Under the pieces are notes generated by a model. That model was not told the origin of the DNA and ran no database searches. It saw nothing but the letters and a program-made list of their open reading frames with translations. DNA of 64,000 bases from an uncultured virus (IMG/VR IMGVR_UViG_3300032397_003421) (Duplodnaviria; Heunggongvirae; Uroviricota; Caudoviricetes): the IMG/VR virus record IMGVR_UViG_3300032397_003421; one strand, written 5' to 3'. Each line of letters opens with the position of its first letter. The stretch's first letter is position 1. Positions 1 to 64,000 of this stretch are shown here, in pieces. The translations under genes and the position numbers were made by a program.

Positions 1-2151
1 ATGAGTAGAACACAAATTATAGAAAAAGATCTTTCAGGATTTATAAATACTCTTGTTGATGAAACAGGAGCGATGGTTTTAACTACAGCAAAAGGAAAAT
101 CAACTCCAATGTATTTACAATCAGAAGAAGATTGTTTAAGAGAATTGGGTAGACCTTCTGCAACTTATCATGGAGTTTTTGAAGCAATTGCATTTACACG
201 AAGAGCCCCTTTATATGTAGCTTGTGCAATTGGAACTGGAGCAGTTTATGGTGGAGTAGATGTAGGTGCAGCAACTGTAACTACTTTTGGAGTTGGTAGA
301 ACACCTAGTACCTTTAATTATGGATCTACTTTAAAAGGAGCAACTCATTCAGTTGGGATAGGTACAGGTATTACAGCTACTTATTCAGGAATTATAACAA
401 ATATTCCAGTAGCTGATGAAGCTAATTTTAAAGTATTAGTTAATGGTTATGAAAAAGTTGTTACAATGGCGACAGGTGGTGCATTATCTGGAACAGATAT
501 TACAGCAGGTTCAGTAGTATTAGCAACAGGTGTATATTCAATTACATTTGCTGGAGTTGTTGGAAGTTATGCAACTGTTATTACGAATGTAAATTTTAGT
601 TCAACTTTAGATTTAAGTTTAGGATCAACAGATAAATATATTAAAATATCTATTGATGGTAATATTCAAACTATTAATCTTGGTCAATCTGCGACTACTT
701 CAAGAGCTTCTGTAATTTCTGCCATTAATTCAGCTTTTGGATATACTGCAGCAGTAGTCGATACAAATTATATTAGATTAACAGGAAGAAATGGAAGTAC
801 CATTGGTAGTATAACAGTTGAAACTCCTACAACAGGAGATTCAGCATTAACAATAGTTTTCAGTTCTGGTGGAACAAGTTTAACAGATATTGGATCTAAC
901 CCAACTTTATCAATTCCTAAATATGGAGAAGCAGTTATTTTTAATTATCATTATACAGTTGATACTTCTTCTGTAGTTTCTCATAGTTTTTTTACAACTT
1001 CTCCCTATATAGATGATTTAGCAGCTTCAATAACTTATGTATCTGGGAGTAAATTTACCTTAACCCTTTATAGAGTTCTTTCAACAGGCAATTCACTTCT
1101 TAATACTTATAATTATTCACTCATAAATGAAAAAAATGCATTTGGTAAATCTTTATATTATATAGACGTATTTGATGAAAATCCATATGTAACTTTTAAA
1201 CTTAATTCTGCTTTTGTTTCTACTCCATATACAGTTGCTTCTACAGCAATTGCATTTTCTGGTGGATCTAGGGGAGCTACTCCATTAACAGGGGATTATA
1301 CTACAGCATGGAATCAATTTCAATATGCTAATAAATATAAAGCTAAAATATTTATGGATGTATATGGTACACATGCATCAACAATAAATACTCTTATTCA
1401 AACTTATCAAACACAAGCACAAGGTATTACATGTGTTCCACTTGGTTATAGTGCTTCACAAGCTTTATCTTTTAGATCTGCACTAGCTCTTGATACAGAT
1501 GATATAGGACTTTATCATAATTGGGCTAAAATTCAAGATGATTATAATAATAGTTTTGCATGGATATCTCATGTAGGATCAGTAGGTAAAAAATTTGCTT
1601 ATATGTCAGATGTTTATGATGCTGCTGCTCCTGCAGGACTTGATGAAAATGGACATGGTGGACAATTAAATGATTGGTCAGTGAAAGAAGTAGAAATAGA
1701 TTATACTCAAGCAGAATTAGATTCTTTTTATAATGCTCAAATAAATCCATTACTACTTGATCCTTCTTATGGTTTATTAGCTTATGGAGATCAAACTCTT
1801 CAAGTAACGAATAGCGATACAAGTTTTGTAGGAACAAGACGAGTATATAAATATATGCTAGATGTTATTTCTAAACAAATTCTTAGAAAACAAGAATTTA
1901 AAATAAATGATCCTCTTCATAGACTTATGGCAAAAGTTCAAACAGAAGAATTTGTTGAACCTATTAGAGCGAATGGTTGGATCCGGGAATTCAAAATTGT
2001 GTGTGATTCTAGTAACAATACTGATATTGTTTTAAATAATCGTCAATTTATTTTGGATTTTTACTGTAAAATAACTCCAACAAGTGAGTGGATTATTTTA
2101 AGACTTACACGAGTTTCTCAAACAATTTCTATTGAAAGTTTAATAATTTAA
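1..2151 (+). CDS. Contractile tail sheath protein
   Basis: 716 aa; C-terminus INPLLLD..YGDQTLQ..SFVGTRR..FKIND..FKIVCDSSNNT..ILDFYCKIT is typical of the sheath C-terminal domain; precedes the tube gene. Confidence 0.9.
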   Translation: MSRTQIIEKDLSGFINTLVDETGAMVLTTAKGKSTPMYLQSEEDCLRELGRPSATYHGVFEAIAFTRRAPLYVACAIGTGAVYGGVDVGAATVTTFGVGRTPSTFNYGSTLKGATHSVGIGTGITATYSGIITNIPVADEANFKVLVNGYEKVVTMATGGALSGTDITAGSVVLATGVYSITFAGVVGSYATVITNVNFSSTLDLSLGSTDKYIKISIDGNIQTINLGQSATTSRASVISAINSAFGYTAAVVDTNYIRLTGRNGSTIGSITVETPTTGDSALTIVFSSGGTSLTDIGSNPTLSIPKYGEAVIFNYHYTVDTSSVVSHSFFTTSPYIDDLAASITYVSGSKFTLTLYRVLSTGNSLLNTYNYSLINEKNAFGKSLYYIDVFDENPYVTFKLNSAFVSTPYTVASTAIAFSGGSRGATPLTGDYTTAWNQFQYANKYKAKIFMDVYGTHASTINTLIQTYQTQAQGITCVPLGYSASQALSFRSALALDTDDIGLYHNWAKIQDDYNNSFAWISHVGSVGKKFAYMSDVYDAAAPAGLDENGHGGQLNDWSVKEVEIDYTQAELDSFYNAQINPLLLDPSYGLLAYGDQTLQVTNSDTSFVGTRRVYKYMLDVISKQILRKQEFKINDPLHRLMAKVQTEEFVEPIRANGWIREFKIVCDSSNNTDIVLNNRQFILDFYCKITPTSEWIILRLTRVSQTISIESLII

Positions 2152-2157
2152 AAATAA

Positions 2158-2196
2158 ATTAGTACTGTAAATAAAACTTTTATTTACAGTACTAAT
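2158..2196. terminator. Perfect 19-bp inverted repeat between sheath and tube genes (hairpin overlapping a late-promoter motif)
   Basis: attagtactgtaaataaaa-c-ttttatttacagtactaat. Confidence 0.55.
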
Positions 2197-2197
2197 A
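2190..2197 (+). promoter_or_regulatory. Putative late promoter TACTAATA
   Basis: Motif recurs about 23-40 nt upstream of several start codons. Confidence 0.6.
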
Positions 2198-2232
2198 TAA
2201 AATAATTTTGAAAAAGATAAGAGGTAAAATAA

Positions 2233-2745
2233 ATGACAATTTCTACTGATCAGATACTTTCGCTTGGTGATGACGCTTTGGCCAGCCAGTTCTCAATTAT
2301 ATTTCCAAATGGTATTCCAGGTGGTGGAGATGCAAATGCAATATCTTTAAGATGTGACCAAACTTTTGATCCACCTGAAGATGTAGTAAATGTATATGAA
2401 ATATTTAGAAAAGGTTTTAAAATTCCTAAAACAGGTATGTTACAAGAAACTACTAAAGAATTTACAATAGATATAAGACTTGATCAAGCTTGGAAAGTAT
2501 ATGATGATATGCGAAAATGGGCTGATATGTCTTATGATCATAGTAATGGTACAGCTCTTCCAGAAAGAATGGCTAGAAGTACTGTTATAATTCAAGCAGA
2601 AGATAGAACACAAGCAGGAGTAAAATCAATTAGTTTTAAATATGCCAAGCCAAAGTCTGTTAAAATTCAAACATTTGACAATCAATCAGGCGATCCTTTA
2701 CGAATTACTGTTATTTTTATTTATGTAGTAATGACGGTAGAATAG
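2233..2745 (+). CDS. Tail tube protein (T4 gp19-like)
   Basis: 170 aa directly after the sheath; GAGGT RBS; size and F-x-I-x-F...W pattern fit tube proteins. Confidence 0.7.
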   Translation: MTISTDQILSLGDDALASQFSIIFPNGIPGGGDANAISLRCDQTFDPPEDVVNVYEIFRKGFKIPKTGMLQETTKEFTIDIRLDQAWKVYDDMRKWADMSYDHSNGTALPERMARSTVIIQAEDRTQAGVKSISFKYAKPKSVKIQTFDNQSGDPLRITVIFIYVVMTVE

Positions 2746-3377
2746 TGGCAATAGCAAACAATATTATAAATACTTATAAAAAAGGAGTAGATACTGCAGG
2801 AATACTTAATGAAGCTGATATTGCTATATTAAGTAATACTTCTATGCAGCATAAGTGTTTATTTGAAATGATTATTTATCCAGAAACTTTTCCTTCTACT
2901 GCTGGTGGAATTGTTTTAACTTCATTAGATACAATAATCATGAAATTTAATTTATATTCGATCAATGATATTCCTTTAGTTGGATTTGAATATCAACGAT
3001 ACGGTGGAATGAATTATATAAAAGATATGATATATCCAGATACTTTTAATTGTACTTTTATTGAGAATGGAACTGGTAGTGTAAAAGGATATTTTAGAAA
3101 ATGGCAAGATGCAATAGCTGTATATACTCCAGCATTAGGAACATTAAAGAGAGATTATCTTTTTAAAGATAATCAAGATGATAGTAAAAGAACAGGTTTA
3201 ATTATTCCTCTTCAAACAGATATGTTACCTTCTCCAGAATGGATAAAAATAGATGGAATGAAATTTAAAAATATAACGGGTATTGGTTATGATCATACTT
3301 CAGGAGAAAATGAGATATTAACTACAGAATTTACTTGTGATAGTATCAGATTATCATTAGGCACGTCTGCATTATAA
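2745..3377 (+). CDS. Tail tube-like / baseplate-tube junction protein (gp48/gp54-like)
   Basis: GTG start overlapping the tube stop codon; tube-like pattern TFIEN..YFRKWQD..EFTCD; synteny. Confidence 0.5.
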   Translation: MAIANNIINTYKKGVDTAGILNEADIAILSNTSMQHKCLFEMIIYPETFPSTAGGIVLTSLDTIIMKFNLYSINDIPLVGFEYQRYGGMNYIKDMIYPDTFNCTFIENGTGSVKGYFRKWQDAIAVYTPALGTLKRDYLFKDNQDDSKRTGLIIPLQTDMLPSPEWIKIDGMKFKNITGIGYDHTSGENEILTTEFTCDSIRLSLGTSAL

Positions 3378-3384
3378 GTCAACA

Positions 3385-3392
3385 TACTAATA
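3385..3392 (+). promoter_or_regulatory. Putative late promoter TACTAATA
   Basis: Recurrent motif, 32 nt upstream of ATG 3424. Confidence 0.6.
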
Positions 3393-3423
3393 AAAAGTAT
3401 TTAATAATTAAAGGAGAATATAC

Positions 3424-4596
3424 ATGGCTGAAAGTTTTATATTAAAACCAGAAGAGGTAGCAAGAAGAAGAAATCAAACAATAGAAAATAAAAAATTAGA
3501 AGAACAAACAGAAAAAGAAAATGAATTTCAAAATACAGCAGGATTAGTTAAAATTAATTATGAATCCCAAGGAAGATTTGGAACACCTACTACTCTTTAT
3601 TTTGATGATTTTAATGGTCAACACATTAATGATATTGAATTATCTACTCAAGATAATCTTCTAGAAAATTTAATTGTTATTCTTAACAATTTAAAAAGAA
3701 ATGAACCAAATTTTAATATTAAAGATATGAGTGCAGAAGATTTATTAGAAACACTCATTGCAATAAAACAACAATTTGAAGGTAATACTCATATTCATTA
3801 TTGGGTATGTAATTGTCAATCTGAAAAAAGCGATAAAGATAGAATCATAAATGAACTTATTCTTGAATTATCAGATCTTAATTTTAAATCAATGACTCAG
3901 GTTGATGAAGAAATGAAAAAATTCTTAACTGAAAGATTTGCTGAAATGACTTCAGATGAATTTAAACAATATCTATTAGTTAAATATAAAACTAATCCTT
4001 TAGATGATATTGATACTTATACCAAAGAAGAGGAAATATCAAAAGTATTAGTGAAGGAACCCTTCCATATTATTGCACAAAAAGATATATATACAATAAG
4101 ATATCCTAGACTTGAAGATATAATTAAAGCAAAAAAATATGCAGATAAATTATATGGATCTAAAATAAAAAATATTCAAAATAGACGAGAAGCAAATGTT
4201 CCTCTTTATGAATTAAAAGAAAAAAAAGAAAATGAAATAAAAGAATTAAAAGACGAACAAGCAAAAGTAATAGTTCTTTATGCAAAATCAATGATGTTAA
4301 TAACTAAAAATAATTTAATTCTTTCTGATAGTGAAAAATATGAGGAATTTAAAAATGTTATTAAACGTAAAACAATGAGAAATATAGAAGATTTATTTGA
4401 AAATATTTCTTTTGGTCTACAAACGGAAACAGAGCTGATTTGCCCTTTATGTGGTGAATCGGAAAAGAGGTTACTTCGGGATTTCATCGATCCAAGACAA
4501 CTTCTCCCCCTCAATTATCGTAAACAAGATTCAGGAAATGATGCCCAGAGAAAATCTCAACTCAATTCAGGACTTGATTTTTATTTTGGTATATAG
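3424..4596 (+). CDS. Baseplate hub assembly protein / tail assembly chaperone (T4 gp26-like)
   Basis: IRYPRLED motif, C-terminal CPLC and terminal GLDFYFG resemble gp26-like proteins; AAGGAG RBS; lies upstream of the tape measure. Confidence 0.55.
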   Translation: MAESFILKPEEVARRRNQTIENKKLEEQTEKENEFQNTAGLVKINYESQGRFGTPTTLYFDDFNGQHINDIELSTQDNLLENLIVILNNLKRNEPNFNIKDMSAEDLLETLIAIKQQFEGNTHIHYWVCNCQSEKSDKDRIINELILELSDLNFKSMTQVDEEMKKFLTERFAEMTSDEFKQYLLVKYKTNPLDDIDTYTKEEEISKVLVKEPFHIIAQKDIYTIRYPRLEDIIKAKKYADKLYGSKIKNIQNRREANVPLYELKEKKENEIKELKDEQAKVIVLYAKSMMLITKNNLILSDSEKYEEFKNVIKRKTMRNIEDLFENISFGLQTETELICPLCGESEKRLLRDFIDPRQLLPLNYRKQDSGNDAQRKSQLNSGLDFYFGI

Positions 4597-4735
4597 AGTT
4601 GGATTGTCTGAAACTGAAATACTTAAAATGAAAAGATGGATTCTTAAAAAAAGACTGAATCAATATGAAATTTATCAAAAAGCTAAACAAGCTGAAATGA
4701 AAAAAGCAACAAGTCAAATACCTTCTTTCAAATAG
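4538..4735 (+). CDS. Small baseplate hub assembly catalyst (T4 gp51-like)
   Basis: LIFILVYRVGLSETEILKMKRW resembles the gp51-like pattern; overlaps the end of the gp26-like gene; start taken at ATG 4538 within track ORF 4451-4735. Confidence 0.5.
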   Translation: MMPRENLNSIQDLIFILVYRVGLSETEILKMKRWILKKRLNQYEIYQKAKQAEMKKATSQIPSFK

Positions 4736-4748
4736 AAGGTATTATTTT

Positions 4749-4756
4749 TACTAATA
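4749..4756 (+). promoter_or_regulatory. Putative late promoter TACTAATA
   Basis: 23 nt upstream of ATG 4779. Confidence 0.6.
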
Positions 4757-4778
4757 AATAAAAATAGGAGGTTTATAA

Positions 4779-6572
4779 ATGGAAGATAGTTTTGTAATGC
4801 CTGATTTTAATAAACCTCTTAGTAAGGAATTAAAAAAAGAAGAAATAAAAGTTAATAAAATATACACCCCTTTTATGATAAAATTTTTTGGTGGCAATGG
4901 TATGTTTACTATGGCTATCAAAGGTCTACATAAAATGCTTATTACTAGATTTACTCGTTTAATAGAAATTGTAGAAAAAGTATATGGAGAAACAGAATCA
5001 GGAAATAAATTCGATAAAAAAAATGAACCAAAAGATGGAGATAAGAAAAAACAATCTTGGATAACAGAAAAATGGCAAAAAGTTATTAAATCTAATTTCT
5101 TTCAAAAAACTTTAGGATTTTTAAAAGGAATGGCATCAGTAAGTTTTATTACTACTCTTATTACCTTTTTAATATTACTTAGAATGGGAATTATACAAAA
5201 ATTTCTTCCTTGGTTCCTCAGTATTATTGAAAGTGCTATAACAGGGTTAATTAAATTTATACCGACTCTCTTAAAATTCTTTTGGAAGTTATTAACTAAA
5301 ATTATACCTAGTATTTTAAAAACAATTTTTAGAACTATTTTTAAAATGTTAGGTATAGAAAATAAAACATTACTTAAATTTGCTGATTTTATTGCACAAT
5401 GGTTACCACTTCTAATAGCAGGTATTTGGTTAATATCTACAATAATGCCAATAATAACTACTGTAGCTGGTGTTATAGGTGCTCTAAGTCTACCCATTGT
5501 TGCATTAGTTGCAGCTGTTGCATTATTAGGATATTTAATATATGATAATTGGGCTCTTATTAAACCAATGTTAATGGATATGTTTAATGAAATTAAATCA
5601 TTTTTTAATAATTATATAGTTCCTATGTTACCATATTTAAAGATAGTTGGTAAATTTTTATTTAAAATTCTTGGCATTATTTTTATGGGAATAATAAAGA
5701 TAATTAAAGCTATTATATTATTTCCTATTAGACTCATTGAAGGATTATATGCTTTTATAATAGGAGCAATTGCTGTTTTCAAAACAGGATATATTGTACT
5801 TAGTAATATATTTAGATCTGTTTTTATAGACCCTGTTGAAATCTTCTTTAAAGCATTATCTACTTTTATAATAGGAGCAATTGCTGTTTTCAAAACAGGG
5901 TATATTATACTTAGTAATATATTTAGATCTATTTTTATAAACCCTATTAAAAGATTATTTAAAGCATTATCTACTTTTATAATAGGAGCAATTGCTGTTT
6001 TCAAAACAGGATATATTGTACTTAGTAATATATTTAGATCTGTTTTTATAGACCCTATTAAAAGATTATTTAAAGCATTATCTAAAGCAGCAGCTCCAGT
6101 ACTTAAAAAATTAACTCCTGTAATAAATATGATAAGTAGTCTTTTTAGTACAGTTGCTAGTGGAGTAACTTTTGCAATGTCTACTGTAACTAAAGTTATA
6201 AGTGATTTATTAGATTGGATTGGAGCTGTTTCTGATTATGGTATAATGGATTATAAAGAACATAAACAACAAATAGAGGCTTCTGAAAAAGAAGCTGCAC
6301 AATCAATTGTTGTTCAAGCGGCAAAAACAGATGCAACAGAAAAACAACTAAAAGCAAGTGGACAATTAACTGCAAAAGAAATTCAAGATGTTCTACAACT
6401 AAGAGAATTATCAAAAGAAACTGGGGTATCTACTACTCGATTAGCAGCAGCTAAACAAACTGGATTATTAACTGATTTAAATGTCAGTTCAAAACAAACT
6501 AAAACTATTCAAGCAATGAGTTTTTCATTAAGTAAAACTGGAACATTTAAATTAGTTGAAAAAGGGCAATAA
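4779..6572 (+). CDS. Tail tape measure protein
   Basis: 597 aa; amphipathic and hydrophobic helical repeats with regularly spaced W/F; position between chaperones and baseplate genes. Confidence 0.7.
   Translation: MEDSFVMPDFNKPLSKELKKEEIKVNKIYTPFMIKFFGGNGMFTMAIKGLHKMLITRFTRLIEIVEKVYGETESGNKFDKKNEPKDGDKKKQSWITEKWQKVIKSNFFQKTLGFLKGMASVSFITTLITFLILLRMGIIQKFLPWFLSIIESAITGLIKFIPTLLKFFWKLLTKIIPSILKTIFRTIFKMLGIENKTLLKFADFIAQWLPLLIAGIWLISTIMPIITTVAGVIGALSLPIVALVAAVALLGYLIYDNWALIKPMLMDMFNEIKSFFNNYIVPMLPYLKIVGKFLFKILGIIFMGIIKIIKAIILFPIRLIEGLYAFIIGAIAVFKTGYIVLSNIFRSVFIDPVEIFFKALSTFIIGAIAVFKTGYIILSNIFRSIFINPIKRLFKALSTFIIGAIAVFKTGYIVLSNIFRSVFIDPIKRLFKALSKAAAPVLKKLTPVINMISSLFSTVASGVTFAMSTVTKVISDLLDWIGAVSDYGIMDYKEHKQQIEASEKEAAQSIVVQAAKTDATEKQLKASGQLTAKEIQDVLQLRELSKETGVSTTRLAAAKQTGLLTDLNVSSKQTKTIQAMSFSLSKTGTFKLVEKGQ
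5752..6083 (+). repeat. Three near-identical 111-bp (37-aa) tandem repeats in the tape measure gene
   Basis: ataggagcaattgctgttttcaaaacagg starts at 5760, 5871 and 5982. Confidence 0.95.
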
Positions 6573-7292
6573 ATGAATAGAATAATAATAACATTTACAA
6601 CCCCTGATTTAACATCAACTTTAGAATACCCTATTATGGAAGATTTTCAGATAGAAACAGTAACTGAATTTAGTTCTTTTGCTGAGTTGTGTCCTACAAT
6701 TTCTTCTCTTGTTGATTTAGGAATAACATATGAATCTGCTTCTTCAGGAGGGGTATCTGTTGCAGGGTTTAATTTAAGATCCGTTCTCGACGCTCCTAGA
6801 TGGCAAAGAACTAATCCAGTAAAAATAACTCTTGATATGTTTTTTTACACAAAAACAAATCCAGTAACAGATGTACTTATTCCTATGAATGCATTACTTG
6901 GAGCTCATTTACCTAGATTTGTAGAAGGAAAAATTAAAGTTCCAGGGCTGAATGCAACAAATGTTAGTGATGTTAATAAAATAATTGGTGCGGCTAAAGA
7001 AAAAAGTACTGCATTAATTGAGGAATTGGGTGGTGGAAAAACAGGAGAAAAAGAACTTAGAAATATTCTTGAATCTCAATATAGTGCTTTATTTTCTGTT
7101 TTAATTCCTGGAGTTGTTTTTCTTCCTGTAGCTTTTATTTTTGCAATTGCTCCAACATATTCTAAACATGTTACAGAAAAAGGATATCCACTATGGGCAA
7201 GTGCTAATTTACAAATACAAAGTTTAACTCCTGCATTAGCTGAATATTTTAGAGATGGAATGAATTATACTGCTGGTGGAATTGAAAGATAG
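6573..7292 (+). CDS. Virion structural protein (probable tube initiator / baseplate)
   Basis: 239 aa, abuts the tape measure stop codon; synteny only. Confidence 0.45.
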   Translation: MNRIIITFTTPDLTSTLEYPIMEDFQIETVTEFSSFAELCPTISSLVDLGITYESASSGGVSVAGFNLRSVLDAPRWQRTNPVKITLDMFFYTKTNPVTDVLIPMNALLGAHLPRFVEGKIKVPGLNATNVSDVNKIIGAAKEKSTALIEELGGGKTGEKELRNILESQYSALFSVLIPGVVFLPVAFIFAIAPTYSKHVTEKGYPLWASANLQIQSLTPALAEYFRDGMNYTAGGIER

Positions 7293-7300
7293 GAATATTT

Positions 7301-7600
7301 ATGAGAGAAAAAGTACAATTAATATTAGATGAAACAGATGGAAATGTAATAAGAGATTCAGTATCTGTTGTATGGAAAGACTTTAAATGGACAAATGGAT
7401 ATTATAAACATAAAATATCTAAAATAGAGATAGAACGCCCATATTTAATTTCTCAAAGTTATTATGGTATAATAGATTATTGGGATATTATATTACTTTT
7501 AAATAATATTGAAGATATATTTGAAATTGTTCCTTTAAGTGAATTATTTATTCCAAAATTAGACGATATAAAACAATTCATTTTAGATAATCGTAAATAA
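7301..7600 (+). CDS. Baseplate wedge protein (gp53 / LysM-like tail X)
   Basis: ERPYLISQSYYG..YWDIILLLNNIED..LFIP motif. Confidence 0.75.
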   Translation: MREKVQLILDETDGNVIRDSVSVVWKDFKWTNGYYKHKISKIEIERPYLISQSYYGIIDYWDIILLLNNIEDIFEIVPLSELFIPKLDDIKQFILDNRK

Positions 7601-7612
7601 AAGGAGTTTATA

Positions 7613-8311
7613 GTGCAAGGACCATTTCCAGCTAAAGTTATAAATAATAATGATACAAAAAAGAAAGGAAGAATTCAAATAAAAATTGAACATCTTCATT
7701 ATAATATAAAAAATTCTGAACTTCCATGGGCAAAACAGTATTCACTTGCAACAGGTGGAAGCGGTACTTATGGTAAATCAAGTATACCTGAAAATAACTC
7801 TTATGTATGGATAGGATATGAAGATGTAGATGAGTTAATGAGACAACCCTATTATTTAGCAGATATTCATTTTAGTAATTTACATCCTCATAATTTATTT
7901 GAAAATAATATTAAATCTTCTATTGGATCAGCAGCAGCATACCCTAATGCTAAATATACTTATTATCCTAATGGAATATGTATAGGAGTAGATAGTAGTT
8001 CAGGAAATAAAGAAATTTTTATTTATCATCCAACAGCTTCTATATTTATAGATAAAAATGGTAAAATTAAAATAAAAGCTACAGAGATAGAATTACTTGG
8101 AGGAACAACTCCTTCTGAAAGTTCTATTTTAGGAGAAACTTTAAAAACTACATTAGAAGCAATACTAGATCAAATTATTGCACATACTCATCCTTATATA
8201 AATGTTGCTGCACCTGCAGTTACTTCTCCTCCTGGAAATGCTGCTGCATTTACATTAATAAAAACAACACAAGTACCAACTACTTTATCTTTAAAAATAA
8301 AAAATAATTAA
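7613..8311 (+). CDS. Baseplate spike / hub protein (gp5 N-terminal OB fold, gpV-like)
   Basis: AKVINNNDTKKKGRIQIKI..LPWA..IPENNSYVWI; C-terminal HTH metal-binding tripeptide. Confidence 0.8.
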   Translation: MQGPFPAKVINNNDTKKKGRIQIKIEHLHYNIKNSELPWAKQYSLATGGSGTYGKSSIPENNSYVWIGYEDVDELMRQPYYLADIHFSNLHPHNLFENNIKSSIGSAAAYPNAKYTYYPNGICIGVDSSSGNKEIFIYHPTASIFIDKNGKIKIKATEIELLGGTTPSESSILGETLKTTLEAILDQIIAHTHPYINVAAPAVTSPPGNAAAFTLIKTTQVPTTLSLKIKNN

Positions 8312-8316
8312 ATTAT

Positions 8317-8324
8317 TACTAATA
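8317..8324 (+). promoter_or_regulatory. Putative late promoter TACTAATA
   Basis: 24 nt upstream of ATG 8348. Confidence 0.6.
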
Positions 8325-8347
8325 AATAATATAATTAGGGGTATAGA

Positions 8348-8935
8348 ATGGCGGTTTTTCAAGATATTGATTTGTATGGAAGAGATAATGCAGATGGAAC
8401 TCCTATAACTTATTATTCTGCTGATGCCATTAAAAATGCACTTACTCAATGGGCGAATTCTAAAAGAGGAGATTATTTAATGGCACCAGGAGCTGGTGGA
8501 GCATTAGATAATTTTGTATTTAAAACACTAACAACTGAAAATCTTTTAATTTTAAAAACTCAACTACTTACAGCATTAGTAAATCAATTTAGTCCTTCTA
8601 TTACAGTTATTGATATAACTATTACTCCTGATTATCAAAATAGAATAACAGAAATTGAAGTAACATATTCTATTCCAGAAGAAGGAATAACTGATTCAAT
8701 AGCATTATTTATAAATACAGCTTTTAGTACTACTTCTTTTGAATATGAAATTGTTAGTTATATTGAACATAATTTATTAGAATTTGTAACAATTAAGAAA
8801 CCAGATCAAAGCTCTAATCGTTTAATATATGATTATGATATAAATAGTTGGAAATATGGAAAATATAAATTTGTTAATCTTTTACCAACAGATCCATATT
8901 TTACAGATATATTATTTATTTGCAATGGAAGTTAG
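8348..8935 (+). CDS. Baseplate wedge protein (gp25/gpW-like)
   Basis: AIKNAL..SKRGDYLMAPGAGG..FSPSITVIDI..IEVTYSI pattern. Confidence 0.75.
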   Translation: MAVFQDIDLYGRDNADGTPITYYSADAIKNALTQWANSKRGDYLMAPGAGGALDNFVFKTLTTENLLILKTQLLTALVNQFSPSITVIDITITPDYQNRITEIEVTYSIPEEGITDSIALFINTAFSTTSFEYEIVSYIEHNLLEFVTIKKPDQSSNRLIYDYDINSWKYGKYKFVNLLPTDPYFTDILFICNGS

Positions 8936-8944
8936 AGGTTTAAT

Positions 8945-10789
8945 ATGATATACACGTATGATGGGTTAGTAACAGAAATAAAAAACAGATTATCACTTCT
9001 ATCTGATTGGAATACAATATTATATTATGGAGTATATCAACGTATAGTAGATATGCTTGCATATACTGGAGAAAAACTTGTATATTTAGCAGAATTTTTA
9101 TATAGGGAAGCTAAGTGGATAACAGCAGAAAAAAGAGATTCTCTTGTTAAACTTGCAATATGGTTAGGCTATATTCCATATAGAAAAACTGGAGCAATAG
9201 GAGAATTAAAATTAAGTTATGATCCTACTTTTAATTCAATGTCAATATATACAGGAAAAGAAGTAAATATTCCACGATGGGTAGTTTTTACAAATACTGA
9301 TAGTGATTTAATTACATATTGTACAGAAAGTACTTTCTATTATACTGGATTTATAGGTAACGTAGTTATTCCAGTAAAAGAAGGAACACCCAAAGAATTT
9401 TTATATATTGCTCAAGGAATAGTTAATGAATGTGTTTATGTATATTCTGATTCAACTGATAATACGGAAATTCAAGTTCAGATAGTTGATACATCAGGTA
9501 ATTTTTTATATGAAGCTATCATTACAACTAATTTATATCTTATAAATAATGTTGTAGACTATTACTGTGAAATTTCAAATTCTGCTGCTTATGATTATAT
9601 TAAAATTTGTTTTGGTGATGGTATAAATTCTAAAAAATTAATTGCTGGAGAAAGAGTTCTTGTAAAATATGCAGATACAAAAGGAGCATCAGGAGATATT
9701 ACATCTAGTAATGTAATAACTGTTCTTGTAACAACTTTAGTTGATGAAGATAATCTTCCAGTTACTTTATATGTTACAAATGATGAAGGTATAGTTGGTG
9801 GATCTGAAATAGAAAATATTGAATCAATTAGAAATAATGCCCCTAATTTATTTCAAATAGGATCTTTATTATCATCTACTGCAAATTGGGAAGCTGCAAT
9901 TAATCTTGCTTCTTATGTAAATAAATCAATTGTATGGACAATAGAAAGTCTTGGACTATCAACTACTGTATCTGATCAAAATGTTGTATATTTTACTGCA
10001 GTTTCTACAACTGGAGAAAATTTAACTACCATTCAACAGGGAGATATTATAGTAACTTATTTAACACCTAAAAAATGTTTAACTGAAATGGTAGCATATA
10101 CAGCCTTGCAAAAAATATATGTACGATTTGATATTACTGCTAAAATTGCACTAACTCAAACTTTTACAGTATTAGATGCGGCTATTAAAACAGCATTAAA
10201 TACAGAATATGATATATTAACTACAACATTTCAAAAAAATATATATGAATCTAATTTCTATAGAATTATTGATGAAATACCAAATATTATCTATCATACA
10301 ACTAAAATTTATTATATGGAATCAGATATTAATATAATAACAAGTAATTTAAAATTAAAACCAAGTTATACTTCTATTGACACCCCTAATTTAGATAAAC
10401 AAAATTATTTAGTTCTTGATAGTTTTGAAATTTGGATAAAACGAAAAATTGCAAATGCTTGGGTTGCTCCTTTACAAATAGCATATACCTCAGGAATTAC
10501 TATTTTAGGTATGAATGGATATACAATAACTGGAGGTTTTGTATCATATTCAACAAATCAAGTTTCATTTACAATAGCAGAAATTGTAGCAGATGTTACT
10601 CATGTAATATATGGTATTGCAGATCCAGGAGATTCTGATCCTTTAGGATATAAAATATTTATTTCATATAAAATGCAAGATGGTAATACTCCAGCAACTC
10701 AACAAAATAGTATTAGACTTCCATATTTTTATCAGATAACAGACATTGAAGATTCATTCATTAATGCTGATTTATCTTATATATCTTAA
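8945..10789 (+). CDS. Baseplate wedge protein (T4 gp6 / baseplate J-like)
   Basis: DMLAY..E..TA..RDSLVKLA..LGY; FGDGINSKK; GGSEIENIESIRNNAP. Confidence 0.85.
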   Translation: MIYTYDGLVTEIKNRLSLLSDWNTILYYGVYQRIVDMLAYTGEKLVYLAEFLYREAKWITAEKRDSLVKLAIWLGYIPYRKTGAIGELKLSYDPTFNSMSIYTGKEVNIPRWVVFTNTDSDLITYCTESTFYYTGFIGNVVIPVKEGTPKEFLYIAQGIVNECVYVYSDSTDNTEIQVQIVDTSGNFLYEAIITTNLYLINNVVDYYCEISNSAAYDYIKICFGDGINSKKLIAGERVLVKYADTKGASGDITSSNVITVLVTTLVDEDNLPVTLYVTNDEGIVGGSEIENIESIRNNAPNLFQIGSLLSSTANWEAAINLASYVNKSIVWTIESLGLSTTVSDQNVVYFTAVSTTGENLTTIQQGDIIVTYLTPKKCLTEMVAYTALQKIYVRFDITAKIALTQTFTVLDAAIKTALNTEYDILTTTFQKNIYESNFYRIIDEIPNIIYHTTKIYYMESDINIITSNLKLKPSYTSIDTPNLDKQNYLVLDSFEIWIKRKIANAWVAPLQIAYTSGITILGMNGYTITGGFVSYSTNQVSFTIAEIVADVTHVIYGIADPGDSDPLGYKIFISYKMQDGNTPATQQNSIRLPYFYQITDIEDSFINADLSYIS

Positions 10790-10803
10790 TGGAGAATGAT
10801 TAA

Positions 10804-11970
10804 GTGAATTTTTCATTTAAAAAATTTATACCAAAAGTAATGCAAGAGACCAAATGGGGGTCTCTTACTGAAGTATGGCAATCTATTTATGTAGATATTA
10901 AAAATGATAAAATAAAAGCAATTTTTAATCAATATGATTTTGATAATATTACAGAACAAGAATTAAGGGATTTAGCTGTAATGTTAGGATTCAATTTAAA
11001 AACTTTAAATGGTTATACTTCTACTTTAAATTTTATAAAAAAAGAAATGTTATTTTTAATTCCAAGATTAAAAACAAAAACAACTCCAACTTGTTATCAA
11101 TTACAAGGAATTCCATTTAATATAATAGCAAATGGATATTCAATTATTTATGATAATAATTTAGATAAATATATTGGAGATGAAACTTTAATTGGATCAG
11201 ATGTACAAGGTACAGTTACTTTAGATAGAGAAGATAAAAATTATACATATATGGGAAGTCTTATTAATTTAGACAATTATATTAATTTAGATAACTCTCC
11301 ATTCTATTATATGGACACTTTATATCGAATATCTATAGGAACATATACTGAATTAGCAGAATCATATTTAGATTTTTATGAATTTCCAACACTGGATGGA
11401 TCTTCTACTTTATATTCATTAACAAGAAACATATTATTTAATTATACGCATAAATTTGTTGAATCTGCGACAGAATTTATTTCTTTAAATACGCTTAAAG
11501 TTCTTAAAAGTGATATAGATCAATTTAAAAGAATGACAGATAGATGTTATTATGAACCATATTTACATTTTGATTTAAATTCTGATCATTCAATAACTAA
11601 TAAAACTTGGACAGATTATTTAGGAGTAGCAACAGCAACACAAAAAAATATTTTAATAGAAAATTCTTTTACTGATTGGTCTGGTATAAGATTTGGAACA
11701 AGCGCGCATTCAGTAATTACTACATCGATTACTGATGTAAATAATTACTCTTTTTCATGGGATTATAGAAGTGGTACTAATAAAATAATAGAAACAGATA
11801 TTAACTATACTTTTAGATTATTAATAACAGAAATGCAAAAAATAACAGAATTTACTGAATTAGCTGTTATAAATATGTCAGGAACTTGTGTATTATATAG
11901 TACATTTCCAAAAGTTCAATGGGATGAAGGAATGTATAATAACTTAAAATTTGAATTTAAAATTATTTAA
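10804..11970 (+). CDS. Baseplate wedge protein (gp7 / P2 gpI-like)
   Basis: Follows the gp6-like gene; LRDLAVMLG; C-terminal FTELAV..LYSTFPKV. Confidence 0.55.
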   Translation: MNFSFKKFIPKVMQETKWGSLTEVWQSIYVDIKNDKIKAIFNQYDFDNITEQELRDLAVMLGFNLKTLNGYTSTLNFIKKEMLFLIPRLKTKTTPTCYQLQGIPFNIIANGYSIIYDNNLDKYIGDETLIGSDVQGTVTLDREDKNYTYMGSLINLDNYINLDNSPFYYMDTLYRISIGTYTELAESYLDFYEFPTLDGSSTLYSLTRNILFNYTHKFVESATEFISLNTLKVLKSDIDQFKRMTDRCYYEPYLHFDLNSDHSITNKTWTDYLGVATATQKNILIENSFTDWSGIRFGTSAHSVITTSITDVNNYSFSWDYRSGTNKIIETDINYTFRLLITEMQKITEFTELAVINMSGTCVLYSTFPKVQWDEGMYNNLKFEFKII

Positions 11971-11986
11971 ATAAGAGGTTTTTTAA

Positions 11987-13327
11987 ATGTCAGCAACAAA
12001 TCTAGGGGATCAATATATTACATTTGATTATAAACACCCAGCAAAAGGAAGTGATTTTAATACTCTTCTTAGAGAAGCAATTACTCCTGGTGTTTATAAA
12101 GGCGGTCTTATTACTTATTCTGGTACAGGAATAACAATAGCTCCCTTTGTTATATATATAAATACAAGTACAGATAAACTTGTAAGAATTGAAACTAGAG
12201 CGAATGTAAATATAACAGTTACAGAATCTACACCAGTAATAGCACTTACGTATACTTGGCAAGATGTTTCAGAAGATTGGTTAGATTTTAATCAAAGAGC
12301 ATCTGGATCAGGAGCATTAACAAATGAAGTATGTTTAGGTGAATGTATATTTGGTGGTGGAGTAATTACAAGTATAACTTATGCTAGTAAAACATGGGGT
12401 AAAAAATTTACAAATGATGTTCCTATTGGAACTTCTCCTTTTATAATAACCTCTACAACTAAAGTATCAAATCTTAATGTAGATCAAGTTGATGGAGCAG
12501 ATTTAAGTACAGACGTAACTTTTGCTGGAAATAGTGATGTTTTAATACCTAGTCAAAAAGCAGTAAAAACATTAACATCACATCCTATAACAGCATATAA
12601 ACAAGCAACATATCCTATAACAGATACAGATGGATTACAAGTTATCGAAGTAGATACGACAGCGGGGGCAGTTACAATTACTCTCCCTCTTATGGCTAAT
12701 AATCTAGGAAGACAAATACGAATCCAATTTGTAAAAAATGATGCTTCTCTTGATGTAGTTACAATCTCTCCTCATGCTACAGATGCTGGTAAATTATCAA
12801 ATGATTTACTCGCATCGATTATACTTCCAAAAGTTGGAGATTTTATAGTAGTTCAACAAAGTGTAAATTCAGATTGTTGGGAGATTGTAAATGAAAGAAT
12901 TACAAGTCAGTTGAGATTAGACACATATGCGGGTTATGGATCAACTGATACAAAAATTATGAGATTTACAACTGTTACTGAAAATTTTGGAAATATGTTT
13001 TCAGAAAACCATGTTAGTGGGTATTCTGGTAATGCTAAAGGGTTGGAAATTACTATAAATCGATCAGGAAGATATGCTTTTATACATTCTGGAGTAGAAA
13101 GTGGGACAGCTGCATTTTATGGTCTCTCACTTAATTCAGCACAACGTACAACTGATGTAACATCAATTACAGCTAATACTATTTGCTCAATAAGTTTTGG
13201 GTCAGCTACAGCTGGAATTGTTATGGCTTATACAGCGTATCTTAAAAAAGGAGATATTATGAGACCACACTCAACAGCAATAGCTCCGGGGAATATATTT
13301 TTTTCTTGCACATATTTAGGAAATTAA
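11987..13327 (+). CDS. Tail fibre protein 1
   Basis: Thr/Gly-rich; VSNLNVDQVDG and DTTAGAVTITLP fibre motifs; paralogous to 13730-14986. Confidence 0.7.
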   Translation: MSATNLGDQYITFDYKHPAKGSDFNTLLREAITPGVYKGGLITYSGTGITIAPFVIYINTSTDKLVRIETRANVNITVTESTPVIALTYTWQDVSEDWLDFNQRASGSGALTNEVCLGECIFGGGVITSITYASKTWGKKFTNDVPIGTSPFIITSTTKVSNLNVDQVDGADLSTDVTFAGNSDVLIPSQKAVKTLTSHPITAYKQATYPITDTDGLQVIEVDTTAGAVTITLPLMANNLGRQIRIQFVKNDASLDVVTISPHATDAGKLSNDLLASIILPKVGDFIVVQQSVNSDCWEIVNERITSQLRLDTYAGYGSTDTKIMRFTTVTENFGNMFSENHVSGYSGNAKGLEITINRSGRYAFIHSGVESGTAAFYGLSLNSAQRTTDVTSITANTICSISFGSATAGIVMAYTAYLKKGDIMRPHSTAIAPGNIFFSCTYLGN

Positions 13328-13328
13328 A

Positions 13329-13718
13329 ATGAAAAGATATATAAAAATAAATGAAAAAAATGAAATTATAGACTTATTTCATGAACATGTTGTTTCTAAG
13401 TTTGATGGAACGGAAATATTTTTTGATGAAGTTCAAGAACAATCAATATGGATAGAAAATAAATGTATTTCAGATGAAATGGGAAATCCAATATTTAAAT
13501 TTATAAATAAAGAAATTATTGAAATAGATACTTCTGTAAATTTAAAAGAATTTAGATATAATAGAGATTTAGAAATATGTATATCTCAAAGAAAATCTGC
13601 TTATATAAACGAAAGTGATGGATTATTTTTCGATTTTCAACGAGGGGAAATAGAAAAATCAGTATGGATAGCTAAAGTTGAAGAAATAAAAACTAGATTT
13701 CCAAAACCAATAGAATAA
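13329..13718 (+). CDS. Tail fibre assembly chaperone-like protein
   Basis: Between the two fibres; C-terminal RKSAY..ESDGLFF..W..KVEEIKTRFPKP typical of fibre-associated proteins. Confidence 0.55.
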   Translation: MKRYIKINEKNEIIDLFHEHVVSKFDGTEIFFDEVQEQSIWIENKCISDEMGNPIFKFINKEIIEIDTSVNLKEFRYNRDLEICISQRKSAYINESDGLFFDFQRGEIEKSVWIAKVEEIKTRFPKPIE

Positions 13719-13729
13719 AAAGGTATAAC

Positions 13730-14986
13730 ATGGGAACAACAGATTATGGAACACAGACAATAACTTTTAGATATAATCAAGCACTTATATCTTCTGATTT
13801 AGGAAAACTACTTTATAATATTACTAAACCAGGAATATATGATGGTGGTAATCTTACAATAAATTCTGGAAATAATGTTAATATAGCACCTCTTGATTTA
13901 TTGGTAGAAACATCAGCACTACAAATGATGCATGTAAAAACTACAACAAACATAGTATTTCCTATTACTGAATCTACTCCATATATAACGTGTCAATTTA
14001 CATGGGTAGATTCTACAACTAATTATATGGATTTTACTGCTAAAGCCGTAGGGGACTTACTTACTTCTGATGTAGTTGTTGGTATGGGAGTATATATAGC
14101 AAGTACTTTAACTTCATTTTCTTATACATCTAAAACTTGGGGTACATTTGATAGAAGTGGTAATATGAGAAGTACAAATGTTATTGCTGCTATAGATGTT
14201 ACTATTTTAGGAGCTAATGGATTATATAATAGTACTAAAGCACTTACAACATATGGTAATACCACAGTAGCAAAAACAGCTAATTATGTTATGTTAGATA
14301 ATGATGGATATTCGCGAATTGAATGCAATACTACTTCTAACGCCATAGCCATTACTCTCCCTTTAATGGCTAATAATATTAGTAGAAGAATAGAAATTGC
14401 ATTAGTCAAAAACGATGCATCTTTGGATGTTGTTACAATTTCTCCTCATGCAACAGATGCCGGAAAATTAAGCACTGATTTATTAGCATCAATTGTTCTT
14501 TCCAAGGTTGAAGATTTTATTGTTATACAACAAAGCGCAACCTTAGGCTGCTGGGAAATTATCGACGAAAGAATTACTTGCGAAATAGCATTTCTTACTT
14601 CTGCTGGATATGGGTCTACGGACACTTGTGTTCTTAAATTTGCTGGAGTATTGTATTCTATAGGTAATTTCTTTTCACACAATCATGGCGCATACGGAAC
14701 TAAAGGGCTAGAAGTAACTATTTTAAAAAGTGGGCATTATTATGCAGATTTCCTTGGTTGGGCTAGTGGGGTAGGCCAGCCAATTGATATTACAGCTAAT
14801 GCTACTGTATTAAATGCACCGTTAGCATATACTAGCGTGTATTCTATGGCACATATGGACGTTAATGGGAATTCTGCTCAAATATCAGCATTAAGATATT
14901 ATGTAGCAGGAACAATTATAAGATTTATGTCATTTGGTCCCCATGTTAATACGATGCATAAAGGTAGTATAAGCTATAGAGGATAA
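13730..14986 (+). CDS. Tail fibre protein 2
   Basis: Shares the N-terminal domain and ITLPLMANN..VKNDASLDVVTISPHATDAGKLS with fibre 1; divergent C-terminus. Confidence 0.7.
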   Translation: MGTTDYGTQTITFRYNQALISSDLGKLLYNITKPGIYDGGNLTINSGNNVNIAPLDLLVETSALQMMHVKTTTNIVFPITESTPYITCQFTWVDSTTNYMDFTAKAVGDLLTSDVVVGMGVYIASTLTSFSYTSKTWGTFDRSGNMRSTNVIAAIDVTILGANGLYNSTKALTTYGNTTVAKTANYVMLDNDGYSRIECNTTSNAIAITLPLMANNISRRIEIALVKNDASLDVVTISPHATDAGKLSTDLLASIVLSKVEDFIVIQQSATLGCWEIIDERITCEIAFLTSAGYGSTDTCVLKFAGVLYSIGNFFSHNHGAYGTKGLEVTILKSGHYYADFLGWASGVGQPIDITANATVLNAPLAYTSVYSMAHMDVNGNSAQISALRYYVAGTIIRFMSFGPHVNTMHKGSISYRG

Positions 14987-14999
14987 GTAATTTAAAAAA

Positions 15000-16322
15000 A
15001 TGTCAATATCTAAATATGAATTTGAAATGCTCTCAACTCCTAGTTGTATCAATTTTTATAAAGAAGATTATAAAGATGGAGATAAATTAGGTACACCTAT
15101 TAGAAATTGGTCAAAGATTCTTTTTAAAGATTCTTTATTTGATTTCTTTCCATACAGTGAAATATATTTTAAAGATTCTGCTGGTCAAATAGTTGATAGT
15201 GTTTATTTTGTAGAAGGTCTTGAATTTCATTGTAAATTAGGTTTTCAAGAAGAAATAGTAAAAGATAAAGATGATAATGATAAAAAAATTGGTGGATATC
15301 TAGAACATGATTATATTTGGTCTGCTTTTGAAATAAACAATATTACATTTGCCCAATCAATATCTGGTGATAATATGTTTATGATGGTATCTAAACATTT
15401 TTATAATGATTATCCACAATCTAGAACTTTTAATCATGAAAGTTCTACAACTAAACAAACAATAAGTAATATACTTATCAATACAATATTACCTGCTTGG
15501 GGAATAGATAAAAGTAAATTTAGAGGTGGAGAAAAAGGTAAAGAAATAAATTCTATTACTGATACTACTGGTACGCCATATTTAAATCAAAATAATATAT
15601 CTAATAAATTATTTGTTTCTAAATTAGCAGAATATGCATATAGTCAAAATAATAAAGCATCTGGGTTTTATACATTCATAAATTGCAACGGTGAATTTTA
15701 TTTTATGACTATTCAAGGTATGTTAAATCAACCCCCTGTTAGAAAATATAAAATAGATTTACATCAAGATATGATGACAGATGAATATTATATTAAAGAT
15801 TATCGAGTATTAAATGGTGGAGTTCCAGTTAATTTTGAAAATTATAAAAGAAAAATATATAGATATAAAGCAGATGGAACAAATATCGCAGAAACAAAAA
15901 ATATTCAAACTTATGCAAATGAATCTGAATTAGATACAGCAACTCAACTTCTTATTAGAAAACAATATATACCAACTGTAAATAGTAAAGTAACATATGG
16001 TGGAATACAAGAAGAAGAAAATGGATTAGAATTTTATCAAGGTTTTGTAAATTATTTTTATAGAGATACACTTTTATGTTATAGAATGGTAATTGTAGTT
16101 GATTTTTATGCTGGACTAGTATCAGGAAAAACTATAGAAATAGAAGTAGAAAAACAAACTAAAACAAATGAAATAGCTGGAGAGTTTTCTGGTAAATGGT
16201 TAATATGTGAATCAATACATATCATGGATAAAAATGGTATTCCTTATTCACAACTTACAATAAGTAAACCTCAAATAAAAATAGATCAATCCCATCCATT
16301 TAAAAAAGATTTTACTCCATGA
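15000..16322 (+). CDS. Baseplate hub / tail protein (gp27 / gpD-like)
   Basis: 440 aa; C-terminal GKTIEI..FSGKWLICESIH motif typical of hub proteins. Confidence 0.6.
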   Translation: MSISKYEFEMLSTPSCINFYKEDYKDGDKLGTPIRNWSKILFKDSLFDFFPYSEIYFKDSAGQIVDSVYFVEGLEFHCKLGFQEEIVKDKDDNDKKIGGYLEHDYIWSAFEINNITFAQSISGDNMFMMVSKHFYNDYPQSRTFNHESSTTKQTISNILINTILPAWGIDKSKFRGGEKGKEINSITDTTGTPYLNQNNISNKLFVSKLAEYAYSQNNKASGFYTFINCNGEFYFMTIQGMLNQPPVRKYKIDLHQDMMTDEYYIKDYRVLNGGVPVNFENYKRKIYRYKADGTNIAETKNIQTYANESELDTATQLLIRKQYIPTVNSKVTYGGIQEEENGLEFYQGFVNYFYRDTLLCYRMVIVVDFYAGLVSGKTIEIEVEKQTKTNEIAGEFSGKWLICESIHIMDKNGIPYSQLTISKPQIKIDQSHPFKKDFTP

Positions 16323-16699
16323 ACAAAAAAACAATACTCCTTGTTGAAGATGAAATTATTATAGCAATAACAACTAAAATAATTCTTGAAAATTATGGGT
16401 ATATTGTTATTATTGTTAATACTGGAGAAGACGCAATAAAAACTATAAAAAATATACCTAATATTCAACTTCTTCTTATAGATATTGATTTAGGAAAAGG
16501 ACTAAATGGTATTGAAACTGCAGAAATAATTTTAAAAAATTATGACATTCCAATAATTTTTCGTTCAAGTCATATAGAACAGGATATTATAGAAAAGATT
16601 AAAAATATAAAAAAAATAACTTCATATAGTTATATAACAAAAAATTCAAATAATGTCGATCTTGACATCTCAATAAAAATGGCATTTAAATTATTGTAA
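16319..16699 (+). CDS. Stand-alone response regulator receiver (CheY-like REC) protein
   Basis: ILLVEDE acidic pair, phosphoacceptor in LLLIDIDLG, conserved S (FRSSH) and K (YITK). Confidence 0.9.
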   Translation: MNKKTILLVEDEIIIAITTKIILENYGYIVIIVNTGEDAIKTIKNIPNIQLLLIDIDLGKGLNGIETAEIILKNYDIPIIFRSSHIEQDIIEKIKNIKKITSYSYITKNSNNVDLDISIKMAFKLL

Positions 16700-16704
16700 A
16701 CAAA

Positions 16705-16959
16705 TCATATTTTATGTTGATGTTTATGTTTAGAAATTAAAAAAATAGATTTTATAAAAAGTTCTATTTTTTTTTGAATCTTTTTTCTCATATATCTATT
16801 AAATGATTGTCTAAGTAATTCAATTTCTTGTACTATAATTTCTTTAGGTGCATGAAATTCAATTAATTGCAAAAATCTTTTTTTTCTTCTATTTATTAAA
16901 TAATTATAGTAGAAATTTCTTTCTCTTCTTATATAATGCTTAATAGTCTTGATGAACAT
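16705..16959 (-). CDS. Hypothetical protein
   Basis: 84-aa basic ORF overlapping the sbcD-like gene end. Confidence 0.4.
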   Translation of the reverse strand: MFIKTIKHYIRRERNFYYNYLINRRKKRFLQLIEFHAPKEIIVQEIELLRQSFNRYMRKKIQKKIELFIKSIFLISKHKHQHKI

Positions 16960-17840
16960 TCTTCTGATACCTCCTTTGATAAAATTTTTTCAATAGAATA
17001 TTTTTTAAACTTTTCAAGTATTGTTGCTTTTTCAAATTCTTGTTTAAAAGAACTTTCTGTATTTTCTGTTCTTAATAGTTTAATACCAGCTTCTCTTATA
17101 TAATAATCTTTATATTTTTCGTATACTAATTTTTTATTTGGTACATTTATAATATTAAGTATATTATTTTTATTTGATGGTTCTTCTCCATAATTAATAG
17201 TTTCATATTGAAAATAAATTGGAACTTTAATAATTTCTATTTGTTTATTATTTATTTTAAATATCTTATGATTTTGATCTTCTAAGTGTCGAGTGCTTAC
17301 TGGAATACCTACGATATGATGTTGATTATTATAATTATCAATAAAAGAAGATTGTAGATGATGATGGCCATGAAAAAAACATCCTTTTAAATTTGGAAAA
17401 GATACGCCTTCATCTGCAAATTGAGTTTCTTGTGGCATTAAATGAGTAAAAATAAAATCAAAATTACCTTCTAAATCTTGATATGTTTTATAATCATATT
17501 TAAAAGGAAGCATAAGACAATTCATATTATCTATAATAACAGATGTTGCATCTTCATAAACAAATACATTATCTATTAATTGAAATGCAGATAAAGCACT
17601 CCCTTTGTTTTTTGATAGATCATGATTGCCCTCTAATATATGAGTTATATTTTTTCTTTTCAAAAGAAATTCTTTAAAAATTTTATAAACTGACCAAACT
17701 GGAGTTGAATTATCAAAAATATCACCTAACAAAATTAATTCTTCATTACAATAATTATCATTTAACCAATTTAAAAATTGTTTAGTTGATTTTAAAAAAG
17801 GTTCTTTATTTTTTAAATGTAAATCAGAACAACAAATCAT
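16929..17840 (-). CDS. sbcD: SbcD/Mre11-like DNA repair nuclease (T4 gp47-like metallophosphoesterase)
   Basis: SDLH, LGDIFD, GNHD, FTH and GHHH motifs. Confidence 0.8.
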   Translation of the reverse strand: MICCSDLHLKNKEPFLKSTKQFLNWLNDNYCNEELILLGDIFDNSTPVWSVYKIFKEFLLKRKNITHILEGNHDLSKNKGSALSAFQLIDNVFVYEDATSVIIDNMNCLMLPFKYDYKTYQDLEGNFDFIFTHLMPQETQFADEGVSFPNLKGCFFHGHHHLQSSFIDNYNNQHHIVGIPVSTRHLEDQNHKIFKINNKQIEIIKVPIYFQYETINYGEEPSNKNNILNIINVPNKKLVYEKYKDYYIREAGIKLLRTENTESSFKQEFEKATILEKFKKYSIEKILSKEVSEECSSRLLSII

Positions 17841-17979
17841 AGTTTATTTTCCTCATATGCCTTATATTTATTAATTAGTTTATCTATAACAGGAACAAGA
17901 CCACTTATACTATTAACATTATCTTCAAAATCTTCAATTAAATATTTTAATATTTCTAAATCTTCTATAAGAGTAGTAT

Positions 17980-18234
17980 TCATATTATTCCTTTTTCCTT
18001 ATATCTTTGACAAATTCCTTTTAAAGTATTATATAATATATTAAGTTGTATTCTATTCTTTCTAATATATTTCATATCATATTCATTTAATGCCATACAT
18101 ATTAATTTAGTAGAAAAATTTTTTTGTAAATTTTGTAATAATTTAAGTTTTTGACTATAAGAAATTTCAATTATATTAGACAATATATCATTTATATTTT
18201 GTTCTCGAATAAAATTATAATATATTTGTCTCAT
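17980..18234 (-). CDS. Hypothetical protein
   Basis: 84 aa, AGGAG RBS, early-type promoter upstream. Confidence 0.55.
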   Translation of the reverse strand: MRQIYYNFIREQNINDILSNIIEISYSQKLKLLQNLQKNFSTKLICMALNEYDMKYIRKNRIQLNILYNTLKGICQRYKEKGII

Positions 18235-18254
18235 TTCTATTTTCTCCTATTAAT

Positions 18255-18283
18255 AAAATATAAACTAATTATAAAAAATTAAA
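18255..18283 (-). promoter_or_regulatory. Early-type sigma70-like promoter (TTTAAT-N17-TATTTT)
   Basis: Member of a repeated intergenic motif. Confidence 0.5.
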
Positions 18284-18318
18284 CTTTAAATAAGAATTTA
18301 AATTCTTATTTAAAGTTT
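18281..18318. terminator. Perfect 38-bp palindrome, probable terminator
   Basis: aaactttaaataagaattt|aaattcttatttaaagttt just downstream of 18332-18625. Confidence 0.55.
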
Positions 18319-18331
18319 TTTATTATTTAAA

Positions 18332-18625
18332 TTATTTAGTTTTTTTAAACAATAATAAAATAGCTAACAATGTAATAAATTGCCAACCATTACTTTTTAG
18401 TTCAGTGCTTATAATTGTTATTACATCTTTAGATACTGTAAGAATATATGCTATCATTCCTACTTTACCTGTAAAAATTACATCTATTATAAGAGCAGTT
18501 ACAAAAATTAAAATTAGCGCTCCTTTAAAACTCGCTAATTGTAATGTAATAGAACTTATAATTACATCAAAAACTCCTAAAATCTTAATACCAAATGCTG
18601 TTAACCATGCTACAAGCTTAACCAT
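18332..18625 (-). CDS. Small membrane protein (holin candidate)
   Basis: 97 aa, 2-3 hydrophobic segments, basic C-terminus KKTK, late-type motif TACTAATT at 18665-18672. Confidence 0.4.
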   Translation of the reverse strand: MVKLVAWLTAFGIKILGVFDVIISSITLQLASFKGALILIFVTALIIDVIFTGKVGMIAYILTVSKDVITIISTELKSNGWQFITLLAILLLFKKTK

Positions 18626-18730
18626 ACAAAATTACCTCAAAATTAAATTTTAAAACTTAATAATAATTAGTATTTATTTTATTTTATTTTAATTTTTAAT
18701 GAATTATTATAACTTCAATTAAAATAATAA

Positions 18731-19870
18731 TTAACTTCTCCTTCTTATTATATTTCCTTTATTTTGTAATATATCAATTTCAGATATTCTTTTTTTAGTT
18801 TCATTTTTTTCTTTATTCTGATTAAAAATATCCACTAGAATAAAATCTATTATCTCCTGGTTGACATAGGGATATTTATTTAATTCGAATAATTTGTTAA
18901 GTGCATATTCAACTTGTTGAATACTAATTGTTTTATCTATACCTTGAAGTTGTTGAGTTTGCCAATAGGGAACTTCAATTCCAGATAAACTTTTATATAT
19001 AGTACCTAACATATATCTTAATTTATCTTTTAACTCTATTGTATATTGAATATTAAAAGCTTCTGAATTTCCCTTGAATAAATAATTTATACTTGTTATT
19101 AAATCACTACTAGATATTATTTCAAGTTCTTTTGTAACTTCATTAACTGTCCATAATTCTGAATAGATAATTCTTTCTAAGTAACTTAATGCTTGTCTCA
19201 TACTACCATAACTATTTTCTGCTATAGTTAATAATACATTTATTTTTTCTTCATTATCAATTAATACATTTTCTTGTTTACATATAAAGTATAATTGTTT
19301 AGATATTTCTTCAATAGTATGTGGTTTAAGTTTATAAGTTGTACAACGATTAACAATAGCTTTTGGAATATCTTTCAAATCTCCCATTGATCCTAATATC
19401 CAATACACATTTTTATAATTTTTTTCAATTGGTTTTAATAAATTATTAAGTGCTGCTTTCGTCTTTGACATTTCTTGTATTTCATCAAGGCAAAATACTT
19501 TAGCATTAGCATTAGAAAAACTTTTAATTTCCGCATTTTCTGCAATTTCTCTAGCAGTATCTATTCCAATATTTGATGAATTGTATTCAAAATAAAAATT
19601 AGAAATTTTTTCGTCTATAATAGTTTTACAAATATTACAAATATTACAACTATTACCATTTTCATCTTTATCCCTACATAAAATATTTTTAGCTATTATT
19701 CTTTGTAAAGTCGTCTTACCCACACCTGTATTACCAGTTAATAATAATACTCTTGATATTGTACTTTCTTTAGATCTTTTTTGTAGATCTTTTATTATTG
19801 CTATATGACCAATTACTTCAGATAATTGATTTGGTCTATATTTATTATAGAGTAAAGTATTATTATTCAT
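18731..19870 (-). CDS. dnaX: Clamp loader ATPase (DNA polymerase III gamma/tau-like)
   Basis: LYNKYRP, Walker A GNTGVGKTT, CNICNIC zinc motif, LDEIQ, NRC, GSMRQALSYLE. Confidence 0.9.
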   Translation of the reverse strand: MNNNTLLYNKYRPNQLSEVIGHIAIIKDLQKRSKESTISRVLLLTGNTGVGKTTLQRIIAKNILCRDKDENGNSCNICNICKTIIDEKISNFYFEYNSSNIGIDTAREIAENAEIKSFSNANAKVFCLDEIQEMSKTKAALNNLLKPIEKNYKNVYWILGSMGDLKDIPKAIVNRCTTYKLKPHTIEEISKQLYFICKQENVLIDNEEKINVLLTIAENSYGSMRQALSYLERIIYSELWTVNEVTKELEIISSSDLITSINYLFKGNSEAFNIQYTIELKDKLRYMLGTIYKSLSGIEVPYWQTQQLQGIDKTISIQQVEYALNKLFELNKYPYVNQEIIDFILVDIFNQNKEKNETKKRISEIDILQNKGNIIRRRS

Positions 19871-19876
19871 TTATCC

Positions 19877-20191
19877 TTATCCTTTTTCAATTCCAGAAAA
19901 TTCGCAATCTGCCAACCCTTGTAAACCTCTAAATTCAATTGTAGATATACAATCAGAAATATTTAAACAATCAATACATAATCGTGGTAATTTAATATTT
20001 TTAAGAATTGGACAATCTTGTACATATTCTGGACAAATAGCGTTATCTATATTACACCAATTACAATAATCTACTTTTGAAATTGTTTCATTTATTTTTA
20101 ATTCAGAATTATATTCAATATGACAATTATTATTTATTTTATGAGAGGATAGATGTATACAATATCGACAAAATGTATCTAAATCTAACAT
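19877..20191 (-). CDS. Cys-rich hypothetical protein
   Basis: 104 aa with multiple CxxC motifs. Confidence 0.5.
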   Translation of the reverse strand: MLDLDTFCRYCIHLSSHKINNNCHIEYNSELKINETISKVDYCNWCNIDNAICPEYVQDCPILKNIKLPRLCIDCLNISDCISTIEFRGLQGLADCEFSGIEKG

Positions 20192-20639
20192 AATAAACCC
20201 CTTTTTTTATTTTTCAATCTATCTTATATTCTATTAATATTTTTGCAATTTCTACAACATCTATTATTTCCCAATCTTCTTCTCTAGTTCCTTACTTTAG
20301 AAAAACAACTGCAATTTTTTATAGATATAAAATTCTCATCTTTTTTTTGGAGTCTCACCAATTAATTCTTGTATTATTAATCTTTCATATAGCATTTCAT
20401 TTTATTTTATTTTATTTTATTTCTCCTTTAATAATTATTAAATTTATCAAAATAAATTTAATAATTATTATTTTTTTTTAATTCCCATTATTTTATATAC
20501 TTTTCGATCACTGATTTTAGAAATAATATATGCAACGAAAATAACAATAAAATAAAAACCAAGAATTATTCCAAGACAAATTCCAACAAATAATAGTACA
20601 GTCTCATTAATTTCATTCATAGTTGCAAATATCCTCTTT

Positions 20640-21041
20640 TTAATTTATTGCAGACATCCCCAAAATAAATCTCATTTGTTCTGTATTATTTTCAATAATC
20701 ATTACTTTAAACATAATAGAATTTGCACTAGTGTCGTGTAAAACATAATAAAATTTACAATCTTTCATTAAAATAGTAGTTATTTTAATTCCTTGAGAAT
20801 CTATTTTAACTGTTATTGATTTAATTTTTTTAGGTGTTTCATCAATACCTACAACGGTAATTTCATCTGCGTCTATTATAACCATATTTCTCATATCACC
20901 ATTTAAATAAGCTTCACTTCCACCAGCAGAAATACCAAGTAATTGCCAAGTACCTATATACTTAAAATTTAAAAAACTTTCTTCTGTTGCATATAGGACA
21001 GAACTTACAAATAACAATACTATCATTAAATATGTTTTCAT
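20640..21041 (-). CDS. Secreted hypothetical protein (lipocalin-like)
   Basis: Signal peptide MKTYLMIVLLFVSSVLYA; IGTWQL motif. Confidence 0.55.
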   Translation of the reverse strand: MKTYLMIVLLFVSSVLYATEESFLNFKYIGTWQLLGISAGGSEAYLNGDMRNMVIIDADEITVVGIDETPKKIKSITVKIDSQGIKITTILMKDCKFYYVLHDTSANSIMFKVMIIENNTEQMRFILGMSAIN

Positions 21042-21081
21042 TTTTTAACCATCCTTTTTTTAATTTTAATATCTTATATAT

Positions 21082-21110
21082 AATATATAAAAAATTTATG
21101 AAAAATTAAA
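21082..21110 (-). promoter_or_regulatory. Early-type promoter TTTAAT-N17-TATATT
   Basis: Repeated intergenic motif. Confidence 0.6.
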
Positions 21111-21242
21111 CTTTTTTACTTAATTTCTTCTAGTGTAAACTATTATCTCGATTCATTTTTTGAATATTTTAAAAATAAAAAAATATAATTTGTTCTATTA
21201 TTATTATTATAATTAGAATAATAAAAAGAAATATCATTTTTT

Positions 21243-21482
21243 TCATAAATCTAAAAATTCTTGAATTGTTATTAATTTATGTTCACGTTCTTTTTGAAAA
21301 TATTTAATATCATTAGAAAAAAAGATTGTACCATTTTTATTTAAATATAAATAAGAAAAATTAAATTTACAAGATTCATCTTTAATAAGTTGATTTACTT
21401 CCCAATAATACCCCAACTTAAAACTTTTTAATCGAATTGTGTCTAGTACTTCATTACTTATATCTATCTTATATGCAAACAT
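21243..21482 (-). CDS. Hypothetical protein
   Basis: 79-aa ORF in operon; FKLGYYW motif. Confidence 0.5.
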   Translation of the reverse strand: MFAYKIDISNEVLDTIRLKSFKLGYYWEVNQLIKDESCKFNFSYLYLNKNGTIFFSNDIKYFQKEREHKLITIQEFLDL

Positions 21483-21493
21483 TATTTTTTTTC

Positions 21494-22009
21494 CTACAAA
21501 TTATGTCTTCTTGCCCATTCTGCAATTAATAAACCATCAGCATCTTTATGTAAAGTAATTACCTCTTTATGTTGAGGAAACATTCTAATTCCTATATCCA
21601 TAGATGCTTTTTTTTGTTGAGCTGCCCCTTTAATACCTAAAGGTAATAATTCATGTTGCCATAATTTACTATCTACAAAAAAATAGGAAATATTTAATTC
21701 TTCTAAACAAATTAAAGTACATTCAAATGCTCTTAACGCTGAGGTTGTTGCCTCAAATCTCATTGGATTTACCATTGGTCGTTCTATAAAAACTTTCCAA
21801 TTTTTTAATTCATTTTTTGAATAAGTAGTAAATATTTCAACAAGTTTAGGATAATCTATTCGTGTAATATTTTTTGCTTTTGTTTTTTGATAGTTTGTTA
21901 CTACTTTTATTGGAGTTTTTCTAAAACTAGAAGTATTATCTGGAAATATAATACCTATCGTACCAGAACTACCATTATCGATAGCTACATATACAGTATT
22001 GTTTATCAT
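21494..22009 (-). CDS. RuvC-like Holliday junction resolvase
   Basis: VAIDNGSSGTIG, FIERP, WQ and DADGLLIAEW acidic catalytic pattern; TACTAATA at 22032-22039. Confidence 0.75.
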   Translation of the reverse strand: MINNTVYVAIDNGSSGTIGIIFPDNTSSFRKTPIKVVTNYQKTKAKNITRIDYPKLVEIFTTYSKNELKNWKVFIERPMVNPMRFEATTSALRAFECTLICLEELNISYFFVDSKLWQHELLPLGIKGAAQQKKASMDIGIRMFPQHKEVITLHKDADGLLIAEWARRHNL

Positions 22010-22061
22010 TATAATACTCCAATTTTTTAATTATTAGTATTAATATTATTATAGTTTATTA

Positions 22062-22322
22062 TTATTTTTTAATTTTTTTAATAGAAGGTAGTTTATCTTC
22101 TTTTGTAAAATTCCTAATAAGACATAATTCTATATCTTGGTAATAAATAATAATTTCATCTTCATTTGCAGAAACTAAATGTATATTACCTTTACTATCT
22201 ACTGTAATAAATTGAGAAACATTAATTTTAACTACTTCTAAATATTGAGTTTTTAATTTATCTTCTTGATTACTACAAGATATTAAAAATAATACAATAA
22301 AAATAATAAATAATCTTTTCAT
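22062..22322 (-). CDS. Lipoprotein
   Basis: MKRLFIIFIVLFLISC lipobox-type signal. Confidence 0.6.
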   Translation of the reverse strand: MKRLFIIFIVLFLISCSNQEDKLKTQYLEVVKINVSQFITVDSKGNIHLVSANEDEIIIYYQDIELCLIRNFTKEDKLPSIKKIKK

Positions 22323-22666
22323 TTTTTTAATTCTTCCTTCATTTTTATGAAAATTTCAGGATATATTAAATCTACCCAAGCAGAATTAGAATGCAATGTG
22401 ATTTTACAGTAAAAACTAGAGATAGGATGAAGTCGATTAAGTTCTTCTGGAACATCTTCTAGTAAGCATTTAACAAGTTTCCATTCTATACTATTACCTT
22501 GAGCAACCCACTGATTAATAAGTAATTGTCCTTGAAATTGTTGTTGATATTGATATTGTCTTGTATAATTAAAATTATTTATTTCAATACCCTTACCACT
22601 AAAGAACCAAATATTTATCCCTATTGATACTGCCAATAATAATCCTATTATTACTATTTTATTCAT
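22319..22666 (-). CDS. Membrane-anchored hypothetical protein
   Basis: N-terminal TM helix, Gln-rich segment, AAGGAG RBS. Confidence 0.55.
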   Translation of the reverse strand: MNKIVIIGLLLAVSIGINIWFFSGKGIEINNFNYTRQYQYQQQFQGQLLINQWVAQGNSIEWKLVKCLLEDVPEELNRLHPISSFYCKITLHSNSAWVDLIYPEIFIKMKEELKK

Positions 22667-22823
22667 TTTTTATTCTCCTTTTTATAAAATTACATTTCGG
22701 TTGAACACATTCAGGTTTAAATCCAAACCACTTAGCTTTTAAAATACTATGACATGAAGGACATTTTTGATTAGAACTATTATTTTTTATTAAAGATTGT
22801 TTGACAATAATTATTTCATTCAT

Positions 22824-23072
22824 CTATACTTCCTTATATTTTTTTAGAAATCTTTCTGGTGATATAGAATAATATATTCCTAAGATATCTTTAACAATAT
22901 AATCATTAATTTCACCAGTATGAATACCTAATATAACTTGATTATTAATTACTTCACCAAAAATTCCAATAAATTCTTCTATTTCAGTTTTATTTTTTCC
23001 TGTCCATTGAATAACATTTAATTTTTGAGTGATTTTCATTTTTCCAACTAATTTGACGTATTGTTTTTCCAT
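22824..23072 (-). CDS. Conserved phage hypothetical protein
   Basis: IQWTGKN..DYIVKD..G.YY....F.K.Y pattern common in phage proteins. Confidence 0.6.
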   Translation of the reverse strand: MEKQYVKLVGKMKITQKLNVIQWTGKNKTEIEEFIGIFGEVINNQVILGIHTGEINDYIVKDILGIYYSISPERFLKKYKEV

Positions 23073-23278
23073 ATATCCTCTAATTTTTTAAAATAATATT
23101 TTTATTTTTTTATAAAAAATACAATAAAAAATAAACCTATGCATAAACAAGTAATGAATAAATTATTTTGTAACCACATTAACAATTCAACTAAATTATA
23201 TTGATTCATTTTTATTTTTTTACCATTTTTACCATTTATTTTTTTATCACTTCTTACTAATGAATTCCTTTTATCTAG

Positions 23279-23941
23279 TTATAAAAATAAATATTTATAC
23301 CAATCTTCATCTGGCATCATATTTAAACATACCCATTTAGTATTAGTTTTTTTATATATATTTTCTAAATATTTATGCCAATGTCCAAATATCCAAATTT
23401 TAGGTTTATATTTTTGACATATTAAATTTAAAATTTGTCTTGATGGATCATTTACTTCATCATAGCATGGTACTTCAACATTAAAAAATATTGGACATGT
23501 ATGAGATATTACAATATCAGCTTTTTTAACATTTTCTTTAATATATTTAAAATCTTCATATGTTAATATTTCTTGATTCCACCATGAAATTTTAGGAAGT
23601 CTATATTTTTTATCAATACTATCAGCACCACCTATAAATAAAATAGTTAGTTTGTTTATTATTAATGTAGACCCTATTGGACACATAAATATATTTTTTT
23701 TTATTTCAATTGGGTCTTTACCATATCTTCCAATTTTTTCTTCAAAAAGATCCCAATTGTCATGATTACCTGGAATAAAATATATTTTAGTATTTTGTGG
23801 TTTAATTACTCCCTTATTCTCTTTTTTCCAATAATAAGCATTATCTCCACATTGTATTATAATATCTGGTTTTTCTAAAAAAATAAATTCATTGAATATA
23901 TCAAATTTACCATGTATATCTCCTACTACTATAATTTTCAT
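23279..23941 (-). CDS. Calcineurin-like metallophosphoesterase
   Basis: GDIHG, CGD, GNHD, GGADSID, SHTCP and FGHWH motifs. Confidence 0.9.
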   Translation of the reverse strand: MKIIVVGDIHGKFDIFNEFIFLEKPDIIIQCGDNAYYWKKENKGVIKPQNTKIYFIPGNHDNWDLFEEKIGRYGKDPIEIKKNIFMCPIGSTLIINKLTILFIGGADSIDKKYRLPKISWWNQEILTYEDFKYIKENVKKADIVISHTCPIFFNVEVPCYDEVNDPSRQILNLICQKYKPKIWIFGHWHKYLENIYKKTNTKWVCLNMMPDEDWYKYLFL

Positions 23942-24169
23942 TTATTCTATTCCTAAATCAATAAGATACATAGCACTTACAAGACACTTAGTAAATTTAC
24001 CACAATTTTTACAAATAAAAGTATGATAGATAAGAGAAGTGTTTTTTAAAGAAATATTTATATTTTTAATATAAATAGTTCCTTTAGGAAATTTATCCCC
24101 AGTTACAGAAATTAGTTCTAATTGATTATTACACTCTTCACAATTAATGTGATCAAGTTGTAATATCAT
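23942..24169 (-). CDS. Zinc-ribbon hypothetical protein
   Basis: CEEC and CKNC. Confidence 0.5.
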   Translation of the reverse strand: MILQLDHINCEECNNQLELISVTGDKFPKGTIYIKNINISLKNTSLIYHTFICKNCGKFTKCLVSAMYLIDLGIE

Positions 24170-24196
24170 TATCTACTCCTATACAACTATAGACCT

Positions 24197-24436
24197 TTAT
24201 TTATTTATATATATGTCAAAAATTCCTTTTTCAGAAAAAAAATGATTTTGTAAATTACTAAAATGTTTAATTGCAAATCCATGAAAAATATAAATATGAT
24301 TTTTTCTTTCTGCATCATATGAAATATTTTTAATTTCATAAAAACAATCATCCAACTTTCTTTTTAGTATATCACCTATTTTTAAGTCTGAATAAGATTT
24401 TGTTTCTTGTAAAATAAAATTAGAACTTAATAACAT
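24197..24436 (-). CDS. Hypothetical protein
   Basis: 79-aa ORF in operon. Confidence 0.45.
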   Translation of the reverse strand: MLLSSNFILQETKSYSDLKIGDILKRKLDDCFYEIKNISYDAERKNHIYIFHGFAIKHFSNLQNHFFSEKGIFDIYINK

Positions 24437-24437
24437 T

Positions 24438-24695
24438 TTATTTTTTTATCCTTTTTCCTTTAAAATTTCCATATTTACTTGGCATTGGTGTTATATTATT
24501 TTCAAAACCATTATTACTATTTCCTAACATACCCCCAGCAACAGAAAAATCACCAATTCCCCAAATTCTATAAGTATCAATACTTCCACATAAAGAACAT
24601 TTGTAAGAACTTTCAAAATTTTCTTCTATTGTTTTTTTCCAAACATCAAAAGGTTGAGAACATTTTGAACATTTAAAAGTTGTTTGAATAGTCAT
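24438..24695 (-). CDS. FmdB-like zinc-ribbon protein
   Basis: MTIQTTFKCSKC..CSLCGS; start moved to ATG 24695; TACTAATT at 24732-24739. Confidence 0.55.
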   Translation of the reverse strand: MTIQTTFKCSKCSQPFDVWKKTIEENFESSYKCSLCGSIDTYRIWGIGDFSVAGGMLGNSNNGFENNITPMPSKYGNFKGKRIKK

Positions 24696-24774
24696 TATAT
24701 TTTTTCCATATTTATTATTTTTAATATTTTTAATTAGTAGTATTAAGAAATTCCTTCTTTTAATTAAAAAATAA

Positions 24775-26157
24775 TTATTTTTTATTTTCTCGATAAGGAA
24801 AAAGTTTAAAAGAATTATCTCCAAAAATAAAGGGAGTTCGACTAAGATAAGGAGAATCATTTTGTTTTACGACAGAAACAAATACTAAATCAGTAGAAAT
24901 ATTCCATTCCTCCTCCCGATTTGGAAAATATCTTCTTTTTAAAGTCAATGGTCGATTAACAGCCATTACTACTCGCGATCTTGCTGCATAAACACTTCCA
25001 CCTTCTACCATTTCTGGTTGAAGACAAAAAGTATCACAAGCTTCTGGAGTAGAAAACATTTTTCCTCCACGAAAGAGGTTTTCGTTAGATTGTAAAATAT
25101 TTATAATATGTATTTTATGTTTTTTTGCTATTTGTAATAATCTATTAACTCCAGGTTTTAAATCTGTTCCTGCTTTACCAGATAATTCTTCAATTTGTTC
25201 TGTAAGATCTATTGTAACTACACAATATCCATCTTCTGGTAATACTCCTGCTTTATTAAATTTTTGTTTACATTTATAAATATAAGTATCTAATTCATTT
25301 AATGTTAACATTGGTTCTGCGTAATAAGCAAAATTTTTTCTAGTTTCTTTTAATTTTAAATTATCTTCTATTATTTGTTTAGTTTCTTCTGATTTATTAT
25401 TAGATAATAATTCTTCAAGTGATAAATTAGTTTCCATAGAAACAAATCGATCCATATTACTTTCTTCTATCATTTCAAGATTTATTGAAATAACACAAGT
25501 ACCTTTATTAACAAGAATATTTTCTATACATTTACATAGAATACTTTTTCCACTCCCTTTCATACCAAAAATAACTGTCATTTCTCCAACAGCAGCAGGT
25601 CTTATTAACATTTTATCAATTACTTTAAAACCATAACTTCTTTTATTTAAACCATCTTCTCTTTTTCTTAAAATTTCCCTATATGTTGTAGAAAGTTCAT
25701 CATAAGTTCTTACTGTTTTATCATCATCAAGTTTAATAGAATTATAAAGTATACTATCAGCAAGATTTCTGATAATATCATAATTAAGCCCACCATCTGA
25801 AACACTTTGAGTTAAAAATTGTTCAATAGTATTTCCTATTTTTAATTTTATTGTATAATCTTTAATATTTTTAATATATGTTTTAATAATATTAAAATCT
25901 ATACTTGGTTTATTAAAAATAGATTCTATAAATTCTTGACTAACTTCTTGACAATATTTTTGGATGGCTCTTTTATCAATTACTTGTACATCTTTTTTTG
26001 TATGTAAATCAATAATAGTATTATATATTATTTTACTATTTTTATTTATAAAATCTTTTTCAGAAATAAAAAAATAATCTTTAGGAGTTTTTAAAAAATA
26101 TGACAATACCCATAATTCATCTTCTTCTACAGAGGGAACAAATTTAACAAATGACAT
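24775..26157 (-). CDS. dnaB: Replicative DNA helicase (DnaB-like)
   Basis: GFKVIDKML, Walker A GMKGSGKS, INLEM, ILQSNE. Confidence 0.75.
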   Translation of the reverse strand: MSFVKFVPSVEEDELWVLSYFLKTPKDYFFISEKDFINKNSKIIYNTIIDLHTKKDVQVIDKRAIQKYCQEVSQEFIESIFNKPSIDFNIIKTYIKNIKDYTIKLKIGNTIEQFLTQSVSDGGLNYDIIRNLADSILYNSIKLDDDKTVRTYDELSTTYREILRKREDGLNKRSYGFKVIDKMLIRPAAVGEMTVIFGMKGSGKSILCKCIENILVNKGTCVISINLEMIEESNMDRFVSMETNLSLEELLSNNKSEETKQIIEDNLKLKETRKNFAYYAEPMLTLNELDTYIYKCKQKFNKAGVLPEDGYCVVTIDLTEQIEELSGKAGTDLKPGVNRLLQIAKKHKIHIINILQSNENLFRGGKMFSTPEACDTFCLQPEMVEGGSVYAARSRVVMAVNRPLTLKRRYFPNREEEWNISTDLVFVSVVKQNDSPYLSRTPFIFGDNSFKLFPYRENKK

Positions 26158-26178
26158 AAAATTTCCTTTATACTATAT

Positions 26179-26207
26179 AGTATATAAAATTTATTTAAAA
26201 AATTAAA
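26179..26207 (-). promoter_or_regulatory. Early-type promoter TTTAAT-N17-TATACT
   Basis: Repeated intergenic motif. Confidence 0.6.
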
Positions 26208-27147
26208 CAGTCAATACTCTCTTATATCTCTTTCTTTCTAAAAAATTATGTGAATCTCTTTTAGGATCAATCATAAAATTAAAAAATGGAATATCTAAAA
26301 GTGCAAACCAACTCCTTAATTTTTCAATGTTTAATAAACATTTATAAGCAATATCTGTAAAAGTTAAATCTAAGGTAATAAAATCAACTAATTGATAATT
26401 TATTTTTAATTGAATTTGTGCTTCTTGTATTTTTAATTTCCATTGTTTTGGAATTTCTTCATTTTTCCACATATTAGCAAGTAAATCATAAATACTATCA
26501 TAATTTTCTATAATATGACTTAAAATTATTTTTGGTAAATAAGGTACAGCATTTTCAATACAATCACTTTTATCTCCATGAATTGCTTTATATATTTTAA
26601 CACCGTTACCAGAAGGATTAAATCCATAATCTTCAATAAAAGTATCTACATCATATACTTTATGATAATTAAACCAATAAATTCTATTTTCTTGTGAAAC
26701 GCTTCTTGCCCAGTCAAGATCAGCACTTATAAGTAAACAAGAATTTTTTACTTTATTAATAATTGGCAATACTAAATCATCTGCTTCACATTTATTATGT
26801 GAAACTATATAAAAATTATTATCATAAGATTTTAATATTTCTATAAGTTTTTCTAAAAATTTATAAAATACTTGAGGAATATTTTTATTTTTTCTCGCAT
26901 GTTTATAAGATGAATCAATTAATTCTCTTTCATTTATTTTTGAAAAGGGATTATCATGCAGTATATATACATTAGTTTCATTATTTCCATAAACATTTTT
27001 AAGTTGATTTATTCTTTCAAGAGAATCTTGAATAATCATAGAATAAAATTTATCTTCCTCTTCTTGTTCTATAATTTTTTTAATTGTGTTTGTTATAGAA
27101 CGCCAATATAAATTATTAAGGTCGATTATTAGATTAGCAAATTTCAA
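26203..27147 (-). CDS. 5'-3' exonuclease / flap endonuclease (T4 RNase H-like)
   Basis: LIIDLNNL, YKHAR, EADDL, SADLD and GDKSDCI motifs. Confidence 0.85.
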   Translation of the reverse strand: MKFANLIIDLNNLYWRSITNTIKKIIEQEEEDKFYSMIIQDSLERINQLKNVYGNNETNVYILHDNPFSKINERELIDSSYKHARKNKNIPQVFYKFLEKLIEILKSYDNNFYIVSHNKCEADDLVLPIINKVKNSCLLISADLDWARSVSQENRIYWFNYHKVYDVDTFIEDYGFNPSGNGVKIYKAIHGDKSDCIENAVPYLPKIILSHIIENYDSIYDLLANMWKNEEIPKQWKLKIQEAQIQLKINYQLVDFITLDLTFTDIAYKCLLNIEKLRSWFALLDIPFFNFMIDPKRDSHNFLERKRYKRVLTV

Positions 27148-27615
27148 TTATTTTTCTCCTTCAGTAAATTCACTTTGTTTTAATTTATTGTGAACATCTA
27201 TTAGATCAAGTAATTCCTTGAGTTTTTTAGTTTGTTCTATTGTTACAATTCCATCAAGTCCAAGTAGAGGTTTATCTGGTGGAAACATTTCAGATTCTTT
27301 TTCCATTTTAATAGAAGCTTCTAATATTTTTAAAATTGGAGTAGCTGCTTCAGTTTCTCCTTTAGATAATATTTCAACTAATTTTATTAAAACTCCATAA
27401 GGAACATCTTCATCTTCTTTTTCTAATTTAGCAAGAAGCAGAGTATCTACTTTTTGTTTTAATACTGAAGTACTTGTTGATTTTTTAATATATGCATTTA
27501 CAAAATTAAATATATTTTCCTTAGCAATTTCTTTTATATTATTTCTATCAATTTGAGAATTTGATTCAGTTGTTATATCATCTATTTTTGTTATTAACTC
27601 TTTTTCAATATTCAT
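27148..27615 (-). CDS. Hypothetical protein
   Basis: 155-aa helical ORF. Confidence 0.55.
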   Translation of the reverse strand: MNIEKELITKIDDITTESNSQIDRNNIKEIAKENIFNFVNAYIKKSTSTSVLKQKVDTLLLAKLEKEDEDVPYGVLIKLVEILSKGETEAATPILKILEASIKMEKESEMFPPDKPLLGLDGIVTIEQTKKLKELLDLIDVHNKLKQSEFTEGEK

Positions 27616-28087
27616 TTAGTTCTTCTTCCTTAACAGAATTTAAAGTTCTATAAAAATTTACAAATTCTTTTTCATCTATATTATTAAGTGTATTAATTAA
27701 ATCTTGTCCTAACGCCTCTTTAATTTTATTTATTTTACCTCCAATACTTATAGAGCTTAATAATTCTTTATGAGAATCAGGAATGTCTAAATAATCTTTT
27801 ATATCTGTCCAAGTATACCCTTTAAAAATTTTTAGCCAAAAACATAAAGCAGTAAGAACACTTGTTTTATATGCTTCTCTAGAAGGAAGTCTTAAAATAT
27901 CTCCATCATAATAAATTAAAAGTTTTTGTAGGGATTCATTATCTAAAATTTTAGCAAGTAAATATAAATCATGTTGTTTATGATCTAAAGAATAAATATA
28001 TAAAGATAACTCATTAAATATTTGTTCATTTAATATATTTTCTTTTTTAAAATAATTCTCTAACGTAGCATGCAAAAATTTATTCAT
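27605..28087 (-). CDS. Hypothetical protein (possible DNA-binding)
   Basis: 160 aa; YYDGDILRLPS resembles Mor-like F.G..+.+P; TACTAATA at 28114-28121. Confidence 0.5.
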   Translation of the reverse strand: MNKFLHATLENYFKKENILNEQIFNELSLYIYSLDHKQHDLYLLAKILDNESLQKLLIYYDGDILRLPSREAYKTSVLTALCFWLKIFKGYTWTDIKDYLDIPDSHKELLSSISIGGKINKIKEALGQDLINTLNNIDEKEFVNFYRTLNSVKEEELNEY

Positions 28088-28177
28088 AAAAGTATAATTC
28101 CTCTAATTTTTTATATTAGTATTCTTTTGTTTTTCTCAGAACTAATATTAAAAAAGAAGTATTTTTTATGAATAAAA

Positions 28178-29095
28178 TTAAGAAAGTAATTGTTTATTTA
28201 TTTGAAGCATTTTATTTAATAGAGGATATTTTAAATTTTTATTTATTGGTATTATTTTTTCTTTTGGATAAAAACAATTTATTGCTTGTCCATAACAAAG
28301 TTCAGATGAATTTTCTAATTCTTTTCTTAATATTTCTAAAGTATCAAGTGATTTCATTCGGCCCTCTCTTCCAAATGCCTGAAATAATCTATCAAATGAA
28401 TTTTCTCCATATTTAAAATTTAAATGCATTGCAATAGTTCTTATGTAATCTTCATATGGATTTTTACAATAGTTGCTAACTCCTTCTATAAGATCCATTA
28501 TTTTATAATAAAGTCTTATTGTATCTTCTTCTACTTCTACTTTATGTATTGTATCTTTATCACATGGAATAAGTTCATGTAAATTATTTCCATCTTCAAA
28601 TTGAAAATCAAGGGAGATATCTTTTGATTCTAATTCAGATGGATGAAATATAGCTTGTTTAATTTTCCATATTAAATAACCACCAAAAGAAAAATCAACT
28701 TTAAAATCATCTCTTGTTAAATATTCTTCTATGAAAACAACAACAGAATTATAACTATAATATTCTAACGCCCCTATCCATGTTAAATATATTTTATAAT
28801 TTTTTTTAATAAGTGATTGAGTATATAAATCAAGTAATCTTATAAATGGAGTTATTGTTTTTTCACATCGGTTATTTAAATAATCTGCTTGTAAATATTT
28901 TAATTTTCTTTCAGTTGGTGGTAATATACACCATTGTTCATTGCATTTAGGACAAATACAATTATTATTTTGCCATTGTTTTTTTATCTCAATATTAGAA
29001 ATTTTAAATTCATTATTACAATATTTACATTTAAGAGGTTTTCCTCTATTTTCAATTAATTTAGTTTCTTCAAATAGAATATCTATTTTAAGCAT
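28178..29095 (-). CDS. Putative phage sigma-factor-like transcription regulator with N-terminal zinc ribbon
   Basis: CKYC..CPKC; FSFGGYLIWKIKQAI resembles sigma region 2.3-2.4; DISLDF downstream. Confidence 0.4.
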   Translation of the reverse strand: MLKIDILFEETKLIENRGKPLKCKYCNNEFKISNIEIKKQWQNNNCICPKCNEQWCILPPTERKLKYLQADYLNNRCEKTITPFIRLLDLYTQSLIKKNYKIYLTWIGALEYYSYNSVVVFIEEYLTRDDFKVDFSFGGYLIWKIKQAIFHPSELESKDISLDFQFEDGNNLHELIPCDKDTIHKVEVEEDTIRLYYKIMDLIEGVSNYCKNPYEDYIRTIAMHLNFKYGENSFDRLFQAFGREGRMKSLDTLEILRKELENSSELCYGQAINCFYPKEKIIPINKNLKYPLLNKMLQINKQLLS

Positions 29096-29176
29096 TTTTT
29101 TTTCCTTAAAAAAATTCTTCTATTTAATATAATAGAAGAATTTTAAGTTAATTTATTTAAATTAAATTAAATTAAA

Positions 29177-29356
29177 TTAACAATAACTACTATCAGAGAA
29201 TTTACAAAGATTTTGATTTTCACACCATATCATTACTTGAGCTCTTGGAAGTTTAAGTTTTTCTGCAATTTTTCTTGCATTTTTTGTTGTTTTCCATTCT
29301 TTCATTACTTCTTTTTGTTCTTTTGTAGTGAGAGTGACTGTTGTTGGTCTTGACAT
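29177..29356 (-). CDS. Small HTH-like protein (59 aa, below the ORF-track cutoff)
   Basis: AGGAG RBS; MSRPTTVTLTTKEQKEVMKEWKTTKNARKIAEKLKLPRAQVMIWCENQ. Confidence 0.55.
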   Translation of the reverse strand: MSRPTTVTLTTKEQKEVMKEWKTTKNARKIAEKLKLPRAQVMIWCENQNLCKFSDSSYC

Positions 29357-29475
29357 TAAAGTCTCCTATAAATTTAATTTTATTATTAACTATCTAATGA
29401 TAGCAAATAGTTTATTCATAGTTTATTCATAATCTTTTATAAAAAGGTTTTATAAAATATAACTCATATTTTTTA

Positions 29476-29661
29476 TTATTCTTTAAAAGATCCTTCTGCT
29501 TTTAATTCATCAAGTATATATTCTTTATCTGCAAAAGATAATTTCATAAATTCTTTATCTTTCTTTACATCTTTAAATGAACCATATTTTCCTTTAAATT
29601 CTCCTACAAGCTCATTTAAATCTTTTTTACTTGCCTCTTTATACTTTACATATTTTTTCAT
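29476..29661 (-). CDS. Small protein with MKKYVKYKE leader (possible internal virion protein)
   Basis: GAGG RBS; N-terminus shared with the adjacent gene. Confidence 0.55.
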   Translation of the reverse strand: MKKYVKYKEASKKDLNELVGEFKGKYGSFKDVKKDKEFMKLSFADKEYILDELKAEGSFKE

Positions 29662-30036
29662 TTAATTACCTCGTTTAAATGCTACTTTTTTCTTATCAAA
29701 ATTAAAAAATTCATCTGAAACTAAAAATATATTATTTTGTTTTGAATTATCATTAAATGAGGAATCTTCAACAGAAGGTATAATCTTCATTAATTTTCCC
29801 ATAATCTCTTTTGCTACTTTTTCATTTTGCTGTTTTTGCTGTTTTAAACTTTGTCCTAAGCTAGTATCTTTATTTCCCATGGAAACAACTTGTCCAGATC
29901 CTCCTGTTATAGTTTTTAAATTAATAAACATAAAATTATCTTCTATTCTATAACTTACTACTTCTTCATAATCTTTTAAATAATTATAAACTTTTAATTC
30001 TACAGCACTTTCTTCATATTTTACGTATTTTTTCAT
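29662..30036 (-). CDS. Protein with MKKYVKYEE leader (possible internal virion protein)
   Basis: GAGGT RBS; N-terminus shared with the adjacent gene. Confidence 0.55.
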   Translation of the reverse strand: MKKYVKYEESAVELKVYNYLKDYEEVVSYRIEDNFMFINLKTITGGSGQVVSMGNKDTSLGQSLKQQKQQNEKVAKEIMGKLMKIIPSVEDSSFNDNSKQNNIFLVSDEFFNFDKKKVAFKRGN

Positions 30037-30080
30037 TTTTTACCTCAAGTTTATTTTATTTTTCTATATTAATAGAAAAA

Positions 30081-30584
30081 TTAACTATAAAATATTTTTA
30101 TATCTATTTCATTTTCATTACAGTAATCTACAATAAATTCAGGTATTCTATGTATTGGCCATTTACAAAAACCTAGTTTTTCTCCTAAATAATATTGTCT
30201 ATAGGATTTTACAGTATCTTTACATTTATATTGTTCTGGCATAGCTAATTTAAATTGAGTAAGTCCTCTAGATTTTAACTTTGATTGGTTAAGATTATAA
30301 ATTACTTGTTCACTTTTATGAACCCTACCATATCTATGAGTATATTCTTTACAAAGTCCTAATGTATATATTTTAAGCCATTCAAAATTATCTAAACTTT
30401 CTCTCGCCCATATACAACAAGGATGATTATAATGTGTCCTTTTATAAAGTACTTCTGATTGATCAAAACAATTACATAAAATTTGAACACTCTCCAATAT
30501 CATTTTCACATTATGTTTATTACAAAGCATAATTGAATTATCTATTGGATTTTCATTTAATACAAAAATATTCAAAATATCCAT
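30081..30584 (-). CDS. Pyrimidine-dimer DNA glycosylase / endonuclease V family protein
   Basis: NIFVL..KHNVKMILESVQIL..YKRTHYNHPCCIWAR..EYTHRYGRVH..AMPEQYK..YRQYY. Confidence 0.8.
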   Translation of the reverse strand: MDILNIFVLNENPIDNSIMLCNKHNVKMILESVQILCNCFDQSEVLYKRTHYNHPCCIWARESLDNFEWLKIYTLGLCKEYTHRYGRVHKSEQVIYNLNQSKLKSRGLTQFKLAMPEQYKCKDTVKSYRQYYLGEKLGFCKWPIHRIPEFIVDYCNENEIDIKIFYS

Positions 30585-30641
30585 CCTTAGTTAATTTAAA
30601 AGCAATGTAAAATAATTATATAAATAACTTTTTAAAAATTA

Positions 30642-30923
30642 TTATGAACAAGTATTACAATTTATAACATTTAAATCTATATTACCAAAAAGTGTAACTT
30701 TACATCCACAATTACATAAAAAACTTCTTGATAATACTTTTTCTTGTTCAAGAATTTCTTTTTTTTCATCTCGTTTTTCTTTTATTACAGTAAGTACTGC
30801 TTGATTTTCTTCATGTTTAGTAAGTTTTTTATTTTTTATTTTATTATCTTTTTTTAATTTTTCAACTTCTTTTTTAAGTTTTTTTTTCTTTTCTTTTCTT
30901 TTTATAGTTTCTGGTCTTTCCAT
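30642..30923 (-). CDS. Lys-rich hypothetical protein with C-terminal Cys cluster
   Basis: CNCGC..CNTC. Confidence 0.5.
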   Translation of the reverse strand: MERPETIKRKEKKKKLKKEVEKLKKDNKIKNKKLTKHEENQAVLTVIKEKRDEKKEILEQEKVLSRSFLCNCGCKVTLFGNIDLNVINCNTCS

Positions 30924-30956
30924 TTTAATATCCCTTTTTTAAAAGCTTATATTTAT

Positions 30957-30984
30957 AATATATAAAAAAATTTAAAAAATTAAA
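30957..30984 (-). promoter_or_regulatory. Early-type promoter TTTAAT-N16-TATATT
   Basis: Repeated intergenic motif. Confidence 0.55.
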
Positions 30985-33751
30985 CTATTATTTTAAAATT
31001 ATTAGTATTTCTTACATTTAATCTTTGTAAACATTCATTCCATTCTTCTTGATGTAAATCCCAATATTGTTTACCATATCCATATTTCCATATTTCACCA
31101 TATTTAATATCAGCCATTAGTTTCACTTGATTATTATCAATATTTTTATAATATGGTATTTCCATCCAATATTTAATAATTTTACAAACTTCTTCTATTT
31201 CATTCAAGTCTAGTTCAAATACAATCTCATCATGTACATTTATAAGTATTTTAGATTTTAGATTTTTTTCTTTAAATTCTTTCCAAATATTAATCATTGC
31301 AATAATAGTAGTTTGACCACTTGTTCCTTGTACTGGAGCATTTATTGCAGCATTTAATAAGTTACCAACATCAAAAGAAGATTGTTTTTTATTATAAAAA
31401 CTATCTTTTCCAATATAAGTTAATTGAGGCAATCTTCTTTTTCTTCCTAATAGAGATTTCACCCATCCATATTTTTTAGCATGTTCACGATTATTTGTTA
31501 TATATGTTGCTACTTCTGGATATGATTTATAAAATGCATCTAAAAATTTATTTCCTTCTTCAGTTGAAACTCCAAATAGATTTGCAATACCATATCCAGT
31601 AGCTCCATAAAATCCTTGAAAATTTAGCGACTTGGATTTACCTCTCCATTCTACAAATTCTTTATCTTCTTGACCATCTATTTTAGTTTTTGAAAATACT
31701 TCTTCATATGTTGTTTTTTTATTTAATAATTCAAATAATTGTACGCAAGTATAACAATGCATATCTTTATTTTCAAGTATAAGAGATTCAAGAATACCAG
31801 GACCTGATATTTGAGAAAATATACAAACTTCCATTGCATCATAATCTGCAAAAGCCATAACCATATTTTTTGACGGTAAAAATATTTTTCTAAATTCTTT
31901 TGTTTTTGGCATATTTTGCCAATTTATAGAAGACCCTAAACCACCTCCTCCTGACATTCTACCAGTTTCAGTTCCATGTAATTTATATCCACCATATAAT
32001 CTATTATTATATATAGAAGCTAAAAATCCTTTTTCATTTTCTTCAAGTTCATCTTCATTACCAAATAATGCGTCTCTAGTAGATTCTTTTTGTTGTAATG
32101 AATATCCAAATTGAGAAATTTCTTTTGTAATATGATTATATTCTGCAATTTTTTTCATGAATGGTAAATTAGATTCTTCTGCATATCTTTCTAGTGTTTC
32201 TTTATCAAGTGTTAAATCACCATTTTTATTTAAAAGTTCTTTGCCATCAGAATTTGTTAATACTTTAAAATTTTCTAAATTTCTTAAAACTTTACTTAAT
32301 TCTTTACCACTTTTTAAATTAAAAGTATATCCAGCAATTTTATATAATTCTTGTTCTGTTTCTAATGCTTGTATTTTTAATTGTTTTACATATTCATTTA
32401 AATATTTAATATCAATTTGAACACCAGTCATTTCTATATCTATAATCATTGGTATTGCTGGCATTATAAACTTATAAAAATTATCTTTTATAAATAAATC
32501 TTCTAATTCTAATCTATTTTTAAAATAAATATATAATTGATATGTAATTATACTATCATAACAAGCATATTCAAGTAATAATTGTTCTGGTAATTTTGTA
32601 AAATCAGTATTTTTATTCTGTTTAATATATTGTTTTAACTTAATATCATATCCACCTAATTGTGTATAAATCCAAGTTAATTGTTTTAATCCATTGGGGG
32701 TATTTTCATTAAGAAGATGAGAAGCTAACATAGTATCAAAAGTACATTTTGCATTATATATTCCATTACTAATTAAAAACTTCAAATCAAATTGGGAATG
32801 ATGCAAGCAAAAATCAATATCAGTTCTATTAAATAATTCAATTAATAAATTTTTATCTATTTGATCAAAATAACAAAAATATCCAGATCTACCATCAAAA
32901 GAAAATTGAATACTATACAATTTTCCTTCTATATAATTTAAATTAGAAGTTTCAATATCTATAGCAATTGCAATAATATCTTTATTTTTTATAAGTTCTT
33001 TAAGAAAAGAATTTGGATTTTTTTCTAAAAATAAATTATATTTTGAAATTCTTCTTTTATTTTCTACTATAGAAGATACTTTATTTTTTATAAGTTCTTT
33101 AAGAAAAGAATTTGGATTTTTTTCTAAAAATAAATTATATTTTGAAATTCTTCTTTTATTTTCTACTATAGAAGATAAAATAAATTTAAATTGTTGAGTA
33201 ATAAATTTATATTCATAGACATCTTTTATAGTGTCACTTATCCATTGATATAAAGCAGGAATTGGAAATATTTTACAATTAAATTCTTGAGAATATAACC
33301 AACAATCATCTTTTTGATATTCTTGTAATGAATTATTAACTGGAATAAAAAAATGTTCAGCTCGTAATCCTTTACTTTCTGTAATAGAATATAATGCTCT
33401 ACCTGTAGTTATAATACATTTTGGATTATATTTTTCTATTATTTTTTTTATATTATATTCTTTACATTTTACGTAAGTATTTATTGTATCTTGTGAAGAA
33501 AACCCAATAGGAGTACATCCAAGAGCTGGAATAATAGCATATTTTATATTTTTAAAATAATTTTCACATAATTTTAAAAAAGGATTTAATTTATCAAATG
33601 TTTCTTTAAATTCAAGCAATATTAAAACATCTATATTTTCTTGATTTATTGAATTTCCATAATGTTCATTATATGTATTTGTATAAATAGTACTTTTATT
33701 TGCAGCACAACTACATTTTTGTATTTTCTTTTTTTGTAAAAAATCTTCCAT
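30980..33751 (-). CDS. polA: Family A DNA polymerase with 3'-5' exonuclease and N-terminal UDG-like domain
   Basis: DIETS, HHSQFD, DTMLAS, YACYD; TETGRMS, NWQNMP, ADYDAME, KSLNFQGFYG, GRKRR, NAPVQG, VHDE. Confidence 0.95.
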   Translation of the reverse strand: MEDFLQKKKIQKCSCAANKSTIYTNTYNEHYGNSINQENIDVLILLEFKETFDKLNPFLKLCENYFKNIKYAIIPALGCTPIGFSSQDTINTYVKCKEYNIKKIIEKYNPKCIITTGRALYSITESKGLRAEHFFIPVNNSLQEYQKDDCWLYSQEFNCKIFPIPALYQWISDTIKDVYEYKFITQQFKFILSSIVENKRRISKYNLFLEKNPNSFLKELIKNKVSSIVENKRRISKYNLFLEKNPNSFLKELIKNKDIIAIAIDIETSNLNYIEGKLYSIQFSFDGRSGYFCYFDQIDKNLLIELFNRTDIDFCLHHSQFDLKFLISNGIYNAKCTFDTMLASHLLNENTPNGLKQLTWIYTQLGGYDIKLKQYIKQNKNTDFTKLPEQLLLEYACYDSIITYQLYIYFKNRLELEDLFIKDNFYKFIMPAIPMIIDIEMTGVQIDIKYLNEYVKQLKIQALETEQELYKIAGYTFNLKSGKELSKVLRNLENFKVLTNSDGKELLNKNGDLTLDKETLERYAEESNLPFMKKIAEYNHITKEISQFGYSLQQKESTRDALFGNEDELEENEKGFLASIYNNRLYGGYKLHGTETGRMSGGGGLGSSINWQNMPKTKEFRKIFLPSKNMVMAFADYDAMEVCIFSQISGPGILESLILENKDMHCYTCVQLFELLNKKTTYEEVFSKTKIDGQEDKEFVEWRGKSKSLNFQGFYGATGYGIANLFGVSTEEGNKFLDAFYKSYPEVATYITNNREHAKKYGWVKSLLGRKRRLPQLTYIGKDSFYNKKQSSFDVGNLLNAAINAPVQGTSGQTTIIAMINIWKEFKEKNLKSKILINVHDEIVFELDLNEIEEVCKIIKYWMEIPYYKNIDNNQVKLMADIKYGEIWKYGYGKQYWDLHQEEWNECLQRLNVRNTNNFKIIV
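32980..33177. repeat. Exact 99-bp tandem duplication within polA
   Basis: 32980-33078 equals 33079-33177; SSIVENKRRISKYNLFLEKNPNSFLKELIKNK occurs twice. Confidence 0.95.
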
Positions 33752-33772
33752 TTATTTTTTCCTTATTTTGAT

Positions 33773-33801
33773 AATATATAAACTAATTATAAAAATTTAA
33801 A
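33773..33801 (-). promoter_or_regulatory. Early-type promoter TTTAAA-N17-TATATT (polA)
   Basis: Repeated intergenic motif. Confidence 0.55.
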
Positions 33802-34225
33802 TTTTTTCTACTTCAATCCCTCTATTTTTTAAAAAATCTATTCCAGAAGAATCTCTATATTCTTCTCTATAAAAAACTTTTTTAATACCAGCAGATAGAA
33901 TTTGTAAACTACAATTAAAACATGGAGATAATGTTATATAGATTGTTGATCCATTAGGAGAAATACCTTGTTTTGCTGCTTTATGTATGGCATTAAGTTC
34001 TGAATGCATTACTTCTTTTCTAGTAACTAATTCTCCCAGTTCATTAATATATTCACATTCATTGTCCATTCCCATGGGCATACCATTATATCCATATGCT
34101 ATAATATTATGATCTTTAACAATAACGCATCCAACCTTATTACGAGTTGCATAAGACATCTGGGATGTATTAACTGCAATAGACATATATAATTGATCAT
34201 ATTGTTTTATTCGTTCCTTATTCAT
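33797..34225 (-). CDS. dCMP deaminase
   Basis: KVGCVIV, GYNG, HSELNAI, SPCFNC; start likely ATG 34225 (track extends to 34240). Confidence 0.92.
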   Translation of the reverse strand: MNKERIKQYDQLYMSIAVNTSQMSYATRNKVGCVIVKDHNIIAYGYNGMPMGMDNECEYINELGELVTRKEVMHSELNAIHKAAKQGISPNGSTIYITLSPCFNCSLQILSAGIKKVFYREEYRDSSGIDFLKNRGIEVEKI

Positions 34226-34937
34226 TATAACTTTCCACAATTTGTGTAATCATATTAAAATCTTTTTCATAACAATGTAAAGAATTGGCTTCCCAAATAA
34301 TTTCACCTATTTCAAGAGTATTATACTTTTCTTTTAATTTATTATACATTTTAAGATATACAAAACAATGCCATGCCAGATCATTGAATGTTCCATATAT
34401 AATATCATTACTTCTCATGTTAACAATATATATAAGTTTATTCTCTCTTACAAATTGTTGAGTATTAAAAGTACAACAATAATCAGACATTCCATCTCTA
34501 TTATAATCGTTTACCATAGAGGGTCGATTATATAGCATACAGGCCCTACGTGATTCCTTATTATTTAATAATTCATTTAATGAAAATTCATATTGATTAT
34601 AATTTTCTTTAGAAAAAATGCACCACCCATAATTAGAATTTATTTCTTTTCTATTATCTTTTGTACATACCTCATTCCATATTTTAACGTCGTCTACATA
34701 CCCTATAATAGATAGCGACTGAGATAAATACCATTTTAATTCTTTCTCTACATATTTTTCTGGTGTTTTTCTTATATTATTAAAATTCAAAATAGATTGC
34801 ATTGGATCTAACCCTTCTATTTTTGCTCCTATTATTTCAACAACTTTAACACCAGTTTTATCTATTACAAACTTTTTATTTTGTATATCATTATACAGTT
34901 GTCTAAAATAGGGTAAAAGTATTTGTTCATTTGTCAT
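34218..34937 (-). CDS. dCMP hydroxymethylase (T4 gp42-like, thymidylate synthase superfamily)
   Basis: INSNYGW, SRRA, RPSM..DYN.DGMSDYCCT, MRSNDIIYGTFNDLAW (Asp at the dCMP-specificity position as in gp42), SLHCYE. Confidence 0.88.
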   Translation of the reverse strand: MTNEQILLPYFRQLYNDIQNKKFVIDKTGVKVVEIIGAKIEGLDPMQSILNFNNIRKTPEKYVEKELKWYLSQSLSIIGYVDDVKIWNEVCTKDNRKEINSNYGWCIFSKENYNQYEFSLNELLNNKESRRACMLYNRPSMVNDYNRDGMSDYCCTFNTQQFVRENKLIYIVNMRSNDIIYGTFNDLAWHCFVYLKMYNKLKEKYNTLEIGEIIWEANSLHCYEKDFNMITQIVESYNE

Positions 34938-34952
34938 TTAATTTTCCTTTAA

Positions 34953-35309
34953 TTAACATCTATTATAATTATCAATATAACGAATAATATCTTCTTCATC
35001 TAATTTTTCACCACATTGAATTTCTATTACTTGAAGTTCATTCATTGTTTTATTTTCTAATCGATGTAATTGCAAATTGTCTATATAAATAAAATCATTA
35101 TAAAAATATTCTTTAATAATATTATCAACTGTAACGGTTGCAATTCCATTTACAACTACCCAATGTTCAGATCTATGTTTATAATATTGTAAAGATAAAC
35201 TTTGTAATGGATTTACAGATAATAGTTTTACTTTATATTTTTCATTATTTAAAATAACTTGATAATATCCCCATGGTTTATTAACTTTCATATAAAAATA
35301 ATCCTTCAA
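34953..35309 (-). CDS. Cupin, phosphomannose isomerase type II C-terminal-like
   Basis: KPWGYY..KVK.L.V.P..SLSLQY..HRSEHWVVVNG..HRLEN..IEIQ.G..EEDIIR. Confidence 0.85.
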   Translation of the reverse strand: MKDYFYMKVNKPWGYYQVILNNEKYKVKLLSVNPLQSLSLQYYKHRSEHWVVVNGIATVTVDNIIKEYFYNDFIYIDNLQLHRLENKTMNELQVIEIQCGEKLDEEDIIRYIDNYNRC

Positions 35310-36498
35310 TATCTTTAATTACATTATTTGAAATTTCTTCAAAAGCTCCTTGATTATTTCTAATTTTAATTTCTTTAAATTCATTTGTATTAATATAATC
35401 TAAAGAATCTAGTGCATAATTTAATTTTTGTACTATGCTATCAACTATAGGTGAATCACCATCATGATCGATATAATAAGGATACTTTTTACCACCTCTT
35501 CTAGCATATTCAAAAACCATAGGCATTATAGTAATATTATTACAATAAAGAGACTCCACTTGACTACACCCCCCCATTCTCTCAAGAATAAATCCATGAA
35601 AGCTAATATCTGCTTTCCATAATAATTCAAAGTATTCTTGTCTATTAAGAGATCCTTCTTTATAAATATAGAGAGGTTTAACTAATTCTTTTAATTCATC
35701 TATGGAATATTTTCCAGATGGATTTGTAAATATAACTTGAAAATCTTTTCTTTTTTCATAAAGTTTATTTACTGCTTCAATAAATTCTATGTGATGAGTA
35801 TAGTTTATACCACTTAATCTATTGAGAAATAATATAGTTTTCTTTTCAAATTTTTCTTCTAATTTATAAGTATCAGCCTCTTTTTTAGAAAATCCAAAAT
35901 CCCAAATAAAACTTTTCTTTTTAATTTGATTTATTTTATTTGATTTAAAAACTAATTTAGCATTATTAAAAAAAGCTTCTTTTGTTGATTTACAAGTAAA
36001 AATACAAAGATCAGAACATTCATATCCATCAAATTGTCTATATTGATAACTTATTTCAGTAGCCACTTTTGCTTCATTAATTTCAGGAGTATCCATCCAA
36101 TAACAACAAGAAATTAACTTTGTTTCTTTTGATTTTTGAAATAAATATGTTTTTATATTTCTAGAAAGTTCTATAATATTATTCCATACAATATCAATCT
36201 TTGGAAGTTCTTTAAAAATAGAATCAAATTCAATAATATTAAAATGTTGTCGTATTGTAAATGCATCAATAGGATAAGTATAGGGAATAAAAATAACATT
36301 TTTGTGTTTAAAGATATTATCATAAGATTTTATGTCAGCAAAATCTTTAAGTGGTGCAATAAGAATATAAACTGTCCAATTTATCTTTTCAACAATTTCA
36401 GTTAAAATCCCAACTAGCATATTAATGTTACTATCAGCGCTAATCCATTTATTTTCATTATTATAAATACTTTGTTGCAAAATATATAAAATATTCAT
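35281..36498 (-). CDS. GT-B fold glycosyltransferase
   Basis: 405 aa two-domain; ILFLNRLS, LNRQEYFELLWKAD, ERMGGCSQVES (E-x7-E-like). Confidence 0.75.
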   Translation of the reverse strand: MNILYILQQSIYNNENKWISADSNINMLVGILTEIVEKINWTVYILIAPLKDFADIKSYDNIFKHKNVIFIPYTYPIDAFTIRQHFNIIEFDSIFKELPKIDIVWNNIIELSRNIKTYLFQKSKETKLISCCYWMDTPEINEAKVATEISYQYRQFDGYECSDLCIFTCKSTKEAFFNNAKLVFKSNKINQIKKKSFIWDFGFSKKEADTYKLEEKFEKKTILFLNRLSGINYTHHIEFIEAVNKLYEKRKDFQVIFTNPSGKYSIDELKELVKPLYIYKEGSLNRQEYFELLWKADISFHGFILERMGGCSQVESLYCNNITIMPMVFEYARRGGKKYPYYIDHDGDSPIVDSIVQKLNYALDSLDYINTNEFKEIKIRNNQGAFEEISNNVIKDIEGLFLYES

Positions 36499-37181
36499 TT
36501 ATTATCTCCTATTATATTTTTTAAATGCGCTTCACTTCTATTTCTTAATTTAATTTTATGTTTTCTAAGTATTTTGCTAATAGGCCCACCATAGACATTA
36601 TATCTTTTTCCTATTGTATAAGGTGATTCTTTTAAATTTAAATATGAAAAAATTATTTCTTTTTCTTGCTCATCTGTAAAAAATTTACCACTAGCTTCTT
36701 GTAAATTTCTTTTATGCACATTATTTTCTTTTAATATTCTTTCAATAACCGCACCACTAACATTAAATATTTTTCCTATATTTTTTAAAGATATTTTGTC
36801 ATTATACATATTTAAAATAGATATAGTTTGTGATTGAGAAAATTGAATTTTACTTCTTCCAGGACAATCTGTATTATCTGGATCCTGTTTATTATACCCA
36901 AATTCACTATTTTTTGTTTTATAAAAGTCTATATAATATTTTTCCTTTTGTCTAAGAGTATCTTCATTATATTCTGATAGTAATTCGATAATATAAAAAT
37001 TAAAATTTTCTTTGCCGTATTTTAATAATGAAAATCTTAAATATTTATTTATGGCCTCATTTTTTAAAAATAATTGCATATGATCTTTTAACCTTGACTG
37101 AACATATTTAGAACTTCCAATATATTTTTTGTTATTTATTTTATTTTCAATACAATATATTCCAGGTTGTACAAATAGCAT
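36495..37181 (-). CDS. GIY-YIG homing endonuclease with repeated HTH DNA-binding modules
   Basis: GIYCIENKINNKKYIGSS..R..H; GYN; two C-terminal IGK.FNV..I..IL repeats. Confidence 0.88.
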   Translation of the reverse strand: MLFVQPGIYCIENKINNKKYIGSSKYVQSRLKDHMQLFLKNEAINKYLRFSLLKYGKENFNFYIIELLSEYNEDTLRQKEKYYIDFYKTKNSEFGYNKQDPDNTDCPGRSKIQFSQSQTISILNMYNDKISLKNIGKIFNVSGAVIERILKENNVHKRNLQEASGKFFTDEQEKEIIFSYLNLKESPYTIGKRYNVYGGPISKILRKHKIKLRNRSEAHLKNIIGDNK

Positions 37182-37682
37182 TTATTCTCCTATGAATTCT
37201 TTTATTTTTAATATTTGATTTTCTAAATTTTCATCTGTAGTATCTAATATAAGATATTCACATTTTGTTTTTTTAAGAAATTCAATATAATATTGTTTTA
37301 TTAATTTTATTTTATTTTGATTAATAACATCATCAATATATATTTTATATTCTTTTTTAAAACAATAAATAAGTTTTAATTTCAACTTAGAAAACTCTTC
37401 ATCTATTTGCCATATAAAATTTTCATTAAATTGTCTATCTAATGCTAAGGAATATGAAAAATGACAAGCAATTCCACGATCCATAATTAAATTAGTTGGA
37501 ACTTGTTTTAAATAATCTATAAAAAATCTACTTTCATATTCTACTGAAAGATCAATTTCATTATTTTTAAAATATTCTTTTGTATTATTATTTCTATAAT
37601 ATGAAATATTTAATAACTTAGATATTATTTGAGCAATTGTTGTTTTTGCTGTTCTATCAGGACCAATAAATTGAATCAACAT
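37182..37682 (-). CDS. dNMP kinase (thymidylate kinase-like P-loop)
   Basis: IGPDRTAKTT and LIMDR motifs. Confidence 0.75.
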   Translation of the reverse strand: MLIQFIGPDRTAKTTIAQIISKLLNISYYRNNNTKEYFKNNEIDLSVEYESRFFIDYLKQVPTNLIMDRGIACHFSYSLALDRQFNENFIWQIDEEFSKLKLKLIYCFKKEYKIYIDDVINQNKIKLIKQYYIEFLKKTKCEYLILDTTDENLENQILKIKEFIGE

Positions 37683-37693
37683 TAAATTTTTCC

Positions 37694-38383
37694 TTATATT
37701 TTTTCTAAAAAATAAATCACATCTCTACTTAATTTATAATTATTCCAAGCAAATAAAACTCGTTGAATTTCAATTGGTAAAATAGTAAACTCTTCTATTG
37801 CACAATTATTTAAATAATTATCATTTGACATACTCCATCCATGTACATCTAATATTTTGAGTCCATTTTGATTAAAACAATCTTCAAGTTCTTTATAAGT
37901 ATATTCATAATTATGATATTTTGGCCAATTTACAATATTTGATATTTGATTTGGTGTACTTATAATTAAATATTTAAAAGGTAAATTACAAATTTTATTA
38001 AAAATTTCTATTCCTTTTTCTTTTGAATCAAAATGTTCAATTACATCTAATAATAATAAACAATCAATTTTATTTTTTAAAATAATTTCTTGAATAGTTA
38101 AAAATACATTTTCTGTTTTATAAAAAATTCCATTACTACAAAGATTATCATATATAATTGAATCTCTATAATCAATACCAAAATAAGAAATAATTTTATT
38201 TGATTCAATTAATAATTTATTAATATATGCTGTATCACAACCCACATCAATAATTGATTCAATATTATTTTTAATAATAAATTCTCTAACAGATTGATCT
38301 TTAAATAATTTACTTATATATCCAGGATCAAGATCTATTTTAGATAATTGTTGTCTTAATGATGACATATCAACAATAGTCAT
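37694..38383 (-). CDS. Class I SAM-dependent methyltransferase
   Basis: IIDVGCD, FGID, LLDVIEHF, IISTPN, H..EYTYKEL. Confidence 0.85.
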   Translation of the reverse strand: MTIVDMSSLRQQLSKIDLDPGYISKLFKDQSVREFIIKNNIESIIDVGCDTAYINKLLIESNKIISYFGIDYRDSIIYDNLCSNGIFYKTENVFLTIQEIILKNKIDCLLLLDVIEHFDSKEKGIEIFNKICNLPFKYLIISTPNQISNIVNWPKYHNYEYTYKELEDCFNQNGLKILDVHGWSMSNDNYLNNCAIEEFTILPIEIQRVLFAWNNYKLSRDVIYFLEKI

Positions 38384-39408
38384 ATTTTTTCTAAATTTAC
38401 CATTTCAATTACCCATGGTATAATTTCATCTAATGCTTTATTTAATGAAGTTTCTGCTTTAAATCCTAATAACTTTTCTGCTTTATCAATAGAAGGAATT
38501 CGGCATTGTACATCATATTCATACGGGTTATCTGAAATATAATTAAACTCTACATTAGAATTTAATCTATCCCAAATAATTTTTGCAAGTTCTAATACAG
38601 TATAACTTTCAGGGGTACTTAAATTAAAATCAGTATTTAATGCATTTTCATTAAAAATGGCTTGATAAATCCCTTCTGCTAAATCTCCTGCATATGTATA
38701 ATGGCGTATTTGATTTCCTTTTCCAAGAATATGAAGCGGGTTTTGACCTTTAATTATTTTTTGTATAAGATCAGGTATTACATGGCTAAGAGCTAATTTA
38801 ATATTACCAGACATAACTACTGTTTCTGTCATAGCTGCTTGTTCCCCAATTCCAGCTGCATTAAATGGTCTTACAATAGTATATGGAAGTTTATATTGTT
38901 CATATGCACCTTTAACAAAATATTCAATTGCAAGTTTTTGAAATCCATATGTTGATAATGGAGGTGGGCAAATCAATTGATCTCCTTCTTTTGAAGGAAA
39001 AGTTTCTGTTGATTCAAAAACCATACTTGAAGATATTGCAATTATTTTTTTAAGAAATCCTTCTTTATGCGCTTTAATTGCAATATCAAAAATAGATGCG
39101 GTAAGTCTTTCATTTTCAGCAAGTAAATCATAAGCCAATTCATGAAAGAAACTTATACCACCAATCCACGCAGCTCCATGCACAATATAATCTATTTTAT
39201 TAGAAAAAATTATATTTTCTAAAATATCTTTATTTTTTGCATCACCATAAAAATGAAAATAATTTGGATGTTTATCAAAACTTTTTTCTAATGGACCATA
39301 TTTCCAATCATTATCTACTCCATAAACAATATGACCTTCATTTAATAATTTTTGTATTGAATATCCTGCAATAAAACCTCGATCACCAGTCCAAAATATT
39401 TTAGCCAT
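38380..39408 (-). CDS. NAD-dependent nucleotide-sugar epimerase/dehydratase/decarboxylase (extended SDR)
   Basis: TGDRGFIAG, HGAA, SSSMVFE, YGFQK, RPFN, GKGNQIRHYTY; start ATG 39408 coupled to the upstream stop. Confidence 0.9.
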   Translation of the reverse strand: MAKIFWTGDRGFIAGYSIQKLLNEGHIVYGVDNDWKYGPLEKSFDKHPNYFHFYGDAKNKDILENIIFSNKIDYIVHGAAWIGGISFFHELAYDLLAENERLTASIFDIAIKAHKEGFLKKIIAISSSMVFESTETFPSKEGDQLICPPPLSTYGFQKLAIEYFVKGAYEQYKLPYTIVRPFNAAGIGEQAAMTETVVMSGNIKLALSHVIPDLIQKIIKGQNPLHILGKGNQIRHYTYAGDLAEGIYQAIFNENALNTDFNLSTPESYTVLELAKIIWDRLNSNVEFNYISDNPYEYDVQCRIPSIDKAEKLLGFKAETSLNKALDEIIPWVIEMVNLEKI

Positions 39409-40640
39409 TAATTTCTCCAATTATTATATAAATTTTCTTTTAATATATTCCATCCATCAATTACTATTTTATCATTAAATTCTTCTTTAGTAAAAGTAAG
39501 ATATTCTTTATGATTTATTGCTATAATAATAATATCACATTGTTTAACTTCTTCTATTGAATAATTTATAAAAATCATATTATTATATTTATCATTATAT
39601 TCTCCTAACGGAAGATTAGGTTCATTTATTTTAATTTGTTCTGGTAAATTACGTTCTAAATATCTAATTAATTTAGGTGTTAAATTATCTCTAGTATCAT
39701 CAGTATTACTTTTAAATGTAAATCCAAAAATTCCAATAGTTTTATTTTTAATATCATTTTGAATTAAATCAACATAAAATTTTGGTGTAAATTCATTAAT
39801 TTTGTAAGCTTGTAATATTAAATCTGTTTGTGGAAAATTTTCATTAATCATTCCCCAATCTTTCGTTAAACATGTGCCTTTTGCAAAACCAGGAGTCAAT
39901 AATCCTTTATTTCTATCATATCCAGGATTCATTAAAGAAAATAATTTATATATATCAACTCCAAATGATTGTGACATATATGAAAAATAATTAGGAATTG
40001 CCATATTTATGTAACGATAAATATTTGTAAATAATTTACTTAATTCAGCTTCAATAAAAGTTGATTTAAAGATTTGAATTCCTAAAATAGAAAAAATATT
40101 TTTTGCAAGATCAAAACTAATATCATCTTTTACTCCAATAACTTGAGGTAATTCTAATAATTCTTTATATGCTTCGCCTTCAACTATTCTTTCAGGACAC
40201 ATTGCTAAATAAAAATCTTTACCAAGAATATAGTTTGTTTTATTTTCAATAATATTTTTGATATACTCAGTTGTATTAGGTGCAACTGTTGATCTAAGAA
40301 TAATTAATTTATTTTTAATATCTATTTTAGAAATTAAATCATTAATTACGAATGTTACTTGAGATAAATCTGTTTCAATATGTTCTCCTAGTGGAGTTCC
40401 AACAGTTAGTATATATGCTTTTGCATCAGGGTAATTTTCATATTTTGAATTATAAATTGTAAAAGTTTCTTTAACTAATTCATCATATCCTGGTTCATAA
40501 AATGGCATTTTATTATTTTTAATACCCTCTATCATTTCATCATTAATATCTACACCACAAACATTTAACTTTTTTTCTCGTAAAGATAATGCCAATGGAA
40601 GACCAACTCTTCCACATCCTATTACACAAATATCATACAT
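39408..40640 (-). CDS. Nucleotide-sugar 6-dehydrogenase (UDP-glucose / GDP-mannose / UDP-ManNAc family)
   Basis: VIGCGRVGLP, VGTP, LRSTV.P, CPER, AELSKLFTN, GTCLTKD, FKSNTDDTRD. Confidence 0.92.
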   Translation of the reverse strand: MYDICVIGCGRVGLPLALSLREKKLNVCGVDINDEMIEGIKNNKMPFYEPGYDELVKETFTIYNSKYENYPDAKAYILTVGTPLGEHIETDLSQVTFVINDLISKIDIKNKLIILRSTVAPNTTEYIKNIIENKTNYILGKDFYLAMCPERIVEGEAYKELLELPQVIGVKDDISFDLAKNIFSILGIQIFKSTFIEAELSKLFTNIYRYINMAIPNYFSYMSQSFGVDIYKLFSLMNPGYDRNKGLLTPGFAKGTCLTKDWGMINENFPQTDLILQAYKINEFTPKFYVDLIQNDIKNKTIGIFGFTFKSNTDDTRDNLTPKLIRYLERNLPEQIKINEPNLPLGEYNDKYNNMIFINYSIEEVKQCDIIIIAINHKEYLTFTKEEFNDKIVIDGWNILKENLYNNWRN

Positions 40641-40662
40641 ATATTAACTCCATTTTTATTTT

Positions 40663-41157
40663 CTATTTTATTCCCGTACTTCCAAAACCACCACTTCCTC
40701 TTGAAGATTCTTTATCTATATAAAGTTCTGAAAATTCTACTTCATATGGTAAAAGATAAGAAATAGGAATTAGTATAAATTGAATTATTTTTTCATTTTG
40801 TTCTATAACCACTATTTCATTAGAAGAATTAATAAGAGAAATATGTATTTCACCTAAATAATCTTCATCTATAGTTTCTGCTGCTTTTATTAAACCTCTT
40901 CTTGAACTTATTCCAGATTTATTAAATGCGTTTAACATAAATCCATCTGGTATATTTGCATGAATACCTGATGGAATTAAACATCTTTCATTTGGATTTA
41001 GGATAATTGCTGTATTATTTATTTGAATATTTGAATTTTTTAATTTAAAATCTAATAAAAATTGTGAATCAAATACAGGAATAAAAAAATCTATTCCAGC
41101 AGATTTTGGAGTTGATCTAATTGGACTTTTTACCTCTCTAATTTTCGAAAATTTCAT
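40663..41157 (-). CDS. dut: Trimeric dUTPase family protein (copy 1, divergent motifs)
   Basis: SAGIDF, NKSG, TIDEDYLGEI, KIIQFIL, RGSGGFGSTG. Confidence 0.85.
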   Translation of the reverse strand: MKFSKIREVKSPIRSTPKSAGIDFFIPVFDSQFLLDFKLKNSNIQINNTAIILNPNERCLIPSGIHANIPDGFMLNAFNKSGISSRRGLIKAAETIDEDYLGEIHISLINSSNEIVVIEQNEKIIQFILIPISYLLPYEVEFSELYIDKESSRGSGGFGSTGIK

Positions 41158-41185
41158 TAACTATATTCTCCTTATTATTAATTCT

Positions 41186-41479
41186 TTATTTTATTAAAAA
41201 TCTTATTTGATCAGAATCCCCTTTAGAAGAAATTTTCATAAATGATAAAAATTCAGCAGGTAGAGACTTATAAGTTTGAGAATAATATCCACTAAGTGTT
41301 TTATTACCAATACTATGCCAAATTCCTACACCTTCTTGTATAAATTCTTTTAAACTCTTAGTTGATTCATATTCAGTATATTCTTTTGAAATAAGGTAAG
41401 TACTCAGCATAAAATAAAATTTTAAACTATTTATTATTTCATATCTTGAAGAATCTTCATTATTATTCAAAATTACCAC
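41186..41479 (-). CDS. Hypothetical protein
   Basis: 97 aa, first gene after the promoter at 41498-41526. Confidence 0.45.
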   Translation of the reverse strand: MVILNNNEDSSRYEIINSLKFYFMLSTYLISKEYTEYESTKSLKEFIQEGVGIWHSIGNKTLSGYYSQTYKSLPAEFLSFMKISSKGDSDQIRFLIK

Positions 41480-41497
41480 CTTTTTAATATATTTTTA

Positions 41498-41526
41498 TAT
41501 ATATAAAATTTTTATAAAAAATTAAA
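41498..41526 (-). promoter_or_regulatory. Early-type promoter TTTAAT-N17-TATATA heading the modification operon
   Basis: Repeated intergenic motif. Confidence 0.55.
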
Positions 41527-41529
41527 CTT

Positions 41530-41724
41530 TTAATTTTCTTTTATTGCATTCGCTGGACATTCAAAATTTATAATACAAGTTTTACAATTTTTACATTTAG
41601 TTTGATCTATAGTACTTTGTGAATATCCTTTCTTAATTATATTTAAATGATCTATTTGAATAGCTTCAAAAGGACATTCTTCTACACACATCCCACACGA
41701 AATACAGTCTTCTATAATTCTCAA
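41530..41724 (-). CDS. 2x[4Fe-4S] ferredoxin
   Basis: CISCGMCVEECP and CKNCKTCIINFECP. Confidence 0.85.
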   Translation of the reverse strand: MRIIEDCISCGMCVEECPFEAIQIDHLNIIKKGYSQSTIDQTKCKNCKTCIINFECPANAIKEN

Positions 41725-42548
41725 TCTATTTCTCCTATTTTATAATAGCAAATTTCATTTAATACGGTTTCTCTTTTTCTATTAGGACTTATATTTTTTA
41801 ATTTATTCAAATAGATTTTATTTTTAAAATATTTATTACCTATTTCATTCTCTATATCAAAATAAATAATATCATTGGAAATAAAATCTAATTGTTTAAA
41901 CATTTCTTCCAAATCCTGTATACTCCATCCATTAGAATTAACCATTTTATTTATTTGATAGGGGGGATCTAAAATATATAAACTATTTTTTAAATTTATA
42001 ATATTAAAAGCATTATTTGATATAAATAATTTATCTTTAATGAGTTTAAAGTTTTTTAAAGAATATTCAAAATCTCTACATGTATAATTACTAATAAACC
42101 TGTTCCCAAAACTTTGATTAAATCCATTAGGTCCAAATCTATACATAGTATTTATACAACTATTTACTAAAATTATTAAACCAAATGCTTCTTCTTTAGT
42201 CTGCTTTTTCCATAAAATATTATTAAAATAATCTCTAAAATTATAATATCCATTATAAGTTGAAACATTATATTGAAGATTATTTACGTAAGTAGTAAAC
42301 TCACCTTCATCTATTAAGAATAGATGTTCATAAATATTTAATAAATTAATATCTATTTCTGAAACATAATAACTATTAAATTGTTTTTGTAAATTTAATA
42401 ATATTTGTGCAGAACCTAAAAAAGGTTCAACATAAATATTTTTATTTGATTTTTTTACAAGATCATTTATCATATCTAAATGAATAAGTTTATTACCCAT
42501 ATATTGGAATAGTCTAGATATAATTTGTTTTCTTTGTAAAAAACTCAA
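41721..42548 (-). CDS. Dam-like (D12 class) DNA N6-adenine methyltransferase
   Basis: FQYMGNK, YVEPFLGSA, RF...GFNQSFG, ILDPPY. Confidence 0.85.
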   Translation of the reverse strand: MSFLQRKQIISRLFQYMGNKLIHLDMINDLVKKSNKNIYVEPFLGSAQILLNLQKQFNSYYVSEIDINLLNIYEHLFLIDEGEFTTYVNNLQYNVSTYNGYYNFRDYFNNILWKKQTKEEAFGLIILVNSCINTMYRFGPNGFNQSFGNRFISNYTCRDFEYSLKNFKLIKDKLFISNNAFNIINLKNSLYILDPPYQINKMVNSNGWSIQDLEEMFKQLDFISNDIIYFDIENEIGNKYFKNKIYLNKLKNISPNRKRETVLNEICYYKIGEID

Positions 42549-42841
42549 TCTATTTCCTCCTCAAAAGTAAGCCAATCTTTTTCAATCATTAGTAATGATA
42601 AATAGCCAAATAAATCACAAACATCCGATTTACGTAATCCTTCATTACTATTTTTTATTCTATTTAGCTTATCGTCTATTCTTATACATATTGAATTACT
42701 TGCATCTAATTTAGAAAATAATTGCATAGGACTTATTGCAGAATCTCCATAACGTTTATTTTTCTCTTTAAGGAATTCTCCAAAATTAAACATAAGTCTA
42801 TCTATTTTTTCTTGAGTAGTATATTTTTTTTCTGTTGACAT
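42545..42841 (-). CDS. DUF1599 / nucleotide-modification-associated domain protein
   Basis: EKNKRYGDSA..IRIDDKLNRI..DLFGY. Confidence 0.7.
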   Translation of the reverse strand: MSTEKKYTTQEKIDRLMFNFGEFLKEKNKRYGDSAISPMQLFSKLDASNSICIRIDDKLNRIKNSNEGLRKSDVCDLFGYLSLLMIEKDWLTFEEEID

Positions 42842-42850
42842 AAGCTCTCT

Positions 42851-43273
42851 TTAATTTAAATTTGAAATTATTGGTGTTTCTTTGTTCTCTGTTAAATTTT
42901 TATTCAATATCTCTTTCATAAGAATATCTCTAATATCTTCATAGCTTTTTTTAGTATCAAACATTTTTTCTATTATTGTAGTTTCCCATAATATATCTAT
43001 GCATACCCCAGTCTCATCAAAAATAGTATAAAAAGAACTATCCATTACACACATAATTTGATGATTTGCTAATTCTATAATAATAGTTGAAAATAGAATC
43101 ATGTCTCTAGGATCAGAGATATAAGCAAGATCAAATGAAATATGCCATTTATTATCAAATTCTGCTATTATTCCCATAGGTATTTGGAAGCTATTATCTT
43201 TTTTATTATAAAAAATATATTCTTCTTCAAAATAGTTCATAAATATAGTTTTTATTATTTTATATTCCTGCAT
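42851..43273 (-). CDS. Hypothetical protein
   Basis: 140-aa ORF. Confidence 0.55.
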   Translation of the reverse strand: MQEYKIIKTIFMNYFEEEYIFYNKKDNSFQIPMGIIAEFDNKWHISFDLAYISDPRDMILFSTIIIELANHQIMCVMDSSFYTIFDETGVCIDILWETTIIEKMFDTKKSYEDIRDILMKEILNKNLTENKETPIISNLN

Positions 43274-43276
43274 ACT

Positions 43277-43435
43277 TTATTCCTTTATTTTATTAAATTT
43301 TGGACAAACTATTTGTACAACTAAATGAGATTGTTTACATCTTTCTTTACATTTTTTACATAATTCTGAAAAATTAGACCAATACCATTTACTATATTGT
43401 TTATCTGACATTGAATTAATATTTATATTTTCCAT
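43277..43435 (-). CDS. Small Cys-rich protein (52 aa, below the ORF-track cutoff)
   Basis: CKKCKERCKQSHLVVQIVCPKF; coupled to the dUTPase stop codon. Confidence 0.5.
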   Translation of the reverse strand: MENININSMSDKQYSKWYWSNFSELCKKCKERCKQSHLVVQIVCPKFNKIKE

Positions 43436-43869
43436 TATTTTGTACCTGTTGACCCAAAACCACCTCTTGGATTATCTGTCATATGTTCTACTTCTGTAAT
43501 AAGTATTTGAGGCATTTTTTCTACTACTCGAAATTGACAAACTCTATCATTCTTTTTTATATAAGATTCTCTTGTTGCATATATTGGCATTTTTACAATA
43601 TCAGATTCTCCACAAAACGATTCATCTAAAATTCCCATAGAATTTATTTGTAAAATTCCCCAAATTTTAAAAGTAGAAGATCTTGGTAATATATGCATTT
43701 CATATCCAGGAGGAACTTTAACAGATACACCTAAATCAATAAGTCTAAAATCACCTTGTTCTATATGATAATCATAAGCACTTCTTAAATCTATCCAATC
43801 TCCTTTCTCTATTTTTTCTATTTTAATTAAATCTAATACATGATATTTTACTTTTAATTCAAGAATCAT
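43435..43869 (-). CDS. dut: Trimeric dUTPase (copy 2)
   Basis: GDWIDL, PRSSTF, GILDESFCG, RVCQFR, RGGFGSTG. Confidence 0.9.
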   Translation of the reverse strand: MILELKVKYHVLDLIKIEKIEKGDWIDLRSAYDYHIEQGDFRLIDLGVSVKVPPGYEMHILPRSSTFKIWGILQINSMGILDESFCGESDIVKMPIYATRESYIKKNDRVCQFRVVEKMPQILITEVEHMTDNPRGGFGSTGTK

Positions 43870-43957
43870 TTTACTTCTCCTAAATCATAGCTTTCAAATC
43901 TTTCTTATTATTTAAATTAATCAAAAAATAAAATTCTTATAAAATATCATTTATCTT

Positions 43958-44377
43958 TTAAAGTACTTCTATTTCTTTTTTTTCTTTAAAGGTCATTTTG
44001 TTAATATTTATTAAAGGTATACCTGGTATTACTCTAGTATTCTTTAAAAATATTAAATGAATAAGATTTTGAATATTTTTATCTGAAATATCATCAATTT
44101 GAGATTTATTTGTTTTTACTATTTTTGGAAAAAGATCTTTAATACCTTCTCTAAGCATATCAATATAAATTTCCATTACATTATATTCTAAAGAACTTTC
44201 ACCTCTAGTTAAAAAAATTTTACTATCTAATTCAGGATAATAAAGAGTTTTAGATAATTTACGATTTATGAGTTCTTGTTCTCCTTCTTTAAATTGCAAT
44301 TCTAATTCTTCTATTATTTTTTTAATTTCAATTAATTCTTTTCCTATCTGTTCAATGGATTTTTCTAAAATATCCAT
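43958..44377 (-). CDS. Hypothetical protein
   Basis: 139 aa, AAGGAG RBS, early promoter upstream. Confidence 0.55.
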   Translation of the reverse strand: MDILEKSIEQIGKELIEIKKIIEELELQFKEGEQELINRKLSKTLYYPELDSKIFLTRGESSLEYNVMEIYIDMLREGIKDLFPKIVKTNKSQIDDISDKNIQNLIHLIFLKNTRVIPGIPLININKMTFKEKKEIEVL

Positions 44378-44402
44378 AATCTTTTCTCCTTGTTTTTTTT
44401 AT

Positions 44403-44430
44403 ATTATATAAAAAAATTTTTAAAATAAAA
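44403..44430 (-). promoter_or_regulatory. Early-type promoter TTTTAT-N16-TATAAT
   Basis: Variant of the repeated motif with a consensus -10. Confidence 0.55.
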
Positions 44431-44447
44431 CTTTTAAAAAAATTATA

Positions 44448-45005
44448 TTATATACATAATGAAGTAAAATAAATAAAATTATTTATATTTATATAATCTT
44501 CAAATAAAACTCCAATACCTCTATTAGAAGTATCACTTATGAACATTATCCCATTTATTTTATATACAATTAAAGAATGTCTACCAGTTTTTTTAGCATT
44601 TATTATTCGTAATGTCCCAATAAATTCTGTTTGTGTTAATGACCAAGTAATAAATTCTTCATAATTATTAGATCCAATTACATTTATTCCAAATTTTTTA
44701 GCAAATAATATTTGAAAAACTCCATCATAAAAACCAAATGATTCTAAAAGATAACTATCTTCTGGTTTTATCCAATGATTATTTTTACACTTACTAAGAA
44801 AAGCAATAACACTATCTTCAATTAAATTTTTGGATATTGCTTCTAACCCAAATGTAATTAATTTACAGATAGATCCTATACTTTTTTTAGCTTGTATATC
44901 ATTAAATTCGAATGCAGTTTTTACTTCTTTTAAAAGGAGATTTTTTGAATCAAATACAAATTGATTTCTTGTTGCGATACTATTATTTAATTTTATTATA
45001 TCCAT
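44448..45005 (-). CDS. Hypothetical protein, possible papain/C39-like cysteine peptidase
   Basis: Q..(GSIC)..GRHSLIV..ISDTS gives Cys-His-Asp order. Confidence 0.35.
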   Translation of the reverse strand: MDIIKLNNSIATRNQFVFDSKNLLLKEVKTAFEFNDIQAKKSIGSICKLITFGLEAISKNLIEDSVIAFLSKCKNNHWIKPEDSYLLESFGFYDGVFQILFAKKFGINVIGSNNYEEFITWSLTQTEFIGTLRIINAKKTGRHSLIVYKINGIMFISDTSNRGIGVLFEDYININNFIYFTSLCI

Positions 45006-45020
45006 AATTCCTCTTTTCTA

Positions 45021-47030
45021 TTAATTCACAATTTCACGATCAAAATCTCCATTACTAAATTCTCTTCTTATTGTATGATCATAAATTTGTTTAAATGTTG
45101 ACATATCACTTACATCTACGAAAAAACCTACTACTCTAGCAATTTTCTTTTTAATTAATTTACCACATTTAGCACAAGTCTCTCTATTACCTATAATTAC
45201 ATGTCCATCAACACACTGACAAAAAGTTCCAGTTATTGCAAAATGTTCTAAATTACATTCTATTGCATAATTAATAAGTTTTTCAGCTTGTTTAGATGTA
45301 ATGTGTTCCCCTGTATTTATATGTGATATACCTCCACCAGTTAAACTATTAAGATATTTACCATCTATTTCCATTTTTTCCCATATTGTATGCTTTTGAT
45401 CAGTTAGTGGCACAAATTGATTAGAGTAAATATTGTAAGGAATATTTTTTTCACCAAATAACAATTTATCTATTCTTGGTAATCTATGAGACATAGATTC
45501 TCCAGGTACTTGTTCAATATTAAAAGTACATCCAATAAAATTTTCATTATTTGAATTTACCTCATTATTAAAATAATCAAGAAATTCTTTTAATATATCT
45601 ATATTTTTTAATTGTTTAAATTTATTTTTTAAAATTTCCTCTGCTTCTACATATCCTAATATTCCAAGAGTAGAAAACATTCTTTCTAACCGAATCCAAC
45701 CAATTTGAAGAAATAATTGAGAATGTTTAGAATCTTCTAATAGTTGTTTATGAGAATATAATATTTTTTTAGCATTATTTGTATGTACTTTTATTAATTC
45801 AAAAAATTCTTCATATGTTTTACTCATTAATGCAAATCTAGCAAAATTTAATGTTAGTACTCTATGACTACCAAGAGATATAGATCCACCTGCACCAAAA
45901 CTATTTGCTTGAGCAGCTAATTCTATCATTTCTATAGAATTAATTAGGCGGCAACAAGATGCAATTTTATTTCCTTCACTTACAAAAACATTATATCTAT
46001 AAATATCTTTTTTACAAACAGATTTAAGAAATGATTTATCTTCTATAACCCATTTTCCTTCTTTATCTCTTTTCTTAGATATATTTAAAGTCGCGATTGG
46101 AAAACGATAAGGAATTCCATCATTCATTGGATCCCCTTTATCGAAAAATTCCATAAAAATATTTTGTAATTCTAAAATAAAATCTATCACTGTATCTAAA
46201 TCATATGGATAATATCCATCTTCTTGCATATAATACCAATTATATTCTTCTTTAACAAGTTTATTAAGTTTTTCTCTATCAAATAAAGATATATTTGTAA
46301 ATGGGCATTCAACTCCTCCACTTCTACTTAAAGAATTAAAGCCATGTATTACTTTTTGATATTGATTTTTTATATATTTTCTATAAATGGGATCTTGTAA
46401 ATCTTCTATTTTTTTATTTTCTTTTAATAAAAGTAGATGCGCAATATCAAGAAAAAAAGTTCCTACTGCAATTGCACCAGCAAGCGCGTTTGACATTTGA
46501 TGAATAATTTCATTAAGAAGAGAAGTATATGAATCTAATCTTTTAACAGGACTAGAAGGAAGTTGACCAAAGTTTTTACCCATAGTAACTAATTTACTTG
46601 CATCAAAAGCCCAACAATAAGGAACCATAATATTTGTACTATCTGATAAAGCTAAAGTATAATCATACATCAAAGATGTTAAATGTTTTGCTTCTTTCTT
46701 ACCATATATTTCAGCCATTTTACGATAAAGAAATCTATATCCTGTTATTTTTTCAAAAGGAGTCATAGATTCTTTCATAATTCCTTTTATTGTTTTTGTT
46801 CCTTTATTACTATTATCATCCCAACTTTCATCATTCAATTTACCTATTACTAATTTTTCTATTTTATCTATAACAGAAAAATCTTCTTTTCTCATTCCGT
46901 GTATTTTAAGAATTTGATCTGTAATTACCTCACTTTCTTCTACTTCAATACCATATGTTTTTATAAGTTGATTTTGTAAAGATTTATACACTGAATTTAT
47001 TGCTTGATTTATTGATGATTTTTCAAACAT
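45021..47030 (-). CDS. nrdD: Anaerobic (class III) ribonucleoside-triphosphate reductase
   Basis: PYCWA, PFTNIS, YRFPIAT, ASCCRL, EQVPGES, LTGGGISH, ARVVGFF glycyl-radical motif. Confidence 0.93.
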   Translation of the reverse strand: MFEKSSINQAINSVYKSLQNQLIKTYGIEVEESEVITDQILKIHGMRKEDFSVIDKIEKLVIGKLNDESWDDNSNKGTKTIKGIMKESMTPFEKITGYRFLYRKMAEIYGKKEAKHLTSLMYDYTLALSDSTNIMVPYCWAFDASKLVTMGKNFGQLPSSPVKRLDSYTSLLNEIIHQMSNALAGAIAVGTFFLDIAHLLLLKENKKIEDLQDPIYRKYIKNQYQKVIHGFNSLSRSGGVECPFTNISLFDREKLNKLVKEEYNWYYMQEDGYYPYDLDTVIDFILELQNIFMEFFDKGDPMNDGIPYRFPIATLNISKKRDKEGKWVIEDKSFLKSVCKKDIYRYNVFVSEGNKIASCCRLINSIEMIELAAQANSFGAGGSISLGSHRVLTLNFARFALMSKTYEEFFELIKVHTNNAKKILYSHKQLLEDSKHSQLFLQIGWIRLERMFSTLGILGYVEAEEILKNKFKQLKNIDILKEFLDYFNNEVNSNNENFIGCTFNIEQVPGESMSHRLPRIDKLLFGEKNIPYNIYSNQFVPLTDQKHTIWEKMEIDGKYLNSLTGGGISHINTGEHITSKQAEKLINYAIECNLEHFAITGTFCQCVDGHVIIGNRETCAKCGKLIKKKIARVVGFFVDVSDMSTFKQIYDHTIRREFSNGDFDREIVN

Positions 47031-47095
47031 AAAGGAACTTCCTTATTTTGTTTAATTTATCTATAATAGTAGAAATTATTTATACATCTTAAACT

Positions 47096-47638
47096 TTAAA
47101 AATACATCCTACCATCACGAGTACAAAGATTAAAAATAGAATTATATATTTTTTGATTTGTAGAAGCAAGTTGAAAATAATGTTCAGTTTTCATTGGTTC
47201 TTGTTTTAATTCTTCTTGATATTCTCCAGTTTTAAGATATGTAAAACCAAGTATATTTTTTCTTTTTACTTGTTCAATGGAATCTCCAGTATAAAGACAA
47301 ATATCAAATAAATTACCATAACTTCTTATAAATAATTTTGTAAATGCTGCATTTTTTTCATATAAGAAATCTGCTCCTCCTAATACAAGTTTATTTGTAT
47401 TATTTTTATAACAAAAAGTATATAATTCAGCATATAACTGTTTTACTGTGAATGTTTTAATAGTAAGATTTAAATTTTCAGGAATTAAATTATAATCATG
47501 TAATATAGTATTATGACATCCTTTACAATAGTGATTACATCCAATACAACTAAGATATGCACTATAACTATCATTATCAGGATAATCTAACCAAGTACCT
47601 GAAAAAGGATATAAAATTTTTATTACTGGGTTAATCAT
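47096..47638 (-). CDS. nrdG: Anaerobic RNR activating radical-SAM protein
   Basis: GCNHYCKGCHN, LGG, LYTG, LKTGEY, STNQ; adjacent to nrdD. Confidence 0.88.
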   Translation of the reverse strand: MINPVIKILYPFSGTWLDYPDNDSYSAYLSCIGCNHYCKGCHNTILHDYNLIPENLNLTIKTFTVKQLYAELYTFCYKNNTNKLVLGGADFLYEKNAAFTKLFIRSYGNLFDICLYTGDSIEQVKRKNILGFTYLKTGEYQEELKQEPMKTEHYFQLASTNQKIYNSIFNLCTRDGRMYF

Positions 47639-47665
47639 AGAAGACCTCTTTTAGCTGTAATTATA

Positions 47666-47878
47666 CTATCTTTTGATACTTAATAAATTCTTTTTAATAA
47701 TTTCTAATTCTGCATATATTTCACCTAATTTATAAAGAATAAATGAAATAGTAATAGCGCTAGTATTATGAACTCCTAATAATTCTATTTGTTTTCTAAG
47801 TTCAGAGGATAAAAATTCTGATTTTTTAAAACTATATTCCAATTTATTCATTTTTATCTTTAATATTAATATTATCAA
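47666..47878 (-). CDS. Hypothetical protein
   Basis: Short ORF in operon. Confidence 0.4.
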   Translation of the reverse strand: MIILILKIKMNKLEYSFKKSEFLSSELRKQIELLGVHNTSAITISFILYKLGEIYAELEIIKKNLLSIKR

Positions 47879-48572
47879 ATATTTTACTTACATTATATTG
47901 TCTAAGTTCTTTTATAGATTCCGTTAATTGTACAGAAAAAAAGTTACGATCTATAAGTTCAGAAATAGACTTACCAAAATGTTGTCTTATATTATTTTTA
48001 TCATAGTTTGAAGTTGTTATTATTTTTGTTTTTGATGCTAGTACTTCACGAAGAAATTGATCCCATTCTGAAATGATCATTGTTTTATTATTACTTCCCC
48101 ACATAAGAGATTTTTCTATATCAAAAATATCATCAATTGCTAATAAATCACAATTTTTTAATTCTTGAATATCATCATATATTTCTTGTATAAAATTAAA
48201 TCCTTGAAGTTTCATAAGCTTATCTATTAAAGTACCAGCTAATATTGTTTTAACTTTCATTTCATTTTTTATTGCTTGTTTACAGATATTATACATTAAA
48301 GCACTTTTTTGTGTTGAATGATTTCCATATAAAAATAAATGTATATGATTAAATTCTTTTTTATGACAATTATTTGCATAATATTCTATATATAAATATT
48401 CTTTATTTGCTTTATCTCCTTTATAATTTTCAAAATTAATATTCCAATAAAATTCTGGAATTCCACTTTTTTCTAAATTTATATTATATCGTAATTCTTT
48501 TTTAAGTTTTAAAGTTTCTTCAGATTCATATGCATAAATTTCTCCATCTTCATTTTTATATTGTAATGTCAT
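47844..48572 (-). CDS. DnaC/IstB-like helicase loader ATPase
   Basis: SGIP..F.NY, degenerate Walker A LYGNHSTQKS, DLLAIDD, IITTSN, IDR. Confidence 0.7.
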   Translation of the reverse strand: MTLQYKNEDGEIYAYESEETLKLKKELRYNINLEKSGIPEFYWNINFENYKGDKANKEYLYIEYYANNCHKKEFNHIHLFLYGNHSTQKSALMYNICKQAIKNEMKVKTILAGTLIDKLMKLQGFNFIQEIYDDIQELKNCDLLAIDDIFDIEKSLMWGSNNKTMIISEWDQFLREVLASKTKIITTSNYDKNNIRQHFGKSISELIDRNFFSVQLTESIKELRQYNVSKIFDNINIKDKNE

Positions 48573-48573
48573 G

Positions 48574-49173
48574 TTATTTATTGCTCTCTTTTAAATTTCG
48601 TTGTTTTATTGATTTAAAATTTTTAAGTCTTATATTTATATTTTGTTGATCTAACCAAAATTCTTTTCCTTTCGATACTTCTTTTATTTCTAGTGGAGTT
48701 AAAAATCCCTGATATAAAAAATCAGCAATTTTTTTATCTTGTTTAATGATAAAATCAGTGTAAGATTGCATATCACTAACTTTTCCTTCTAAACTTGAAG
48801 ACATATTATGTAACATTATATAACCAAATTTAGAAATATTTATTTCATCGCAACATAATGCAATTATAACTGCAGCACTACAAGCAACATATATATTTGC
48901 AATTGTTTTTGCTTTAGTATTCATTATACTTTCAAAAAATTGAATTGCAGTATCAATATCCCCGCCTAAACTATTTATATTAAAATATATAATTTCTTCT
49001 TTTTTTGCAATTCTCAATATTTCAAAAACTTTTCTATATGTAGAAGGCATATCGATATCAGAATCAAGATTTATAATATAATTATTTTTACTTTCTATTA
49101 TAGGAATTCGAATTATGATTTCTTTTGTATCACTATCTTCGATACTAGAAATATCATCAATATCATCTTTCAT
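48574..49173 (-). CDS. ClpP-like serine protease
   Basis: INSLGGD, ACSAA (catalytic Ser), IMLHN, EFWL; TACTAATA at 49196-49203. Confidence 0.8.
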   Translation of the reverse strand: MKDDIDDISSIEDSDTKEIIIRIPIIESKNNYIINLDSDIDMPSTYRKVFEILRIAKKEEIIYFNINSLGGDIDTAIQFFESIMNTKAKTIANIYVACSAAVIIALCCDEINISKFGYIMLHNMSSSLEGKVSDMQSYTDFIIKQDKKIADFLYQGFLTPLEIKEVSKGKEFWLDQQNINIRLKNFKSIKQRNLKESNK

Positions 49174-49206
49174 AAATAAAAACCTTAACTTTAATTATTA
49201 GTACCA

Positions 49207-49641
49207 TCAATAAGGTTCTATAATAAGATTTAATTCTGAATAAGTATCTAATATTGTTTGTATTAAAATAGAAAATTCTTCAATATCTAGATCTGCTTTT
49301 GAGGGTACACATGGTATTTCTTGTCCAAAAATAGTTAGCATTTGACAAGGCCATAAATTTTCCATAATATAAGTATCTAATGCATTAATTGCATATTTAT
49401 CAAGAGGAATGTTTAGTTTATTTAATATTTGGTTAAGAAGCATAAAATAAGTTCTTATTTGTTTTGAGGTTTTTGATTCTTTATATGCTTTTTTAAAAAC
49501 AAAAGAAAATACTTTATTACTTTTAAAAAGATCAAATAGTATTTCTTTTTTTTCTTCTGTCATAAAATTTGTCTTAATTGTAATAATATCTTTATCTGGA
49601 GTATAATTTATAATTTGACCTAAAAATCGTTCATCACTCAT
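49207..49641 (-). CDS. Hypothetical protein (NinB-like C-terminus)
   Basis: KTSKQIRTYF..PSKADLDIEEFSILIQ. Confidence 0.45.
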   Translation of the reverse strand: MSDERFLGQIINYTPDKDIITIKTNFMTEEKKEILFDLFKSNKVFSFVFKKAYKESKTSKQIRTYFMLLNQILNKLNIPLDKYAINALDTYIMENLWPCQMLTIFGQEIPCVPSKADLDIEEFSILIQTILDTYSELNLIIEPY

Positions 49642-49796
49642 TTATTTATTTAATCCAATTATTTTAATTTTTCTTATCTATATTAATAGTTTTTTTAATT
49701 CTTTTTTAATTTCAGAAATATATTCATTCATTTTTAATGTAAACATTGACATAAACTTTTTCTCCTTTTTAACTTTTATTTAATTCTTATATTTAT

Positions 49797-49825
49797 AGTA
49801 TATAAAAAAGATTTAAAAAATTAAA
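49797..49825 (-). promoter_or_regulatory. Early-type promoter TTTAAT-N17-TATACT
   Basis: Repeated intergenic motif. Confidence 0.6.
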
Positions 49826-49831
49826 CTATTT

Positions 49832-50806
49832 TTATATAAGATGTTTTTTCCCCTCTCTAAACTGTAAAAATAAATTATAATCTTCTAATAACATACCAGC
49901 AGAATTATGATGTCCACCACCACCATATAAAGTAGTTATAATACTCACATCAGTTTCTCCTAAAGATCTTAATGAAATAGAAGGTTCAAATATACCTTCT
50001 TTATCATTATAAGTACTATGCCCAGCAATGTATTTTAATTCTGAAAAATCCTTCAATAATCTATTTGCAATAATACTTAGTTTAGAAGATACTTCAAAAT
50101 ATGCATAATTATTACCTTCATTATCTTTTCGTAAAGAAATATTATTTTTTGCTTTTATATAGAGTTCTTTTTCTTTATCTTCTGCTACTGAAGCTAATTT
50201 TATTTCATATAATGTTAAATAAAAATTTTTACCTTTTTTAAATTTTTCAAGTTGATTTTGAATAAATTTATCATATTTATCTAAAATATTTGTTGTATAC
50301 CAGTTTATACTTCCCCATAATATATTATGTAAAGCTTTTCCATCTTTCCATAAAGCCGAATTTTCTTGCCATAGATCATAAGTATTACATAATTCTACGA
50401 ACTGATGAATACATTTTGAAGTTCTTTTTCCTTTTGTCAATTCATCAAAAAATATTTTAGTTCCACATTTTTCAGTAGAATAAAAATAATCTTCTTCTTT
50501 TATTACATTTAATAATGTAGTATATGCACTTTGATGATGATCAAAAATATATACTTCTTTATTCAATTTAATTAATATTTCATATAATTCTTTAGTTGGT
50601 GTGATATCTGTAAAAATTATTAAATTGAATTTATTTAATTTATCTATTTCAAATTGTTCAATATCACTATAATCACAACTCATTATTAAAGAACTTTTAG
50701 CAATTGGTTCAATATAATATTTATAAATTATTATACTTCCAATCCCATCTAAATCTGAATGACTAAATAAAGCAATATTTTTATCTTTAAATTTTTCTAA
50801 GGACAA
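49832..50806 (-). CDS. DHH/DHHA1 phosphoesterase (NrnB-like)
   Basis: SHSDLDG, FTDI, DHH, YDLW, SLRS, GGGGHHNSAG; TTG start. Confidence 0.88.
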   Translation of the reverse strand: MSLEKFKDKNIALFSHSDLDGIGSIIIYKYYIEPIAKSSLIMSCDYSDIEQFEIDKLNKFNLIIFTDITPTKELYEILIKLNKEVYIFDHHQSAYTTLLNVIKEEDYFYSTEKCGTKIFFDELTKGKRTSKCIHQFVELCNTYDLWQENSALWKDGKALHNILWGSINWYTTNILDKYDKFIQNQLEKFKKGKNFYLTLYEIKLASVAEDKEKELYIKAKNNISLRKDNEGNNYAYFEVSSKLSIIANRLLKDFSELKYIAGHSTYNDKEGIFEPSISLRSLGETDVSIITTLYGGGGHHNSAGMLLEDYNLFLQFREGKKHLI

Positions 50807-50844
50807 AATTAAATTTCCTATGAATATTTTTTATATTAGTAAAT

Positions 50845-51999
50845 TTAACATTTTCTTGAAATAAGTAATTGTTCTAAAAAATATTCCATTATTGTTTTAT
50901 ATAATTTATTTCCTAATACTAAATCTTCACTTTCAGATTCTATACTTGGATTATCATTTACTTCTATTATATAACAAATATTATTTTTAACTTTTAAATC
51001 AACACCATAAAATCCATTACCAATATGTTTAGTTGTTTTTAACGCAGTATTTATTATTTCTAATGGAACATTTTTTATTTTAAATGTTTTAACTTCACCC
51101 TCTACTTTTTTTAAAGAATCCCAATTTACAATTTGCCAATGATTTTTTACCATAAAATATTTACATGCATAAATAACTTTATTATTTAATATTCCTATTC
51201 TCCAATCATAATTAGTTTTAATAAATTCTTGCGCGATTATAAGATCAGATTTTTGTAAAAATAAAAATATATTTTCATAATATTGTTCTTTATTATTTAT
51301 TTTTATTACTCCTTGACAAAAAGAACTATCGGGTAATTTTAATACAAAAGGAAAATTAAAAAGATTTAATACAGTATCAATATTATATTTACTTATTATT
51401 ATTGTTTTAGGTTGTTGTATATTATAGTATTTTAATAATTCAGTCAAATATACTTTATTTGTACATCTAACAATTGATTTAGGGTCATCAATTACAATTA
51501 TATTATTATTATATGCAAGTTTTGCAATTTTAAAAGTATGATCTTCTATACTTGTTGTTTCTCTAATAAATAAAGCATCAAATTTATTTAATCTATTTAT
51601 ATCAGCTTTTGAAATTATTTCTACGTTAAATCCAATACTTCTTCCTTGTTCTACAAATTTTTCAATTGCAGTATTATCTGAAGGAGGTATTTTTTCTTCT
51701 TTATTTAAAAGAATTGCTAAATTAAAAGATTTACTTTTTCTTTTATTTTTATTTTTATTTATTTTTAATATATTATCTATACTTGGATAAACAATATGAT
51801 TTCTTGCTAAAGCAATTAATGATACATAATATCCTATAGATTGATACGTATAACTCTTACAAAAATTAAAAATTATTATTTTTTCATTTTTATTTCTTTC
51901 AAAATTAAATAAATAATCTTTAGCTACTATTATTTTAGCAAAAGAAATATTGAATTTTAATTCATTAATATCTTCAACAACTATATAATTTAACATCAT
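50845..51999 (-). CDS. RimK-family ATP-grasp ligase with RLAN-like N-terminal domain
   Basis: NFCKSYTYQSIGYYVSL.A.AR.H..YPS; DALFIRETT; CTNKVYL; VLKLPDSSF; QEF..YDWRIG; GVDLK; IEVNDNP. Confidence 0.85.
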   Translation of the reverse strand: MMLNYIVVEDINELKFNISFAKIIVAKDYLFNFERNKNEKIIIFNFCKSYTYQSIGYYVSLIALARNHIVYPSIDNILKINKNKNKRKSKSFNLAILLNKEEKIPPSDNTAIEKFVEQGRSIGFNVEIISKADINRLNKFDALFIRETTSIEDHTFKIAKLAYNNNIIVIDDPKSIVRCTNKVYLTELLKYYNIQQPKTIIISKYNIDTVLNLFNFPFVLKLPDSSFCQGVIKINNKEQYYENIFLFLQKSDLIIAQEFIKTNYDWRIGILNNKVIYACKYFMVKNHWQIVNWDSLKKVEGEVKTFKIKNVPLEIINTALKTTKHIGNGFYGVDLKVKNNICYIIEVNDNPSIESESEDLVLGNKLYKTIMEYFLEQLLISRKC

Positions 52000-52133
52000 C
52001 TATTTTTCATATTTAAACTATCATACCTTCCAAACAAATTTATTAATATCTAATAGAAATATTAATATAACTCTAAAAAATTTCATAAATTTTTTATACT
52101 TTCTTTTTTAAAAAAATATAGAATTTTAAAAAA

Positions 52134-52156
52134 AGTTCTGATTATTAATCAGAACT
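52134..52156. terminator. Hairpin downstream of the lipoprotein gene
   Basis: agttctgatt-att-aatcagaact, followed by a T-run on the minus strand. Confidence 0.5.
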
Positions 52157-52213
52157 AATCTTCTAAAAAATCTTATTTGACTTTTTAATATTACAATTAA
52201 TTTTGAGAATTAT

Positions 52214-52522
52214 TTAACAACTTTTTTTTGTAAGCTCTGCTTTTTTTATAGATTCAGTTTTTTTAACTGCATCACAATCTGCAGTACATTTTATTTTTGC
52301 TTTAGTACAAGCATTAATTTTTTTCTTATCTTTAGCAGCATCTTTTATACAAGTATTATTTTTTTTGTCACAATCAACTTTACATGTACCTTTTAATTCT
52401 ACTTTTGCAGATTCAATTTTTTTTATAGATTCTTTAACATTTACTTCTTTTTGATCAGATGAACAGGCAATAAAATTTAAAGCAAACAGCAATATAAGTG
52501 AAAAAATTGAAAATTTTTTCAT
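52214..52522 (-). CDS. Cys-rich lipoprotein
   Basis: MKKFSIFSLILLFALNFIAC signal; symmetric six-Cys array; GGAGG RBS. Confidence 0.65.
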   Translation of the reverse strand: MKKFSIFSLILLFALNFIACSSDQKEVNVKESIKKIESAKVELKGTCKVDCDKKNNTCIKDAAKDKKKINACTKAKIKCTADCDAVKKTESIKKAELTKKSC

Positions 52523-52720
52523 ATAGTTAGTCCTCCATTGGTATTATTTAATTTTTTTAATCAAATTATATTATTATTTGAAATACTCTTACTTAAAAAA
52601 GTTCCTATCTTCCAAATTAAAAATAATGAGATTTTATTTTATTAGTAAAAAAATAAAATAAATTATTTTTAATTTAATTTATCAAAATATTTTATGCTTT
52701 CTGATTTTTTTATATAAGTA

Positions 52721-53020
52721 TTATATCTCCTTAATGTATAATACTTCTTTAAGAGTGAGCATTCCATATTTATTATTTTTAGGATTAATAAAAGAAACAA
52801 AATTACTGTCTATATCAGGTAATCCTTGTGAATACCAATCACCATATTTAGTTTCAATTTTATATAACGTTAATCCTTTATCTATACATATTTGTTTCAT
52901 TTCTTCAATAAAATCTTCCAGCATAGGAAGTATTATCTCATTTTCTTTTTCTTCTTCTTTTTTTTCTTTTTTAATTACATTTAAAAACTTTTCTTTAAAA
53001 TTCATACTATATTTCTCCAT
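52721..53020 (-). CDS. Hypothetical protein
   Basis: 99-aa ORF overlapping the helicase end. Confidence 0.45.
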   Translation of the reverse strand: MEKYSMNFKEKFLNVIKKEKKEEEKENEIILPMLEDFIEEMKQICIDKGLTLYKIETKYGDWYSQGLPDIDSNFVSFINPKNNKYGMLTLKEVLYIKEI

Positions 53021-54851
53021 TTAATAATTTATGTAAGTCCGCTTCAGTGATTTCTTCATTCATTCTACTATTTAAATTTATTCTATTTAAATTTTTCTTT
53101 AAACGTAATTGATCTAATGTATAAGGATAATATAATAATTCTATAATTGAATCAACTTTAGAAATTGCTCTATCAGTTCTATTTTGTGCTTGCTCCATTA
53201 ATGTCGCATCCCAAGCTAAAGTATTAAATATAATATTACTTGCTCCATATTGTAAATTTATTCCTTGAGAACTTGTATACATACTTAATATCATAAGTTT
53301 ATGTTTTTTATCAAAATTAAATAAATCTTCTTTTTCTTTTCTATCACTATCTCGATCTTTAACTTTTAATCCACCATGTACAATTAATGGATTATATTTA
53401 GAAAATTTATTTGCTAAAGAATTTATTGTATCTGGATGTGTATCATATATGATACATTTTTTATCTTGTTCTTCTATTATTTCTTCTATTCTACTTTTTA
53501 GTATTTGAAATTTAGGATCATTTTCAATTTTCCATTTATTTAAAATATTTGTTATTTCTATATCGTCATAGTGTCTTTTTTTAAGAAGTTCTGCATTATC
53601 AAAAACTTCAAGTAAAATATGTAATTTTGATAAAAGTAATTTCCATGTTATTTTATCATATTCTTGTTGTAAAATATATAGTTCTTTTTCAGTCACAAGT
53701 TGATATAATCTTTTTTGTTCTTTAGTAATTTCACATTCAATTTTTTTAATTATTTTTATTGTTTTTATTTCTGATAAATCTTCTTTTCTTTTTTGAATAA
53801 AAATATGTTTATATGAATCCATTAACTTTCTAACATTTGTAGTATTATAAGAATTTATAGCATATTTATCCCATTTGTTACCAATACTCGTAGATATCCA
53901 TAATTTAAATGCAGTTTCAAACATTGGTATTATACTGCGATCAATAAATGATAAGGAACTATATAAATCTTCTATACCATTAATTGCAGGTGTTGCAGAT
54001 AATAATGCTTTATATTCAAAGTATTTTTTTATTGAAAAAAGAGCTTTAGTTTTAATTGATTCTGTGTGCTTAAATCCATGATTTTCATCACTTAATAAAA
54101 AAATATTTTTTTTATTCCATATTTTTTTTATATCAACATAATCAGCTATTTTCCATTTTAAATTTTTTAATGATTTTTTATTATCATAAGATTTATTATA
54201 TGATGCAATAACATTAGCAAGTAAGTCTTGTCTTATTATTAATATTTTTTTATTTTGAAATTTTTCAAATGGTTTTATTTTTAAATCATTATCTATTATT
54301 TGTATATCATCTTCTATAAATAAATTAACAAATTCAAGTATTTGACATTTCCAATGAAACCCCATTCCAATAGGAACAATAATTAAAATACTATCTATAA
54401 TTCCTAATTTATATAAGGTAGAAAACACACAAATATTTATTATTGTCTTTCCAAGTCCAGCATCATGACAATCTAGATATACATTTCTTTGTAGCTCCCA
54501 ATTAACAGATTCTAATTGATAATTTAAAAGTTTAACGCCCTCATTTAAAATACTTGAATCAAATTTTCTATCTCTAAAAAACTTAACTTCTTTTTTATTA
54601 TATTGCTGCTGTAAAATAATAAGTTGTTCTGCACATTCATCAGATATAGAGTATTCTTGATTATCCTTTTCTAACCATAAGATAATCTCATCTATTCTAT
54701 CTGTGGGTATTTTATATTTCTTACTTTTAAAATCAAAGAATAAAAAAAGTTGAGTCAAGTATAATATTACTTGATCAAACTCTTCTTTTTCACAAAATTT
54801 ATCAAAGATAGGTTCTATATAAAAATTATTATAATAAGATAAAAGGTACAT
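53007..54851 (-). CDS. SNF2-family helicase
   Basis: LLNYQ, DAGLGKT, DENH, LSATP, GINLQ, QAQNRTDR. Confidence 0.88.
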   Translation of the reverse strand: MYLLSYYNNFYIEPIFDKFCEKEEFDQVILYLTQLFLFFDFKSKKYKIPTDRIDEIILWLEKDNQEYSISDECAEQLIILQQQYNKKEVKFFRDRKFDSSILNEGVKLLNYQLESVNWELQRNVYLDCHDAGLGKTIINICVFSTLYKLGIIDSILIIVPIGMGFHWKCQILEFVNLFIEDDIQIIDNDLKIKPFEKFQNKKILIIRQDLLANVIASYNKSYDNKKSLKNLKWKIADYVDIKKIWNKKNIFLLSDENHGFKHTESIKTKALFSIKKYFEYKALLSATPAINGIEDLYSSLSFIDRSIIPMFETAFKLWISTSIGNKWDKYAINSYNTTNVRKLMDSYKHIFIQKRKEDLSEIKTIKIIKKIECEITKEQKRLYQLVTEKELYILQQEYDKITWKLLLSKLHILLEVFDNAELLKKRHYDDIEITNILNKWKIENDPKFQILKSRIEEIIEEQDKKCIIYDTHPDTINSLANKFSKYNPLIVHGGLKVKDRDSDRKEKEDLFNFDKKHKLMILSMYTSSQGINLQYGASNIIFNTLAWDATLMEQAQNRTDRAISKVDSIIELLYYPYTLDQLRLKKNLNRINLNSRMNEEITEADLHKLLNGEI

Positions 54852-54852
54852 A

Positions 54853-55050
54853 TTAATATTCCGATGAAATAAGATAATTTAAACAAAGAACTGATGTTTG
54901 TTCAATTAAATTTAAAAGTGTGTTAACTTGATAAATTGTTAATGTACTTAAACATTCATAATTTAACAACTCTTTATTTATTGTATTTCTTATATTTTTA
55001 GGAAGCTCGTTCGCTTGTACTATAATATGTCTTGTTTGATTTTCATTCAT
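54853..55050 (-). CDS. Hypothetical protein
   Basis: 65 aa, AGGAG RBS. Confidence 0.45.
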   Translation of the reverse strand: MNENQTRHIIVQANELPKNIRNTINKELLNYECLSTLTIYQVNTLLNLIEQTSVLCLNYLISSEY

Positions 55051-55119
55051 TCTATTACTCCTATCTGCTTTAAATTGATTTCTAATTTATTTAAAAAATT
55101 ATTATTAACTGTAAACATT

Positions 55120-55920
55120 TTATTTTTCCTTATTTAATTTTTTCATATAAAGTGTAATGCAATCATCTCTTAAATTTTTACTTTCAAAAATAATACGAAA
55201 TATTCCCCAACTATATTGAAATTCATCTATTGCTATTAAAGGATAAAATTTATTATTATCAAAATTAATTCTAATAAAATTTATCATTTGTTTTCCCGAG
55301 TAATTAATAATTATTTCTTTTTCGGCAGTTCTAAGATTCATAATAAATTTACTATTTTCTTCTATATATACCTTTTTTTCATTATTATCTGAAATTTCTC
55401 TTATTCCTTCCATAAATTTAGAAAGAGGTAATGGAGTTTGTATTCCAAGTCCTGACATTCTTAATTCTTTTATTCCATTTCTAGTAAAAATAAATTCATC
55501 TTTCTTAATAAATATTTTTTCTATTACTCCTATTTCAATATAAGAATGAGGTTTTTTCATTAAAATCGCATCATTAAGATTTATGCCTTCTTGTACAAAT
55601 TTCATAATTTCTATATCTGTACATTCTATTTCAGTATTTATTTTTACTTCATATTGAGGATAAAACTGTCTTGTCCATTTATCGATAAGAGTTATATAAT
55701 CATAATATGAAATATTAACATCAATAGGTAAAAAATGTTTATTCTCTCCAATTAAAAAATAAATAGATTTATGTGAACGATCATATGTAGAACATACTGG
55801 TACTGGAACATTTTTTAAAAAAGCTGCTATCTTAAAACATAAAGTTTCAAGATAATACTTATCATTGAACTCCATTTTAGAAATAAATTGTTCATCTTCT
55901 AACCATGTATTTATTTTCAT
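55120..55920 (-). CDS. Hypothetical protein
   Basis: 266 aa, AGGAGG RBS. Confidence 0.6.
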   Translation of the reverse strand: MKINTWLEDEQFISKMEFNDKYYLETLCFKIAAFLKNVPVPVCSTYDRSHKSIYFLIGENKHFLPIDVNISYYDYITLIDKWTRQFYPQYEVKINTEIECTDIEIMKFVQEGINLNDAILMKKPHSYIEIGVIEKIFIKKDEFIFTRNGIKELRMSGLGIQTPLPLSKFMEGIREISDNNEKKVYIEENSKFIMNLRTAEKEIIINYSGKQMINFIRINFDNNKFYPLIAIDEFQYSWGIFRIIFESKNLRDDCITLYMKKLNKEK

Positions 55921-55945
55921 ATTACCTCCTTGTTTTCTCTTTTCA

Positions 55946-57028
55946 TCATTTCTCCAATAAATTTAAAATATAAAAATAATTTTGTGTTTCATCTTCTATC
56001 TTCATCGACATAAAATTATCTTCTTCATTTGTACAATAGAAAGTAAGAGTATTTCCATCACATTTATCGACTATAGATGCTAAATAATTAACAGAAAGTG
56101 GTATTATAGTTTTTTTTATTTCAGGATCTAAATAGGTTAGATAAATATCTTCTTGTGCAAATTGCGTATCTGTATTTTTAATTGTTAATACAGGAACATT
56201 TTGTATATTTATAATAGGTTCAAAATAAATTCTACTTTCTTTATTATTTTTTGCAACAATTTTCATTCTAAATAAAGTTTCTTTTATTTCTTTTTTATTA
56301 ACTGAAAATCTAAATGGATGATTATATTTACACATAATTTTTTCTTGAAACATATTAGGAAGAATATAATCTCTCTTTGGTATAAATATAAATGTCTCTT
56401 CGAGTTTAAAAAAATAAAAATCATCTTTAACAAAAATATCAATTTCTTTAATTTTAAATTCAGTTAATAAAGTAAAAGTTTCTTGAGAAAAATAAAAATC
56501 TTTTCCAAGAATAAAATTTTTTGTTTTAGAAAATGCAGTTACATATAATTTATTAGATGTAACAAAATAATTATTTTGATATGATACAGTTTCTAATTTA
56601 TCTCCATAAGCATAATCCTTTATTTTGTTAAAACAATCAATATCAGTAAGAATAAATTTATTTATATTATTTTCTTTTGTAATATCTAAAAATTTATCTA
56701 CATTTCCTAATTCCATATCTGTATTTACTATATCATAAGAATTACCAAGAAATTCTATTCCTTTTTCTGTTATAGTAATTTCTGTATTATCTGGAATAGA
56801 TCGTATAAGAGATACAAACATTATTGTATCAAATACTATATTATTTTGATTTATTGATGAATAATCTATACTTGTAATTAAATATCCCATATTTGAAGAT
56901 TGACTAAAAATAAGTTTATTATCTTTATAAGATATTTGGAATTTTTCATTTATTGCCATTTTAGAATCTACACACATTGCATATTTTTCAAGAAACGCTA
57001 ATTGTTCTTTTTTAAGTATTATTGACAT
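55946..57028 (-). CDS. DNA sliding clamp (Pol III beta-like)
   Basis: 360 aa; three-domain size; FVSLIRSIP, LKETLFRM-like and LSVNYL..IV patterns of beta clamps; clamp loader present in the window. Confidence 0.6.
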   Translation of the reverse strand: MSIILKKEQLAFLEKYAMCVDSKMAINEKFQISYKDNKLIFSQSSNMGYLITSIDYSSINQNNIVFDTIMFVSLIRSIPDNTEITITEKGIEFLGNSYDIVNTDMELGNVDKFLDITKENNINKFILTDIDCFNKIKDYAYGDKLETVSYQNNYFVTSNKLYVTAFSKTKNFILGKDFYFSQETFTLLTEFKIKEIDIFVKDDFYFFKLEETFIFIPKRDYILPNMFQEKIMCKYNHPFRFSVNKKEIKETLFRMKIVAKNNKESRIYFEPIINIQNVPVLTIKNTDTQFAQEDIYLTYLDPEIKKTIIPLSVNYLASIVDKCDGNTLTFYCTNEEDNFMSMKIEDETQNYFYILNLLEK

Positions 57029-57056
57029 TTTATTCTCCTTTTTAATTTTTTAAATT

Positions 57057-57458
57057 CTATATTATTGTATCAATATTTAACTGTTCTGATATTACTACTA
57101 CTGCATGATGTCCATAATACCCATTATGAATATTATAAGCTGTAAACTGTAAAACCCCTTTATTTGTATTAATATTAACAAACATAACACCACCTTCATA
57201 AATTCTACCAATTTCAGAAAGATATTTATCTTGAGTTAAACAGTCATCTACTATAGTGATAGAATTTATTTCGGCATCGAGAAATTCAACAACATCATCA
57301 TTTGTAATAAAATATCCCCAAGCCTCATAACAGCCTTGACCATTACTTATTCCTAATTTAATTGATTGTTTGTTAGTTATAATAATAAATCCTTCAAAAG
57401 TACGATCATTGGTATTAAATGAATCTTCTTCTATTCTAATTATTTTTTCACCTATCAT
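57057..57458 (-). CDS. Conserved phage hypothetical protein
   Basis: ISNGQGCYE.WGY..FVNINTNKGVLQFTAYNIHNGYYGH. Confidence 0.6.
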   Translation of the reverse strand: MIGEKIIRIEEDSFNTNDRTFEGFIIITNKQSIKLGISNGQGCYEAWGYFITNDDVVEFLDAEINSITIVDDCLTQDKYLSEIGRIYEGGVMFVNINTNKGVLQFTAYNIHNGYYGHHAVVVISEQLNIDTII

Positions 57459-59623
57459 TTTATTTCTCCTTTATCTACATAAAAACTCTTACTTCCTTTT
57501 GTATTTTTTAAAAATTCTTTTACTTCTTCACAATGAGAAATAATAAAAATTTGATAATTTGGTAAGTGTTCTAAAAGAATTTCAAACATATTTACTGCTT
57601 TTTCTTCTGAAAGTTGAGAATCTATTTCATCTAATATCATAAAATTTAATCTATCAAGAGAGGATAAAGCGACTCTAAAACTAAGAGCTAATAAATCTTT
57701 TTCACTTCCTGATGCCATACTACATGGAGTTATACAATCTTGTTCTTTATCAACATAATAAAAATCTATACTATTTTTATCTTGAGAAAAAGTAATAGAA
57801 TATTTATCATATGCTGATAAAAAGAAATAATTCATTTTTTCTTTAATATATTCAGCCCCTTGATCTATTAACCAAGCACTAAAATCTTTATCAAGTACTT
57901 GCCTAACTTCTTTTAAAATACTTACCTTATAAGATATAGAATCAATTAATGAAATTAAACTTTTTATTTTTTGATTATCTTCTTGTTTTTCCTTTTCTAT
58001 ATTTTCATTATAATTAGTAACTCTTTCTTTTTCTTGTAATTTTTGTTCATATATTATAATTTCTCTATTTAAAATATCATATTTTATTTTATCATAATTT
58101 ATTGGTTCATCTACTTTTTGAGGTTTTTTAATATTACTATATTGCTCTTGTAATTTAATAGATGTTTCTATTTTATTTTCTAAATCTTTTATTTGTTCTT
58201 TTATACTATTATTATAACTAATTGTTTCATTATAGTTTTTAATTCTTTGTTTAAAATTATCTATAGTTCTTCTAAAATCAAAAGTAACTTCTAATTCTTT
58301 TTCAACAAAATCAATAAGTAGTTCATCTAATTCTTTTTGATGATTATCTATATTGTCTTGAATATTTTTTCTTTGTATTTTTATAGTTTCCTGTTCATTA
58401 ACTAAAGTAGTATATTCTTTTAAGTTTTCTTTTATTTCTTTAACTTTATTTTTATATTCTAATATTTCTTTTTTACATAATAACAAATCATTTCTTATTT
58501 GCTCTATATTACCTTCATAAATAGCACCACATGTTGGACATTTTCCTTGTTCTGATAATTGAAAATCTTTTTCAAATTGAATCCTTTCAGATTCAAATCT
58601 AATCAATTGTTCTTCAGCTTTTTCTATATCACTATTTTTATATATATAAGGAGATATTTGTTTTAATTGATACTGATTTAATAATTCATTATTTCTAATT
58701 ATTCCATCTTTAGCTTTTTTAATTTTATCTTTTTTATATAAATATTTTTCATTCTTAGCTAATTGGTTAACTTGTTCTTTTTCTAAATCTATAATTTGAT
58801 TATTTAAATTATCTACATTAATTTCAGAATCAATAGTTTTTAATAATTTTTCTAAATTTTCTATTTGTCTTTTAAATTCTAAAATTTGTGCGTCATATAT
58901 TTCTATCTCTCTATTAGCATTTACATAAGAAGATAAATCTTTTATGTAAGTATTATAAACTACTAATTGTAATTCATAATTTTTCTTTTCTAATTCTAAT
59001 ATTTCTAATTGTTTTTTTATATCCTCAATATTATCAACTTTAGGAACTTCCATAAAATTATATTTTTTTTCTTCAAGTAATTTTAGTTCTCTATCAAATA
59101 TTCTTATTTCTTCCTGTTGCTTATCTATATCAATTTTTATTTCTTCACATACCTCAGCAATCTTATCTATACCTAAAATTTCTTTAAGCTTTTTAAGTCT
59201 ATTAGTTGGAGTATCAAAAAGTATTTGTGCAGTTTTACCTTGTTCACTTATTGATGAATATCTAATAATGTTAGGATCGATTATTTCAGCTAATTTTTTT
59301 GTAGCTTCAGAATTTTTATAAATATTAAAGCTATCATTATTTATAATGAGTTCTTTTTTAGCTGATGCACTAGCAAAAACTTTAATGAGATAATTATCAT
59401 TATTAATTTCAAATTCCAGTTCAAGAAAAAACTTCTCACATCCCCATCTTACATACTCAGATATTTTTTCATTAAGATTATCTGTAAGAAGATATTCTAT
59501 TGCATATAATATAGAAGATTTACCCTCTCCATTATTACCTGATATAAGATTAACATATTTAGAGGGTTCAATAATTAATTCTTTGATGTTACGAAAATTT
59601 TGAATGTATAACTTTTTAATCAT
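57455..59623 (-). CDS. sbcC: SbcC/Rad50-like ATPase (T4 gp46-like)
   Basis: NFRN, GNNGEGKSS, coiled coil with CPTC zinc hook, ASGSE signature, ILDE, ISH. Confidence 0.9.
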   Translation of the reverse strand: MIKKLYIQNFRNIKELIIEPSKYVNLISGNNGEGKSSILYAIEYLLTDNLNEKISEYVRWGCEKFFLELEFEINNDNYLIKVFASASAKKELIINNDSFNIYKNSEATKKLAEIIDPNIIRYSSISEQGKTAQILFDTPTNRLKKLKEILGIDKIAEVCEEIKIDIDKQQEEIRIFDRELKLLEEKKYNFMEVPKVDNIEDIKKQLEILELEKKNYELQLVVYNTYIKDLSSYVNANREIEIYDAQILEFKRQIENLEKLLKTIDSEINVDNLNNQIIDLEKEQVNQLAKNEKYLYKKDKIKKAKDGIIRNNELLNQYQLKQISPYIYKNSDIEKAEEQLIRFESERIQFEKDFQLSEQGKCPTCGAIYEGNIEQIRNDLLLCKKEILEYKNKVKEIKENLKEYTTLVNEQETIKIQRKNIQDNIDNHQKELDELLIDFVEKELEVTFDFRRTIDNFKQRIKNYNETISYNNSIKEQIKDLENKIETSIKLQEQYSNIKKPQKVDEPINYDKIKYDILNREIIIYEQKLQEKERVTNYNENIEKEKQEDNQKIKSLISLIDSISYKVSILKEVRQVLDKDFSAWLIDQGAEYIKEKMNYFFLSAYDKYSITFSQDKNSIDFYYVDKEQDCITPCSMASGSEKDLLALSFRVALSSLDRLNFMILDEIDSQLSEEKAVNMFEILLEHLPNYQIFIISHCEEVKEFLKNTKGSKSFYVDKGEIK

Positions 59624-59838
59624 TTAATTTCCCTTCTTTAATTATTTCTACTTTATAATCATAATGATATGATTCAGAAACAAATTTAAACTCTGACCCA
59701 CACTCTTCACAAATGATAATATCTTTTAAATCAATCATACCATAAATACTTGTACCTGCATATTATTATTACAAATAGGACAAATAAAATGATTGTGAAT
59801 TATATCACCACACTTTGTTTAATCTCTTCATATTTCAT
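59620..59838 (-). pseudogene. Probable frameshifted zinc-ribbon gene
   Basis: AAGGAG+ATG 59838 frame stops after 12 codons; IHNHFICPIC and YAGTSIYG..CEECG lie in different frames. Confidence 0.35.
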
Positions 59839-59869
59839 CTTATTTTCTCCTTTTTAAATTGTTTAAACT

Positions 59870-59969
59870 TAGAAAGTAAGGGATTCGACCCTTTAAATAC
59901 CAACTAGTTAGCAATTAGTTAGCAACTAGTTAGCAACTAGTTGCTTTATATCCTTTTGGTCAACTTTCT
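59870..59969 (-). tRNA. Atypical tRNA-Ser(GCT)-like gene, possibly a pseudo-tRNA
   Basis: Acceptor AGAAAGT/ACTTTCT; anticodon arm ACTAG-TTGCTAA-CTAGT; long variable arm; T-arm AAGGG-TCGAAT-CCCTT; promoter immediately upstream. Confidence 0.6.
59901..59944. repeat. About four copies of the 11-bp tandem repeat caactagttag
   Basis: caactagttag caattagttag caactagttag caactagttgc. Confidence 0.9.
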
Positions 59970-60012
59970 AAAATATAGATAGACTATTTTTAATCTATCT
60001 ATCTATGTATAT

Positions 60013-60040
60013 AATATATAAAAATATATAAAAAATTAAA
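60013..60040 (-). promoter_or_regulatory. Early-type promoter TTTAAT-N16-TATATT upstream of the tRNA-like gene
   Basis: Repeated intergenic motif. Confidence 0.55.
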
Positions 60041-60202
60041 TTTTTATTTTAACCTTTTCTTAAGTACCTTAATAAGATCTATCTTAGTGACTATTTCTGA
60101 TGTTCCATCAACATAATCTATCATGTAAGTATTAATTTTTCTTTTATTGTATTATTTTTTTATTTATTTTATCCGTTCCATTTTTAGTATTTTCACTGGA
60201 CA

Positions 60203-61393
60203 TTATACTTCTTCTTCATTGACTATTTCTACATCTTTTATTTCATCTATTTTTTCTTCCATTGCTTCTTCTTTTTTACTTCTTCTTTTTGGTTTATCCT
60301 CTATAGAAGATATTACACTATTAAATGAATCTGCAGTGACTCCTATGGCAATATTTCTTGCATCCTGTATTTTTTGAAGAATATCTCCCCTTACTTTTTC
60401 AAATATTTCGGGTTTCTCATTAAAGAATTTTTTAACATTAGGCATACCTTGACCAAGTTTTTCTTCAACGCTGTCTTTGGGAGTATAAGAAAACCATGAA
60501 CCTGATTTTTTAACCATCTCATATTTAATAGCATATTCTATAAGTTCTTTCATAGTATCTATTCCATATTCACCGTCTTTTCCTGTATTAAGAGTAAAAG
60601 AGGCTTTCTTAGAAGGAATACCTACTTTATTTTTAAATATAGTCATGTTAACATCTACTTTTTCTTGTCCATCATCATCTGTCTTCTCTACTTCAGCCTT
60701 AGAAGTCATAATACGAATACTTGCATAAAATTTCATCGCGTTTCCCACGCCAACAATTCTCGGGTCTCCGTATCCTCCAATCTTACTTCTTATTTGAGAT
60801 AAAAATATTGCGGTAGTTCCAGTATTTGTACATTTAGTTCTTATTATAGGAAGTTCTTGTGAAAATATTCTGGCGGCTAATCCCATTCCTGCATCTCCAG
60901 GTTCACCTTCAAATAATCGTTTAGGTATCATTGAATTAGTAGAATCTATAACAACCAAACTCATAACACCTGAATCCATTATCACTCTAAGCATACTAAA
61001 AGCTTCTTCACAATAATCTGGTTGTACTACCAAAAGATTTTCTACATCCACACCCATTTTATATGCCCAAGATGCGTCAAAACTTTGTTCTGCATCTACA
61101 TAAGCACATACCATTCCTTTTTTTTGACATTCTGCAATGTTAATAAGAGTAAGAGTTGATTTACCGGATGATTCTTGTCCACCTATTTCTATTATCCTAC
61201 CTTTTGGCCAACCACCTATCCCTAAAGCTTCGTCTAAATTTAATGAACCAGAACTACAAATCAGAGGTACTTCTGGAATAACTTTTTTCCCTATATAATA
61301 AGAACCTTCACCAAATTGTTTATGAAGTTCTTTTAATGCACCTCCTTCAAGTATCTTCATTTTTTCTCTTATTGTATCTTGTACTGTAGCCAT
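60203..61393 (-). CDS. recA: RecA recombinase
   Basis: SGSLNLDEALGIGGWPKGRIIEIGGQESSGKST, VDAEQ, VVIDS, QIRSKIG, GNAMKFYASIR, KNKV, KSGSWFSY. Confidence 0.97.
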   Translation of the reverse strand: MATVQDTIREKMKILEGGALKELHKQFGEGSYYIGKKVIPEVPLICSSGSLNLDEALGIGGWPKGRIIEIGGQESSGKSTLTLINIAECQKKGMVCAYVDAEQSFDASWAYKMGVDVENLLVVQPDYCEEAFSMLRVIMDSGVMSLVVIDSTNSMIPKRLFEGEPGDAGMGLAARIFSQELPIIRTKCTNTGTTAIFLSQIRSKIGGYGDPRIVGVGNAMKFYASIRIMTSKAEVEKTDDDGQEKVDVNMTIFKNKVGIPSKKASFTLNTGKDGEYGIDTMKELIEYAIKYEMVKKSGSWFSYTPKDSVEEKLGQGMPNVKKFFNEKPEIFEKVRGDILQKIQDARNIAIGVTADSFNSVISSIEDKPKRRSKKEEAMEEKIDEIKDVEIVNEEEV

Positions 61394-61562
61394 CTAATTC
61401 TCCTTATATTATCTTTTTAATTAGTCTTCTATCTTAATTTACAAAATTCTAATATTGTATTTTTACATTGTGGACAAATAGTATCATCATTTCTACTTAT
61501 CCAGTCATATCCACAACTACAAAAAAATTCATACGCTTTTACTAGTTTTTCTTTTTCTTGCT

Positions 61563-61958
61563 TCATACAATAACTCCTTCAACTTTTTGTATATATTCTT
61601 TTAATTTTTCTCTTTCTTGTTCTAAATTATCTATTTCTTCTTCTAGATTCTTTACTGTAATGTTTAATTCTTCAATAAAATAATTTGAATCTTCTACTGT
61701 TTCTTTATAGTTTTTTATTTCTTTTTCTGAATCTTCTACTGTTTCTTTATAGTTTTTTATTTCTTTTTCTTGATCCTTTACTGTAATTTTTAATTCTTCA
61801 ATAAGATATTCTAAATCTTCAATTATAACATCTAACTTTTCTTCTTCATCACCATAGGAATCTATTAATTCCATATAACATTCTATAGTTCCATATAAAT
61901 CTTTTTTACCTGATTTAATTTCATTAACTACTTCTTCAATAACTGTATTTAATATCAT
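61563..61958 (-). CDS. Acidic coiled-coil hypothetical protein
   Basis: 131 aa with internal repeats. Confidence 0.55.
   Translation of the reverse strand: MILNTVIEEVVNEIKSGKKDLYGTIECYMELIDSYGDEEEKLDVIIEDLEYLIEELKITVKDQEKEIKNYKETVEDSEKEIKNYKETVEDSNYFIEELNITVKNLEEEIDNLEQEREKLKEYIQKVEGVIV
61686..61769. repeat. Exact 42-bp tandem duplication (EKEIKNYKETVEDS twice)
   Basis: tgaatcttctactgtttctttatagttttttatttctttttc repeated. Confidence 0.9.
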
Positions 61959-62239
61959 AAATTTACCTTTGTAAAATATTTATCATTTATTTCGCAATAA
62001 TATACATGATGATCTTTATCTTTAGTTAAATACATTGGAACTAAAACCCCATCACCCTGTCTAGAAGTCATAATAATTTTATCAATTACTATTCTACCAT
62101 TACAAGATTCTAGTATATCCCCTTCTTTAAATTTTGGTTTATATTTTGTAGAGCACTTTAATACACTATTTACACCACCGTATTTTTTTTCTAATTGTTC
62201 ATATTCTTCCGTACTTATTTTAATAGTTTCTATTTCCAT
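61955..62239 (-). CDS. Hypothetical protein
   Basis: 94 aa; PKFKEGD motif; GAGG RBS. Confidence 0.55.
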   Translation of the reverse strand: MEIETIKISTEEYEQLEKKYGGVNSVLKCSTKYKPKFKEGDILESCNGRIVIDKIIMTSRQGDGVLVPMYLTKDKDHHVYYCEINDKYFTKVNL

Positions 62240-62317
62240 TTCTTTTTTTCCTCTTTAGCTTTTATTTTGAATTTAAAGTTTTTCATAAAATTTTGTGCTG
62301 TGGAAAATGCAATCTCT

Positions 62318-63538
62318 TTAGAGTTGCATAGGAACAGCACATACCTCCATTATATAATTTTTTCTTGCACTAATTCTCTCTAAATATTTCTTTGCATTCC
62401 AACTTTTATTAAAAATATTTCCTAAAATATCCATTATAACAAATGCTCCTGAACTTCTTTTCCCCTTAATAAAACCAATACCTTCGGGGGTTTTTACTTT
62501 GTCAAATTTCTTAAATCCAAATAATTTTCCAGTTGGTATTTTCTTTTCACTTCTAATACCCTTCGTTTGTTGATAGTCACCTTTAGCTACATTTTTCTTA
62601 ATGAAATAATAATTCAAATCTTTAATTATTTCACTATCACTACAACAAATAGCAATAGCATCATTACAATGTGATTTAGATAATTGCAATATTTGTTCTC
62701 TCTTGAATTTAGTTTCATACCCAAAAGTTTCAACAAAATCACCAAATTTCTTTTTAAGTTGTGATTTGGTAATCCCAATTTCAGTAGCATGTTTAGTTAT
62801 AGATTTTTTACCTTTTATTTCAAATTCACCTTTGTGTAATTTGTCATGACAACCTTCACATAAAGTAATTAAATTTTCTGGAGAATCTGTTCCCCCATTA
62901 CTTCTAAAAATAATATGATGAACATGCAGTTTACTTTTTTTAGTTTTACAATGTTGACATGTAAATCCATCTCTATCGAGAATAAACGCCTTTACATTAT
63001 AAAATCCTTTCTGTTGCCCTTTCTGATAATCTTTAACTTCAGAATTACTTATTTTATGAATATCAAAACTTGCTAATTCTAAAATCCATTTAGAGACAGG
63101 GAGTAACTTTTCAATAAATTTCTTTTCTCTTAAATGAGAATTTAATTTGCTTAAAAGTGAAGGAGCAAGTCTATCTTTTCTAAGGGAATTTGCTCGGTTA
63201 TTCCATCTTGCTTCTCTGTATCTTGTTTTTCTTCCTCTTCTGTTTCTTCTGTACATTTTTCTTTGTTCCATCTTTTTTGAAACATCTTGACGAATAAACG
63301 TTTCTGATTTGTACAAAACTTTACCATTTGAAATACAAGCTGTTCCAATAACCTTGCTTCCTGTGTCCATTCCTGCAATCACTTCTTGTTTATAGTTTGT
63401 TGTCTCTATTAACATTTTAATAGTGAATGGCGTTTTTTTAATTGCTTTAGCTTTACCTTCTTTTAACAATATTCTTGCTATTGATGGTTTTGTGGGCATT
63501 AAAGGTTTCCCTTCTTTGTTTAAAACATAAACTAACAT
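62318..63538 (-). CDS. iscB: RNA-guided endonuclease IscB
   Basis: MLVYVLNKEGKPLMPT (PLMP), RuvC-I GMDTGSK, Arg-rich bridge helix RRNRRGRKTRYREAR, RuvC-II ELASFD, HNH HVHHI..NLITLCEGCH, RuvC-III SHCNDA; AGGAGG RBS before ATG 63538. Confidence 0.95.
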   Translation of the reverse strand: MLVYVLNKEGKPLMPTKPSIARILLKEGKAKAIKKTPFTIKMLIETTNYKQEVIAGMDTGSKVIGTACISNGKVLYKSETFIRQDVSKKMEQRKMYRRNRRGRKTRYREARWNNRANSLRKDRLAPSLLSKLNSHLREKKFIEKLLPVSKWILELASFDIHKISNSEVKDYQKGQQKGFYNVKAFILDRDGFTCQHCKTKKSKLHVHHIIFRSNGGTDSPENLITLCEGCHDKLHKGEFEIKGKKSITKHATEIGITKSQLKKKFGDFVETFGYETKFKREQILQLSKSHCNDAIAICCSDSEIIKDLNYYFIKKNVAKGDYQQTKGIRSEKKIPTGKLFGFKKFDKVKTPEGIGFIKGKRSSGAFVIMDILGNIFNKSWNAKKYLERISARKNYIMEVCAVPMQL

Positions 63539-63544
63539 CTTAGT

Positions 63545-63828
63545 TAAATCCTCCTTTCGGGTAATGTGTATCAAAAGCATTGAGGTTACTTTTGAATCCA
63601 ACGTCCTCTCGAAGAGATGATGAAGAGTTTAACGACATAAGCACTATTCCTAACACATCAGAATTGTTTAACTTATATCCTAAGAGGTCAGAACTGAGGC
63701 GACATCCTAACGTTACTATTTTCTTCTCATCGTTTATCAAACTTTCTCCCCCATTTGATCTTCTGGTAAACAAGCATCTTTAATTTTAAATTTTAAAGAT
63801 ACAACTCTTTAGAGTTGTGTTTATTTAC
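63545..63828 (-). ncRNA. omegaRNA (HEARO-type) scaffold of IscB
   Basis: Begins GTAAATAAAC and pairs with GTTTACCAG; internal GGATGTCGCCTCAGTTC, TTAAACA, GTGC, CGAGAGGAC and TTAC elements in the order typical of HEARO RNAs. Confidence 0.75.
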
Positions 63829-63831
63829 TAT

Positions 63832-63912
63832 TTATTCTATATCCTTAGAGTTAGCTACTAAGATAACAAGAATTATAATAGCTAAAGTCATAACAATAAT
63901 CAAATCTTTCAT
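63832..63912 (-). CDS. Tiny membrane peptide (26 aa)
   Basis: AAGGAG RBS; MKDLIIVMTLAIIILVILVANSKDIE. Confidence 0.35.
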   Translation of the reverse strand: MKDLIIVMTLAIIILVILVANSKDIE

Positions 63913-64000
63913 CTTTTCTCCTTATTTTTAAATAATAATTTCCATTTTTATACTTTATCAAATTTACAAAACCCCATTTCTTATGGATAAAATTATTGAT

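Follow-up and report, generated by a model that had tools for sequence, protein, structure and literature searches.

The minus-strand unit at 33797-41479 of an uncultured Caudoviricetes phage (IMG/VR IMGVR_UViG_3300032397_003421) raises the question of whether a phage might hypermodify its cytosines by combining a T4 gp42-type hydroxymethylase with a sugar of its own making. The window, that is, the whole stretch of 64,000 nucleotides analysed here, has a GC content of 22%; the contig carrying the module measures 147.5 kb. The phage was present in sediment metagenome runs, and its backbone combines a contractile tail with a family A polymerase and the anaerobic ribonucleotide reductase genes NrdD/NrdG. 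The ten genes listed by the sequence-only reading were all recovered on the minus strand between 33797 and 41157, neighbours overlapping or lying at most 28 nt apart, and larger gaps occurred only at 33752-33796 (45 nt) and 41480-41529 (50 nt). The enzyme families it had named were matched by Pfam, PHROG or NCBIfam profiles for eight of the ten, the kinase match being weak and the glycosyltransferase (GT) being recognized through an AlphaFold model. The unit starts with an additional gene (41186..41479, minus strand) coding for a 97-aa protein of no family, which none of the Pfam, PHROG and NCBIfam profiles matched and which was conserved only in one relative (L002). Our analyses make it reasonably probable that the unit is a cytosine-hypermodification module, in which 5-hydroxymethylcytosine (5hmC) would receive a phage-made acid sugar through the GT.

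The TS-family gene (34218..34937, minus strand; PF00303, 8.9e-16) is predicted to encode a 5-hydroxymethyl-dCMP synthase of the T4 gp42 type. T4 dCMP hydroxymethylase (1b49/1b5d/1b5e) was by far its best PDB match (phmmer E 6e-53), and CMP hydroxymethylase and thymidylate synthases scored about 5e-7 in the same search. The motif MRSND..G..NDLAW, pointed out previously, was indeed found in this protein and was paired by HMMER with T4 gp42 NMRSNDVVFGFRNDYAW. Cys155 is its catalytic cysteine; relative to ThyA, Asp186 occupies the N177 position, Asp152 the L143 position, and D169 is retained as Asp178. According to the available text of PMC13326640, N177D and L143D/E mark 5hm-dCMP synthases and D169N marks 5-hydroxy-dCMP synthases; all residues reported for the former are present in the window protein, and the signature of the latter is absent. 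Among the TS homologs adjoining the GT family in which the respective site was covered, the catalytic Cys (30/30), Asp at D169 (30/30), Asp at N177 (31/31) and Asp or Glu at L143 (28/30) were highly conserved. The PHROG scan of the window detected no second TS, and neither a further ThyA match nor any ThyX match occurred in the nearest record (G001, 83 kb). Production of 5-hydroxymethyl-dCMP from dCMP is strongly supported as the predicted activity of this gp42-type enzyme.

Three further genes could act on the nucleotide pool. The Cd-like dCMP deaminase (33797..34240, minus strand; PF00383 3.7e-23, phrog_174 1.4e-53) may supply dUMP for dTMP in this 78% AT genome. The trimeric dUTPase-family paralog (40663..41157, minus strand; PF00692 1.9e-16) is a candidate dCTPase/dUTPase for the role of T4 gp56, and shares only 27% identity with a second dUTPase at 43435-43869. 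On sequence inspection it looked like an ordinary trimeric dUTPase and gave no sign of dCTP specificity, which weighs against inferring that unmodified C is excluded. The gene at 37182..37682 (minus strand) encodes a P-loop, thymidylate-kinase-like dNMP kinase, proposed as a 5hm-dCMP kinase analogous to T4 gp1. Its match was weak (phrog_761 thymidylate kinase, 4.6e-5); the profile of its nine-member family recovered SPbeta YorR (2.2e-9) and then deoxynucleoside (dNK) and thymidylate kinases (TMPK); T4 gp1 was not among its hits at E≤0.1. The window P-loop, GPDRTAKT, has Ala where the other eight members have Gly, which counts against this proposal. Phosphorylation of 5hm-dCMP by this protein is suggested by conserved synteny.

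The dehydrogenase (39408..40640, minus strand) scored 269.6 bits against TIGR03026 (cut-off 189.8) and belongs to the WecC/Cap5O-like branch of NDP-sugar 6-dehydrogenases. Its PDB matches ranked UDP-ManNAc dehydrogenase (4r16, 2e-46) and Cap5O (7e-41) ahead of UDP-glucose dehydrogenase (4e-24), and since it is thus nearer to UDP-N-acetylhexosamine dehydrogenases, an N-acetyl-hexosaminuronic acid is as likely a product as the plain uronic acid proposed before. The neighbouring SDR (38380..39420, minus strand; PF01370 3.6e-34) is an extended, NDP-sugar-acting member of its family, with the motifs SSSM[VI][FY]E and YG[FM]QK in all 25 family members. Neither protein scored as a member of an NCBIfam equivalog family, and none of these models names the bacterial pair. 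Among the best 80 of 583 confirmed bacterial loci, the SDR was 57-64% identical to its bacterial homologs, and in 76 of these loci a dehydrogenase homolog immediately preceded the SDR gene at a distance of no more than 300 nt, the same gene order as in the phage; the phage dehydrogenase is about 35% identical to its bacterial counterparts. In six annotated bacterial loci the pair was followed by GT2 genes in four and by GtrA and PMT_2-type genes in one, whereas the phage pair adjoins a GT4-like enzyme and nucleotide-metabolism genes. Judging from these comparisons, the phage has captured a bacterial surface-glycan cassette consisting of the dehydrogenase and SDR genes.

No Pfam, PHROG or NCBIfam profile matched the product of the GT gene (35281..36498, minus strand). 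An AlphaFold (AF2) model of the protein (pLDDT 95.2) showed a GT-B fold resembling MshA (Z 32.0, rmsd 3.0, 359 aligned residues), BshA (Z 30.6) and PimA (Z 28.6), so that the protein is modelled to fold as a retaining GT4-like GT-B enzyme. The family is distinct and mostly metagenomic, comprising 598 cluster representatives at E≤0.001, and PF00534 was matched by 7 of 38 members. The gene neighbourhood suggests that its acceptor may be 5hmC in DNA. Most enzymes with GT4-like folds act on small molecules or glycans, which counts against a DNA acceptor.

We fetched 55 GT loci, removed five same-contig duplicates and retained 46 after clustering at 95%, among which the 17 non-redundant loci that extended 3 kb or more to either side of the GT gene were informative. 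An Asp-type TS homolog and a kinase were each encoded in 16 of the 17, the SDR, the dehydrogenase and a dUTPase-family protein each in 15, and dCMP deaminase in 12, even as gene order differed among the loci. As exceptions, one relative (L050) had no TS homolog in 17 kb, and two (L025 and L054) were without sugar genes.

These data lead us to the following scheme, every enzymatic step of which we infer from sequence. The dUTPase-family paralog and dCMP deaminase would reshape the pyrimidine pool, and the gp42-type enzyme, for which sequence support is strong, would convert dCMP into 5-hydroxymethyl-dCMP. The thymidylate-kinase-like protein, placed here by conserved synteny, would raise this to the diphosphate and host enzymes to the triphosphate, from which the phage polymerase would incorporate 5hmC. 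Meanwhile, the WecC-like dehydrogenase, assigned by family and with a presumed substrate, would oxidise C6 of UDP-hexose or UDP-N-acetylhexosamine to a uronic acid, which the SDR, most likely an epimerase, would then convert, and the GT would move the acid sugar onto 5hmC in DNA, at its hydroxymethyl group, as synteny suggests. In some lineages, including the window phage, the SAM methyltransferase might, speculatively, methylate the sugar; the cupin and GIY-YIG genes would have been inserted later. Sequence and comparative genomics lend good support to the core of the sequence-only reading, in which 5hmC is made before replication and then glycosylated with a sugar that the phage itself makes. 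The likely purpose of such a modification would be to shield the DNA against restriction enzymes and CRISPR nucleases, and the predicted system is most likely a new version of a known way of hiding phage DNA from bacterial nucleases.

Other readings of the same genes have to be weighed against this scheme. 5hmC glycosylation might be retained with the SDR acting as a decarboxylase, so that the donor would be a neutral pentose-type sugar (UDP-xylose, UDP-XylNAc or a 4-keto-pentose derivative) in place of an acid sugar. The top PDB matches of the SDR include UDP-glucuronate decarboxylases (4gll, 6.1e-17; 2b69, 6.5e-17), the best one, 8vr2, has the TSE motif, and the bacterial pair precedes GT2, GtrA and PMT_2-type genes, a layout that presumably resembles Arn-type logic, which uses a decarboxylated sugar. 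The catalytic Glu of the UXS1 TSE motif, however, aligns with a Met that is invariant in 25/25 family members, and the next best matches, 6dnt and 4zrm, are 4-epimerases. The replacement of this Glu favours an epimer over a pentose, both of which had been suggested earlier; we regard the SDR as most likely an epimerase on this evidence and decarboxylation as an unlikely variant. Far less probable still, in our judgement, is that the TS homolog places something else at C5, either a methyl, as in XP12, or a hydroxyl, as in RB69, and that the sugar is joined to this group or not attached at all. 5-Hydroxy-dCMP synthases are also among the TS homologs with Asp at N177 (available text of PMC13326640). 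Yet the window protein keeps Asp at D169, where those enzymes have Asn, has an acidic residue at L143 and matches T4 gp42 at 6e-53; a methyl group would offer the GT no acceptor, and the 5-hydroxy route needs O2, while the anaerobic reductase genes and the sediment origin of the runs fit an oxygen-independent hydroxymethyl route better.

It is also conceivable, though rather improbable, that the phage makes 5hmC DNA but directs its dehydrogenase, SDR, methyltransferase and GT at another target, for instance virion proteins, glycans of the host surface or a soluble metabolite; its DNA would then be glycosylated with host sugars, if at all. The surface-glycan origin of the cassette would agree with this, as would the small-molecule and lipid substrates of the folds closest to the GT, and about 65% of GT-containing phage contigs lack a nearby base-modification enzyme in the available text of Pyle et al. 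(bioRxiv 10.1101/2023.12.21.572611). Against it, the Asp-type TS homolog and the dNMP kinase stand beside the GT in 16 of 17 informative loci across differing gene orders and across GC contents of 27-47% (eight IMG/VR loci measured), and no polyprenyl-phosphate GT2, flippase or GT-C gene occurred in the annotated phage loci. We retain the DNA-directed acid-sugar scheme as the preferred one.

Three genes of the unit appeared to be accessory or inserted. The class I SAM methyltransferase (37694..38383, minus strand; PF13489 2.8e-6), which had no sequence match in the PDB, is present as claimed earlier, but only 5 of 17 relatives carry a methyltransferase: the window's family in the same slot in three, and a non-homologous FkbM methyltransferase in two. 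Two unrelated families thus occupy this position, which lies between the SDR and either the GT or the kinase; methylation of the sugar is speculative. The two other genes were dropped from the pathway as previously drawn. The GIY-YIG endonuclease with HTH repeats (36495..37181, minus strand; PF01541 3.7e-10, TIGR01453 2.2e-14, phrog_7168), matching homing-endonuclease families, was confined to the window and the two relatives nearest to it (L002 and G001), being absent from L003-L010; it is probably a free-standing homing endonuclease, a mobile insertion and no pathway enzyme. The stand-alone PMI-type cupin (34953..35309, minus strand; PF01050 6e-33) is a strain-specific insertion found in 0 of 17 relatives, a clean indel relative to G001, in which window positions 34954-35296 have no counterpart; the region was spanned by a contig of run X3. 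Its nearest homologs were bacterial 114-aa cupins of at most 53% identity, and a role in the pathway is doubtful.

The T-even glucosyl-5hmC system (T4 gp42, gp1, gp56, Cd and the alpha- and beta-glucosyltransferases) shares with the module the gp42-type synthase (E 6e-53) and dCMP deaminase, besides a dNMP kinase and a dUTPase-family enzyme encoded within the unit, and a proposed last step of post-replicative glycosylation. It differs in that the window GT has no Pfam match, the kinase profile does not find gp1 at E≤0.1, the protein that may fill the gp56 role is a trimeric dUTPase paralog, and a family A polymerase is part of the phage backbone. T4 takes host UDP-glucose as sugar donor, whereas the window phage would make its own. 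RB69-like phages had been cited for making their own arabinose donor; the available text of PMC13326640 places this arabinose on 5-hydroxycytosine, not on 5hmC. RB69 and DLP3 nonetheless share a dCMP-acting TS homolog, a dedicated dNMP kinase, phage-encoded UDP-sugar synthesis and a DNA-acting GT-B, but their 5-hydroxycytosine enzyme is flavin- and O2-dependent with D169N, whereas the window keeps D169, and their sugar arises from ribulose-5-P by an isomerase, a kinase/pyrophosphorylase and a phosphatase rather than by a dehydrogenase and an SDR (available text of PMC13326640).

The novelty of the pathway is smaller than initially claimed. In the available text of Pyle et al. (bioRxiv 10.1101/2023.12.21.572611), metagenomic C5-MT/5mYOX(TET)/GT clusters, whose GT-B enzymes likewise have BshA and MshA as nearest solved folds, include an epimerase-dependent GT subclass and yielded hexuronic-acid-5hmC (433 amu), and the survey placed GT-B genes beside ThyS (~28%), epimerases and dCMP deaminase. 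In the tested clusters, 5hmC arose after replication by methylation and oxidation, with E. coli sugar pools; that text mentions no phage-encoded sugar 6-dehydrogenase. An analogous gene row exists in the cultured Maribacter phage Molly_1 (NC_062751), where gp100-gp103 are annotated as UDP-glucose dehydrogenase, nucleotide-sugar epimerase, 'beta glucosyl transferase' and thymidylate synthase homolog. Its dehydrogenase and SDR were 31% and 26% identical to ours, and its GT had no detectable kinship to the window GT (best BLASTP E 0.4). Its TS homolog (29% identical) lacked Asp at the specificity position in the BLASTP alignment and may thus act on dUMP. DNA modification is not discussed in the available part of the describing paper (PMC8776804).

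The early-type promoters proposed on both flanks stood only in part. Sigma-70-like matches were at chance level in this 22% GC DNA (99 found against 98.1 expected). By contrast, an AT-rich element with the core GTTTAATTTTTTA..TTTATAT, a putative phage promoter, was common to the upstream gap (41480..41529, minus strand) and, as a variant, to the downstream gap before the polA gene (33752..33796, minus strand). Within the window, several more intergenic gaps contain the element, and the copy at 33749-33824 had five further matching sites in G001.

The predicted cytosine hypermodification module proved to be real and conserved. It is a predicted variant of the known 5hmC-glycosylation strategy, and its nucleotide half is well supported by sequence. 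The minus-strand unit spans 41479 to 33797; within it no overlap or gap exceeds 28 nt, gaps of 50 and 45 nt bound it, and it contains every gene that the sequence-only reading had named. T4 provides the template for the nucleotide steps. The thymidylate synthase (TS) homolog (34218..34937) has the TS fold (PF00303, 8.9e-16), and a phmmer search of all PDB chains placed T4 dCMP hydroxymethylase as its best match (6e-53), followed by CMP hydroxymethylase and thymidylate synthases at about 5e-7. Its Cys155 aligns with T4 Cys148, the catalytic cysteine (C146 of ThyA), and is Cys in all 30 relatives covering the site. Asp186 lies at the ThyA N177 position, aligned to the Asp of T4 RNDYAW, and is Asp in 31 of 31 relatives; Asp152, three residues ahead of the catalytic Cys at the ThyA L143 position, is Asp or Glu in 28 and Asn in 2 of 30 relatives. 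According to PMC13326640, N177D gives dCMP specificity and L143D/E the hydroxymethyl product, while D169N marks the flavin- and O2-dependent 5-hydroxy-dCMP synthases of the RB69 gp48 and DLP3 gp80 type. The D169N mark is not present in the module enzyme, which has Asp178 in RSND at this site, as do 30 of 30 relatives (Asp). The earlier proposal of a gp42-type enzyme with Asp for Asn thus held at all three diagnostic positions (Cys155, Asp186 and Asp152), and together with the retained Asp178 these residues form the pattern of a predicted 5hm-dCMP synthase. Neither a second ThyA match nor any ThyX match was found in G001, the IMG/VR record nearest to the window and an 83-kb fragment estimated to be 54% complete. 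When the cluster was compared with phage records by blastn, T4-like phages alone matched, through short stretches in their TS and deaminase genes.

The glycosyltransferase (GT; 35281..36498) was modeled by AlphaFold with high confidence (pLDDT 95.2, pTM 0.92) as a GT-B fold of two Rossmann domains. Its structural neighbours were MshA (Z 32.0, rmsd 3.0 over 359 residues), BshA (30.6), PimA (28.6) and PglA (28.2), so that the modeled fold is closest to the retaining GT4 enzymes. The window protein itself had no match in Pfam (E<=0.01), PHROGs or NCBIfam, and GT4-type Pfam matches occurred in some of the 38 family members (PF00534 in 7, PF13692 in 3 and PF13439 in 1). E306, G310 and E315 are invariant in the family and resemble the EX7E motif, but with one additional residue. 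Foldseek and VIA each gave neither the T4 alpha- nor the T4 beta-glucosyltransferase among the 50 entries listed, though the protein may be distantly related to them. Among predicted viral structures, the nearest were proteins of uncultured Caudovirales and Arthrobacter phage glycosyltransferases, and further down the list came uncharacterised KARL-1, SSE1 and Muldoon proteins, as well as the GTs of SP-15 and of Rhizobium phage RL2RES. A word-index search yielded 102 relatives, mainly unnamed metagenomic proteins, some of them on contigs of 165-732 kb; tblastn found nothing in 50,697 phage records. Out of 1.84 billion, the 38-member profile recovered 598 cluster representatives at E<=0.001, of which 111 reached E<=1e-30; the GT family is therefore distinct and modest in size.

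To what this enzyme transfers its sugar is suggested by its gene neighbourhood. Loci encoding a GT relative were fetched from IMG/VR (9) and from metagenomes (46); after removal of 5 same-contig loci, clustering of the rest at 95% GT identity left 46 loci, which were searched with profiles made from the module proteins, and counts were taken on the 17 loci with at least 3 kb on either side of the GT. An Asp-type TS homolog lay within 6 kb of the GT in 16 of the 17, and the kinase was likewise present in 16. The SDR, the sugar dehydrogenase (11 full length, 4 of a shorter form) and the dUTPase-family gene were each found in 15, the UDG-family gene and the dCMP deaminase in 12 each, the methyltransferase in 5 (3 of the window's family and 2 FkbM), and the cupin in none. 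As for exceptions, a TS homolog was missing from the 17 kb of L050, and the sugar genes from L025 and L054, the GT of L054 being only 26% identical. Gene order varied among the loci, and the eight IMG/VR loci measured had GC contents between 27 and 47%. This GT family thus keeps company with a dNMP kinase and with TS homologs predicted to be dCMP-specific and of the hydroxymethylase type. Because of that company, which is the strongest argument available, 5hmC in DNA would be the GT acceptor, and we regard this assignment as supported by synteny.

The dehydrogenase (39408..40640) has the complete three-domain architecture (PF03721, PF00984 and PF03720) and scored 269.6 bits against TIGR03026, above the cut-off of 189.8. 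None of the curated equivalog cut-offs for WecC, TviB or UDP-glucose dehydrogenase (TuaD/AglM) was reached (177.4 vs 750; 152.4 vs 459; 77.9 vs 592; 108.6 vs 700; 127.7 vs 670), and these models thus assign no substrate. In the PDB its closest matches were of the UDP-ManNAc type (4r16, 2e-46; Cap5O, 7e-41), with UDP-glucose dehydrogenases at 4e-24 and weaker. A shortened dehydrogenase of 246-266 aa, lacking the C-terminal UDP-binding domain, occupied the same place upstream of the SDR in L007 (7443-8243), L008 (5693-6433) and 5 other loci. For the SDR (38380..39420), decarboxylation had to be weighed against epimerisation. In UXS/ArnA-type decarboxylation, the Glu beside the Ser/Thr of the SDR triad (TSE) is catalytic. 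In the HMMER alignment the TSE of UXS1 falls on SSM of the window SDR, which places Met at the Glu position, as in 25 of 25 members, so the Glu that identifies a UDP-glucuronate decarboxylase is absent. The epimerase 6dnt has SSA here, and we therefore favour an epimerase, although other chemistry may apply.

The SDR family was sharply bounded, with SSSM[VI][FY]E and YG[FM]QK in all 25 members. Its relatives numbered at least 8000 at E<=1e-20, and many among the 120 listed were proteins of 339 aa with 61-66% identity, some from named bacteria. In a bacterial scan with one genome per species, 583 of 600 candidate SDR stretches were confirmed, and a dehydrogenase homolog lay directly upstream of the SDR homolog in 76 of the best 80 of these 583 loci. 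The six bacterial loci annotated had GT2 enzymes, GtrA, a GT2-PMT_2 fusion, RgpF and other glycan genes as neighbours. The bacterial pair had no NCBIfam equivalog either; literature on UDP-GlcNAcA and UDP-XylNAc gave no identification of the cassette, and that on PDB entry 8VR2 contained nothing relevant. The dehydrogenase-SDR pair is a widespread, unnamed bacterial sugar-nucleotide cassette taken up by the phage, and its product is most likely what the GT transfers.

These elements allow a tentative reading of the virion DNA, which we put forward as a possibility and consider rather doubtful as a whole: an undescribed base in which 5hmC is alpha-glycosylated with an epimerised N-acetyl-hexosaminuronic (or hexuronic) acid, O-methylated or methyl-esterified in some lineages. 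Such a base would be made possible by a separate DNA GT family (about 600 cluster representatives), a captured bacterial two-enzyme cassette, and swapping of cassettes among near-identical phages, which would diversify the sugar. Among known systems, RB69 and DLP3 also make their own UDP-arabinose but place it on 5-hydroxycytosine (PMC13326640). Pyle et al. (bioRxiv 10.1101/2023.12.21.572611) obtained hexuronic-acid-5hmC from metagenomic MT/TET clusters plus a GT, one case requiring a partner epimerase, and they report that ThyS, epimerases and dCMP deaminase frequently adjoin the GT-B enzymes of metagenomes. Maribacter phage Molly_1 is similar in having a dehydrogenase, an epimerase, a GT and a TS homolog in a row. 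Its GT is unrelated to that of the window, and at the specificity site its TS homolog carries a different residue. The openly accessible literature searched yielded no account of a 5hmC pathway of ThyA type that includes a phage sugar 6-dehydrogenase. If the module acts as predicted, the few natural DNA glycosylations that arise by the pre-replicative route would gain an acidic and perhaps methylated sugar, and a DNA glycosyltransferase family would be defined that is absent from every isolate among the 50,697 phage records. Through its cassette, the module would also link the chemistry of phage DNA with an unnamed but very widespread bacterial sugar-nucleotide pathway (583/600 candidate stretches in species genomes); since the cassette is shared, solving the phage product would name the bacterial one too. 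The pathway enzymes would be candidates for 5hmC tagging, and DNA so modified should withstand restriction enzymes and Cas nucleases and may be under-represented or mis-called in sediment virome sequencing.

The accessory genes of the unit differ in their relation to the pathway. The SDR and the kinase flank the methyltransferase, and in 2 relatives an unrelated FkbM-type methyltransferase occupies the corresponding place; this non-homologous replacement in one slot favours a role in the pathway, while action on the sugar is a guess. The window protein had no PDB sequence match, and only generic class I methyltransferase clusters were found in the Atlas. A Methyltransf_23 gene weakly like it (23% identity, pairwise E 4e-5) stands beside the dehydrogenase-SDR pair in Holophaga foetida (L116:4915-5646). 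The cupin and the GIY-YIG nuclease, which the sequence-only reading had listed in the unit, probably stand outside the pathway. Besides its absence from all 17 relatives, the cupin is a clean insertion relative to G001, since 35297-36600 is 100% identical and 33700-34953 is 84% identical to that record while 34954-35296 is absent from it. It is no assembly error, because one contig from another metagenome run spans it; the contigs from four sediment runs were short and of low depth, with joints having 20-60-letter sides at 80% likeness, and were used for the cupin span alone. No cupin relative was found in the scan of viral contigs, and there was no PDB sequence match. The GIY-YIG protein matched homing-endonuclease families, and its gene occurred only in the window, G001 and the near-identical phage L002.

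Comparison of these close relatives revealed mosaicism. In L002 (4785-7100), identity to the window falls to 49% for the SDR and to about 78-79% for the dehydrogenase amid neighbours at 99-100%, and in G001 (52161-52799) the TS homolog is about 66-67% identical and the SDR 100%. Because the SDR, dehydrogenase and TS genes differ and the cupin is inserted while flanks are 99-100% identical, the pattern points to diversifying exchange of these genes still under way among near-identical phages, possibly helped by the GIY-YIG homing endonuclease in mid-cluster.

The kinase (37182-37682) has the P-loop GPDRTAKT, with Ala before the Lys, vs Gly in the other 8 family members. The phage encodes a pair of trimeric dUTPase paralogs that share 27% identity. 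A gp56-like dCTPase role for the module copy is a hypothesis at most, because its matches are ordinary dUTPases. A UDG-superfamily gene (PF03167) lies inside the module of relatives L003-L009 and of many metagenome loci (e.g., L003:8947-9507 and L009:11146-11739), and the window has none. Because relatives carry this gene, the N-terminus of PolA (residues 1-245) was checked for a UDG domain; it matched neither the module's UDG profile nor Pfam at E<=1.

The promoters that had been proposed at both ends of the unit were confirmed in part. Sigma-70-like sites were at chance level (99 in the window vs 98.1 in shuffled sequence), which makes that scan uninformative, but the gaps at both ends share an AT-rich intergenic element, with the core GTTTAATTTTTTA and TTTATAT about 10 nt further on. 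The element lies ahead of minus-strand gene blocks, in the intergenic stretches 18235-18331, 21042-21242, 26158-26202, 30924-30979, 33752-33796, 41480-41529 and 44378-44447. A strict pattern gave only 2 sites, both outside the unit's flanking gaps; its status as a repeat is supported by hand alignment and by G001, in which the copy before polA has 5 further matching sites. The element is probably the phage's own promoter type. No terminators were found in a scan of the window.

The window has a GC content of about 20-32%. Tail sheath, tube, tape measure and baseplate genes occupy 1-16.7 kb on the plus strand, and a long minus-strand block encodes a clamp loader, a DnaB-like helicase, the family A polymerase, anaerobic NrdD/NrdG, a UvsX-like recombinase and an SbcC-like nuclease. 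Part of the cluster was found in 12 sediment or freshwater metagenome runs, 9 of which had at least half of its sampled words, and the window's cupin and SDR proteins are also on record from a contig of 147,505 nt. Inside polA (32980-33177, minus strand), 99 nt are repeated perfectly in tandem (2.0 copies, 100% match), so that 33 residues occur twice in the linker ahead of the exonuclease domain of the polymerase; the duplication may be either genuine or an assembly artefact, and Logan contigs end at this repeat. Just downstream of polA (30081-30584), a gene matched both pyrimidine-dimer DNA glycosylase (PF03013, DenV-like) and, strongly, phrog_624 'DNA binding protein'. The upstream neighbours of the unit (41530-42548) encode a 64-aa 2x[4Fe-4S] ferredoxin and a D12-class N6-adenine DNA methyltransferase (PF02086, 3.5e-15); given the latter gene, the phage may also methylate adenine. 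In addition, the replication block contains a RimK-like ATP-grasp ligase (PF14401, PF08443; 50845-51999), and a gene for Tad6, a type I Thoeris inhibitor (PF25188, 1.6e-39), lies at 3706-4509 of the relative L004, a few kb from its 5hmC module.
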